Shown: piece by piece, positions 1-64,000 of the stretch
How positions within the stretch are numbered: the stretch's first letter is position 1
How the letters are laid out: the number at the start of each line of letters is the position of its first letter
Notes under the pieces: generated by a model
What the model saw: the letters and a program-made list of their open reading frames with translations, nothing else
The model's database searches: none
Told to the model about the DNA's origin: nothing
Assembly: GCF_018350175.1 (NCBI RefSeq)
Contig: NC_058383.1
Coordinates: forward strand, 17,484,001-17,548,000
Direction of reading: 5' to 3'
DNA length: 64,000 bases
Source: Felis catus
Lineage: Eukaryota
Program-made: the position numbers and the translations under genes

Positions 1-230
1 CATATAGCTCTATGCCTTAATTTCCTCATCTGGAAAGTGGGGATTGATAATAATATCTACCTGCCTTACAGGGTTGTTGTGAAAATTAAATGAGATAATG
101 TACACCAAGTAATAAGAATGGTATAAGGCACAGAGTAAGTGCTAGTTAATTGTGTTGTTATTATTAATTATTAACTGTTATTAACACTAGTGTTCTTAAC
201 ACTGTCAATAGTGTTATTAACACTGAAGTC

Positions 231-780
231 TGGGGTGCCTGGGTGGCTCAGTTGGTTAACTGGGTCATGATCTCATGGCTCATGGATTCGAGCTTCGCGT
301 CGGGTTCTGTGCTGACAGCTCAGAGCCTGGAGCCTGCTTCAGATTCTGTGTCTCCCTCTCTCTCTGCATCTCCCCCACTTGCACTCTCTCTCTTCCTCTC
401 AAAAAATAAACATTAAAAAAATTAAAAACAAAACAAAAAAACACCGAAGTCCAAGGCTAATGCCTGCAAATTGGTATACCATGAATCCAAGCCAGCTTTG
501 CACATGTTTTGCCTGGCTCATACACTGTGTTTAAGGAATTAGGTTGAACTTTTAAAACTCTAGAGATTTCAGGGCACCTGGATGGCTCAGTCAGTTAGGC
601 GTCCAGCTTTGGCTCAGGTCATGACCTCACGGCTTGAGTTTGAGCCCTGCATTGTGCTCTGTGCTGACAGCTCAGAGCCTGGAGCCTGCTTCAGATTCTG
701 TGTCTCCCTCTCTCTCTGCCCCTCCCCTGATCATGCTGCCTCTCAAAAATAAATAAACATTAAAAAAAATTTTTTTTTTA
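231..780 (+). mobile_element. Two carnivore tRNA-derived SINEs (about 231-440 and 571-780)
   Basis: ggggcgcctgggtggctcagtc head, (CT)n, A-rich tail. Confidence 0.88.
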
Positions 781-2829
781 ACTCTAGAGATTTCATATAA
801 ATATCTCTATTTCTGGATCCTCTTGAAAATTTGGAAGATCTGGTTACACTAGGCCCACATTCCTGCATGGCAACTACCAGCTAGAATTGAGTCATGACTG
901 CTCCCCTGCTCCCTTTAGACAGGTCATGGGGTCTCCTGATAGCCACAGTCCCCACCCAGCCAACTTGGAGTCCATATTAAACTGCCTGTCCTTTGCAAAC
1001 ATTTGCGCTGGTGATCCTGTTCTAGGCTTGTGTAAATTTGGATTCTAGAGCCAGACTACCTAAGTTCAAATTCTGCCACTTACTTGCTGTGGGATCCTGG
1101 GCAGGTGTCTTAACATCTCTGATCCTGTTTTCGCATCTGTAAAATGGCCATAGTAGTGGTACCTACTTCATAGAATAATAAACGTGATACACGTAAAAGC
1201 TCTAAGCACATTGCCTGGTACTGCATGACAGTGTAATACAATTTGTATGTTATTCTAACCCAGGCTACCCAGATACCAGAATCTGGATCTTTCCCCATGC
1301 CTAGTTCTTACAGGATCCATTATATTGCTCTGGGGCTGAGAGAAAGAAGGTACAGAACCTGGAAGGTGGTGGTAGGAAGACAAGGCTAAGTATTTTGGGA
1401 AATTGGGCCATGGTGAGTGTTAGCAGGTGTTTTCCACTGACAGTGATCTGGGCCAGGCCTAGTCCTGGTTTCTCCCAGAGCCTGACCCAGTCTTGCTCTC
1501 CCCTGGCCAGAGTGGGGCCAGTCTGCCCCCAGAACCTACTCATCTGGTCTTTTGATCCTGCAGAGAAGGTCCTGGTGCTTAAGCTGTCACTTCAGCAACA
1601 TGCAAGTCCAGCAGCAGGCCAGATTGTCCCCTTGGGAACAGGCTGGACCATGGGATGGATGGGGGTGGGGGGCCTCTCTCAGCTAGGTCCAGGAAGTTGC
1701 TTCCTTCCCTCTACAGTCTGTACAGGAGAAAAAGAGCCACTTCACTGTCTCTAGCTGACCCCACATCAGGAAAACTGGACTGGCCTATGGATACTGGGTC
1801 CCTATACAGAAAATGATAGAACTCGGATGACCCTTAAGGGTAGACTTTTCCTCTCATCATTCAAATACATAGGCTATGGTAAAGAGAGAGACAGAGACTA
1901 ACCCAAATCACCTAGTGTTGTTACTCCTCTATCCCCATGTCCGTATGTTCCTATGAAGACTCCCCACCAGCTTGCTTGCTTTTTCCTGTCGTGTTGGTGG
2001 GGAAACTCTGGACTGAGTCCAGTGATCCTGGGCCCTAGTTCATTCTGTATCCTTCATCTGCTGAGTGCTCTTGGCAGAGGCACTGCCCCATTCTGGGCCT
2101 TGGTTTCCATGCCTCTCCAATTAACAGACAGGCTGAGCCATCTCTGATGCGTGTCTTGTTCTGACATGCTGGGATCTAGAGTTTGATGACAAGAATCAGC
2201 TCATCCTGGGGCGGGTACTTGCAAGCTACAGAGAGGGCACCCTCCATGATCTGTTTCCCACTGGACTGCGAGAGGGAGGATGCCTGTCCAGGGTCACACA
2301 GCTGGCCACAGGCTGGGAGGAGCCAGGGTTTGTGTCTGCTGACTCCTCCTGACCCTGAGATTCCCTCAGTCCCATTTCCTCCACTGGGCCTGTTGCATCA
2401 TCCTCCCACACCTGCAGTTTATCAGTTCCGAAATCACATATCAGCTTCCTAATCAGCTTCTTTCCCCAGCAGCTTCCTCACAGGCATCCTCTCTGCTCAG
2501 AGCTGTCCTGCGTTACACCAAGCACTCTTTGTGATTGCTAGGAACTGGCCACCCTCTTTGGGATGGGGCCACCTTCAGCTGGGTGACTACGTTTATTCAT
2601 TTTTTTGTCTTTGACTCTCCCAGCCCTGTTTTTATAGCTCCCACCAAACTCTGATTTGCCTTTGAATCTCTCATGGTAACCTAGTAAGGACTTCTGCCTG
2701 GGACGTGCTCGTTTGGGACCTCTTTGCCCCACCCTTGCATATATATCGCCGTTGGTGATTTGTCTCCCCTCAGGACACCTTTCAGGCTTGTTTATCCTCC
2801 TTCTGGCCCGGTTTATGCTAGGGGTCTAC

Positions 2830-2832
<3 letters not shown>

Positions 2833-2867
<35 letters not shown>
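2833..2867. repeat. (CA)n microsatellite in ORAI3 intron 1
   Basis: Direct reading. Confidence 0.95.
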
Positions 2868-2869
<2 letters not shown>

Positions 2870-2979
2870 AGAAAAAGGGACTGGAGTAGTCCCTTGGGAC
2901 CTTGTTTGTACTCCTTTACCTCTTAAAAACCCCTTCCTCTGTCCCGTCTCCCGTGGGTACCCGTTTACTTCGTCCACGA

Positions 2980-3929
<950 letters not shown>

Positions 3930-3950
<21 letters not shown>

Positions 3951-5482
3951 GAGTTTTATAGCAAACCGTATTGTACAGACCCGGGGCCCAGGGGCCCAGC
4001 CCGGCTGGGACCCCCATTTGCCCCCGCCGGGCTGCCTCCTCCCCCTCCCCAAGCGGTCCCATTATCAAGCCTTTCGCCATACCCAGAACCCCCTCCCCTC
4101 CGGCCTTTGGTCCGCCCAGTCCCTCCCCCCACCCTCGCACCTCCCTGTTACCTGAGGTATGTGGATAGATCCCCCCTCCCCTACATGGTACAACCCGGCT
4201 GCCCCGGGAGGCCGGGGCTGAGGGGCGGGACCTGGCCCCAACTCCTCCCCCTGCCTCCTCAAACCCCGCCCCCATCCTGGAGGGGGGCAGGGGAGGGCCA
4301 AGAGTCTGTTACTAAGTTCCCATGGCAACTAAGAGGGGCCATTTCCAGCCTTAGCACTGGCTTTGGGAGGTGTCCATTGGCTGCTATTTCCATGGCAACC
4401 AGGAGTGGCAGTTCCCTGGGCAAATGGGATACAAGTTTCCATGACGATGAAAGAGAGGGAAGAGCCAGGCTGGAGGAGTCCCATCTTTCCCATCATTGGG
4501 CTGGCACCCCACCCCCTCCCCCACCCCCGGTCAGGAGGGTGGAGCTGCTCAATACAGTAAAGCATGAGAGCCTGGGGGTGGCGCAGTCCAAGCAGGGTGC
4601 CCACTGGTCCAGTCTCAGTCTCAGTCCAAGCGGATCAGTCCCCTCACTCTGGCTCCCCCAGGTCCGAGGTTCCCCCGGTTCAAGTAACACTTCAGTACAG
4701 ATGAATGTTCAAGTATTGTGTGGGGAGGCAGGCAGGGGGCTGGGGTACCCCTCACCACTCCCCTGGGCCGCGCTGAACCCCGCGGGCCCCCACTCCTCGC
4801 AATAGCTGCCATTGTCAGTGACGTTCAAGGAGTCAGGGCTTGTGGGGGAAGGAACTGAAATCTGGGGAGGGAGTTAGGAGAGGGGTGTGACCCCCTGAGG
4901 GGGTACTACTGCCCCCACACCTGCTCTTTGCCCCCACCCCTCGCTCAGCCCTGGCTTTCCCCTGTTTCCCCGATTCCCCCCCACCTCTGACATGTGGATC
5001 CCCAATTACTCCTCTGGTTTCCCTTTTTGGCCCCCCCCACCCCCCAACTCCAAGTATCTGGTCTTTGTTCCCTGAACCCTTGGTGGTCTGCTTTCTGTCC
5101 CCCCTCCCCCAGCCCATCCTCCACCTCCCCCAGCCCCCTGGCTCCCAGTATCCTGTGTGCAGATACCCTTTCCCCGATTTCCCTCCCTCAAACTTGCACC
5201 TTACCCCCCTCCCACCATCCCTTTGGCTCAGCAACCCCCAGTACCTCTGACCCACTCCCCCCAGGGGATGGACAATGAAGCAGGTGGAAGGGAGAGGGGA
5301 TGGGAAGGAGAGACCCCCAGAGATATCAGTGCAGGGGGCAGAAAGGGGGGGAGGCTGGCTCGAGTCCCTGGGCAGGAATCCCAAGTCATGAGGTGGGTAA
5401 CCTGGCCTCCTGGCAGGGATAAAATGAAGGCCCGAGGTCCAGGCTCCTGATGAGTCCTGGGGGAGGGTGGGGGGGCACCCAA
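3930..5482 (-). other. FBXL19: FBXL19 3'UTR (approximate), probable variant poly(A) signal TATAAA near 3955-3960
   Basis: Follows the stop at 5483; G-rich on the minus strand; no canonical AATAAA noticed; TGTACA and TATAAA near the end. Confidence 0.55.
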
Positions 5483-5661
5483 CTAGCTGTCCTTGAGAAG
5501 TAGCTTCTCCTCTGGGCAGCGGAAGGGGCCAGGGGGCCCAGCGGCTGCCAGCCGGGCACAAGCTTCAGGTGAGAGCTGGCGGCAGGAGCGCAGGTCTAGG
5601 CGGCGGAGGCGCGGGCAGCGGCGGAACAGCGGGAGGCAGTGGTCCGTGAGGCGGTGGCAAC
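5483..5661 (-). CDS. FBXL19: FBXL19 last coding exon (LRR, ...[12 protein letters not shown])
   Basis: ctag|GTTGC acceptor; [27 protein letters not shown]; TAG stop. Confidence 0.95.
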
Positions 5662-5760
5662 CTAGGGGTGGGGTAGAGGTAACTGAGACTAGGAAGGTGA
5701 GTAGTGGGTGGCCACCGGTCTCGGGGACAAACACACTAGCAGGATGGACAGATTGCTTAC

Positions 5761-5979
5761 CAGCAAGATTGAGGTGCACCAGGGTCTCCCGGAGTGGGGA
5801 AGTGGGGGCTGTGAGTAGGTGGACACTGGGATCTCCGACGTGGGCGCAGTGGCTCAGGTCCAGGGCGCTCAGCTGGGGTGCGTGGCGCAGGAGGAGCCGC
5901 AGGGAGGCATCTGTCAGCTCCAGGCCCGCCAGGCGCAGCTCTGCTACTCCCTGCAGCCGCCCACGGCTCTCTGTTTGCC
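5761..5979 (-). CDS. FBXL19: FBXL19 LRR exon ([20 protein letters not shown]...HLNLA)
   Basis: cccag| acceptor, G|gtaag donor, phase 1-1, 219 nt. Confidence 0.95.
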
Positions 5980-7169
5980 CTGGGCAGGCAGGTGAGAGAT
6001 CAGCACTCCTGGCCGCTCCTGTGCCCAAACCTAGGCATCTAGCCTACCTGTGTCTCCAAACCTATTCCTCACCGATCCGTAAACTGCTTCCGAGATAAGA
6101 GAGCCTCCACCTGCACCACCTGCTCTTCTCCCAAACACCCACACAACCTGACCTCATCTAATCTGTTCACTGCTCACATCACCTCCCTAGTGAGACCCTC
6201 CATGATTACTCCATTTGACTCGGTAACATTCCACATACTCCTCCCCTTTCCCTGCATTATTTTTTCCCCTTTTCTAACATGTGACATCTTTTTTTCTCTC
6301 CTCCCACTAGAATGTAAGTTCCACCAAGGCAAGAGTTTGTGTCTTGTTCTTGCTCTGTCCCTAACAATTGGGACATAGGTGCTCAATATATATTCACTCA
6401 TCCAACAAATGCCATCCCCAATGGAACTGCCATCCCAGGCTCCCCTCCTACTTCCCTCTCCTTCCATTAGTAACATCATCAGCTGAATCCCTTTTTCTCC
6501 ATTCCCCAGACACCCCTCTGGGGTAACACCACTCCTGCCTGAACTCCTGCCACAGCCTCCTCACCCAGTCCAGTCTCTCCTCTCCTTCCTCACATCCAAA
6601 GAGAGCTGTTCTCAAATACAGGCTCCTCTACCAAAAACCCTGAAGGCACCTCCTTGGTTACAACATTCCAGTTCCTATTAGGTCTCATCCCTGTCTCAGT
6701 TCCTAACTCCACGCCTGTGCTCCCAAACACCTGGGCCAAATTCCATAGGTGACCCTGCTCTGAGACTCTGCCTGTGGACACCGAAGTTCAATCCTATGCC
6801 TGGCTGGTGTCCCAGGCTTTTAGGTCTGAGCTTAGAGGCCTCTTCTTCATCTCCAGGGTAGAAGAACTCATGCCCCTCATCTCTACACCCAAAGCATGTG
6901 GCTTGCTTTTCTTTTATTGTATCTACCACATTCCTGCATTACTTTTTTTTGCTTTTTAAACTAAGTGCCTAGGGTACACTAGCCATCATTAATTGAGCAC
7001 TCAGTGTGGGCCAGGCACCAGCTAAGGTGGGCTAAGTGGCAGCCTGCCCCAAGGCCAGTGACTCTTCTGCGTCCCCTGGAGGGCTGCCTAGAATGGTTGC
7101 TGGCCTGCCACCAGAATTTAGATAGTAGGGCCTCAGAGTTTCTATTTTATTATTATTATTATTATTTTT

Positions 7170-10100
7170 ATTTTTATTTAAAAAAAAAATTTTTTTTAAT
7201 GTTTATTTATTTTTGAAGGAGAGAGAGAGACAGAGTGTGAGCAGGGGAGGGGAAGAGAGAGAGGGAGACACAGAATCGGAAGCAGGCTCCAGGCTCCGAG
7301 CCATCAGCACAGAGCCCGACGTGGGGCTGGAACTCACAAACCGCGAGATCGTGACCTGAGCCGAAGTCGGACGCTTAACCGACTGAGCCACCCAGGCGCC
7401 CCTCTATTTTATTATTATTATTAAATGTTTTTATTTTTGAGAGAGAGAGCGTGAGTGGAGGAGGGGCAGAGAGAGAGAAGGGGACAGAGGATCTGAAGTG
7501 GGCTCTGTGCTGACAGCAGAGAGCCCGATGCAGGGCTGAAACTCATGAACAGTGAGATCACCGCCTGAGCCGAAATCAGACACTTAACCGACTGAGCCAC
7601 CCAGGCACCCCTAGAGTTTATTTTTCTAACAAGTTTTCTAGTAGTGTTGATGCTGCTGGTCTGGACTGCACTGTAAGAACCACAGCTGTGGGAGACTGTG
7701 ACTATCACTCCTGCTTACAGATGAGAACTTTGAGGTTAAAATCATTAAGCAATCTGTCGGAAGTCACATGACTCTGAAGTAACAGAGTAGGACAACAGAC
7801 CACATACCACAACACTATCTGCCTCCCAGGCACCGGCCTAGCCCACAGATAAACTAAATCAGATGTCGCAAACTTATGAAACTCGCCTTCACAAGTGTTT
7901 TATGGAGTCTGCACAGTGCTAAACATTTTCTTCTTTTTCTTTTAAGTTTATTTATTTTGAGCGAGCAAGAGCAGGGGAGGAGCAAAGAGAGGGGGAGAGA
8001 GAATCCCAAGCAGGCTCTGCATGGTCAGCACAGAGCCCAATGCAGGGTTTGAACACACAAACTGCGAGATCATGACCTAAGCTGAAATCAAGAGTAGGAT
8101 GCTTAAACGACTGAGCCACCCAGGTGCCCCAGTGCTAAAAATTTTCTTAAATTAATGACTAATGCTACAAAAAGGACATTTCCATAAAGAAATTTAGATA
8201 GAGCTTTTCCTTCAAAAATTATAAGATCTGGCACCACTGGGCTATCTTTTTCACCTGAAAATGATTAGCTGGGAGCTGGGTTGCAAGATGCTATTCCCTA
8301 AAGTCATTCACCAAGCCCAACCCTTCTGCCAGGCCACCTTTGTGGACACTCGACTTGGCAAACTGGATTCTACCTCGTTTTTTCCTTTAAGGAGTAGAGA
8401 GCCTAGAAAGGGGATACACCTACAGATGCCTTCAATCTCGGGCCACAGCTAAAAGCCATTAGGAGGAAGCAGAGGAAAGAGAGGTCACTCCTGGCTTCTG
8501 CAGGGGAAGTAGGCATCTACAAGGATTTCACTGAGGTGGCAGCATTTCAGCTGGGCTTTCAAGGATTTAAACATGCAGAGAAGTGAGAGAAGAACACGCC
8601 AGGCAGAGAACAGTGGGACGAAAGCAAGGAAATAGAAGAACTTGAAATTTTGCTTCAGGAATGCTGCACAGAGCCAGGGAGCCAAGATAAGAAAGGTGGG
8701 TGTAGAGGCGCCTGGGTGGCTTAGTCGGTTAAGCGTCCGACTTCAGCTCAGGTCATGATCTCGCAGTTTGTGAGTTCGAGCCCTGCGTCGGGCTCTGTGC
8801 TGACAGCTCAGAGCCTGGAGCCTGCTTTGGATTCTGTGTCTCCCCCTCTCTCTGCCCCTTCCCTGCTCATGCTCTGTGTCTCTCTGTCTCTCAATAATAA
8901 ATAAATGTCAAAAAGAAAAAATTTATAAAAAAAAAAAAAGAAAGAAAGAAAGGTGGGTGTAACAGGTCTTAAGGACCTGGAAGGTTCATCCTTGGAAGCT
9001 CCTCAGGTAGTTCAGGCAGGAGGAGCTGGGGTCAGTGTGCCAGCCAAACAGCACTTTCTCACTTCATGGACTAAACAGTTCCCAATGCCCACCCTCACCC
9101 CCACTTTCCTGATTCAGTCTAATGCTGGTAAGAGTGGGCAACAGGGAATTTCTCTGGGCTAACTCTGCCTGTGTGCCTTGCAGTAGTCACTCAGTCCCTC
9201 TGGGCCTCTGGTGGCTTGTCCAGATAGTAAGAGACTTCTAGATGTTTGTCTACCCCCTTCCAAGACTGCTGTGAAGGGGAATGGGGTGGGGAGAAAGGTG
9301 CTGAAAAGTGAGCTGTGAAAGCAAAGGGCTAGAGTGAGCACAGCCCCTGCCCTCCTGGAGCTTAAGAGAAGAAATGGGTTTTCATCAAATCACTTCACAA
9401 CTATGTAATGATAGCTGGGAGTGGATGCTCTCAAAGCTCTAAATTTTTTTTTTTTAATGTTTATTTATTTTTGAGAGAGACAGAGAGAGAGAGAGAGAGC
9501 GAGCGAGCGCGGGGGAAGGGAGGGAGACACAGAATCCAAAGCAGGCTCAGGCTCTGAGTTGTCAGCAAGAGCCTGATGCGGAGCTCAAACTCACAAGCCA
9601 TGAAAACATGACCTGAGCCAAAGTCAGATGCCCAACCAACTGAGCCACCCAGGGCCCCTCTGCTCTCAAAGCTCTAAAGGAACTCTGATCTTAGTGCACA
9701 GTGCGGGGCGGGGTGGGGGGTGGCACAGATCTTGGAGGGCTTCCAGGAGGAAGTGGCACTTATGCTGAAGCCTGAAGGATGACTAGGTGTTAATTAGACA
9801 AAGGAGGATACAGCATTCTAGACAAAGAAGACTGGGCAAAGGTCCTGGGGCTGGAGGGGCTGAAATGCAGGGATAGTATTGTGTCAGTGGGAGCCAGACC
9901 ATGCCATGCCTTAGCGACAAAGTATTAGTCTTTATCCAGAGAGTACCAAGGGGCTATGAGAAATAATTTAGAGCACAGGGCAGACATGGACAGATTTGCC
10001 CTTCTGGATTGTTCCCCTGGCATCAGTGTGGAGAACAGACTAGCGGGGGCCAGAGAAGCTGTTGTTAGCATCACATCTCCTGGCTAGACAAGGAAGCTCC

Positions 10101-11165
10101 GGGCCTCAGTGCTCCTAACCCACACCTCTGTTGTGACCAGCCTCTGTTCATCTGACCAGCCTCAGCTCCCAGCACCCCCCTCTGTCAGTATGGGCCTCAT
10201 GCCCTAAGAAACTGTTTATTCCTGCTTCACACTCCCTGGGACAACCCTGTCCCTTTCAGGACCCAGTTCAAATAGCACCAACTCAGGGAGGAATTCTCTC
10301 ACTGCTCCCCACCCCTGCCCTGACCATAGCCACTACCATTATCACACCATAACTTTCCATTTCTGATTCTCTCTCTTCTGCATTACTAGGGTTCCACCAG
10401 CGTAGGGAATGGGACCAACTCAGTTTGAGATCTCCAGGGCCCTACACAGGGCCAGGGCCAGAGTATGTGTTCAATAACAAAAGCTGACTTTACCTGGCAG
10501 GTACCTGGCCTGACTCAGATGATACCACCAGCCCTATGCAACCTTCCAAGTCATTTGGCTCCCTCTTTCTGCTCCATCCTCTCAGGAAAACCCTTATCCT
10601 TTTATTACAGGGCAAGGGGGCATAAGGGCCAAATCTACTGCTCAGCCATATATTTACTGGTCCACACATGAATTTTAAAAGAATGTTAGGGACATTCTTT
10701 TAGGTGGCTCAGTTGACTGAGCATCGGACTTCACCTCAGCTCATGATCTCAGAGTTTGTGAATTTGAGCCCTGCATTGGGCCAACGGCTGTCAGCACACA
10801 ACCCGCTTCACATCCTCTGTTCCCCTCTGCCCCTCCCCTGCTCACACACACACACTCTTTCTCTCTCTCTCTCTCAAAAATAAACATTTAAAAATATATA
10901 AAATAAGCAAAAGAATGTTAAATTAACTGCCATCATTTAAAATCAAGGATATTTCAGGGCACCTGGATGGCTCAATCAGTTAAGTGCCCAACTCTTGATT
11001 TCAGTTCAGGTCATCATGATATCATCATGATATCAGGTCATGATATCACGGTTTGTGGGTTCAAGCCCCAAGTCAGGCTCCCTGCTAACAGCCTGCTTGG
11101 GATTCTCCCTCTCCCTCTGTCCTCCCCCCCAAGTAAACAGACATTTAAAAAATAAAATAAAATCA
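7170..11165. mobile_element. Cluster of 7 CAN-SINEs in an FBXL19 intron: minus at about 7170-7402, 7420-7611, 7925-8131, 9440-9660; plus at about 8706-8950, 10690-10910, 10956-11165
   Basis: SINE head, (CT)n and poly-A structure in each copy. Confidence 0.88.
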
Positions 11166-11610
11166 TGGATATCTCATAGAAAAATCCATTTCTGGCTCTT
11201 TGGGCCTGCATTCTTCCCTGGCAATTGCCGCTGCTCCCTTTGGAGGCTCTCCAATAGTGCCCACCACACCCAGTGACTTCACTCATATCTGCCATCAGCC
11301 ATGCCCCTGGCTTCTTCCAGAATTCTTACATCATCCTCCTGTTTTATACCGTGTTTCATCACATAACCATCTCCCCTCTAGAGGGCAGGGGCTACTTCCT
11401 CTTCATCCCTGTTCCCTTACAGCTCCTATCACACGGTGGAACGCACAGCAGGTGAACAATGGCCAAGTAAGGCCTTCTAATCAAACTTATGCTTGTCCTT
11501 TCTTCAAATCTTTTAACATCCAGCATGAGTTGGAAGAGACCTTGGAGGCCTCATACCCACTCCCTCCCCTTGCCCAACCCCTTCTGCAAATGAGCCAACA
11601 GGGGCCACAC

Positions 11611-11772
11611 CTGGTTTGGTGTCTGGTGGAGGCAGCAGCAGCTCACGCAGCTGGGAGTCTTTAACATCCTCAATCCAGCGAAGGTCCAGGAGCCGCAGGG
11701 CCGGCAGTGGGGCTGAGCCCAGGGCAGAGACGGAGAGCCAGGAGCAGCCAGAGAGCACCAGCTCCTGCAGGC
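11611..11772 (-). CDS. FBXL19: FBXL19 LRR exon ([12 protein letters not shown]...PPPDTKP)
   Basis: cccag| acceptor, G|gtgtg donor, 162 nt, KDM2/FBXL19-type LRR. Confidence 0.93.
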
Positions 11773-11857
11773 CTGGGGGGTTGGAGGGAAGGTCAGGAAG
11801 CTGATGCTCCATCCCAGGACCGTCTCCCTCTTCACTCTGTCCTACCTTGCCATCCAA

Positions 11858-12037
11858 NNNNNNNNNNNNNNNNNNNNNNNNNNNNNNNNNNNNNNNNNNN
11901 NNNNNNNNNNNNNNNNNNNNNNNNNNNNNNNNNNNNNNNNNNNNNNNNNNNNNNNNNNNNNNNNNNNNNNNNNNNNNNNNNNNNNNNNNNNNNNNNNNNN
12001 NNNNNNNNNNNNNNNNNNNNNNNNNNNNNNNNNNNNN
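11858..12037. other. FBXL19: Assembly gap probably holding the FBXL19 exon that links the F-box to the first LRRs
   Basis: The flanking exons have incompatible phases (phase 2 donor at 18904, phase 1 acceptor at 11772), so an exon is missing; gap size fits. Confidence 0.7.
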
Positions 12038-15000
12038 CAAGAGGGAGACAGAGCTCTCAGCTCTCAGGGAGCCCACAAAACTCCCTACTTAAGGGTCCAC
12101 CACAGACAGCTCTGTCCTGGCTGGCCCACAAAGACAGCAGGGGGTGGCAGGAAGCTCCCCTCCTCAGGACAAGAGCACTGGGTTTGGGGTTCTATTTCAT
12201 CACCTACTGGATGTGAGACCCCAAGCAAGTCCATTCCTCTCCCTGAGCCTCAGATGCTCCCTTTATAAAATGAGGATAATGATCCAAACTCAGCCCCACA
12301 GTGCTTCTGTATGTTTTTAGGCATTACAGCTTATAAAGCATTTTAGCAAAGACACAAACACCCTACATGGTGTATTTAATGTAACACCATAGGGATCTGT
12401 CAGCAGCCCTTACCCACCTCCACCCCCACCCCACCTTGGACTTCTGGAGTTCTCCCTGGCTAAGTTATGATGACTCATGGGAATTTCCCATATCCTTTAT
12501 TAATCTCTGCCTTTGAGCCACATCTGCCCCATTCTGATGGCCAACTGCCTGAGGCTTGACCTACAACCCTGTTCTCTTTGATCATTGTGTCTCTTCAACT
12601 AGAATGGAGGCTCTACAAGGGCAGGTCTGGCTTTTCTCCTTTGGTAGGGCCAGTACCCAGCACTGTGCCAGGTGCACCCAGGTGATCTGTTGCACATTTG
12701 TTGAATGAAGGAATGGTGCAAAGCCAGTGTGAATTCCCTGAAGCTTCCACCGGGCCCTCCCCCACAACACATTTCATCTCAGCTTTTCATTTATTCACTT
12801 AATCAGTGTTTATGGAAGGCCTGGTAGGGCCCAGGATTCAGTTTCAAATCCTGATTTGAATTTGAATTCCTGATCCCAGCATTTCTGAGAGCCTTGACTA
12901 GTCCAACATGCAGCAAAACCAGAGAAGGGCTTCCCAAACTTATTTTACCAGGAACCCTTCCGGTGTTCTCCCCAGGTCACCTATAAACACTTTGTGGCAC
13001 ACTAAAGTTCCTTGAGACTTAGTTAGAAAACTCTCTTCCAGTTTTCAGAGGCATGTCAGGAAATTCTCACTGGGCTAGATGGACTGTGTCAGAAGCAGCA
13101 GGCGTGGGAAGGGCCCAGGAGGCTGTGTCTTCCCTGCCTCCCACCCCTCATACTGAAGGGCTTTCCCTGCAAGAAGCCCTGAGCTGGGGCAGTGGTTCCC
13201 AATTCCGGTTATTTGCTATCCCCTTCTGTGCAGAACATGGATTTATCTTTAAATTGATCCCCACTTCGCACTTAAAGGCAGTATTATTTCATATACATAT
13301 GTTAACCTTAGAAACATGTACAATAAAAACAGACCAGGGCTATTAAGTTCTAGGCAGGTGTTGCTGTGGCTTTAAGCTACCACCTGAAGACTATTTTTGT
13401 TAAACAGGGAGATAAGTATTGAGAAGTGTTAAAGACACAATAGCACCCAATGGAGAGACTTCCTTTTCAAAACTAACAGAAGGATTAAGCCATGCTTTTG
13501 TGCCACTTGAAACTGCCAGCGCCCTGTATGACATTTTAGGGAATACTGGGGGCACAGACACTGAAGGCTTCAATCCAAACAACTCCACTCCCGCCTGCTG
13601 CTTCCTACCACTTCCCCCCCTCTTCTGGCATTCTAGCCTCTACTTCTCCTGGTTCCTTCCACTCAACCAATAAACATTTGCAAATCTCTCCGATTATAAA
13701 ACAGAAAAGGAAAAAAACCCAACCTATCCTCAACGCAGCTTCTGCCCCTAGGTCCTGCCCTTTTTCTTTTTCTACTCAGTGAAATCCTGCCCACTCCAAC
13801 CCAGTCTTGAATCTCAGCTCAACTGCCACTATCATCTTGAAGCCCTCCTGGATCTTCCACAGCTAGAAGGGAACCCTTCTCCCTGGAGGCACACATGGGC
13901 CCCCCAGTTGTTTCCGTATCCCACTTCACGATAGCCAGGCCAAACGACCTGCCTGCCTATTGACATACAATGCTGCCTGGAGCCAACATAGATTGGTACG
14001 TGTTGTGCTTCTGCCAGAAATGCCAACCAACCCAGAGCTTTCAACACACAGCTCCAGTGCCTCCTCTCCCAGGAAGTCTCCCAGGACTTTTCTGGGATTG
14101 AACTAACTGGTCCCTTTACTCTTGAATGACCAGGACACTGGGTTTAAACCTAAGAACGGCAGCCAAGAATCACCGATTGCCCTACTGATCCTAAGCGCCC
14201 AGCCTCCACTGGGCTATCAGAAAATGGGGGAAACACGGCCAGTCCATGGTAACTGAAGCAGCAAAGGATATAATAAGGGTCAATGAGAGGACTGGACAAG
14301 GAGCCTCCCAGGGAGACAGCCTGATTTGAGACTTTAAGAAGACAGCAGTTATTCTAGTGAGGGGAGGAAAGTGGGTGTTATGTTCCAGATGGGGAAGAAC
14401 CAGTGTCCAGGCCTAGGACACAGAGAGAAAACAGAGCACTCTGAGAAACTCAGGCAGCAGGAACAAAGGGCAATTCATCAGCTCACCATAATGAGGAAGG
14501 TGAGGATGATGCCTATGGTACTAACAACTAGTGTTTACTGAGAGTTTACTGTGTGCCAGGTACTTGTCTATAGATAAGGCATTTAACCTCACAACAACAG
14601 CCCTAGGAGGTAAATATTGTTATTATCATCTCCTTTTTAAGAGTTAAGGCAAAGAGATTAAGAAACTTGTTCAAGATCCCAGAGTTACCAAGTGGCAGCA
14701 AAGCCAGGCTTTAAACCAAGCTGGTCTGGATTGAGAGCCTGAGCTGTGACTGGTTTAGAGGCCGGGGGAAGACCTCAGAGGAGGCCCAGGGGAGGCCCAC
14801 CGTGTCAAGGCAGGCTGGAATGCCAGGCTGGACTGTCATGCCCACGAGAGCCTAGAGGTAAAGTGTGTGAGCTCGATAGGAATTTGAATCCCAGCTCTGC
14901 CAGCTCCATGCTTTGAGTCACCCTCTCTGGGCCTCCATTCTCCAAACCATAAGAGAGTAAAGGCGGTACTTCAAAGGTTTGCTGCAAAGATGAAGGCAGA

Positions 15001-15766
15001 CCGTACGGGGGAAGTGTGGGAAATACTTCGTGCCGTCGGTGAGGTACTGTACATGTCCAAACGTCCAACAGAATTGTGGGAGTCTGTTGTGAGGGCAGCA
15101 GGGAGCCATGGATATGTTCTTTCTAAGCTGGGGAAGGACGCCTAAGGTGAGAGGCAAGAAGAACTCTTAAGAGGCACCACATACGCTCATCTAGGGGTGT
15201 CAGGGCTTGATGTGTGAGTTCCCTAACCCGTTCACTTCTTCCTAGACCCCGGCCACCCTGACTGAGTCAGCACCCCATTAAGCCCACCTCCCAAATCTGA
15301 AATTCTAGTTCTAAACCTCTGTCTTGCAGAGGCCCTTTGGGGATGCAGATTTACCAGCCCAAACTGGTTCTTCCCTCTCAGCAATCTGGACTCCCTGATG
15401 CCACCACTGTCCTCCTACCCACCCATCTCCAGGCCTTTATTCCCAGCCCCCAACTGGTCCTGACCCTGTGTTCTAGTCCCTTCCTTGCCACCCTCTCTGC
15501 CCATGTCCTCCAAAGTTCCAACCCTCTTCCCTGTGACTCAACAACTCCACCATACTTCCTCTGGCTGCCCCCTCCCCTCGCTCTTGGTACACTGACTTCG
15601 CCTCCCAGTGCCAAAAGATAAAAGCCACCAGACAGGAAAGCCTACAACTTCCTGCTCTCCCACCTACAAATTCCTCTCTAGCTCCACCCTCACTACTTCT
15701 TTCCACACACTATCCTGATTTCCTCACTTCCATTCATTCATTCACCCATTCAACAAGTACTATCTT

Positions 15767-15980
15767 AGGGGCGCCTGGGTAGCCGAGTCGTTTAAGCATG
15801 CTACTCTTGATTTCAGCTCAGGTCATGATCTTGCGGTTCACGGGTTTGAGCCCCGCATCAGGCTCTCAGCTCAGAGCCTGGAGCCTGCTTTGGATTCTGT
15901 GTCTCCCTCTCTCTCTGTCCCTCCCCCACTCACGCTCTGTCTCTCTCAAAAATAAACATTAAAAAAAAAAGCAAAAAAAC
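15767..15980 (+). mobile_element. CAN-SINE
   Basis: SINE head and tail. Confidence 0.88.
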
Positions 15981-18200
15981 AAGTACTGTCTTAGAACCTA
16001 CTGTATGCCAGATACCATATTAGAAACTAGGGACACAGAAGCAAACAGATTAAGTCCTTCCCTTGGAGCTGACATCTTTGATTCCATGCGACCTGGCTTT
16101 GGTCCCCCTAACTCTTTGTAGCACAGCCAAGGATACCAAGGCCTCTCATAGCAAATCCAATTGCCATTTCTGGTTCTCGGTCTCTTACCACCTCTCGCCA
16201 ACATCCTACACTTTATCATTTACTCCTTCCTCAATCTCTCTTCTTCAGGATACCACCACCATCTCCTCCATGTCTCTGGCTGCTCTTTGTCTAATTCACA
16301 AATACTAACATTCCGTCTTCTGTCCTCTTTCTGGAAGCTGCCACCTATAGGATGAAAACTTCCAAACTTGGATCTTTCTCTCAAACATCAGACCTGTACA
16401 TCCATCTGCTGTCTTGCTAGCTCCTGACTGGACCACAGAAGTTTTGGGCCAAATTATGTCAGAGCTGAGCACTTTGCTTTCCTTGGAACCTGCTCCTCCT
16501 CTGGTATTCCTGAGCTTAGGGAATGGCACTGTTGCCCACCCAGAAACTTGTGGGCCAGAAACTCAGCTAAGAGTCACCCTGCTGCTCTCATAGCCATTTA
16601 GTCACTGAGTGCAAGCCATTCTGCTTCTTAAAAAGTTCTCAGCCCAAGTGCCTCCTCTCTTGCCAGCACTGGTGGTATAGTGGTGAGCACAGCCGTCTTC
16701 CAAGTCCCTCCTCTCTACCCCTCCTGCCCCTACTTCTGTGCCCGGGCCTGACCGAGCCTCCTGACTGGTCCCACTGTACCTCTGCTCCGCCCTACCTTCG
16801 ACCTTATCAAAAGCCACCATTTTATATAGTGTTTAGTGCCTTTCAGGTAGTGTGCTAAGTGCTTTGCAAGGACCACTTCATTTAATCCCCACAAGGTAAG
16901 AGTATGAACCCTAGACTAAAGATGAGAAAACAGGCCATGAAAGGTATCGCTATCCACCCCTGGCCATACATCCAGAAGTGCAGAAGTCCCAGTGGATGAC
17001 ACCCACGAAGGCCAGACTCCAGGACCCCAGCTAGAAATCACTGTGCAGTCCAGCCTCTCTGCTTCATCCACTTCCGGTCGCAAGTCTCTCCTTGAGGCAG
17101 AAATCAAGTCCTCTTCAATTCTGGACCCCACGTGCCCAGCACAGAGTTGGCTTTGAGGAGGCCTCAGCAAACATTTCCTCAATCACTACACAAGCTGGGG
17201 TGATGATCCCCAGTAATTGCTCTATTTGCTTCTATGTTGCGGGTTGACTGGGAACTCTTCAAGGGCACAGACCTGTGTTCTGAGGATATAAAGTCTGTGC
17301 TTCCAGTCAATATTTGCAACTGAGTGAATAATAACCATTACAGTTAAGGCATGGAGTAGTTTCTATTTCCTAGGTAGCATCCTCAATTCTTTAAGTATAT
17401 TAGTGTACAAAGGCACTACGAAGTAAATGCTTTGGTTCTCCTGTCTTCACAGATGAAAAAAAAAACTGTGGCACAGAGAAGTTAAGAAACTTAACTTCTA
17501 AATTAAGCCCAGCAGCATCAGCTTATCAGAGAAAGAATACGATGCAACCATAGGCAATTTGCTTCCAGAGCCTGTACTCCCATCTTCTTAGCTCTACAGC
17601 CTCCACAGGGACCAGAGGCATGAACTAATGCCCCAGAGTCTAAAGGAAAAGGACTGAAGTTTGAGTTCAGCCACGAACTTGCGCTGTGACTTCAGGTGTC
17701 CCTCATTCCTTCACAGGGCTGCTATTACGAGGAACAAGTCAGCCAACAATTTGCCAAGTGCCCAAAACAATGCCTGGTCTACAGTAAGTGCCTGGGAAAG
17801 AGCCTGAATGTTCTCATTTAATGAATTATTTCTCGGGCACCTATACTGCCCTTGTCCCATGGTGGGGACATACAGATAAAACAGACAAAGTACCATGCCA
17901 ACAAGGGACATGAACATGAAAATGAATCATTGAGTGAAAACTGATCAGCAGGCAAAAGACCTCTATGTGCTCTGTAGAGGGAACAGAGTACGGTGGGAGT
18001 TTGATGGGGTTGGGGGAGGATTTTGTCAGGGGCAGGATCAAAGAGGAAGACCAGGGGCTTGGGAGGATGACCGACATTTCTGAACAAACAAGGTTGAGAA
18101 AGCAGTGGGGAGATGAGGGGAGGATAGGCAAAGCTGGTGGTGGCTACGGGGCAGAAAGAAATTACCAAGGGAGCCAGGGGCCTCAAGAATGGCTGCCTCT

Positions 18201-18430
18201 GGGGTGCCTGGGTGGCGCAGTCGGTTAAGCGTCCGACTTCAGCCAGGTCACGATCTCGCGGTCTGTGAGTTCGAGCCCCGCGTCAGGCTCTGGGCTGATG
18301 GCTCAGAACCTGGAGCCTCCTTCCGATTCTGTGTCTCCTTCTCTCTCTGCCCCTCCCCCATTCATGCTCTGTCTCTCTCTGTCTCAAAAATAAATAAATG
18401 TTAAAAAAAAAAATTAAAAAAAAAAAAAAA
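18201..18430 (+). mobile_element. Young felid SINE (SINEC_Fc type) with a perfect 16-bp TSD aagaatggctgcctct
   Basis: TSD at 18185-18200 and 18431-18446; diagnostic ttcagccaggtcacgatctcgcg. Confidence 0.93.
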
Positions 18431-18903
18431 AAGAATGGCTGCCTCTGAGAGGGCAGGGGCCACCTCAGCAAAGACCTTTCTTCTTTGTAAATAGGACCTA
18501 TAATGAGACTGTCCTCAGAAAAAAGACTGCGTGAAAAACAAGTCAGGTGACGCATGTCCAGCAGTCAGCACTATGCTTAGCACATACTGAACATTCGTAA
18601 ATGATAGTTATTAAAAGAAAAGATTCTGGAGCCACAGGGCCTGGGTTCAAATTCCTAGCTCTACTATGTCCCCTCCATGACCTTGACCTCAGCTTCATCT
18701 ATAAAAGGGAATAATAGTACCCACCTCACAAAGTTGTTATGAGAGTTCAACGAGCTCACAAATGGAAAGCAGCCTGCATACAGCAAATACAAAAGTATCA
18801 GACTAAAATGTGCACAGATTACAGACCAGGAGCCAAAGAGATCACAACCTGCTGTTGCAGGTCACAAAGCAAGTGAGAACCCAGGCCTGTCCAGGTCACT
18901 CAC

Positions 18904-19415
18904 CAGCGGCTCCAAGTCCGGCAGACTCGCATGCAAATGCACAGCTCTCGGGGCCCGAGGTGCTGGAAGACACGAAGCCAGGCGGCACGGGGCAGGGGGT
19001 GGTCGGATCCAGCAGCCAAAGGCAGCGTGTCGGGCTCAGGGCTTCGAGGTGGGGGCCGTACCACGTGCCTCTCCAGCTGTGGGGGCCGGGGCGGTGGGGC
19101 GGGGCCCAGGGGCCAGCTGAGGAGGGGCCCCCCACTGCCAGGGCGCACAGCCCGCCGCCCCCCGCGGTTCTCCTTCTCGCCCGAGCTGCCCCGGGCTGGC
19201 CGTCGCCCATTCCGGGCCTCGCCAGGGGCCTCATCCTCACTCAGCGATGTGCCTGAAGAGTCGGAGTCAGAATCTGAGTCTGAGGAGGACGAGGAGGTGT
19301 CAGGCACCCGCTCCAGCAGCTGGCACATGCGCTTGAAACGTTCTAGCTTCTCCCTCTGTGGCGATGGGGACGGCACTGCCGGGCCCTCAGCAGAGGCCAA
19401 AGGCGGCTTTGGTTT
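18904..19415 (-). CDS. FBXL19: FBXL19 exon with Ser/Asp-rich linker and F-box ([11 protein letters not shown]...[31 protein letters not shown])
   Basis: tgcag| acceptor, TG|gtgagt donor; F-box consensus. Confidence 0.95.
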
Positions 19416-20525
19416 CTGCAAGGAGATAGGGGGAGGCTGTTCTAGGGCCTGGGGTGCACTGTCCCACCTCCCTGCCCCTGAGGAGTCAGCAGGGGATGAG
19501 CAGCCCAAGAGACAGTCCCGAGTTCCAGTCGTGGCTATGCCCCCGAACGATGTGAAGCCTCAGCCACACCATGTCCCTCTGGACCTTGGTCTCCTTATCT
19601 GTCACATGAAGGCATTGATTCAAAGAATTAAAAGCCCTATGGGTTTCAACAGCTTATGAGTTTCCAAACGCAGTGAAATATGGAGAACAATTAGAGATGT
19701 AGTTTTGTGTATCAGCCTGGCTATCGAACTCTCTGTGGCCTTTGGAAACCCCTGGCTCATCACCTGCAACACAGAATGCTGGACTAGATGATTCCAAGTA
19801 TCTGTTCAAGGATGTGAGAGTGACAGAGCATCTCACGCTAACTCAACATACTCTCACAGTGCTTGCATGGAATGGCAACCTGGGCCACTCTTCTTAGACA
19901 TGAGGAGACGGACGCTCTGAGAGACTAAGTGACTAGCCCAGATTATAAAATGACAAATGGCAAAAGCAGGATTTGAACACAATCAGGCAGACCCTTGCAT
20001 TTGTGTGTCAGGGCAAAGTGACACCTGAAGTTCAGCCTTGCTGTGTGACCCTGGGCAAGTCTTTTAACCTTTCTGGGCCTCCTTTTCCACAACCCTAGGT
20101 ACATTTCACAGTTCACAAAACTCATTTACTTTCATTAGATGTAAACAGTTCTGTGAGATAGGTGGGTAGGGTAGGCAGTATCATCTCCTTCACACATGAG
20201 GAAACCAAGGTTCAGAACAGCTGACAAGTTGCCAAGACCACACAGGGAGTCAGTGGGCAGGGATCTGAACTCAGTTCTTTTTCCCTTTAAGATGTGGAAA
20301 GATGATGCAAATGGATCAGATGACACCCCAAGGGTTCTTGGAAAGTTCGGAAGCCTGGCCCCAACCCACCTCTCCCCCTCCACTCTTCCCAGGGGTCCAG
20401 ATGCCCATTGTGGCCAAATGGGGCAGGGGCAGACAAGGTGAGCAGGAAGGGACAGATCTCTGTCTCCAGGGTGGAGGGTGGGGCAAGGAAAGGTGGGAGG
20501 GGGAGGGAGGAGGTCCCCGGCACAC

Positions 20526-20687
20526 CTCCCAGTTCTCGGGAGGGAGCCCAGGGTGGCAGGACGAGAAAGCCTGGCTTGGATTCAGAACCCTGGGGGGCAG
20601 AAGGCCGGGGCCGCCTGGGTCCGATCCTCGGAGGAGGCAGGCATCTCCACCCACCTTCTTCAGGTGCCTCTCTCGGCCTCCTTTCAC
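20526..20687 (-). CDS. FBXL19: FBXL19 exon ([11 protein letters not shown]...PPENWE); possible short form 20655-20687
   Basis: tag| acceptor, GAG|gtgtg donor, phase 0-0, 162 nt. Confidence 0.85.
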
Positions 20688-21193
20688 CTACCAGAGTAAG
20701 AGGGAAATATGGGGAAAGGGAAAGACCCCATTAGCCCCTCATTGTCCACAAAGCTAAGATCCATGCTCTCTTCTTAAACTACAAATCCCAGAAGCCCCCA
20801 TCTCAGGAAGAACTCTGAGCATGCTCACCTCCCCAACAGTCTCTTGGCTCACTGAGCATGCTCTCATCTTCTCTTTCTTCCCCCTCAGGCCCTTCCCAGC
20901 CCCTCCTTCTTCCTCTGTAGCAGCTAAATTGAGCAGGCTCTCTCCCTCCTACCTGAAGCACCCTGAGCTCCCAAAGCTTCCCTGCCCAGTACAAGTTGCA
21001 CCTCACCTGTACCTCTCTTCCCCACTGAGCATGCTCCATCCTCCTCCCAATACCTCCTGAACTACATCTCCCAAAAACCCCTTGGGGAACCCACAGAGCA
21101 CAGCGTCCCAGGCCCACCCTCCCCAACAAGGAACAAGACTACTGCTCCCAGAATCCTTTGTGCTAGACCTAGTGAGCATGCTCCCTGGCTCAC

Positions 21194-21412
21194 CTTTTTC
21201 CTTGGGGTGGGGGGCTCATTCCCTGCCTCCCTCTCCTTTCTTTTGGGGGGCCCAGGCACGTCCTCTGGGGGGGGCCCAGCAGGTAGGGGGCCCTTGCGCC
21301 TGGGTGGGGGTGGTGGAAGCGGCGGCTCCTCCGTCAGCTTCCATCCACTCCCCAGGCTGGCGCCCTCCTCGCCGTTGTCAGCCCTGCGGCGGCCTGGTCC
21401 CTCACCTGAATC
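21194..21412 (-). CDS. FBXL19: FBXL19 Pro-rich exon ([10 protein letters not shown]...PTPRKK)
   Basis: ccag| acceptor, AAG|gtgag donor, 219 nt. Confidence 0.92.
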
Positions 21413-21505
21413 CTGGGGAGATGGAAGCTGAGGGTGAGGTTCTATCCAGCTCTCCGACCCACTGCCTACCCAGAGTCCAGCACCCAGCCCAGCCCCTATC
21501 CTTAC

Positions 21506-21592
21506 CTTGCTGGTCCGGCCTTCCTGGGTGCATCGAGGGCACTCCCAGCAGTTAGGGATCTCCGCATTGATGACACCCTCAGCCTTCCCCAT
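21506..21592 (-). CDS. FBXL19: FBXL19 PHD finger, second half ([29 protein letters not shown])
   Basis: acag| acceptor, AAG|gtaag donor; NCWECPxC motif of the KDM2 family. Confidence 0.95.
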
Positions 21593-21695
21593 CTGTAGGC
21601 AGAGGGCAGGGAGTGGATGTAGGGTGCCAGTAAACCCAGAGGCAGCATTCCCCAGGGCCATCACCTTCAGACTCCAGGGCCCCCAGGGCCATCAC

Positions 21696-21839
21696 CTTCA
21701 GGCAGCCAGGGTGGACGATCTCATTGCAGATTGTACACTCCATGAGGCTCAAACCAAATTTCTCTTCCTCTCCCTCCACTGTGTCCTCCTTCCCAGCCTC
21801 CCCACATAAGAGGCACACAGCTGTGTGTGGGAGCACGGG
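21696..21839 (-). CDS. FBXL19: FBXL19 PHD finger, first half ([12 protein letters not shown]...[16 protein letters not shown])
   Basis: acag| acceptor, AAG|gtgat donor, 144 nt. Confidence 0.95.
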
Positions 21840-23220
21840 CTGTTGGGGAAGAGAGGGTGTTAGGGACCCTGAAAGCAAGCAACAGGGGAGAGACCCTCCC
21901 GTCTGGGGAGCCTGGCCAATGCTGGATGAAATTCAGAACCCACGGGCCAAGAGATCAAATCCTGAATTTGTTCCTTTTTGGCAGTGTAACCTTGAACAAG
22001 TGACTTAACCTCCCTATGTCTTTGTTTCTCCATCTGTAAAATGGTGCTAAGCATTTTTCTTCTGTGGGACTATTGGAAGAATGAGATAATGCATGAGAGG
22101 CACCGGATACATAGTTGTTATCGCTGTTGGAAATGTTGCAGCTGGAGTCAGGGTCTGTGTGTGTGACCCTGAAAATTGTAGCTGGCTTTGCCGAAGAAGA
22201 GAAACCATGGGAAATATGACAATACTACCGAGAGAGAGCTGCAGAGGACGTGGCAACAGCTTGGGATGATTCTGAGTTTGCTCAATGGGCAGCCCAAGGG
22301 TTGCTCTGGAGCCTAGAATGAACCAGGTTTTGGCAAGACTCCTGGGAACACTAAAAAGTACCATGAGAAAGAGAGCAGCCCTGAGACAACTTGACTTTGG
22401 GAAGGGCAGTGGTAACACGTAGTCATCTGAGGGACGCTGAAGGTCGGGAGACAGGCCCAAGGAAAAAGTAGGTCGGGAAAGGAGAAACAGGAAAGCGAGG
22501 CAACGGTTTGGGTACAAAGGGAGAGAAGGGAGTGCTGTGGGGTAAAGAAGCAGCAAAAAGTGGCTGGAAGGAAAAGGAGGTGGTGGTCCTCCAGGAGGGG
22601 GCGCAGGATGCAGCTGGCTCCTTAAGGCTGCTGGAGAAGGGCCACATTCTGGAGCCCCAGGAAGCTTAAAGGAAAAGACTCACATTCTCCAGATACCTAC
22701 TGTGTGCTGGGCCCAGTAGCAGGAACACTCACAACCATGCCACTGTTTAATCTTTACACTTGGCAAAGAAAATGTTTCACAGAAAAGACACCTTGAGGTT
22801 CAAAGTGTTTGTTCAAGGTCAAGCAAAGGGTAAGCCTGCCTCAACTTCAAGACCACTCTGGCAGGTGAGGAAGAAGCCAAAGAAGGCTAAGACCTATTCA
22901 CCAGGGCTGGCTCTGGAAGTGGGCCTCTGTACACAAATCCCTCCAGGGAGGGGTACAAGACCAAGACAGGGTGAGCTCTCTATGGGTCTGTGCTTCTGAA
23001 GCTGGGAAAAGCATGAAAGCAGGCACTAGGTTAGATTCTCCTAGGTTCCCTAACATTGCCCCCAGCTTGGAGCGAAACTGGGCCTGGTGGACATTTAAAC
23101 AAAATAGTGAAAAAATTCATGAATAAATAGCAACTCTACAGTACATGCCAGGAAGCCACCCCCAGAAAGGCCCTTGGGCCAGCTGGGGAAGGGTACCCAA
23201 AGCCCCAAGGGTGTTTGATG

Positions 23221-23456
23221 NNNNNNNNNNNNNNNNNNNNNNNNNNNNNNNNNNNNNNNNNNNNNNNNNNNNNNNNNNNNNNNNNNNNNNNNNNNNNNNN
23301 NNNNNNNNNNNNNNNNNNNNNNNNNNNNNNNNNNNNNNNNNNNNNNNNNNNNNNNNNNNNNNNNNNNNNNNNNNNNNNNNNNNNNNNNNNNNNNNNNNNN
23401 NNNNNNNNNNNNNNNNNNNNNNNNNNNNNNNNNNNNNNNNNNNNNNNNNNNNNNNN
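23221..23456. other. FBXL19: Assembly gap probably holding the FBXL19 CXXC zinc-finger exon
   Basis: CXXC is expected just upstream of the PHD exon and is not seen elsewhere; the minus strand entering the gap reads ctcacctgacctgc, like a branch point/acceptor. Confidence 0.7.
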
Positions 23457-25095
23457 GCAGGTCAGGTGAGCCCACTGAGGCCCTGGCCTGAGAAACTCTC
23501 GCAGATCCCCTCTTTCCTAGGCAACCAGAGCTTGCCCTCTTACCCAGGGAGAGACAAGGAGGTCATCCCTCCTGCAGGGGAGGTGGGTGGGGGGTGGGGG
23601 GGGAACAACACTCCCTCCACTCAAGGCCTCTCTCTCCAAAGCAGCTCACCTGGCTCCTCTGGGAGTCTGAGAACTGGCTTCCTGACCTCACTCCTCTTTC
23701 CTCTAACACTTCCTCAGTGTCCTCTTGCCTAGCCCGGAGATGAGGAAGGGACTAGGGCCTCTGCACGGACATCCCCACACCAAAGCTCCCTAGAAAGCCA
23801 GGGGCTCCTTTTCTGTGGAGTTACCTTAGAGAGGCCCCAACTCTTCCTCTTTTACCCAAATGTAATACACCCCATGCATTCTCCAACCTAAAATTTCCCA
23901 GACTTACCTCCAAAATACCCACAGATTCCTGGGTAGAAGCTCCAGACCTTTCTTCCTCCCTCCTTTCTCTCTCTCTCACACACAACTACCACCCAATCTC
24001 TCTTCCTCCAAAACCTATACATTGTCAACACATCCAATGGGATGCTTCCCTCCCCCATCCCTAAAGATTCACTCTGCTGCCCAGGGCTCTGAGACACCCC
24101 TCCCCCCAATGCTGCTTCAGAGCTCTTCCTCAGTCCAACATCTCAACTCCTCTGCTCCCCACAGAGCTCCCTCTGCCCCAAGACACCCTCCTCTTGGATC
24201 TCTCATGTCAATCTGGGCAATTTCCCAGATTCCCTGGCATTCTAGAATCCACCCTGACATCTCCACAGAACTCAGGATGGGCTCAGTCCTACATGTCTTC
24301 CCCCCCAACCCCCAAGCTTCCCAGGCTGCTTTCCATTCCTAATTGTCTAGAATCCCTTGGGCTCCCCTTCCCATGGAAACCAGATCCTCCAAGATCCCAT
24401 ACAGACTCAGCAGGCCTGGAGGGTCTCTTCATGGCCAGAGTCTTACCCCAGCTTCCCCCTTTCCAGGGACTTCCAGACCCATCCATGGGGGGAAGGGGCC
24501 CTCCAGTGCTCCAGGGGAGGGGCCTGGAGGGCGGCGACTGCAGGCAGGGATGGGGGTCTGCAAGGGGAAGCAGGGTCTAGGAAGGAAGGCCAGTTCCCCA
24601 GGGTTGAGAGGTAACAGGAAGGAGGGCTGGAGATGAGGAGTTTGGAGCAAAGAGAGGGCGAGGCTGGNNNNNNNNNNNNNNNNNNNNNNNNNNNNNNNNN
24701 NNNNNNNNNNNNNNNNNNNNNNNNNNNNNNNNNNNNNNNNNNNNNNNNNNNNNNNNNNNNNNNNNNNNNNNNNNNNNNNNNNNNNNNNNNNNNNNNNNNN
24801 NNNNNNNNNNNNNNNNNNNNNNNNNNNNNNNNNNNNNNNNNNNNNNNNNNNNNNNNNNNNNNNNNNNNNNNNNNNNNNNNNNNNNNNNNNNNNNNNNNNN
24901 NNNNNNNNNNNNNNNNNNNNNNNNNNNNNNNNNNNNNNNNNNNNNNNNNNNNNNNNNNNNNNNNNNNNNNNNNNNNNNNNNNNNNNNNNNNNNNNNNNNN
25001 NNNNNNNNNNNNNNNNNNNNNNNNNNNNNNNNNNNNNNNNNNNNNNNNNNNNNNNNNNNNNNNNNNNNNNNNNNNNNNNNNNNNNNNNNNNNNNN

Positions 25096-26960
25096 GGGGT
25101 CTGAGTCACAGCTCCCCTCCCCCCACCCCACCTCTCCACAGTGCCCCCGGCCCTTTAACTGGCCCCTTCCCGGCTCCCACTGCCCAGGGGTCCAGGACCA
25201 GGCCTGGGCCCCCCCACCGTTTCCGGGGTTCAAGCCCCGCCCACCGCCGGTTCCCGGGGAGGGGGGGGTCCCTGTAACCTGCCCCCCTCCCCTGGGCCCG
25301 CCCCTAGACTGCGGCCCCCTGCCCTAGGGCTACGGGGCGAGCGGAGGGGGGTGAAGGAAGCTGCTTCGGCCCCGCCCCCCCAGCCTGCGCGCGCCCCCGC
25401 CCTCGCCCCCTCCCCCCAGCGCGCGACCCTCCGGAGATAGGGGTTTAAATAAAATTTGAATAAATCCCCTTCCTTAAGCTGGAAGGTGGAAGGAAAGGAT
25501 GGAAGGGGGCAGGGAAAGGGGGAGGGGGCAANNNNNNNNNNNNNNNNNNNNNNNNNNNNNNNNNNNNNNNNNNNNNNNNNNNNNNNNNNNNNNNNNNNNN
25601 NNNNNNNNNNNNNNNNNNNNNNNNNNNNNNNNNNNNNNNNNNNNNNNNNNNNNNNNNNNNNNNNNNNNNNNNNNNNNNNNNNNNNNNNNNNNNNNNNNNN
25701 NNNNNNNNNNNNNNNNNNNNNNNNNNNNNNNCCACCACCTCCACTTTCCAGGGCGAACACGCGCAGGGCACGACGGAAATCGTAGTCCTGCGGACGCCGG
25801 TGATACCGTGGGAACAATGGGACGCTGGGGCCAGCGGGGACTACAAGCAAGATGGCGGAGGGCGTGCCAAGCCGGGAGCCGAGGATGCCGGGAGTTATAG
25901 TCCGGTTGCCCCGAGGCTCCCCGTTGCAGAGGATAGNNNNNNNNNNNNNNNNNNNNNNNNNNNNNNNNNNNNNNNNNNNNNNNNNNNNNNNNNNNNNNNN
26001 NNNNNNNNNNNNNNNNNNNNNNNNNNNNNNNNNNNNNNNNNNNNNNNNNNNNNNNNNNNNNNNNNNNNNNNNNNNNNNNNNNNNNNNNNNNNNNNNNNNN
26101 NNNNNNNNNNNNNNNNNNNNNNNNNNNNNNNNTACAAACAAGATGGCGGAAGAGGGGCGTACACCTGACTAGCAGTCGGTCTTATGAGGTGCGATGGGAG
26201 TAGTAGTTTTTTAGTCCTCTAGTGTGCCTTGAGAATGGCGGAACCGCGAGAATAAGGAGACTACCATAAAGATGGCAGGCTACCTGGCCTCTCCCCGTCG
26301 CCTCATTCTGCCACCTTGGGCTCCTCGCCTGCCTGTAATATCGAAATCCCCCCCCCCCCCCCCCTCCCTGTGGCGCAGAGCCTGACGGGAGTTGCAGTCT
26401 TCCCAGCTCCGCTCCATTATCTTTGGTCGAGACAATGGAAGGGGAAAGGGGCGGGGACAATCGAGAAAGATGCGGGCTGGAGGGAAGGGGAGACGGCGAC
26501 CTGGGTTTTGTAGTCCGCGCACTAAGGCTGCTCCCTGTGGAAACGGGAAAAATTGACTACAGTAATGATGGCTGCCTATCACTCGCTCTCTGCGGCAGTG
26601 CCTGCTGGGGGACGTAGTCCCTTCCTTAGCTCTCCAGAGAAAGGACGTGGGCTGTTGAAATGTGCATCACGGCGGACACGCCAAATTGCCAGCCTACGTA
26701 AAGCGAGAGTCTCCGCCTTCCTTTCCCCACCACCTCTTTCTGAACGACCTGCCGGGAAATGTAGTCCCACGCCTTGTCTTGCTAGTGGAGGGGGAGAATT
26801 TATGTCACCAGTGGGGATCAATGTAGGTGAGGGAGAAACACGTCGGGCGATCTAAGTAATATATAATGTCCGTCCTCGCGTATGGCAAGGACTTCATATT
26901 TGATGGTAAGGCTTGTAAAGGAAAGCAACGGTAATCAGTATTGTCGCGACAAGGGAGGCG
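25096..26960. promoter_or_regulatory. CpG island, bidirectional FBXL19 / antisense (FBXL19-AS1-like) promoter
   Basis: CpG-rich; CAAGATGGCGG (YY1) near 25848 and 26139; at least 7 GGRNNNYGTAGT-like (ACTACA/ZNF143-THAP11 type) motifs. Confidence 0.8.
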
Positions 26961-28828
26961 TGGTTCTCGCCGAAAGTACCATCATGCTGTTGTCTCTTGG
27001 AGAGCTTGGATGCCTCACACCCGATGCTTGTTCCCCCAAACCTCCTGGTATAGGTATCTTCCAAGTCTTGAGGACTCCAGGGAAAAGGCTCTGGAGTCAT
27101 ACAAAATCCCCGCCCTTCCTTGGAAAATCACCAAACCTCGGTTTTCTTATCTGAAAAATGGGGATAAGGAGACCTATCTCCAAGTAGAGTTAGGTGTACT
27201 AGGACAATGTTCACGAAAGTGCCCAGCTCAGGGCCTGACACGGGGCACGTGTTGGGAGTTCCTTTTTCGAGGTCCCTTCCTGCCCAGCTTTTCTGGGATC
27301 CCAGGAATCCATCATGCCGAAAGGGGTCAGTTCCTGTGAGAAGAAAACTGTGGCAGGCAGTCTCCCCCTATCTTGAGCCGCACCCCCTCCTCTCCCCGCC
27401 CACTTCATCTTGGTTCTCCAGCGTCCACTACCGAACACTGCTCCCAGGGGGCGCCCATTCTCCATTTGACTGAGGTCCTGCAGCCGGCCAGATTGCTCAG
27501 CCTGAAACTAGGTTCTGCATCCCGCCCAGCCAGCCTTGGAGGCATCCCTCTAAACATCTCAGCCGCCAGAGCAAATAGGGTTGCTTCGCACCTTTGTGCC
27601 TTCCTACCTACCCTCTTGATCTCCCTTCTCTGCCGGAAAACTACTCACTTCTGACCCCAAGGCCAAACCCTACCCCCGCCCGCCCTCTTCTCCGTTTGAG
27701 AGAAGAGGGTTAGAGGGCTCTGCAGAAGACCTGGTGGGTGTGGTTTTTCTGTCCGGGAAGTTAACAGTGGCCAGAGTAGTATGAAGTCTTAAGTTTGCAG
27801 GGACTCCCTCAAGCTGAACTGAAGCTCCTTCCAGTTACCACTTTGTCAGGAAATCCTTGGCTTCCAGACGGCTGTTTTCTCTATGTCCTCACTGCTTTAG
27901 CGTTGGCTTACGTGATTGTTCAGGGCTTTCTCACGGGTTTTTCCCACTGCCTGTAATTTCCTTCCCCTTCTTTCTCACTTTTCTACCCAATTAACTATTC
28001 ATTCTTCAGGTTTCTGTTTAAATGCCACTGTCCCAATGAAGTCTTCCTGCAATTCCCACATGAAGTTCATTTATTGACTCTTTCCCTACATTGTAAGCTT
28101 TATGAGGTGTCCACCTCACATGTTATTAAGTGCTTTCAGCATCTTACTTGATTCTCAGAAGAATCCAATGAGGTAGAATCCCCTTTTATAGATGAGGAAA
28201 CTAGGGCCCAGATAGATGAGTTGTAGAACCAGGATTCAAACCCAGACTCCAGAGCCCATCCTGAGGACTACTGCAACATCTGCAAACTGATCAAATCCAG
28301 CCAAACATGTGTGCTTAGTTTGGCATAGCAACAAGTATCTCCTGCAGAAATGGATTTCCATTTTCACTTGAAATCCTGAAATCTAGTAACACTGAGTCTC
28401 TGTTCCTTGAACAAGAAACAACTGGACCTGAGCAAAAGGCTGTCGCTTTGGATAAGACATGTACTCACCAGTGCAACACAGTCCCCTCCCAGCTTGCTTC
28501 AGTTCGAATGTAAGCATTCTTGGCCCCATTCCATTAACTGAGACAACCAGAATGAGCCTATTGAGGGTCAAGACCATTTCTTACACTATATGTATAACAC
28601 CCCAGTGCCAGGCTCTGTGCCTGTGCCCCCAGCTGGGTGGGTGGGGGTGGGGGGGTGGCAGAGTGAGATTGCATATATAAGATATAGGAGGACTTTTACT
28701 TTTCACTTTACACCCTACCCTGCAGTTTGACATTTTTACCATGAGCAGATATTGTTAACATTTACAGGAGTTGAAAAGACTACAATTCGACCATGTTGAC
28801 ATTAAAATATAAAGATGACAGACCTCAA

Positions 28829-29040
28829 GGGGTGCCTGGGTGGCTCAGTCGGTTATGCGTCGCTCAGGTCATGGTCTTGCGGTCCGGGGGTTCGAGCCCT
28901 GCATCGGGCTCTGTACTGACAGCTCAGAGTCTGGAGCCTGCTTCTGAGTCTGTGTCTCCCTCTCTCTCTGCCTCTCCCCCACTCGTACTCTATCTCTCTC
29001 ACTCTCAAAAATGAATAAATGTTTTAAAAGAATTTAAAAA
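28829..29040 (+). mobile_element. CAN-SINE with TSD aaagatgacagacctca
   Basis: TSD on both flanks. Confidence 0.9.
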
Positions 29041-29216
29041 AAAGATGACAGACCTCAAAAATCAGTAAACTCAAGGAATACGGCACTCATGAGCCCCTTT
29101 TCATTTGTGCAAAAATGATGGCTGTTTTCTGTCAACCTTATTTATGCATTTTGTATAAGACACTTTGCAAGGATGACTTAAGACCACTCAGCGGTGGTGT
29201 TTTTCATTCCAAGGTC

Positions 29217-30296
29217 CTAGGCTATAGGACTACAGACCGCTTTTGGAAACAGGTCGGACCACTCAGTCTCTAGTGAGGAACTGCTAAAAAGGAATGGAGG
29301 GCACCCGTCTGCCTTCAGAACTATCTGCAACCTTGGAATGAGCGCACTGAATTCAGGAGCTGGAGCAGCCCATTTATCCCGAAGTTCCTTTTTAGCAGCG
29401 GCTGGTCTTCCTTCTGGATCTCTTCTGGATCTCTGTAGACATTCATAGCTTCTGTATCGGCCAGGATAGGCTAGGTTATGTTGTAGTAACAAATAACACC
29501 CAAGTTTGGTGGCTTATAACAAAAATGGTCTGTTTCTTGCTCATTCTGCATGTCTAGTGGGGTCTGCTCATTCTAGTCACTCAGGAAACAAGCTCCATCT
29601 TGATATGTGTATGTGACTCCATGTGACACTTCTGCTCACATTGTATTGACCAGTCCATAACTTTACCTAACTTCAAAGGGGGCAGAGAAGAGATCTCTTC
29701 ACATGCCTAAGAGAAGAACTGGCATACTTGTGAGCAACCTTAATGACAAATACAGCTTCTTAAGGGTCCTAGGGAAAGTTAGGGAAATCACCATATAGGG
29801 GATTTTCTGGGCAAGCACCCAGCACAAGACACCTGCTGAGTAAACTCTTATTGTCTTATGGTTTGGCATCGTCCATATGAAGTAGGAAGGAGTCTGATAT
29901 ATACTGAACTATAGTGGACAAGTGAACAGAAAATGCCTCTGTGAGAGGATGATAGTCAGCCCTGGGATCAATCATCACAAAAAGCAAGGCTCCCCCAAGG
30001 CAGCCTGGATCTGATTAGTGAAGATCCCAGAAGTGAAATGCTCGGCAATGGGTGTGGCTTCACGTGGCCACAGAAACCTTCAGTAGAGTTCTTGCTAGTG
30101 TTCCCAGAGAATCTGATGTCCATAGTAAGCTGAGTTTCTACTGGTAGCATGGACTACCACGTAGCATGGACTACCAGTAGAAATTTCTCCCTGAACCTCT
30201 TCAAATTTATCATGTAGATATATGACATTTCTTTTTGCAGATGTCCACTTCCGTTCAGGAGCCAGGATCTATGCACTAAGTGGGTTCCTGCAGCAA
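29217..30296 (-). pseudogene. RPSA: Processed RPSA (40S ribosomal protein SA) pseudogene, heavily decayed
   Basis: AAGTHL...IYMINLKR..EKFLL (N-term) and RDPE...WAAPAPEF (C-term) match RPSA; frameshifts; no introns. Confidence 0.85.
29453..29754. mobile_element. MLT1-type (ERVL-MaLR) solo LTR inserted in the RPSA pseudogene
   Basis: TG...CA ends, start tgtatcggccaggataggctaggttatg, 5-bp TSD GCTTC at 29448-29452 and 29755-29759. Confidence 0.75.
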
Positions 30297-30299
30297 TCA

Positions 30300-30347
30300 T
30301 ATACATATACATATGTGTGTGTATATATGTGTGTGTGTATATATACA

Positions 30348-30391
<44 letters not shown>
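30300..30391. repeat. (TA)n/(TG)n microsatellite
   Basis: Direct reading. Confidence 0.95.
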
Positions 30392-30395
<4 letters not shown>

Positions 30396-30975
30396 AGATA
30401 CTTTTCAACCTTAAAATGGAATAAAATTCTGACACACTAAAACATGGATGAACCTTGAAAACAGGATGCTAAGTGAAACAATCCAGAAAAAAAGAACAAA
30501 TACAGTATCATTCCACTGATATGAGGTACCTGGAGTGATCAAATTCACAGAGACAAAGTGGAATGGTGGTTACCCAGGGCCTGGGGGAAATGGAATGGAA
30601 AGTTAGTGTTTACTGGGTACAGAGTTTCAGTCAGAATATTAAAAAGTTCCAGGGGCGCCTGGGTGGCGCAGTCGGTTAAGCGTCCGACTTCAGCCAGGTC
30701 ACGATCTCGCGGTCCGTGGGTTCGAGCCCCGCGTCAGGCTCTGGGCTGATGGCTCGGAGCCTGGAGCCTGCTTCCGATTCTGTGTCTCCCTCTCTCTCTG
30801 CCCCTCCCCCGTTCATGCTCTGTCTCTCTCTGTCCCAAAAATAAATAAAAACGTTGGAAAAAAATAAAAAAAAAAAGAATATTAAAAAGTTCTGGAGATA
30901 GATGGTGGTGATGGTCCACAAGAATGTGGATATAATTAATGCCACTGAACTGTACACTTAAAAATGAATAAAATG
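30392..30975 (+). mobile_element. Old L1 3' fragment interrupted by a felid SINE (about 30652-30876, TSD agaatattaaaaagttc)
   Basis: acatggatgaaccttgaaaac..atgctaagtgaaa L1 3' motif; TSD on both sides of the SINE. Confidence 0.8.
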
Positions 30976-31569
30976 GTGGAGGACTTGGGTGTCTCAGTCG
31001 GTTAAGTGGCTGACTTTTGGTTTTAGCTTAGGTCATGATCTCATGGTTCACGAGTTCAAGCCCCACATTGGACTCTGCACTGACAGTGTGGAGCCTGCTT
31101 GGGATTTTCTCCCTCTCTCTCTCTGTCTCTCTCTGCCCCTCCTATGTCTCTCTCTCAAAATAAAGTTTTTAAANNNNNNNNNNNNNNNNNNNNNNNNNNN
31201 NNNNNNNNNNNNNNNNNNNNNNNNNNNNNNNNNNNNNNNNNNNNNNNNNNNNNNNNNNNNNNNNNNNNNNNNNNNNNNNNNNNNNNNNNNNNNNNNNNNN
31301 NNNNNNNNNNNNNNNNNNNNNNCAACAACAAACCACTATACTATAATGGGGGAGGGGGGGAAGAAGAACACAATTGTGACAAGTCTTCTACCTTAGAATG
31401 GATATAGAAGTTAGGGGTTTAAATTATGCAATGAACTCAGAATATTACTTGGAACCTTTTCAGACATATTTCAGTTTCTTCCACTTTCTTGTAAAAGTAG
31501 AACAAACAGATAAAATTGTGGTTTAAAACAAAGAACTAGTATGAGATGATTTTTGAGCAACATTGTTTT

Positions 31570-31935
31570 TTAGTTTTACGTTTTTAAATTCCAGTTAATA
31601 TACAGTGTTATATAAGTTTCCGATATACAATATAGTGATTCAACACTTCCATACATCACCCAATGCTCATCAGGACAGGTGCCCTCCTTAATCTCCATCA
31701 CCTATTTCACCCATTCCCTCCTGCACCTCCCCTCTGGTAACCATCAGTTTGTTCTCTATAGTTAAGAGTCTGTTTCTTGGTTTGCCTCTCTCTCTCTCTC
31801 TCTCTCTCTTATTTTTTCCCCTTTGTCTTGTTTCTCAAATTCCACATATTAGTGAAATAATATAGTATTTGTCTTTCTCTGACTTACTTCCTTTAGCATT
31901 ATACTCTCCAGCTCTATCCATGTCACTGCAAATAG
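31570..31935 (-). mobile_element. L1 3' fragment (carnivore type)
   Basis: FAVTWIELESIML ORF2 C-terminal remnant plus 3'UTR. Confidence 0.75.
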
Positions 31936-33409
31936 TTGAGAAATATTGAGTGAAAAAAGCAAGGAGCAGAATAACGTGTGTGGTTTGCTACTGTTTGTTT
32001 TACAAAGGCAAAATCCAAACATACAAATTTGATTACAGATACATAAAATGTCCTTGAAAATATTCAGAAGAAACAAGTAGCCTTAGTTGCCTCCAGGGAG
32101 GGGAACTGGGTGGCTGGGGAGCACAGGTAGGAGAAAACCTTTGCACTGAACAGATGCCTTTTCGGCCCTTTTGCGTGTTGAACCAAATGAGTTATCTGTC
32201 CCCAAATGACTACATTACCTTTGTAAAGAACCACAATTGTAAAGAATCAAATGACATTTTCTAGAAAATTCTGAAGTACACATCTCATTGGTTGAGGATC
32301 ACTACCACTGCCACTAGATTGAATAAATGGGTAGTAAATACTTCTTGTATGCCAAGCCCCATGCTAGGCAGCTTTGATGCAAATTTCCTGGCCTAATCCA
32401 GAATGTCTAGAGATGAGGGTTTGGGATTTATTCTCCCCACCCTCTAGGATCTGTAAGACAAGACTGTGGCCTCCTGCACAGTACTGCATCCTTGTAATGA
32501 ACTGTGGAGAACTTTGAACCCCAATGTAATACCTCCCCACCAGCTGATACTGGGCCTCCTGCTTCTATGCCCTTTCTGAAATCGTCCCAGCTTCCCCATC
32601 CCTCTACGCCCAAGGCAAACTCTAAACTCCAGCTAGTCCTTCACAGATACTAAAAGCCCTGAGGGCTTGGATTTGCTGCTGCCCCAAGCTCTCAGTTCCA
32701 CTAGAATGACCCGAATCCCTGTTACTTTGGTTAAGCAGAGGTCAGGGATCAGCCACCTCCTGTAGCCAGCCGGCTGCCAAGCTTAATTCTATCATTCCTC
32801 CTCCACCCTCCCCCCACTCCTTCCTTCCTTTTTTCCCCCTCTTTTTCATATTTATGGTCATCTTTCCCCATCTGAAATGTTACTCTTGTTGTTGTCTTTT
32901 CCACCAATTAAAATACACTCAGTATGCAACAGCTTTAGACTTTGTATGTTTTTTCAACTTGCGGTGTACCATTTTTAGCTTCAATTCAGTTTGATTTTTA
33001 ACTCTCTATTGTGGAAAATTTCAAACACATGTAAGAGTAGGAGCAGTATAATAACCCCCCCATATCCGTGTAACCATTATCCACATATAGCTAATCCAGT
33101 TTCAACTATAACCCCACTCCTCCCCTCCTCCAACCCCTGTTGTATTATTTTAAAGCAAATCCCAGACATCATAACATTTCATTTATGATATTCTTCAGGG
33201 TATGTCTCTAGACCTAAGGAATTTTTTTTTAGCATGACCACAGACATTTGTCACTTCTAAATAAATAATGGTAATTCCTTAATTAATATCATCTAATACA
33301 TAGTCCATGTTCAGATTTCCTGGATTATCTCATAAATGTGTCTGTACAGTTGGCTTAGTGAAATCAGAACCCAAACCAACTTCATACATTTGGTTGTCAA
33401 AATAGGGAG

Positions 33410-33905
33410 CTTCTGACATGGCTGCAAATGATCCTTGCCTTCTGGCCTTCCCCTCCCCTTAACAAAGGCTGGACCTAGTGACTTGCCTGTACAATGAATA
33501 GAATCAGCAAAAGTGATGGGACCATACTTTCAAGATAAGGCTACAAAAGATTGTGATTTCCATCTTGGCACTCTTCTCTGCTTCTCTGATAAAACAAGAT
33601 GTCTTGTTGTGAACTGCCGCAAGGAGAGGTCCACGTGGCAAGAACTGAGAACAACCTCCCGCTACAAGCGGGGGAAGGACTGAAGCCTTCAGACCAACAA
33701 CCCTTGAGGAACTGAATCCTGCCAACACTGCATAAGTGGACTTGGAAGCAGATACCTGTGCCCCTCGAGATGACTGCACCCTGACAGTGTTTGCAGGCTG
33801 CTGAGAGTCTCAGCCTCTGGCCCACAGAAATGGAAATGGAAATAATGAATGTTATTTTAAACTACAAGTTTCCGGGGAAACTTGTTACACGGCAAAAGAT
33901 AACCA
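33410..33905. mobile_element. MLT1-like LTR remnant
   Basis: Typical MaLR LTR motifs (gaggaactgaatcctgccaaca...agatgactgca). Confidence 0.55.
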
Positions 33906-34680
33906 ATCCTGTTGTTATGTCTCCTGAATCTCTTTAATCTACAACAGTTCACCTACCTCTTGTGGTTTTTTTCCTTGCCAGGCCTGGTCCTGTTTGGAAG
34001 ACAGAGTTGTATGTAATATTCAGTATCGCTCAAAGTGGGACCCAGAATCCCCCAGGAGATGGGGTGGCAATAGCTCCCATACTAAAAATGCAGATGCCTG
34101 GGCTCCTTGGAACCTACTGAATCTCTGAGTGGGGACCAAAAATATGTACTTCTAAGAGCATCCCAGGGGATTCATTTGTCTACTGAAGTCTGGAATCAGA
34201 TAGAGTTGGTTTAGAGGCTTGGTTTTAACACTATCTGTGGAGCATTGTGTGCCCTCACCTCTCTGAGTTTCCTCATCTGCAGGATATGATCCTTACAGTA
34301 TTTACTCTGTAAAATGCTGTACCTAGATGTTTCCTTTCCTACTCTCTTGATTCATGGATTTGCCCTATTTCACGAGAAAGGGATTAGGTTGTAGGTAGAA
34401 TGGGGGAAATGGGCCTTGGGATATTTTCACACACTCAATGTTACTGATAAGCACATACACACTCAAATCCTTGCACAGGAGAACCAACTTGGTTTTTCAG
34501 TTTGCCATACAAAAGTCCCTTCTGCATGCTAAGGCAACTTGAACTATTTGCAGGAAAGGGGCACCTGGGTGGCTCAGTCAGTTGAGTGTTCGACTCTTGA
34601 TTTTGGCTCAGGTCATGATCTCAGGGTCATGGGATTGAGCCCCACATCAGGCTCCACACTGAGCCTGGAGCCTGCTTAGG

Positions 34681-34721
<41 letters not shown>

Positions 34722-34959
34722 AAAAATTGAAAAAAAAAACTATTTATGGGAAAACCAGCTCAATTGCATACGAAATGTTGAAGATTTAAGAAATTAACAG
34801 TCTTACAGTCTGATAGTGTGGAGCCTGCTTAGAATTCTCTCTCCCTCTCTGTGTGTCCCTACTCCACTTGTGCTCTCTCTCTCTCAAAATAAATAAATAA
34901 ACCTAAAAAATACTTTTAAAAAGAAAGCTTTCTCTTAGCCCAAGGTTTTCTTTTATTTT

Positions 34960-35775
34960 TCCCTTCCAGTTTTAATATGTAATTGACATAGAACACCGTA
35001 CAAGTTTAAAGTGTATAGCATAATGACTTGACATATATATGTCATATATCTACATATTTTTAAATGATTACCACAATAAGTTTAGTTAACATCCATCACC
35101 TCATGCAGTAACACAAAAATGTTCCCCCAGCACCGTGATGAGAACTTTTAGAATTTACTTTCTTAGCAACTTTCAGATATATCACACAGCACTGGGAACT
35201 ATAGTCATCATGTTGTACATTACATCTTTAGTACTTATTTATTTTATAACTGGAAGTTTATACCTTTTGACCATCTTCAAGTAATTCTCCACCCTAAACC
35301 CCCACCTCACAACACAAATCTGATCTCTTTTTCTATGAGTTTGGTTTTTTGAGATTTCACAAATAAATTAGATCATACAGTGTTTATCTTTCTTGGTCTG
35401 ACTTATTTCACTTAGCATAATGCCCTTAAAGTCCATCCTGAAATATCAGGATTTCCTTCCTGTTTATGGCTAAATAGTATTCTGTTGTACACACACACCA
35501 CACTTTCTTTTTTTAAGTTTATATATTTATTTTGAGAGAGGAGAGTGGGGGGGGGGGGGCAGAGAGAGAGAATCCCAAGCAGGCTCCGCACTGTCAGACT
35601 ATCAGCACAGAACCCGACATAGCGGAACCATGAGATCAGGACCTGAGCTGAAATCAAGAGTTGGAGGCTCAACCAACTGAGCCACCCAGCTCCCCTCAAA
35701 CCATATTTTCTTTCTCCATTCATGTGTCGTGGATACTTAGGTTGTTGCCTTGTCTTGGCTCTTGTAAATGTAATG
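34960..35775 (-). mobile_element. L1 3' fragment with an inserted SINE (about 35510-35695)
   Basis: ctgacttatttcacttagcataatg L1 motif. Confidence 0.7.
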
Positions 35776-35884
35776 CTCAAACTGAAGACTTAAAAATATT
35801 CTTCTATATTTTTGCTTCATAATTTCAGAGATCTCTTTCACGTGTAAGTCTTTATCATTTATTTATTCTTAATGGTGTTAGAAG

Positions 35885-37547
35885 GGGAAATGCTGTAGGG
35901 TCCCCAGAAACAGCCTGAGATGGGGATTCTTGACCAAGTGACATAGGCAACGTTCTCAGAAGAAACATTAGGTCATCAGGATTAGGGCAGTGAGGAAAAC
36001 TGAGCAAGAATGTGGTCTTGGCTGTTGACTAGCTTTGGTTTGATGCTAGAAAAAGCTCTGGAGCCCACATTGTACTAATAGGTTAGTGCCACCTGGAGGT
36101 AAGGCCTTTCACACATCTGTGCCAGTCTGCCATTGGCTAAGGAGGAGGAGTGCTGGGCAGTTCAACAGAGATGGGGGCAGCTGGGCGATGGGTGTACTAT
36201 TGATAAAGGGATCTGGTGGGGCAGCAGCAGCACGCACGACACTTCACCTTTGCACTGCTCAGATCTACTTGGTTTTCCCCTGAAGTTCACTCCATCCAGG
36301 TACAGCTTCTCTAGCATTCTGATTGGTCACAATTTCTGGGTAAACTTAGAAGAGGAGAATTAGTTCCTCCCCTGATAGTCATCATCTCCTTCCTCTGCCA
36401 CGCACTTATTCTAGCTCTCCCCTTCCCTTCTACCCTGGGCTTCAACTAGTCTTTCTGCTAGTATCAATAGCTTGCTGGTAAGTTGACCTTGGCCATCATC
36501 CCAGAAGGGTTGAGTCCCTAGTTATCATGCCCTGTCAGGCCATGGCTATTGTACTTGCCCATTTACAAATAAAACTCAGGACAGGTATCTGGAGATGTCC
36601 CAATGGATCGATTGCCTGCGTGCTAAACATGTTCCTCCTGCCCCTATTCCATAGCAGCTGTCCTACCTTCTTTTTTTTTTTTTTAATTTTTTTTTCAACG
36701 TTTATTTATTTTTGGGACAGAGAGAGACAGAGCATGAACGGGGGAGGGGCAGAGAGAGAGGGAGACACAGAATCGGAAACAGGCTCCAGGCTCTGAGCCA
36801 TCAGCACAGAGCCTGACGCGGGGCTCGAACTCACAGACCGCGAGATCGTGACCTGGCTGAAGTTGGACGCTTAACCGACTGTGCCACCCAGGCGCCCCTG
36901 CCCTACCTTCTGGTGACGACCTTTGGCAAGTCTTTTCTTTGCCTCTTGGTCTGTTGGCACAAGGAGACAGAAGTGACCAGGTGGCAGGTGTCGCTCAAAA
37001 TTCACCGGGACTCTTGCCATGTCCCCTTGCAGAAATGTCCCTCCGCACTCTGGGAATTGGGATCTCTAGACCCATAGGACCTAAAGTTAGGGGGCTGGAA
37101 GCACAAATTCCCCAAGGAGGTTACTGGGACTAATGGTAAACAGGACCACTCCTGCTTCTAATCCTAGGTTTCCAGACTCATATACCTATGTTCTTGGGCA
37201 CAGCACCATAAAACAGCCATTGGTTTAAGGCATATGTTGCATTCTAAAAGATAATAATACTGTATGGTCTCCACGCCAGCATCTCAGCTGCACCTTCCAG
37301 AGACCGTTCCGTTACCTTAACAGGCCAGCAGCTTCTTGATGGTACGGCAAATGGCAGTATGTCCACCACAGCACTTCCTTTGCTGTAAATGGGTCCCTGG
37401 ATCAGGGGGAGAAGGAAGCAGCTGTGAGTCACTAGTAGCAGGAGTCACATCAGCCACGAGATAGGTGCACTGCTAGTAAAAGGGATGCACCAGCTGCGTG
37501 CTTTATAGGATCTCATCCAAACGTTCACGTATAATTTTCCACCTGTC
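35885..37547. mobile_element. ERVL-class LTR plus internal remnant, with a felid SINE at about 36669-36898 (-)
   Basis: LTR16/33-like start followed by decayed ERVL-like sequence, recognised by eye. Confidence 0.45.
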
Positions 37548-37549
37548 CT

Positions 37550-38176
37550 TTTTTTTTTAATATATGAAATTTATTGTCAAATTGGTTTCCATACAACACC
37601 CAGTGCTCATCCCAAAAGATGCCCTCTTCAATGCCCATCACCTACCCTCCCCTCCCTCCCACCCCCCATCAACCCTCAGTTTGTTCTCAGTTTTCAAGAG
37701 TCTCTCATGCTTTGGCTCTCTCCCACTCTAACCTCTTTTTTTTTTTTTCTTTCCCCTCCCCCCTGGGTTTCTGTTAAGTTTCTCAGGATCCACATAACAG
37801 TGAAACCATATGGTATCTGTCTTTCTCTGTACAGCTTATTTCACTTAGCATAACACTCTCCAGTTCCATCCACGTTGCTACAAAGGGCCATATTTCATTC
37901 TTTCTCATTGCCATGTAGTACTCCATTGTGTATATAAACCACAATGTCTTTATCCATTCATCACTTGATGGATATTTAGGCTCTTTCCACAATTTGGCTA
38001 TTGTTGAGAGTGCTGCTATAAACATTGGGGTACAAGTGCCCCTATGCAGCAGTACTCCTGTATCCCTTGGGTAAATTCCTAGCAGTGCTACTGCTGGGTC
38101 ATAGGGTAGGTCTATTTTTAATTTTTTGAGGAACCTCCACACTGTTTTCCAGAGTGACTGTACCAGTTTGCATTCC
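37550..38176 (-). mobile_element. 5'-truncated young L1 (ORF2 C-terminus, 3'UTR, poly-A)
   Basis: WRFLKKLKIDLPYDPAVALLGIYP...CTPMFIAALSTIAK...; poly-T at the left end; degenerate TSD tccacctgtcct/tccagctatcct. Confidence 0.92.
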
Positions 38177-38249
38177 TCCAGCTATCCTAATGCCTTTTAA
38201 TAGTTTATTCTTATCCTCCCTCAATTAGTTAATGAGTTCATTTATTTAC

Positions 38250-39000
38250 TTGTTTGTTTGTTTGTTTTTAATGTGTTATTTATTTGAGAGAGAGAGCGCG
38301 TGCGAATGGGGGCCGGGCAGAGAGAGAAAAGGGCAGAGGATCCGAAGAGGGCTCTGTGCTGACAGCAGTGAGCCTGACGCCGAGCTTGAACTCATGCATC
38401 GTGAGATCATGACCTGAGCTGAAGTTGGACCCTCAACCGACTGAGCCACCCAGATGCCCCCTCCCTTATTTTTTATCATAGCCTGTACTCCTAGGTATAC
38501 ATGGGTCTATTCCTGGTCTTTCTATTCTGTTCCATTGACCTACTTGTCCAGTTCCACATGTCTGTCACATAGTGTTTAATATAATAGAGTTTGGGGAAGT
38601 TTTTCTTATTTGGAAGAGTCTGCTCATTTGACAAGACCCTGTTTATGTGTCACTTTGGGAAATTCAGTTCACACAGAGAGGATTCAATATGCAACTGCTG
38701 AACAGAGGACAGCCCTTTTGGGTCTCCACTTTCTCCCAGTTTTTAAATCAATACCCTGGGGCGCCTGGGTGGCGCAGTCGGTTAAGCGTCCGACTTCAGC
38801 CAGGTCACGATCTCGCGGTCTGTGAGTTCGAGCCCCGCGTCGGGCTCTGGGCTGATGGCTCGGAGCCTGGAGCCTGTTTCCGATTCTATGTCTCCCTCTC
38901 TCTCTGCCCCTCCCCCGTTCATGCTCTGTCTCTCTCTGTCCCAAAAATAAAATAAACGTTGAAAAAAAAAATTTTTTTTAAATAAATAAATAAATAAATA
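38250..39000. mobile_element. Two SINEs: minus at about 38250-38460, plus (SINEC_Fc type) at about 38757-39000
   Basis: SINE structure. Confidence 0.88.
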
Positions 39001-39039
39001 CCCTAATCCTAATCCCCAGTCAGACTCTGCTAAGACACC

Positions 39040-41646
39040 GTATGTTACACGTCTTCCTCTGGCCCTCCTCCTCAAGCATAGGGCTGTCCAGGAAGCAAAG
39101 GCAAAGTTTGGCTGGATTGCAGATGTTGCCAACGACTGGGGTGGGACTGGGTTAGGACATACAGTTAGGTCACTGATGGATCTGTGTCTCTCACTTGGCC
39201 ATCATGGTGTCCCACCAGCATGGGGATGGTTGGTGGTGCAGATATGGTGCAGACAGCAAAGGAGATTCATCTGGAGATGGCAGGGAGTAGCCCAGACACT
39301 GGAGCCAGTCCTTGACCTGAGTTCAGGGTCAGACCTTGACCTGAGTTCAAGGTCTCTACAGTTCATTCTCTGTCTGATCCTGGCAAGTCACTGAAACTCT
39401 CTAGACCTCATTAGTAACCATAAAACCTATTTCCCGGGGTTGTTACAAGATTAAGTGAGATAATGTCTAGGTACAGAGTGACTGGTAAAAAAAAAAAAAA
39501 AAAAAAAAAAAGGGAATCTTTTCTTTCTCACCTTCTCGTGTCATTCCTTCCTGGATCTCATCTGCAAAATGGGGATGCCAGCCCTTGTCAGATAACCCTG
39601 AAGGGAACCCAGGGCAACAGGGGCTGTGGGAAGGGCTCATGAACTGGAAAGTGTCAAACCCCAGAGATTATAGGTGATGATAACAATAAAGAGCTCTGGC
39701 TCTGGAGCCTGGGTTCAAATCCTAGCACTGCTCCCTGCTAGCCATGTGACCCTGGGGTGATCACTTAACCTGGCAGTGCCTCAATCTCCTCATTTGTGAA
39801 AGAGGAAGACAGTTCTATAAAGGAAGCATGAGGTAGTGTATACAAGGGCTTCAAACAACACCAGACCCCTAGGAAGCACTGGAGAAATGTTGGAGGCGAT
39901 GAGGCTGAGCTGCCGGGCTGAGCTGCTCCGGGAGGACAGGCGCCCAGCCTCAATGGCTACCAGCTGGGGCTCTGGAACAGTGCAGCAGAGGACCATGGGG
40001 TTTGAATGGAACGGGCTGTGCTCTTCACCCTGATGATCCCTGTGCTGGGGACCTCTCTTCCAAGAGCCCTCAACACCCCTCCATCCTGCCACTCCATTAG
40101 GATGAGGCACTGACGTGGGGGTTCCGAGAGATCAGGTGCTCCTCTCAGTAGACCAGCCTCCTTGGAACTGGAACTGTTATGTTTGTCTTCCTTCACCTGA
40201 CACTCACTGAAGTGTCTCCTTTGTACATGGCCTGGTGCTGGGGCTGCAGAGATGACAAGTCCCTGCCTCCTGTTACATTGGGGAGAGACACTGGGAGACC
40301 GAGAATCACAACATATGGTGATCAGTAAATGGACAGGGGAAACTCGGGGACTGTGGAAACCCAGAGGGAGCAGAGGAGACAGGGAAAGCTTCCCAGAGGA
40401 GGTAAAACCCAAGTCAAAGTTTAAAATATGAGATTGTATTGGTGAAGAGGGAGCAGGAGCGCTCTCTATATAGGGAGAATTACATGAGGAAGGCCTGGTG
40501 TTAAGCAGGCCTATAAGTAGGTTGCAGAGCTGAGGGAGAAGGTAGGAAAAAGCAAGAAGTGAGTTGCAAGGCTGTGCAGGGACTAGGGGATTGCAGGCCT
40601 CAAAGGGCAGGCTGCAGAGTTTGGACTGTGTCCTGAGGGCACTGAGGAGTCAAGGGAGATGTGGAGATGGCAGGAGAGGGCAAGGTGACTCTTGCTCCTC
40701 CCCAACCTGTCATACCTCACCAACCACCAGTCTCTTTGCTCTCTCTGCTGGCCTTGATTGTTCCTGAAAACGGTCATGCCTGCTCCCACATGAGGGCCTT
40801 TGTACTTACTGTTCTCTTTGCCTGGAGAGGTAGGGGTACAAATGGGGTTGGGCTTAATACTGGGGTCAGAGTGAGGATCTGGTTTGAAGTTCACATTTAT
40901 CTGTTCTGAATAGGTCTCATTATGTGACCTGCTGGGTGACACTAGGGTCATGCTTCAGTGTCCTGGGAAAAGGACAGGACAGATCTCTTGGGAGCATATG
41001 TATGGCCTGTGGGGACTGGCCTCCAAACATGGGGTTGTGCAGCATCAAGGCTTTTGCCATTGGTTGGAGGCTTTATGTGCCATTGGGGTAACCCTTGGAG
41101 GCCTGGGAGGAGCAGGGGTCAAGGCACTTGGTGGGTGGGGTCAGTGAGAGCCCAGGTGGTGGGAATTATTACCCCATTTGCAGATGAGGAAACAAACTGA
41201 GGCTCAGAGAGGTTGGGGGTTTGGCCCCAACTAGCAATGGACAAAGGCAGGACTCGCATCCACGTCTGCTGGCTCCTAAGTTGGGGGGGATCCCCGGGCA
41301 GCAGCTTTTGGTGAGACCAAAACAGAGATGGAGACAGATGGCCTGTGAGGTGGGGCCGGACAGGGTGGCAGAGCTGATGACCTTTGCCAAGACAGACGCC
41401 TTGGGACAAAGCCAGGCCTGGGCTGGGGGCCAGTTCCTCCAGCTGCAAAGGGAAACTAGGGGTCCAGAGAGAGAAACCCCCAAGAGAAGCAGGACGTGAT
41501 AAGGTCGGGTGAGGGTGAGCCTGCCTTCTCGAGTGAGGCCCAGCCCCACGTCCACTGTCCACCTGTGAATAGCACCAGATCGAGTATCTGCCTCCCTCTT
41601 CCCCTCCTCCCCTCCTGCCCTCCTCCTCTGCCACCTCCCCCCTCAT
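39040..41646 (-). pseudogene. Putative decayed multi-exon MLXIP/MLXIPL (Mondo)-family pseudogene
   Basis: Ordered remnants resembling Mondo exon 1 (41305-41646), 2 (41007-41102), 3 (40877-40962), 4 (about 40000-40090), end of 6 (39195-39270) and 7 (about 39050-39135); compared with remembered protein sequences only. Confidence 0.6.
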
Positions 41647-43431
41647 TACCTGGCCTGGCCTACGCCTCAGTGCACCCACTCAAAGGGCCTAGGCTAATCC
41701 CCTGACATCACTGTCTGCCTAGCACAGGCCCCTTCTGGCAGCCCTGGCAGCTCCTGGCCTCAGAGACCCAATTTAGGGTCCCCCACCCCAAAGCCCATCT
41801 TTCCTTCAACTTCCTCCTTCTTTCAGTTCACAGTTCTGAGGGGACAACCCAGATCTGGTCCCAAGTTGGGGAGCAGGAGTCTAGGATCTGTTCTGGCCTT
41901 GCTGTGTGACTCCAGGTAAGTAGCTGTCCCTCTCTGGGCCTCAGGCTCCTTATCTAAATCTCCTCAACCCCACCCACCCCCACCCCCCCACTCCCCAAGC
42001 TAATCACATCAACCTATTTGGGCTTCTTCTTAGCCCTTTGTCGCTTCAGGAAATTTTGTTTTTTATCAGTTCACATGTTTGTTGTTGTGAACTCTGGGCT
42101 GTGCACCCTGTGAGGTGGGGGTGTGGCCCATCTTACGATTCGCCCTGGTACCAGCACACAGTAGAGGCTCCATCGATATCTGCTGATTGAATGTATACAT
42201 GAGTGAATGAGTAAACAGATGTATCTCCTGCCTTTGTAAGAAGGGTATGGGCCTTCTTCCTCCACATGAGGGAAGAAGGTAGAGCAATATTCCATCCCCC
42301 AACAGGATAGAAGCAGGGTAGGGGCCTGCCTGAACACTCTGACCCAGAGGGTGGGCAGGTGCTTAGAACTGAACAGTGCTTCCTTGTGGAGAGACTGGGA
42401 AAGCTCTGAAGAAGGACCAGAACCCAGCACCTGTCTGCCCATAGTCCTCTCTGCCACAAGGCTTCCCTAGCTGGAAAAGGCCTTAGGTATATGTCTATGT
42501 GTCTGGCATGCGCTGTGTCTGGGCAGAAGGCAGCCACTGGCCCAAGATCTTCCAGGACAGCAGAGACTAAAACGTGGCTAGATCTCAGGACTCCTGACCT
42601 CCCGCCGCATGTGTGTCTGTGTGCACACACGTGACCATGGTGTGTGTACACCCCATATATGTACATGTCTGCTCCACGCACGTGCCTCTGGTGGGGCCCC
42701 TGGGTGTGGCTATGTGTTCACCTGTCTGCATGCATTCGTGAGGACACGTCTGCACTTGTGTGTCTGATTCTCCCTGTGTAACGTGTAGGCCTGGCAGGGT
42801 GTGTGTGATTCAGTATACGTGTAGCCATGTCCACTAGAGTGTCAGCTCTCTGAGGGCAGGGGTTTTGTTGGACTTGTTCCGGTCCTATCCTAGCACCTGG
42901 AACAGGGAGCAGCACAGTCCGTGTGAACACGTACTTAAATGAATGAATGTATGTAAGTGTGCTCACACGTCTGGTATGCACCCGTATGCCAGCCTGTGTG
43001 TAGACGTGCACATGTTCCTATGTCTACAGGTGTACCTGGGTGTTGGCGATGCTGCTCACATGCCACCACTCCCATCCCTTTTCCAAACTCCTGGGGAGAG
43101 GGAGCCAGAGCGGGCAGTGCCCGGTCCCCATGGGGCGGGGCAGGAGGCCGCCTCCTCAGGAGAAACTGGATCCCAGGACGTGAGGAGCAGCAGGGAGCAG
43201 GGCGGCCCCTTTGTCCCCCGATAATCCCCTCCCCGCCTTTGACCCCTCCCTCCCAGCAACCAGGGTTTAAGGTCGAGTTTGGGGGCTGTAGGGGACTAGG
43301 GTGTCACCTTAGTGTCCCCTTCCCTGCTGTCCCTTGCTTCTGGGGCTTCTGCACCTGCGCCCCCAACACACACCCACCCCAGGGTGTGACTCCTTCCCTC
43401 CCTCTCGGGCGGTCTCAGGGCTCAGCCCAGG

Positions 43432-43437
43432 TATAAA
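43432..43437 (+). promoter_or_regulatory. CTF2: TATA box of CTF2
   Basis: TATAAA 82 bp upstream of the ATG. Confidence 0.7.
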
Positions 43438-43513
43438 GCCACCTGAGGGGCAGGAGGATAGGTGCCCCAGAAGAACCCAGAGACTGGAGAGAGGAAGGAA
43501 CCAAGGAGGGAGC

Positions 43514-43529
43514 ATGAGCTATCTGCTAG
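43514..43529 (+). CDS. CTF2: CTF2 (cardiotrophin-2/neuropoietin) coding exon 1 (MSYLL)
   Basis: agcATG context, G|gtgagt donor, phase 1 matches exon 2. Confidence 0.85.
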
Positions 43530-45591
43530 GTGAGTGAGGGGGACAGAGTGCCAGGGCCTAGAGACCAGGAGGGAAGGGGTACTCACTGGCCCTCGGCCCA
43601 TATGACTCATGCACCTGGCTGTCTGCATGCTAGGAACTGCCAGATCCTTACATGCAGAAGGCTTCATTCATCGTTCATTCATTCATTCATTCATTCAAGA
43701 AATATTTATTGAGCGCCTATTATGTGCTAGGTAGTTTTCTTAGCACTTGGGGATACAGCAGTGAACAAACAGACAAAAATCTATGATCTCATGGAGATTT
43801 CATTCTGCAGACAGACAATAATGTCCTAAGTAAGGAAATTATAATGCCTGTGTGATCGAAGGTGAGTGCTAAGATCCAAGCTTGTTGAATGAATGGATGA
43901 ATGAATGGGCCTTCACTATCAGTCTTCCCTTAAGTTCTGAATTTAGGGAACTCGGGAATGTAGAAAGGGGAACAAAGGAGGCCATCCTGATTTGCCTCTC
44001 CTCTCCATTGCTTCCTGCTGGTGACCTTAGGTAATTCTCCTCGTCTCTGAGCCACACACTGGGAACAACTGGGCCTGCCCTTTAAGGGGACAATTGGCGG
44101 CATTTACTCAAATTTAAAATGAGCACATCCTCCAATCCAGACATTCCCTCTTTGAAAAAGTGCCCAAAGAGCCTGGGATAAGGATGTTTATGGCAGCATT
44201 CATTCAACAAATATTTATTAAGCTCTGTGCTAGATGCTGGGGAACCAGCAGCGAATGAACCAGGGGGAGTTTCTCCTTTCCTGGAGCCAACATTCTAGGG
44301 GGAGAGACAGTAATAAACAAGTAGACAAATAAATAAAGAGAAATAGCAAATCTCTGAAGACTATAAATCGGGGAGAGGGAAGGGGCTTTTGATATGCAGT
44401 CAGGACAGCTCATCTGAATTGAGGCCTGAAGAACAAGAAGGAGCCAGCCTTGGAAAGGTTTGGGGGTGGTCCTGCAGGGCCCAGCAAGGGCAAAGGCCTG
44501 AGGAGGAATGCTTAGAGAAGATAGGAGGCCAATACAGAGGGGCTAGCCCTTGTAGACCACTGGGGGCTTTGGCTTACACACTTTCACAGTGTGAGGTGGG
44601 AGCAGAGGGAGTGTTCAGGCAGAGGAGGGATTTTAGCTGGACTGAGGAGTTGGAAGGGGTGGGGGGGGGGGGGAACAAGGGTGAAAGCAGAGACCAGGGG
44701 TGAGGCTGCGGTAACAGTCCAGGTGAGAAGTGCTGGTGGCCGGGACTCAGGTGGTAGCAATAGGAGGGGGGAAGTAGGTAGATGCTGGATCCATCTTTTC
44801 AAGTTTTAAAACTTTTTATTGAAAATAACAAATATAAAAGTGTACAACTCATTAAGCGTACAGCTCAATGAATTTTCACAAAGTGATCATATCCTTGTCA
44901 TGAGCACTCAGATCAAGAAACACAGACCTGCACCGGCTACCTTTTAAGGACAGAGCCGATAGGATTTACTGTGGGGGTGAATGTGGAGAGCAAGAGAGAA
45001 TGACGCATCAAAGAGAGGACCCCACATTCTGACCTGAGCAACTGGAAGAACGGAAGCAGCTTTGCCTGAGAGGGGAAGACTAGGGGAGGAGGGTAGAAGG
45101 GGAATCGAGAGTTGAGTATTAGACATTTTGAGTTGAGAATCTTATTAATATCCAAGGGAAAATGTCAAGCAGGAAGTTGAATACACAGGTCTGGAGTTCA
45201 GGGGAATGTTCTGGGCTGGAAATAATCTACTTACAGGGTGATTCTGTCCTGACTTGGATACACAAGATTGTTGCAGGCCACAAAGTCTGTGGCCACTTGA
45301 AGAGTTGTTACAAAGAGTGAATGAACTGGGGCGCCAGGGTGCCTCAGTTGGTTAAGTGTGTGACTCCTGGTTTCAGCTCAGGTCATGATCTCATGGTTTG
45401 TGAGTTCAAGCCCCACATCAGGCTCTGCACTGACAGGGTGGAGCCTGCTTGGGTTCTCACTCTCTCTCTCTCTCTCTCTCTCTCAAAATAAATAAATAAA
45501 CAAACAAACAAACAAACAAACATTTTTAAAAAATGAATGAACCAGCAGGCAGGCTCAGGAATTTGATCTGACCTCCGATTTTCTCTGACAG

Positions 45592-45728
45592 CCCCCCTCT
45601 GCCTGCTGACCCTACTGCTGCTACCCCTCAGTCTTGGGGCTCCCATCTCGCCAGCTGAGCCCATCAGTCAAGCCTACAGCCTGGCCCTCTACATGCAGAA
45701 GAATACATCAACACTGCTGCAGACTTAC
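45592..45728 (+). CDS. CTF2: CTF2 exon 2: signal peptide and helix A (APLCLLTLLLLPLSLGAPISPAEPISQAYSLALYMQKNTSTLLQTY)
   Basis: gacag| acceptor, TAC|gtgagt donor; near-identical to mouse Ctf2 as remembered. Confidence 0.93.
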
Positions 45729-45917
45729 GTGAGTGACACTGGGCACAAGCAGGGGATGAGGGGAGAGGGGAAGTGCCCTCCTTGCCCAACTCTAAGTAGG
45801 AGAAGCAGAGCAAGGCCAGGAGAAGGCTCCCCCATGAGTCTGGGGGCACAGGGGCTCTGTCAACTAGAGACTCACTCAAACACTGTCACTGATAGCTGGT
45901 GACCTTGGGCTGTCATT

Positions 45918-45920
<3 letters not shown>

Positions 45921-45960
<40 letters not shown>
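45921..45960. repeat. (CT)n microsatellite in CTF2 intron 2
   Basis: Direct reading. Confidence 0.95.
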
Positions 45961-45964
<4 letters not shown>

Positions 45965-47202
45965 TGTGTCTCAGCTTCCTCATCTGCAAAATGGAATTTG
46001 TGATCCTGCTTTTGCTGACCTTTCAGGACTGTTACAAGAGTCAAAGACAGCACATACAGAGAAAGACTTTACAGGGTCATAATTATTTCTACAATCACCT
46101 CGCGCTATGTGCTTACTTGAGCCATGTGCCCGGGCTGGGCACTCTGCCCATTATCTTGCTGACTCTTCAAACAGTTCTGAGAGATAGAATCATAATCCAC
46201 TTTACAGATAAGGAAACTGAGTTTTAGAGAGGGTGAATAATTTGCCTAAGGTCACACAGCTAATCACTGGCAGTGCCAATCCTCCCACAACACCCCCGCA
46301 CTGTCTAGAAGTTCAAACTAGCAGTGGCCCACTAGCTGAATCTGACCTACAGATGTTTTCTGTTTGGGCCATGAAATCCTTGTTCAAATTTTGAACATGA
46401 CTGCCTGTCTAAAACAGGCACAGGGACCCTCCTGGCCCCTCCTCACCCCATCTTGGTTCTGCCTTCTTCCTCCAGTTACACAATCCATCTGGTTCCTGGA
46501 GGCCCTAGGATTTGTGACTCCTCCCCTGCGCTATATTCCAGGCCCATGCCAAGTTTACTAAATCTAGTTTCTCGTGCCATAGCTGCCATCATTCCCTGGG
46601 TGGCTTTGGGCACCGTGAGCCTCAGTTTCTTCACCTAAAATAGTGATGGAGGACTAGGTGGGCTACCAGTTTGGGGATTTATCAGTGCGCACTAAGATTT
46701 TGTGGGTCTAGGTTTATGGAGGCAAGAACTTTAATGGAGAAGGCACTCAACTAAATTTAATAATGTTAACAATTATTTATTAATGATTATAATAAAATTA
46801 ATAAGCATAAACAACTAAATGCTATAAATATACATATAGACTATAACTACGTGGTCAAATATATTTAGACTGAAAATAGTATAATAAATAACACAATCAT
46901 AGTGTCATGATGTCATATTAATGTAATATAGTGGCCTATCATGCCCTTATTGTATGCCAAGTGCTGTGCTAAGTGCTTTATATATACTACTTCTTATCAT
47001 TTTTACGCATGGGAATTACTGAAGCTGTGATTCAAAGTTGTACAATTTATACATGAACCTGGAACCTAACAGAACCCAGGCTCTGTGCTAGGACATCCCA
47101 CTAACTCCTCCCCCTGGGAAAATGTCAGTCTTATGGAAGGCAGATGTGAAGTCAGCACCACTTCCGTCCCCGCATTCCTATCTGTCTCTGTTTCTCATGC
47201 AG

Positions 47203-47660
47203 CTCCAGCACCAGGGCAGCCCCTTTAGCGACCCTGGTTTCTCAGCCCCTGAGCTTCAGCTCAGCAGCCTGCCTCCTGCCGCTGTCTCCTTCAAGACCTG
47301 GCATGCCCTGGATGATGGGGAGCGGCTGGGCCATGCCCAGGGGGCCTTCCTGGCCTTGACCCAGCACCTCCAGCTCGTAGGGGATGACCAGAGAGACCTG
47401 AACCCTGGCAGTCCTATCCTGCTGGCTCAGCTCGGCGCCGCAAGACTCAGGGCCCAAGGCCTGTTGGGCAACATGGCTGCAATCATGACTGCTCTGGGCC
47501 TGCCCATCCCCCGGAAGAGGACACTCTCGGTGTTGTTGCCTTTGGGGCTTCAGCCTTTGAGAGGAAATGTCGAGGCTATGTAGTGACCCGGGAATATGGC
47601 CACTGGACAGACCGAGCTGTGAGGGACTTGGCTCTGCTCAAGGCCAAATACCCTGGATAA
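47203..47660 (+). CDS. CTF2: CTF2 exon 3, with a 1-nt deletion at 47508-47512 (pseudogene or assembly error)
   Basis: LQHQGSPFSDPGFSAPEL...MTALGLPIP, then the conserved tail PEEDTLG...AFERKCRGYVVTREYGHWTDRAVRDLALLKAKYPG* continues in another frame. Confidence 0.92.
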
Positions 47661-48425
47661 ACGAGGCAGGACTTCCTGCCAGAAGCTGCAACACTTCTTT
47701 CCCAATGGACTCTTTCCTGCCTTGCTTCTTCGCTAAAGGAGACACATCTTGTCTAGCAGACAGGGCTTGTTTATTTGGGAATATTTCCTAGGAACCAGGC
47801 CTCAAGTCCCTGTTGCCTGGGTCTTTCCTGCCTAGGTCCTATGACCTCCCTTCCAGATCTGGGTGGGACTCTATGGGTATCATTTTGTGGATTCTTTCAA
47901 TCCAGTGGTCCTGGTTGCCCCCATCTTGGGTGGAAAAAATGCCAGGGCTCTCCCTGAGACCTTCCTTTTCCTGTAATTTTGAGGAGGTCCAGGGGCTGCC
48001 TTTTTGTTTCTACCTCATTTTCTGTATGAAGCTATGGGCTTTCTGAGCAGATAGGTCTCCCCTTCTTGCTGGAGTTCATTGCCTCCCCTCGTCTACTTTC
48101 CTGACTATAGCCACTGTTCCAACTTTCCATCTTGAGGGACTTCACTTCCCAATCAATGGAAGTCCAAATGAAAAAGTACTCATATAGATGTTTCCAGCTC
48201 AGGACACATCTACTTCCTGTTCTAGAGTGATGGACAATATCCCTGGCCTGGGGGCATTTGTTAATCTCCTATTTATACTGTAGCTTTTGGGTATGTCTGG
48301 GGGACCAGATTGTGCCCCAAGGATCCTCTTCTCCCCAAAGGTGTCTCCCCATTTTCGGCAACTGTATATACTGGTAACTTTAGTGTTCTTTTTTATTTTT
48401 AAACATTTTATTTACAAAAAATTAA

Positions 48426-48443
48426 TTTATTCTCAGGAATAAA
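48426..48443. terminator. Back-to-back poly(A) signals for CTF1 (-, 48426-48431) and CTF2 (+, 48438-48443)
   Basis: TTTATTC-TCAG-GAATAAA; first canonical hexamers noticed after each stop codon. Confidence 0.65.
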
Positions 48444-49032
48444 ACTGTTTTAAGGTGTTGATTTTTTTTCTCTCCATAGATTTGGCTTGGTGGGGGGATG
48501 TATGGGGATAGGGCAGAGGAGGTGAAGGAGCGAAAGGACATCAAACGGAGAAGCAAGCAGGGGGAGTGATGCACTGTGGGAAGGTGGCTGAAATTTGTCT
48601 GGAGTAGCCCTCCCACCAGGGCTGGCAGCCAGGTCCCTGGCCAGGAAAGGACAGAGACAGGCAGTGAAAGAAACAGAGTTGATGCGGTGTCCCCTCCTTG
48701 AGATGAGGCAGGGAGGTACACCTGCTCACATGGGGCCAAAGGGAGACAAGAGATGGAGAAAAGGGAAAACAAAGAGACCCCCCCAGAGACAGGTGAAGGG
48801 GGAGACCAAGAGAGACGGAGGCAGGCCCAAAAAATGGAAAAGAGGGGGGAAAGCAAGAAAATGATGGACATGGGACGTCACAGACACAAGGAGGTCCGAT
48901 AGAGAAAGAGACACGGAGCGCTTACAAAGCACAGAGAGATGGCAGAGACAAGAGAGACGCAGACAGTCCGCCCTCATTAGGCACCGACAGAGACGGACTA
49001 GGAGGGGGTGACAGCAAGCTGCAGCCCCGCGC

Positions 49033-49500
49033 TCAGGCCGGGCCACTGGGCACCAGCTGGCCCAGGTCGCCCTCGGTTCGGCTCACCCACTCGCGGTAGA
49101 GGCCACACACGCGGAGCCCCAGAACCTTGGCAGGGAAGACGCCTGCACCGGTGGCGGCGGCGGCGGCGGCAGCGGCGGCGGCGGGCTCGGGCCGGGGCCC
49201 GCGAGTCTCGGTGCCCAGCGCGGCCAGCACGGCCTCCACCGCGGCGCCCAGGGCCCGGGCCTGGCGCGCCGCGTCCTCCAGGCGCCGCAGCAAGCGCGGC
49301 GCGCGCGGGTTCAGCTCCGCCTGGTGGCGCCGCACCACTTCGAGCAGCGGTGGCAGCGCGGTCAGCGCCGCCGCGTCCAGCCGCAGCCGCTCGGGCGCGG
49401 GCAGGCCCGCGTGGCCCGGTGCCGGGGCGCTCAGGCCGGCTACTGGCAGCCGCGGGGGCGAGAAGCCGGGCAGCCCGAAGGGGTCTCCCTGGTGCTGCAC
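49033..49500 (-). CDS. CTF1: CTF1 (cardiotrophin-1) exon 3
   Basis: cgcag| acceptor; VQHQGDPFGLPGFSPPRLP...VFPAKVLGLRVCGLYREWVSRTEGDLGQLVPSGPA*. Confidence 0.96.
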   Translation of the reverse strand: MQHQGDPFGLPGFSPPRLPVAGLSAPAPGHAGLPAPERLRLDAAALTALPPLLEVVRRHQAELNPRAPRLLRRLEDAARQARALGAAVEAVLAALGTETRGPRPEPAAAAAAAAAATGAGVFPAKVLGLRVCGLYREWVSRTEGDLGQLVPSGPA

Positions 49501-51027
49501 CTGCGGAGACACGGCAGTCAGGGGGGCCCCGCCCTTCCCCGAGAGGCGCCGCGACAGAATTCCTCCACTCTCCACTCCTCCCGCTCTCTGGGGCCTTAGT
49601 TTCCCCACCTCGCAAATGACACATTCCTCCCAACACAACTGTTGTGTTTGATACGACAACACGATCCCCCCCCCCCAAAAAAAAAGTGGGCTTTACACCA
49701 GTGCCTTTGTTTCCTCATCTCTAAAATAGAGATAACAGTATCCACTTCACAGGGTATTTCCGAGCATGGAAAAATGCTTCCAGCAGATCCTGGCCCACTG
49801 GAAGGGCACAATAAATGTTAGTTCTTTTATTAATGCCATCTTTCAGACCGGGGCGCAAATCCTGTCTCTGCCACTTGCTAGCAATGCAGTTTCATGCAAT
49901 ACCATTTCCCTTCTCTGAGTCTTACTCTTCTCATCTGTAAAATGCGGGATCAGCTCCCTGTCCTGTCTTTCTACTAAGGATTTCCTGAGAATCACACAGA
50001 GACTGCTGAAAACCGTCTGTTTTCTCTCTCTCCCCCATCCTCCACTATCTCTGCACCTGCAGGGGGCTCACTGAATAACTGTCATACAAATGAACAAATG
50101 AAAGATAAAAGAGATTTGTAATTTGTAAACATGCTACAACTGTACCATTTATCCTTTGCTGACACTTGTCTCTGGTTCAGGCACTGTTTGCTGCTTTAAA
50201 CACACTATTTCCTAATCTTTCCAATAATGGATGTGATGATTATGATGATGCTGATTTTATAAATGAGGATATTGAGGCTGCTGAGGTAAATTGACTTGCC
50301 CCAGGTCATCTATCTAGGAAAGGACAGAGATGGATTTTGAACCAATGTTCACAGAATTACAAAGCTAGTTCTCTCTCTGATTCCACTTTCATAATTGTTA
50401 CATCACTCTTTTTTCATGTTACCATTACTGTCCAAGGTCACAGCAAGTTAGCAGACCTACAGTCTTTCTGATTCAAAGCTATACCCTCCTTCCACTACAC
50501 CAGAGTAATTGGTGGAAATACCCTCCTTCCTTGGGTAGCGCCCTATGCCTAACCAAAGATGGTGGCAGATCCCCCTCCTCTGTAAAAGTCCCTTCTTGGA
50601 CTGGAATTTTTGCCCCATGTTGAAACCCCTTCTTGATCTCTCTGTATAGCACAGGTAGATGAGTTTACAACTTATCATGTTAAACTGCCTCCTTTAATAG
50701 CTGGGGAGACCAAGGCCCATGGTGGTAAGGTGACAAGATCACAGAGAGCCTAGAACCTAGGTTTCCTGACTCGCTCACTCAGTTCTCCTTACTCTCTCTG
50801 CCTCTGTCTTAATGCAGTGTGGTAGGGGAGCCTCCAAGCTGGGGCAGACACAGGGGCATTTGGGGCACAGAGAGGGGCCAGTTCCCCAATTTGCCAGCAT
50901 GGCAAATTGTGTCCCATTTTTCTGCAGCTGGGAAATGAGGGTGGAAAAATGGGTGGTCAGGAACCTCTGTGATCTGTACTTCCCCACTCCTCAGGCCTCT
51001 GGCACCCCCATCCCCATTCCCACTCAC

Positions 51028-51146
51028 ATATTCCTGGAGCAGCTGCTCAGCATATTTGGTGAGGAGGCGGGCAAGGCTGTGTGTCTGACGGATCTTGGCC
51101 TCCAAGTGGGGAAGGAGTGAGATTGTGGAGTCAGCCTGTGGGTCTT
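51028..51146 (-). CDS. CTF1: CTF1 exon 2 (EDPQADSTISLLPHLEAKIRQTHSLARLLTKYAEQLLQEY)
   Basis: ccag|AAG acceptor (NAGNAG), TAT|gtgagt donor. Confidence 0.96.
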
Positions 51147-52317
51147 CTGGTGGGAAAAAGGGGGAGGGATGAGGGCAGCCCAAACCCCTACGCCTTGACC
51201 ACTTCTTGCAGGCTGGCTCTTCCTGAATCGAGAAGCTCTGCTCTGAATTCTCCAACTTTTAAGCCGGGCAGGCTATGTCCCATTCCCACCGATGGTAAAT
51301 GAGGCACCAGACATTCGCCAAACAGTTGTCCTACCTGAAATGTATTCTCTGATACCAAATCATTGTTGAAATCCCATTAAAGCCAAATTCAAATATTGCC
51401 TCCTCAGTGCAGCCTCTGAATTCACCCCTCCTTTAAATTAACTTTTTCCTTTTATTTTAGGCCATTTACTCATACTTCCAAGGTAGTTTTTTTAATGGCT
51501 CCTTTATTTGTGTGAATCTGCCTCAGTCTGGGAGCCCTTTGAGGATAGGTTTCACATATCTCGGTACCTCAGTGATGGTGAAGTTTAACATCATTGAAGC
51601 ACAGAATTTCAAGTCGGAATGCTCCTTTAAGCCCATTCTACAGACTGGGAGACTGAAGTCCCATTTCCTCCCCAAAGGACCTTCTGTGCAAAAAGCTAGA
51701 AACCCGCATCATCCACGACTAGCCTTTCCTAGCGTAAACTAGAGGGTGGAGCCCCGGAAGCATGACTACATTTCCCGAGCTGCACAGCGCGCCTACCAAG
51801 GCATGCTGGGGAATGTAGTCCTGGCCCGGCAACTCCCGCCCCGCCCCCCCACCCCAAGTCTGAATTTCCCACCGCCTGTCCCTATCCTTAACAACCTCGA
51901 CTTTCATCTCCTGTTGTCACTCACTGGTTCCTGTGGTCCAAAGAAACTTCCTTCCCTAACTCTATCTTTCCCTCTGGCCCCCAACTCTGATTCTTTCCCA
52001 ATACTCAGAGGATCCAGGCGTCCAAACCCAGCTCCCAGTCCTCTCTCCCAGGGTGTACTCGAACCCGTGATCTAGAAACCCTGAGCCCAAGTCCCTGTGA
52101 AGGCACAGCCCAGGCCTCCGCTAAACTCTGGCTCTTGTCCCTTCCCACAGCTCACCCACAGCTCACCCGCTCGTTACCTGACACCGGGGCCCTGCTCTCC
52201 CCAGTTCAGGCCGCTCCCATCCCGGACCCGGGGTGGCTGGGACCCTGACCCCAGCTTCCAGCCCTTCAGACCCCTGCTCCCCACGGACACTCGACATCCG
52301 GCCCTTCAGCCCCTTAC

Positions 52318-52342
52318 CCAGACTTCCCTCCCTCCGGCTCAT
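52318..52342 (-). CDS. CTF1: CTF1 coding exon 1 (MSRREGSL); spliced product 203 aa, no signal peptide
   Basis: ATG with G|gtaag donor; phases add up across the three exons. Confidence 0.94.
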
Positions 52343-54479
52343 GCTGGCCCCTGGCTGATCCCGGTTGCCTCCACGCCCCCCTTCCGAAGGGGGGGAGAAG
52401 GGGAAGGGGTAGGGGCGTGGCCCGGGCTCAGCCAATCAGGGCTCAGACCCCAAACAATCTCCCCCCCCCCCCCCCCGCCCCAGGCAGGATTCCTTGGCTC
52501 TGAGCTCAGCTCCCTACTTGCGCAGCCCAGTCAGGAAAGGGGCCTGAGAAGGGTTAGCAGGTTGTGTGCGTGGTGCGTTTAAGACCTTGAGGCTGGGTGT
52601 GCCGGGGCCCGGAGGCAGCCCTGGTCCCGCGGGGAGGAGGAGGCTCAGGCTCTGACCTGGTGCAAGACTTAGGGCTGGAGCTTCTTTTCCGAGAAAGCTG
52701 ATGGGGGATGGGGGATGAGGAATGGGGGTGGGGGGTGGGGAGGGATAGGAAAGGGTGGAGCTGGCAGGACAGGAATGTGCTGGTCCTACCTCCTGTTTGG
52801 GGGAAGGGGGGAAACCGCGATGAGGGCCCTCAGGCTTGGGCCACACCTGCCCAGACAAATACCTTCTGGTCTTAGATATTTTCTCTGTCTCTCTCATTAT
52901 CTCTCTCTCTCTCTCTCTCTCCCCCTCTCTCTCATTATCACACCTACTAGGAGTGTAACAGATACACCGTCTCACTTCACCTTACCAGGCCCAGTAAGAG
53001 AACCCCTCCCACTTACACACATCTACTGCATGTAGACCTTCATTCTCACCCAGGAACAAGGTACGGGGGGTCGTACCGACATGTCCACCCCACTCATCTG
53101 ATGCAGATAAACGATGAAAGGTCTGTACACACTTACACCCATAAATTGTTCCCAAGTACCTACTTGCCCTGGGCTCCGGGACCCAGGAATGATCCATACT
53201 TGGTCTCTGGCCCCCTGAGGAGCTCGGTCTGATGTGGGAGACCAGAGCAGGTAATGGGGTTTGTGAGTGAAGGGACTGGGAAGGAGGCCTGTGTGTCTGT
53301 GAGGGTATTGCCAGAAGCAGATAATTGCCAGAATAAAAGAAGGCATTAACGGGCAGAGGCCATAGCAGGTACAATTGAAGCCAACTGTTGGTAGGGGCCA
53401 CAATCACACACTTATTAACAGCGAATATTTATTGGGCATTTCCTATGTGCAGGCATTGTTCCAGGAGCTACATTACATATTAACTTACTCTCATGTTATA
53501 GCTGAGGGAATAGAGAGATAAGTGAGTTGTCTAAGGTCACTGGACAAGCAGAGCTGGGATTTTCCCCAAGGCAGTTTGGCTCCAGAAATTTGGTTATAAT
53601 CACTCTCTTATACCTTTAAACCCTCTGGCCAGAGTCCCACCCTTGCAACACACACACATAGCAACCCATGTCATTTCTGCTGGCAAACACAGCTTCAAAT
53701 AAAATCAACCTAAACACACTCATTTGAAGTAAACTTTTAATTGAAGTATAATATGCATAGGGAAAAGTACATTCATCCTAAAGTGTACAGTTCAGTGAAT
53801 ATTCAGAGTAAATATGTTGGGGGGAGGGGACCAACATCAGATTAAGAAACTGAACATGACCAGTCCAAGAGCTCCCGTTTAGCCCCTCTCAGCCCTAAGG
53901 GTGACCACTATCCTGACTTCTCACACCACAAATCAGTTTTGTCTGTTTTGAACTTCATATAAAAGGAATCATACAGTGTGTGTTGTTGTATTTGATTTCT
54001 TTCATGAGACTTGTCCCTATTGTTGGTTGTGTAGCAAGACATCACTCTGTGCTGTGTCCACTGTGTGAACAGGCTACAATTCATTTTCCACTTTCCTCTC
54101 GATGGGCCGTTTCCAGTTTGAGGACATTATCGACAGTACTATGAACATTCCAGTACACACCTCTTCGTGCTCATACCTGTGTATTTCTGTTGAGTGTTGA
54201 TGACCTAGGAGTAGAATTGCTGGAACGTGTAAGTTCAGCTTCTCTAGAAAACTGCCAGTTTTTCAAAGCGTCTCTACCAGTTTCCACTCCCCCAGAAATG
54301 AGAGCTCTGTTTGCTTTACTTCTTTGTCTACACTTGATATGGTCTGTTGTTCTCATTTTAGCCATTCTGGTAGGTGGAGACCTACTCATATTTGCAGCGT
54401 CTGGCCGGTAATGGGCAGTCAGTGAAGAGACAGCTGAATGAATGGCTGGAGAAAAACAGTCTGGGAGCGAGAGCCAAGG

Positions 54480-55150
54480 GAGGCTGGACACATACTCTGC
54501 GCACAGCATTCGGGGCCGCCCCCGCGCAGCTCGCCGGGACCGTGACCCCCTCGCGCCCTCTGGCGCCCACGTGGTCTGAACGCACCGCCTCAGCCCAGCT
54601 GCGCGCGTCTTGGCGCCGAGCTGTCCCCAACCCTCCCTCTTGGTGGCGGGTAGGGGGCGCTGCGCGTCCGGGCGCCCCGAGGGGGCGGGCCCGGTCGGGG
54701 CGGGGCCGGCCGGCTTCCAGGCCTGGGCTCTGGCCGCCCGCGCCGCCCGGCCGCTCCGGGGACGGGCCGGGGCGGGGCGCGGCGCGGCGGCAGGAAGCGG
54801 GGCGGGGACTCGCGGAGGCGTTGGGGAGCGAGGGAGGGCGCGGCCAACTCCCGGAGGGACGGCAGGCGGAGAGAGCGGCGCCCGGGTCTGGCGCCGAGCC
54901 TGAGCCCGCCGGACGGGAGGCGGCCCAGCCGCGGGCNNNNNNNNNNNNNNNNNNNNNNNNNNNNNNNNNNNNNNNNNNNNNNNNNNNNNNNNNNNNNNNN
55001 NNNNNNNNNNNNNNNNNNNNNNNNNNNNNNNNNNNNNNNNNNNNNNNNNNNNNNNNNNNNNNNNNNNNNNNNNNNNGGACGGGACCTGGCGGGGCTACTC
55101 CTCTCCCAAATGCGTCTACCCTCCCTTCGCCTGCCGTGGCCCCCAGGTGT
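54480..55150 (+). promoter_or_regulatory. BCL7C: BCL7C CpG island/promoter; coding exon 1 probably in the gap 54937-55076
   Basis: Several GC boxes; exon 2 starts in phase 2 and needs an upstream coding exon that is not visible. Confidence 0.75.
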
Positions 55151-55567
55151 TAGGTGTACCCCCCAGCTGCGCCCTGGAGCTATAGGGCTCTGTCCCCCTT
55201 CTGGCTACACCCTAGGGTCTACAAAGCGTGCTCCCAAGCCTTACCCTCATTTATGCCCCGTCCCCTAAAGCTTTGCCACTCCTCCCTCAAGTATGCCCAG
55301 GATCTTCATTGGTGTGGTCCCCGGCTGGGTCATTAGTCTTGCTCTCTTGTATACCCCAGGGGTCTGCAGAGCTATGGCCCCAAGCCACACTCTCTTTCTA
55401 GAGGCACCCCCACGTAAGGCCTGGGGTCTGCAGGACTTTCTCCTTCTAACTATGCCCCATTAGCAAAACTGCACCACCCCTACTTCTGCAGGTCTCCCCA
55501 GATGTGTTCAGCTCCTGGGGGGGCTCTCTCCTCAGAACTCTGACCCAGTCCCCCCACCCTCCCACAG

Positions 55568-55646
55568 GGAGAAGCGCTGGGTGACTGTGGGCGACACTTC
55601 CCTTCGTATCTTCAAGTGGGTGCCAGTGGTGGACCCCCAGGAGGAG
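55568..55646 (+). CDS. BCL7C: BCL7C exon 2 ([26 protein letters not shown])
   Basis: BCL7 N-terminal domain motif; cacag| acceptor, |gtgag donor. Confidence 0.96.
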
Positions 55647-55971
55647 GTGAGCAAGCTCTCCCACACCAGGCCCTTCATCTGTGCAACCTCAGGCGAGCCC
55701 CTCCCCACCCTGGCCTCCACCTCCAGTCCCGCTCTGAGACCTCAAATGCAGCAGCCAAGACAGATGTTAACAATTATTAGCAACTCCACCCCCTTCTCCT
55801 TTTTTCCTGCTTCCGACCCCTGAGTTCAAGACCTAACTCACTGTGCCACACTCTGTCACCTCATGCAGGGTCTTTTGCTTCTCTGTGCCTCAGTTTACTA
55901 ATTTGTACAGTGGGGGCTTTGCAAGCACTAATTGGAAAGCTGCCACTGACCCTCACCCCTTTAACCCCCAG

Positions 55972-56080
55972 GAGCGGCGGAGGGCAGGTGGTGGGGCAGA
56001 GAGATCTCGAGGCCGGGAGCGACGGGGCAGGGGCGCCAGTCCCCGAGGGGGTGGCCCTCTCATCCTGCTGGATCTCAATG
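55972..56080 (+). CDS. BCL7C: BCL7C exon 3 ([18 protein letters not shown]...LILLDLN)
   Basis: cccag| acceptor, G|gtatg donor. Confidence 0.93.
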
Positions 56081-56128
56081 GTATGTAGGGATCCTGGAAT
56101 TTCAGGGGGAGGTGTGGGCTGTAGATGA

Positions 56129-56398
<270 letters not shown>

Positions 56399-57744
56399 TG
56401 AAGCCACCAGCTTACATCTACCAACACCTACTCCTCTCCTGTGTTACCCGCTCCTGGAAGTCTTCCCTGATTCTCACAGAAAGTCACCATCCTACCTCCA
56501 GCGACTGTCTGTCTCATTCCTCTGGCTTCTTTGGGTCTTTAGATAACTAATCATCGTCTGAGATTTTCATGTAAAATTTTTTTTTTTTACTATTTCTCCC
56601 CCCAACCCCCACCTCATGTCAGCTTCCTGAACCTTGGGTCCACGTTGATCTTGTTCATTACTGAATTCTCAGAACAACGTGGGACACATAGAAGGTGCTC
56701 AATAAATATTTGTTGAGGACTAAATAATAGCGATATTCCTGAAGGTGGTTAACAAGTGATAATAACAGCCCATACCTATCGAGCTCTGTGTGCCAGATGC
56801 CCTTCTGAATGTGTTGTAGGTCACGTAATCCTCCTAACCCTATGGGGGCTATCACCCCCTCATGTAGATGAGAAGCTGAAACTCAGGGAAGTACCCCAAG
56901 CTCACACAGCCAGTGAGCCCATATCTTGGGCATAATTCCTCCTCACCTCGTCTCTCTTCTGTACAATCCCCTGTCTGGTCTGAACCATGTCTCAAATGTG
57001 TCTGCCTTCCTAGAAGAGCTGTCTCTTACCCCCACCTGGCTCCAGCCTCCTTATGGGTCTCCTCTCCCCCAGTCACCTCTGCACAGCTGCCAGAGCAACT
57101 TTTTCTAAAGTACAAGTTTGCCAGGCTCATTTTCCTGCCTCAAAGCCTTCAATGGCTCCCTATACCTTTGACTCCTCCACTTGGCACTCCGGGCCCTTCT
57201 TGAACTACCCCTGCTGATCTCATTATTCCTTTCCAAGAATACCATGACTTAGGCTTATGGGCTATGTTTAGGTTGTGCCATGCACTTGTGCACCTTTACT
57301 AACATAAAAATAATAACAGGCATTTATTGAGCACCTACTATGTGCCAAATGCTTTACTAAGGGCTTTACCTGTATTATCTCACTTAATCCTCACAACTGT
57401 CCATGTGGTGATTACTATCATTCTCCCCACTTTACAGATGGGGAAACTGAGGCCCAGAGGAATTAAGTCACTTGCCCAAGGTCAGGATTTGAACCCAGGA
57501 GTCCAACCTCAGAATCTGTATTCACTAAATATATGTCCTGTTTGCCTAAAATGTGCTCCACTCCCCGTTTGTCTACCTGATGAAATCTTACTCACCTGTC
57601 AAGATCCCACTTAAATGTCCTTCCTGTGTTCTCTTCCTGGCTTGCAGCCAGGTCCCCAGCTCCCTCCCCGGTGTCCCTCAGCCCTGGTCTGTGCTGTGGC
57701 ATGGAGCAGCTGCTCAGGGAATATCTGTTAACTTGATGTTCCAG

Positions 57745-57830
57745 ATCCTGGGGGCATAACTGCAGGCAGCACGGATGAACCCCCAATGCTGACCAAGGAG
57801 GAGCCTGTTCCAGAATTGCTGGAGGCTGAG
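57745..57830 (+). CDS. BCL7C: BCL7C exon 5 ([29 protein letters not shown]); terminal exon possibly in the gap 58352-58650
   Basis: [11 protein letters not shown] motif; ccag| acceptor, |gtgag donor. Confidence 0.92.
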
Positions 57831-59759
57831 GTGAGAGAAGCCAAAGGGCTGGACTCCTGGGTCTCTAAGGCAATGGGGGCTCTGGGGCAGCCAAAGGCTT
57901 GGGGGCTGCACTGCTGAGGTCCAGGCAGGAAATGTAGACCTCAGACACAGCTCAAGTCTCAGAGGCTGGGTTCTTAGGGCTGAAAAGGAAAGGGTGTTTT
58001 AAGACAAAGTCCTGTGGGCTGGATCGGGGCTGATTTAAGACCATTAAAAGCCTGAAAAGATCGTGGTGCTCCTCCAAGTATTTTATTTTATCTTAAACTA
58101 TAAAATTAGCTTAAGAGATCCCCGACAGACTTCTGACTTTTTCCACAAGGACTACCTTGATGCATTTTCCAGAAATATCAAGTATCAGCTTCTTTCCCCC
58201 CAAACGATGTTGTTGTTGTTTCCGGTGCCCACTTAATCTACTTCCTGGGTCCCTGGCCCTGGGCTAGACTCCTAGGTCCGGGAGGGGAGTGGAGTGGAGG
58301 CGCTGGAGAAGGCAGAGGCTAGGAGGCTGTACTCCTGGGTTTGGGTGGAGCNNNNNNNNNNNNNNNNNNNNNNNNNNNNNNNNNNNNNNNNNNNNNNNNN
58401 NNNNNNNNNNNNNNNNNNNNNNNNNNNNNNNNNNNNNNNNNNNNNNNNNNNNNNNNNNNNNNNNNNNNNNNNNNNNNNNNNNNNNNNNNNNNNNNNNNNN
58501 NNNNNNNNNNNNNNNNNNNNNNNNNNNNNNNNNNNNNNNNNNNNNNNNNNNNNNNNNNNNNNNNNNNNNNNNNNNNNNNNNNNNNNNNNNNNNNNNNNNN
58601 NNNNNNNNNNNNNNNNNNNNNNNNNNNNNNNNNNNNNNNNNNNNNNNNNNNATGGAGTCACTGAGGCTCAAAGAGGATCTTCCTATAGTCATACCATGAG
58701 TCAGACATGGAATGGGAGCTTGAGCCAGGACCCTTCCTCCCCAAAACTCCCTCCACCCTGCCCTGTCCTCCTTACCTTGGACCCTTCCTGACCTTCAGCC
58801 CTCCTCTGGGAATCCCAGGACCCCACTTCTTGTTCAGCTCTCCCTTGGGCCCAGCAATTACCAAAGCCCTGGCCCATGATTCCCATTCATAAATAGGAAC
58901 ACAGAAGCCCAGAGGGACTTTGGGGTCTGAAATGACCCAACACATTCCTTGCCCTCAAGAAGCTACAACTTGTATCTCCGGCCTCTGCTTAGCCATTTCT
59001 CCACCGGAACCCCTGCCTACACTTCTCATTGAGTCTTGCTTGTCCTCAGCCCAATCACTACCTCCTCCAGGAAGTCTTCCCTGACCCCTGGCTCGGTTTC
59101 CCTTCTTTAGGGCTTCCATCACCCACTGTGCCTCCTCCCCTCTGTCTCAGCAGACATTTATCAGGCTGTTTAGGATGGCTGTTTTGTTTGTCTGTTTTGT
59201 CCACTAGGTTGTGGGTTCCTGAGTGCAGAACTTGGTCCCCAGTCTTATCTAGCACCACGTTGGGCATAGAGCAGTTATAGCAACTGTTTGATGAGTGACC
59301 AAATAAATGAATGTGCCGTGGTATCCGGGAAGGCTTCTCTGACAGGGCGGTGGCATGTGAGACATGAACCTCGGTGTGGTAGATCTGAAGTCAGAGGTCC
59401 TGGTTCAAACCCTGGCTCTGTTACTCACTAGGTGTGTGGCTGTATGCAAGCCATTTCCCCTCTCTGAGCCTTAGTTTGTCTATCTGAGCAATGGGGACAA
59501 CAATGAGGCCTCATCTGCCCTAGTGATTTGTGGGAACCTTCAAATGATATACGGCACCTTCAGTCTGTGCCTGCAAAAGAGGTAGAGTCAGGTGTATTAG
59601 CCCTACTTTTATTTTTAACAAAGGAAGAGACTGAGGTTCAGAGGGACCACACTGGAACTTTTAAAGAACTATTTAAAAACAGAGGGATGCTTCCTGATAG
59701 CAGCTGAACTTGTGACAGTTGAGCCAAGGCTGGCCAGGGGAGCCAGGTGTATCGTGATG

Positions 59760-60248
59760 TGGAATATTTGCTGCTTCTTGCCGCTGCGACAAATTACCAC
59801 AGATTTACTTCGTGATTTAAAGAAACACACATTTATTACCTTACTGTTCTGGAGGCCAGAGGTCCAAAATTAGTCCCACTGGGCTAAGGCCAAGGTACCA
59901 GCAGGGCTGGTTCCTTCCAGAGGCTGCAGGGGAGTATCTGTTTCCCAGCCTTTTCCAGCTCCTCCATGCCACCTGTCCTATGATTTGGGGTTCCTCCCTC
60001 CGTCCTCAGCATGGCACCTTCTGGTCTCCCTGTCTCTTCCATCTTCACATCTCGGGTCCTGCCTCCCTCTCTTAAGGCCCCTGTGACTACATTGGGCCCA
60101 CCTGGATGATGCAGGTGACTCTTCCCAAGACCCTTAAACTTAAATCACACCTGCGAAATCTCGTCGGCCACATAAAGTAACATCCACGGGTTCTGGGGAT
60201 TAGGTTGTGGGCATCTGCGGAGGGCCATTATTCAGCCTGCTACCTGTG
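59760..60248. mobile_element. MLT1-like LTR
   Basis: acaaattaccaca...tacattgggcccacctggat...gggccattattcagcct MaLR motifs. Confidence 0.7.
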
Positions 60249-63200
60249 GTAATAATCTCAGCATTTTCTTGGGCATAGAGGTCATCTCACGATTCCCTTT
60301 GACCACCCCATGAGGTGATGGGAGTGCTCTGTAAACTGTGAAGTGCCTTGTATGGGTTAGTCGTACAGTGTTAAAGCCCAGAAAATAGGTTCTGGGCTTG
60401 AATATCAGCATCTCCATTCGTTTGCTTGTGGCCTTGAGCCAAGTGACTTAACCTGTCTGGGCCTCGGTTTTTTCATCTGTAAACTGGCGATAATACTAAT
60501 GTCAGCCTGGTGAGAGTGTTGTGAGGATTAGATGAGGAAATAATGGAGAGAGTGTCCTTGGCTTGACACATAATAAGTGCTCAATAAATGACAGCTGTTT
60601 TTCCTATTACTCCATTTTGCAGATGAGGATACAAGGGTGTAGGGATAGAGGCCAGAGACTTGCCTGTCCACGAGACTGGGGAGGAGGAGTCCATATCTGA
60701 GCAGCCTTGAAAGGCTAAAGTTTGAGTCTCCCCCATTCTTGTTCCTCTCTTGGCCCCAGACCCCAGGCATCTGTCCCCTATTCCAGGCCTGCACCCACCC
60801 TCTCTGTGGTCCACTGTGTGACCTGGTTTAAAGTCCACTTCTTCCACAGCCACACCCCCACTCGTCACCTTATAATGCTCTCCCTGCCTCCCTGCCTCCC
60901 TGCTTCCCACCCCCTTGGGATGTCTACACTCTCTTTTTGGAAATTCTTCCACCCTTGACTCTTGGGTTCTGGCCTCTAGTGCTCCCCCATTCTCTTCTGC
61001 TCTGTCACTCTCTCCTGATCCCTTAAGTATCTCTTGCCCTGGCCTAGCTCTTCTCTTCATGCACACTCCCTGCTGGGTCCACCTACCCTTTGAACCAAGG
61101 GCTCCCAAATCTCTGCATCCAAGTTCCGCACCTACCTCTAGACTCAGCCAGATGCCTGCATGACATCTCCACTGGGATGTCCAGACCCTCAGCATCCTTC
61201 TCCTCCCACTCTGTTCCTACCATCACCTGTACCCAGAAATGGCCCCTCAGTCCCAGACTGGAGCACCCAGAAGTCAGAGTCCCGTCAACTATCATGTTTC
61301 ATTAAGTCTCTGTCCTGAATAACTCTCCCATCTACCCCTTTCTTTAGGGCCCTTCTGTTTGCTAGGTTCCTCCTGGTGGGTTTCCTGCTTCACTCTTGCC
61401 CACCGCAATCCATTCTCCACCCAGCAGCTGGGCAGTCTCAGAAACTCACATCTGCCCATGATACTGCCTTTGGCGAGAACCCTGCAGTTCCCCTTCCTGG
61501 CAGGATGGGGCTACCTCCTGCCGCTTCACCCCACCCCTGCACTGCTTCCCTGAGAACTGCTTATAATCACTCTGCTGTTTCTGAGTCTAGGGTTTTGCTC
61601 ATGCTGTTTACGCTGCTAGCAGATCTCTTCTTATCCTCTCTTCATCTGGGAGATGCATTCTTTTTTTTTTCTAACCTTGGCTTCCTGGTGACTTCTTTTG
61701 TCATGCCCCCTGCCTCCTCCTCTGCCATTTCATGGGACATCAGGTGTTGCCTCGTGATGATCTGTGTTGACTTGGGTCTTTGGCACCAGACTGAGCTCAA
61801 GGAGGGAGGAGAATTCCTTTATTCCTAGAAACATGTATTTATTCCACACTTACTGTTTGATGGGCACTATTCTAGGCCCTGGGGATAGAGCATAAACAAA
61901 ATGGAAAAAAGTCTTTGCCTTCACAGAGCTTACCTTCAATAAATTGTATCATCTGTAGGAAGTTATAAGCACTCTCTAAAAAAAATAAAGCAAGGGAGAT
62001 GGGAAAAGGACGGATTGCAATTTTAAATAGGGAGATCAGAGGAGGCCCTACTGAGGAGACATTTGAAGAAAAGCTTGAAGTAGTGAGGGAGCCAGCCATG
62101 CAGATATCCCGGGGGAGAGCATTCCTGGCAGAAGGAATAGCCAGTGCAAAGGCCCTGAGGTGGAGTGTCCCTGGAAATGAGATCAGTGTGACTGGGGCAC
62201 AGGGAAGTAGGGAAAGAGCAGTGGGAAGTGAGGTCAGCTCTTGTAGGGCCTCATAGGCAGGTCACAATCATAAAATGGCAATCAAAATCAATCCTGTTTG
62301 GAGGCCATTGTCAGGACTTTGGCTTTTATTCTGGGCGAGATGAAGAGCTATTGAAGGGGTCTGAGCAGAGAAGTGACATGATCAGATTTAGGGTTTTTTT
62401 CCTCCTAATATTTTATCATAAAAAGTTTCTGGGTGCCTGGCTGGCTCAGTCGGAAGAGCAAGCGACTCTTGATCTCTGGGTCATGAATTCAAGTCCGCAT
62501 GGGGAGTAAAGATTACTTAAGCAAAACAAAAAAACCTTTAAAAGTTTCAAACATGCAGCAAGTTGGAAGAATTTTATATATATGTATATATACCCGCCAC
62601 CTAGATTCTGTACCATCTTACTGTATTTGTTTATCACGTATCCATATCCATTCATCCATCTATCAATCTATCTTATTTTCTTGATACATTTCAAAATAAG
62701 TTGGAGACACTGGTATATTTCCCTCTAAGTCCTTAAGCATGCAGGTCATTGACTAGAGTCCAGTATTTCTTTACAGGTTTGTCTTTCTTTGCCCTTGAAA
62801 CAAAATATCTATATAATGAAATGCGCAGGTATTAATTGTATGATTCAGGGAGTTTCAATAAATGCACACATCTGCATAATGCAAACTCTTATCAAATACA
62901 TCATTATCCTCCTGGAAAATTTCCTGTGCCCCTCTCCCACCCTTCCCAAGCCCCCAGAGGCAATCACTGTCCTGGTTTTGTTTTTATTAAGTTAACCTGT
63001 TCTAAAACTTCATATGCATGGAATTATACAGTATGTACTTCTTCACATCTGCTTTCTTTCACTCAGCATAATGTTTTTGAGAGTCATCTGTATTGCTGCT
63101 TAGATCAATAGTGTGTTCCTTTCTATTGCTAGGTTATAGTCCGTAGACTTGGCTTTGACTAGGCATGCTCTACTGGGTGGAGAACAGTCCTCTCCCTGTT

Positions 63201-63637
63201 TCTAGCTCCCTGCACAAGCCTGTCAAGCCTTGTGGGCTCAGAGCCCTGGATGAGTGCATCCTAGGGAGACAGACAGCTTGTTCCCTAGGACCTTTCTAGG
63301 ATGTAGTCTATGACATTAGTCCCCCAGAAATCTGGGGAAACGTAACTATATCAGGGACAGGATGTAGGGTGACCAAGCAAGCATCCTGGTTTGTCCAGGA
63401 CTTCCCCAGTTTTACCACTTCAAGTCCTGTTCCTGGGAAACCCTGGGAAAACTGGGATGGTTGATGGCCCTGGCAGGATCCCAACACTGCCCCTAGGGCC
63501 CCAGGCCCTTTCTGACCCCTTCCTCCTAAGGATTGATTTTCTGTAAACTAAACTGATCTATTCCTTCCCTGGTCTAAAACTTCCCAGGGCTCCCCATGGC
63601 TTTACCTGGCAACCCAAGAGATGTACTCAACCTATGT

Positions 63638-63799
63638 CACTGGTTCTCAATCTTTGCTGCACAATGGAATCGCTCGGGAAATTCTGATGCCTGGCTTCTA
63701 CCTCGGACATTTTAATTGGTATAGGATGTGACTTGGGCATTAGGAGTTTTAAAAGCTCCACAGGTGACACTGATATGCTTCCAAGTTTGGGAACCACTG
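63638..63799. mobile_element. MER5A-like hAT-Charlie MITE
   Basis: Terminal inverted repeats cactggttctcaa / ttgggaaccactg. Confidence 0.7.
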
Positions 63800-64000
63800 G
63801 CCTATGGATATATGATTTGCTTCCCTTATGTGGTGTTGAATATGTTGCCAACATTTAAAATCAAATGATTTTATATAAAAATCTAGACTCCCGGCTACCT
63901 TTGACAAAGCAGAAGATCTGAGACACTGAGTGCCTCCAAGTATGGTAATCACCAGGGGGTGTGTAGCACCAGCTGCACCTGGAGACAAAACGTGTGCTCT

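What the first reader, a model, noticed from the sequence alone, without database searches (positions are those of the whole stretch)
47500..47660. CTF2/neuropoietin frameshift: independent loss in a felid, or a homopolymer error
Seen: CTF2 has a TATA box, canonical splice sites and open exons, but the C-run at 47508-47512 has 5 C where 6 are needed (ATC CCC CCG GAA). As assembled, the protein is 177 aa and ends PRKRTLSV...EAM*. It loses helix D and the FxxK motif (FERK). Adding one C gives 203 aa. Established: CTF2 is functional in mouse and a frameshifted pseudogene in human, and FxxK is the LIFR-binding site III. Inference: a real deletion would be a recent convergent loss, but the undamaged downstream frame and the homopolymer context also fit an assembly error.
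Basis: partly seen in the sequence, partly recalled or inferred. Interest (0 to 1): 0.7.

Follow-up and report, generated by a model that had tools for sequence, protein, structure and literature searches.

The report
Likely assembly slip in cat CTF2
This cat genome assembly lacks one base in a run of C's in the cytokine gene CTF2, which breaks the gene on paper, but the gap is likely a sequencing slip rather than a real gene loss, because the essential gene SRCAP nearby shows the same kind of slip and cat-type sequences with an intact frame exist.

Summary
C5 at 47508-47512 gives a 177-aa protein that loses predicted helix D (169-200) and FxxK; one more base gives 203 aa, 202 of 203 identical to lynx/lion CTF2. 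All 5 named non-Felis felid sequences listed are intact, so any loss is very recent. Evidence leans to error. (1) SRCAP, embryonic-lethal when lost in mice, has a one-base frameshift at a G-run 152 kb away in the same assembly. (2) Two unnamed contig proteins carry the window's His54, shared with the cat entry and no other named felid, yet read intact. (3) There is no other decay. Against: a UniRef cat model has the same shift (possibly the same assembly), and porpoises appear to carry a real frameshift at this run. Odds: error 0.62, private or segregating allele 0.25, fixed loss 0.10. The scan earlier noted a similar G-run slip elsewhere in this genome (e1-9826163, unchecked). The likely porpoise loss is the better lead.

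The parts
43432..43437 (+). TATA box of CTF2
   Evidence: TATAAA 82 nt upstream of the ATG; function inferred
43514..43529 (+). CTF2 coding exon 1 (ATG, start of signal peptide)
   Evidence: GTGAGT donor; translation matches P0173
45592..45728 (+). CTF2 exon 2 (signal peptide, helix A)
   Evidence: AG acceptor, GTGAGT donor, 137 nt, matches P0173
47203..47660 (+). CTF2 exon 3, coding part to the normal TAA
47209..47211 (+). His54 codon (Tyr in all named non-Felis felids); marker of the cat-type sequence
47508..47512 (+). C5 run, one base short of an open frame; frame changes at residue 155 in the predicted C-D loop
47530..47561 (+). 32-nt GT..AG stretch whose removal reproduces the UniRef cat model (PRKRTLS-RKCRG); likely an annotation bridge, not a real intron
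   Evidence: too short for a mammalian intron (own knowledge)
47556..47567 (+). FERK (FxxK, site III) codons, out of frame as assembled
   Evidence: F170 and K173 invariant in 33 of 33 aligned orthologues
47581..47583 (+). premature TAG in the as-assembled frame
48438..48443 (+). AATAAA polyadenylation signal candidate
   Evidence: function inferred
49036..49692 (-). CTF1 last coding exon, open and with its own FxxK (FPAK); tail-to-tail neighbour that supports orthology
   Evidence: ORF; gene name from own knowledge

Best explanation
The missing C is likely a residual one-base homopolymer error of this assembly, and the cat's CTF2 is likely intact. Shown: the assembly has C5; every other part of the gene is undamaged; a second one-base shortfall in a G-run breaks SRCAP 152 kb away. 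Inferred: long-read consensus calling under-counts C/G runs and polishing missed some in this GC-rich region. The real gene would then encode a 203-aa four-helix cytokine that signals through CNTFR, gp130 and LIFR like mouse neuropoietin (receptor set from the title of Derouet 2004 and own knowledge).
For: (1) Internal control. An SRCAP exon between the SNF2 and Helicase_C exons (Pfam) is split into two overlapping ORFs at a G4 run. Homologue P0203 aligns in one frame to 17,683,383 and in another after it, and P0204 and P0206 both jump frame at 17,683,384-387/396. Homozygous Srcap loss is embryonic-lethal in mice (PMC11370474, passages). This was 1 jump in 24,248 control coding bases, which predicts 0.025 such events in the 612-nt CTF2 CDS (95% range 0.0006-0.14). 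(2) P0081 and P0083 (Logan/ENA, 3 contigs in all) carry His54 like the window and the cat entry, and P0083 also has the window's intron-derived leader, yet both read PIPPEED. (3) 5 of 5 named non-Felis felid sequences (13 accessions) are intact and not flagged low quality. (4) One amino-acid difference in 203, and it is shared with the intact P0081/P0083. (5) Weak: 14 of 14 best DNA-type runs (8 studies, 2 of them possible sources) hold 0.99 of 209 sampled words and none 1.00. If rounded, that is 2-3 words missing; a one-base-longer run would remove 2.65 on average.
Against: UniRef A0ABI7XLK1_FELCA has the same PRKRTLS shift, but it may derive from this same assembly. The run does mutate in nature: porpoise-type contig proteins with a shift here sit on 18 Logan contigs, and both porpoise RefSeq models are flagged low quality. 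In HiFi human assemblies about 78% of frameshifted genes were supported as real (PMC12212083, passages). CTF2 is dispensable in humans. P0081/P0083 are unnamed and could come from another Felis species. The control rate rests on one event, and a single haplotype could in principle carry a real heterozygous SRCAP null. The missing words cannot be placed and could lie anywhere in 2 kb. No NCBI Felis catus CTF2 protein was seen, but large clusters were listed only in part (15 of 32, 15 of 30, 15 of 19, 15 of 65).
Confidence: 0.62

Rival explanations
1. A real loss-of-function allele, private or segregating in domestic cats, made by replication slippage in the C-run. The stop lies in the last exon, so the mRNA would likely escape decay and give a three-helix stub without site III that would not fold or signal.
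For: The run is mutable in other mammals (porpoise-type P0033/P0153/P0154; P0043/P0155; P0003). Humans tolerate loss (PMC2134963, PMC2864566, passages). Most frameshifts in good assemblies are real. Intact His54 proteins and missing words fit a rare allele equally well.
Against: The SRCAP slip shows that this assembly makes exactly this error nearby. No C5-type product from public contigs was found (3 of 3 exact look-ups negative; weak tests). The possible-source runs also fall short of 1.00.
Confidence: 0.25
2. A fixed, recent loss of CTF2 in the domestic cat or a Felis subclade, convergent with humans, arising after the Tyr54His change.
For: The only named Felis catus entry seen carries the shift. 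No intact named cat protein was seen. Convergent loss is plausible for this gene.
Against: Intact His54 sequences exist. There is no second lesion. No run reaches 1.00 of the words. The SRCAP control.
Confidence: 0.1
3. A real deletion rescued by splicing out a 32-nt GT..AG stretch, as the UniRef model implies.
For: The model exists and restores helix D from Arg172.
Against: 32 nt is far below the usual mammalian intron minimum (own knowledge). The product still loses Phe170, invariant in 33 of 33 orthologues.
Confidence: 0.03

Closest known systems
Felid CTF2/neuropoietin (P0172, P0173, P0174, P0184, P0149; e.g. XP_042778850.1, XP_045318063.1, XP_060505045.1)
   Same: 202 of 203 residues identical to P0173 when the tail is read in its own frame; same exon layout
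   Different: His54 instead of Tyr; one base short at codon 155 in this assembly
Human CTF2P unitary pseudogene
   Same: Same gene, broken by a frameshift
   Different: The human lesion is an 8-bp deletion, human-specific and accepted as real (PMC2134963, PMC2864566, passages); the cat lesion is 1 bp in a homopolymer and unconfirmed
Residual homopolymer indel errors of long-read assemblies
   Same: One base short in a C/G run, no other decay, and a second case in an essential gene nearby
   Different: Not proven by reads here; in HiFi human assemblies most frameshifts were real (PMC12212083)
Porpoise CTF2 (XP_032461852.1, XP_065749252.1, both LOW QUALITY PROTEIN; Logan P0033, P0153, P0154)
   Same: Frame changes at the same GLPIPP codons
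   Different: The shift goes the other way (+1 type), is seen on 18 contigs and in two species' models, and comes with several other substitutions; likely real

Membership tests
CTF2/neuropoietin orthologue (IL-6 family) | Sequence identity to named CTF2 | tested here: met
   202 of 203 to P0173; P0173 hits Pfam PRF and CNTF above cut-off; best PDB hits CLCF1 and CNTF
CTF2/neuropoietin orthologue (IL-6 family) | Four long helices with FxxK at the start of helix D | tested here: met
   Model of P0173: helices 27-55, 89-117, 122-148, 169-200, mean pLDDT 85. Met for the intact frame; the as-assembled 177-aa product lacks helix D and FxxK. FxxK as LIFR site III: PMC9601804 passages (about LIF, OSM, CT-1)
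CTF2/neuropoietin orthologue (IL-6 family) | Position next to CTF1, near FBXL19 | tested here: met
   CTF1-like and FBXL19-like ORFs in the window; names from own knowledge
CTF2/neuropoietin orthologue (IL-6 family) | Signals through CNTFR/gp130/LIFR | not testable with these tools
   Needs a cell assay
Unitary pseudogene (lineage-specific loss) | Inactivating change in the coding sequence | tested here: met
   Present in the assembly
Unitary pseudogene (lineage-specific loss) | Lesion confirmed in reads or independent individuals | tested here: inconclusive
   0 of 4 runs had a contig laid (no evidence either way); the UniRef cat model may not be independent
Unitary pseudogene (lineage-specific loss) | Fixed in the lineage | tested here: inconclusive
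Unitary pseudogene (lineage-specific loss) | No working copy elsewhere in the genome | tested here: met
   1 match in G000
Unitary pseudogene (lineage-specific loss) | Relaxed selection or further decay | tested here: not met
   No second lesion; the single substitution is shared with intact sequences. A very young loss would look the same. dN/dS was not computed (no relative's DNA held)
Homopolymer assembly error | Single-base indel inside a homopolymer | tested here: met
   C5 at 47508-47512
Homopolymer assembly error | Same error type in genes that should not tolerate it | tested here: met
   SRCAP G4 frameshift; one case
Homopolymer assembly error | Absent from the individual's own accurate reads | tested here: inconclusive
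   Nothing laid; word shares only suggestive

The most novel reading that the evidence does not exclude
The C-run at the GLPIPP codons is a slippage hotspot through which CTF2 has been knocked out repeatedly in mammals: in porpoises (likely real), in at least one unnamed lineage, and now as a young null allele in cats. That would make neuropoietin a repeatedly lost cytokine rather than a human-specific loss, and give a living animal model of its absence.
Probability: 0.33. Interest if true: 0.45.

Novelty: not a real feature. Interest (0 to 1): 0.17.

Why it matters
If it is an error, it is a warning: this assembly has one-base slips in C/G runs of coding exons, SRCAP included, so single homopolymer frameshifts called from it need read support, and the public cat CTF2 model is wrong. 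If it is real, cats would carry a natural null of a cytokine that humans lost and mice keep, which allows a direct look at what neuropoietin does. The likely porpoise frameshift suggests that loss of CTF2 is not unique to humans; I did not find this in print (searches; main texts of open papers only).

Tried and rejected
Laying public runs on the site gave no data: laid nothing, and 0 of 4 runs had a contig laid, which the tool says can be false, so this is no evidence either way. Exact look-ups of three short as-assembled frames found 0 of 3 in the collection; a weak test, since a gene caller need not call them. A search with the alternative frame across the junction gave 5 hits, none with the junction. 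A search for longer forms showed no cat representative among 41 hits. A felid-wide loss was rejected. A second copy or haplotig was not found. Camel frameshifts (P0037, P0151) are not counted as gene loss, because an intact camel copy exists (P0157, P0158). P0003 is not counted as independent support: it is one ENA contig with bat-type residues, and its named match (Desmodus, P0147) is intact. One zinc-finger array of 15 with a frame jump (17,807 kb) was left out of the error-rate control because it has several lesions and looks like a true pseudogene; counting it would double the rate. The small shares of RNA rows were not used. Derouet 2004 (PMC387333) is not held; I saw only its reference entry. 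Earlier-findings searches by words and by sequence found nothing on CTF2.

Full report
Observation. The window holds a three-exon CTF2 (neuropoietin) gene on the + strand, with TATAAA at 43432, coding exons 43514-43529, 45592-45728 and 47203 onward, and canonical splice sites. The run at 47508-47512 has five C. Spliced as assembled, the CDS is 534 nt and 177 aa. It matches felid P0173 except His54 up to residue 154, then reads RKRTLSV...EAM*. The frame from 47511 equals the last 49 residues of P0173 exactly, and one more base would give 203 aa by arithmetic. G000 has a single copy.

Consequence if real. An AlphaFold model of P0173 (33-sequence alignment, mean pLDDT 85) has long helices at 27-55, 89-117, 122-148 and 169-200. 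The shift at residue 155 lies in the C-D loop, so all of helix D would be lost. Phe170 and Lys173 are invariant in 33 of 33 aligned orthologues. FxxK at the start of helix D is the LIFR site in LIF, OSM and CT-1 (PMC9601804, passages); PMC11039321 (passages) places site 3 in the C-D loop and early helix D. The nearest solved structures are CLCF1 and CNTF. The truncated form would be a null; this is inferred, not assayed.

Relatives. Five named non-Felis felid sequences (13 accessions; names shown include Prionailurus viverrinus, Puma by its UniRef tag, Lynx pardinus, Panthera leo, P. pardus, P. onca and Leopardus geoffroyi) are intact, carry Tyr54 and are not flagged low quality. Hyena, meerkat, dog, fox, mustelid and panda entries are also intact. 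The only named Felis catus entry seen, UniRef A0ABI7XLK1, has His54 and the same PRKRTLS, then returns to frame. Removing a 32-nt GT..AG stretch (47530-47561) reproduces that model. It identifies the window as cat-type, but it may come from this same assembly and is not independent. Two unnamed contig proteins, P0081 (2 contigs, Logan and ENA) and P0083 (1 contig, Logan), have His54 and read PIPPEED intact; P0083 also has the window's own intron-derived leader. Of 14 fetched proteins with the feliform VVAFG tail, 14 are intact and only these 2 have His. So the cat-type sequence exists with an open frame, either in domestic cats or in a sister Felis species. Large clusters were listed only in part (15 of 32, 15 of 30, 15 of 19, 15 of 65), so a RefSeq cat protein may have been missed.

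Internal control. I fetched 600 kb of flanking G000 sequence. About 152 kb from the C-run, a large Pro/Ala-rich exon of an HSA-SNF2-Helicase_C gene (SRCAP by own knowledge; domains) is split into overlapping ORFs of 355 and 481 aa at a G4 run. The 3,093-aa homologue P0203 aligns in one frame up to 17,683,383 and in another after it. P0204 and P0206 both jump frame at this point. Homozygous Srcap loss kills mouse embryos (PMC11370474, passages), so this is most likely an assembly slip, though a heterozygous null cannot be excluded. Of 15 zinc-finger arrays, 14 kept one frame; the fifteenth has several lesions and was left out as a likely pseudogene. One jump in 24,248 control bases predicts 0.025 errors in the CTF2 CDS (95% range 0.0006-0.14), or about 1 in 95 C/G runs of five or more. 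By my rough estimate this is as large as or larger than the prior for a real, very young loss. An earlier unchecked note reports a G4-for-G5 frameshift in CDKN2AIPNL in this genome (e1-9826163); I did not test it.

Sequencing runs. The 14 best DNA-type runs (8 studies; 5 rows from 2 studies may be the source) all hold 0.99 of 209 sampled words of a 2-kb stretch, and none holds 1.00. If the figure is rounded, 2-3 words are missing; a one-base-longer run would remove 2.65 on average, with probability 0.49 for 2-3. This fits one window-private difference but cannot place it. Laying runs on the site gave nothing (0 of 4 runs), so the decisive test is open.

Evidence for a real allele. The same codons are frameshifted elsewhere. 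Porpoise-type contig proteins P0033, P0153 and P0154 (18 Logan contigs) read GLPIPP-RRGHS, and both Phocoena RefSeq models are flagged low quality, while dolphins, orca and baleen whales are intact. P0043 and P0155 (unnamed) have two compensating shifts, the second at this run, and a lost stop. P0003 (one ENA contig, bat-type) has the same shift as the window, while named Desmodus is intact. A duplicate camel copy is shifted beside an intact one. The human gene is lost through an 8-bp deletion (PMC2134963, PMC2864566, passages; PMC3377690 passages confirm it as a benchmark case). PMC7555810 (passages) lists Ctf2 among genes expressed in vomeronasal or olfactory tissue. In HiFi human assemblies about 78% of frameshifted genes were supported as real (PMC12212083, passages). 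The run is therefore both error-prone and likely mutation-prone.

Weighing. Error 0.62; private or segregating null allele 0.25; fixed loss in cats 0.10; splice rescue 0.03. These are judgements, not computed posteriors. Ten paper searches showed no report of CTF2 loss in cats or porpoises. They cover main texts of open papers only, and I read no supplements. As it stands the finding is most likely an artefact and scores low. The two useful by-products are the SRCAP slip, as a caution for this genome, and the likely porpoise loss of CTF2.

Noticed in passing
L015:5375-5390 minus strand (G000:C41, about 17,683,385): One-base frameshift at a G4 run in a large SRCAP exon, upstream of the Helicase_C exons; likely an assembly error.
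   Followed up: yes
P0033, P0153, P0154, P0029, P0156: Porpoise-type CTF2 is frameshifted at the same GLPIPP codons on 18 Logan contigs, and both Phocoena RefSeq models are flagged low quality; likely a real loss in porpoises, not found in the papers searched.
   Followed up: partly
P0037, P0151, P0152 versus P0157, P0158: Camels have two CTF2 copies: one intact and one frameshifted at the same motif.
   Followed up: partly
P0034, P0038, P0116, P0003, P0043, P0155: Several bat or bat-like CTF2 entries are truncated, flagged low quality or frameshifted (Rousettus, Hipposideros, Molossus, unnamed contigs), while Pteropus, Desmodus and Phyllostomus entries are intact.
   Followed up: no
L047:8800-10000 (G000:C41, about 17,806.8-17,808.0 kb), + strand: C2H2 zinc-finger exon with several frameshifts and degenerate fingers; looks like a true pseudogene.
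   Followed up: partly
P0045, P0046: Ruminant CTF2-like entries are only 50-59% identical to felid CTF2, against about 90% for most placentals; accelerated or a paralogue.
   Followed up: no
window 49036-49692, minus strand: The CTF1 last exon is open and has a poly-alanine stretch before its FPAK motif.
   Followed up: no
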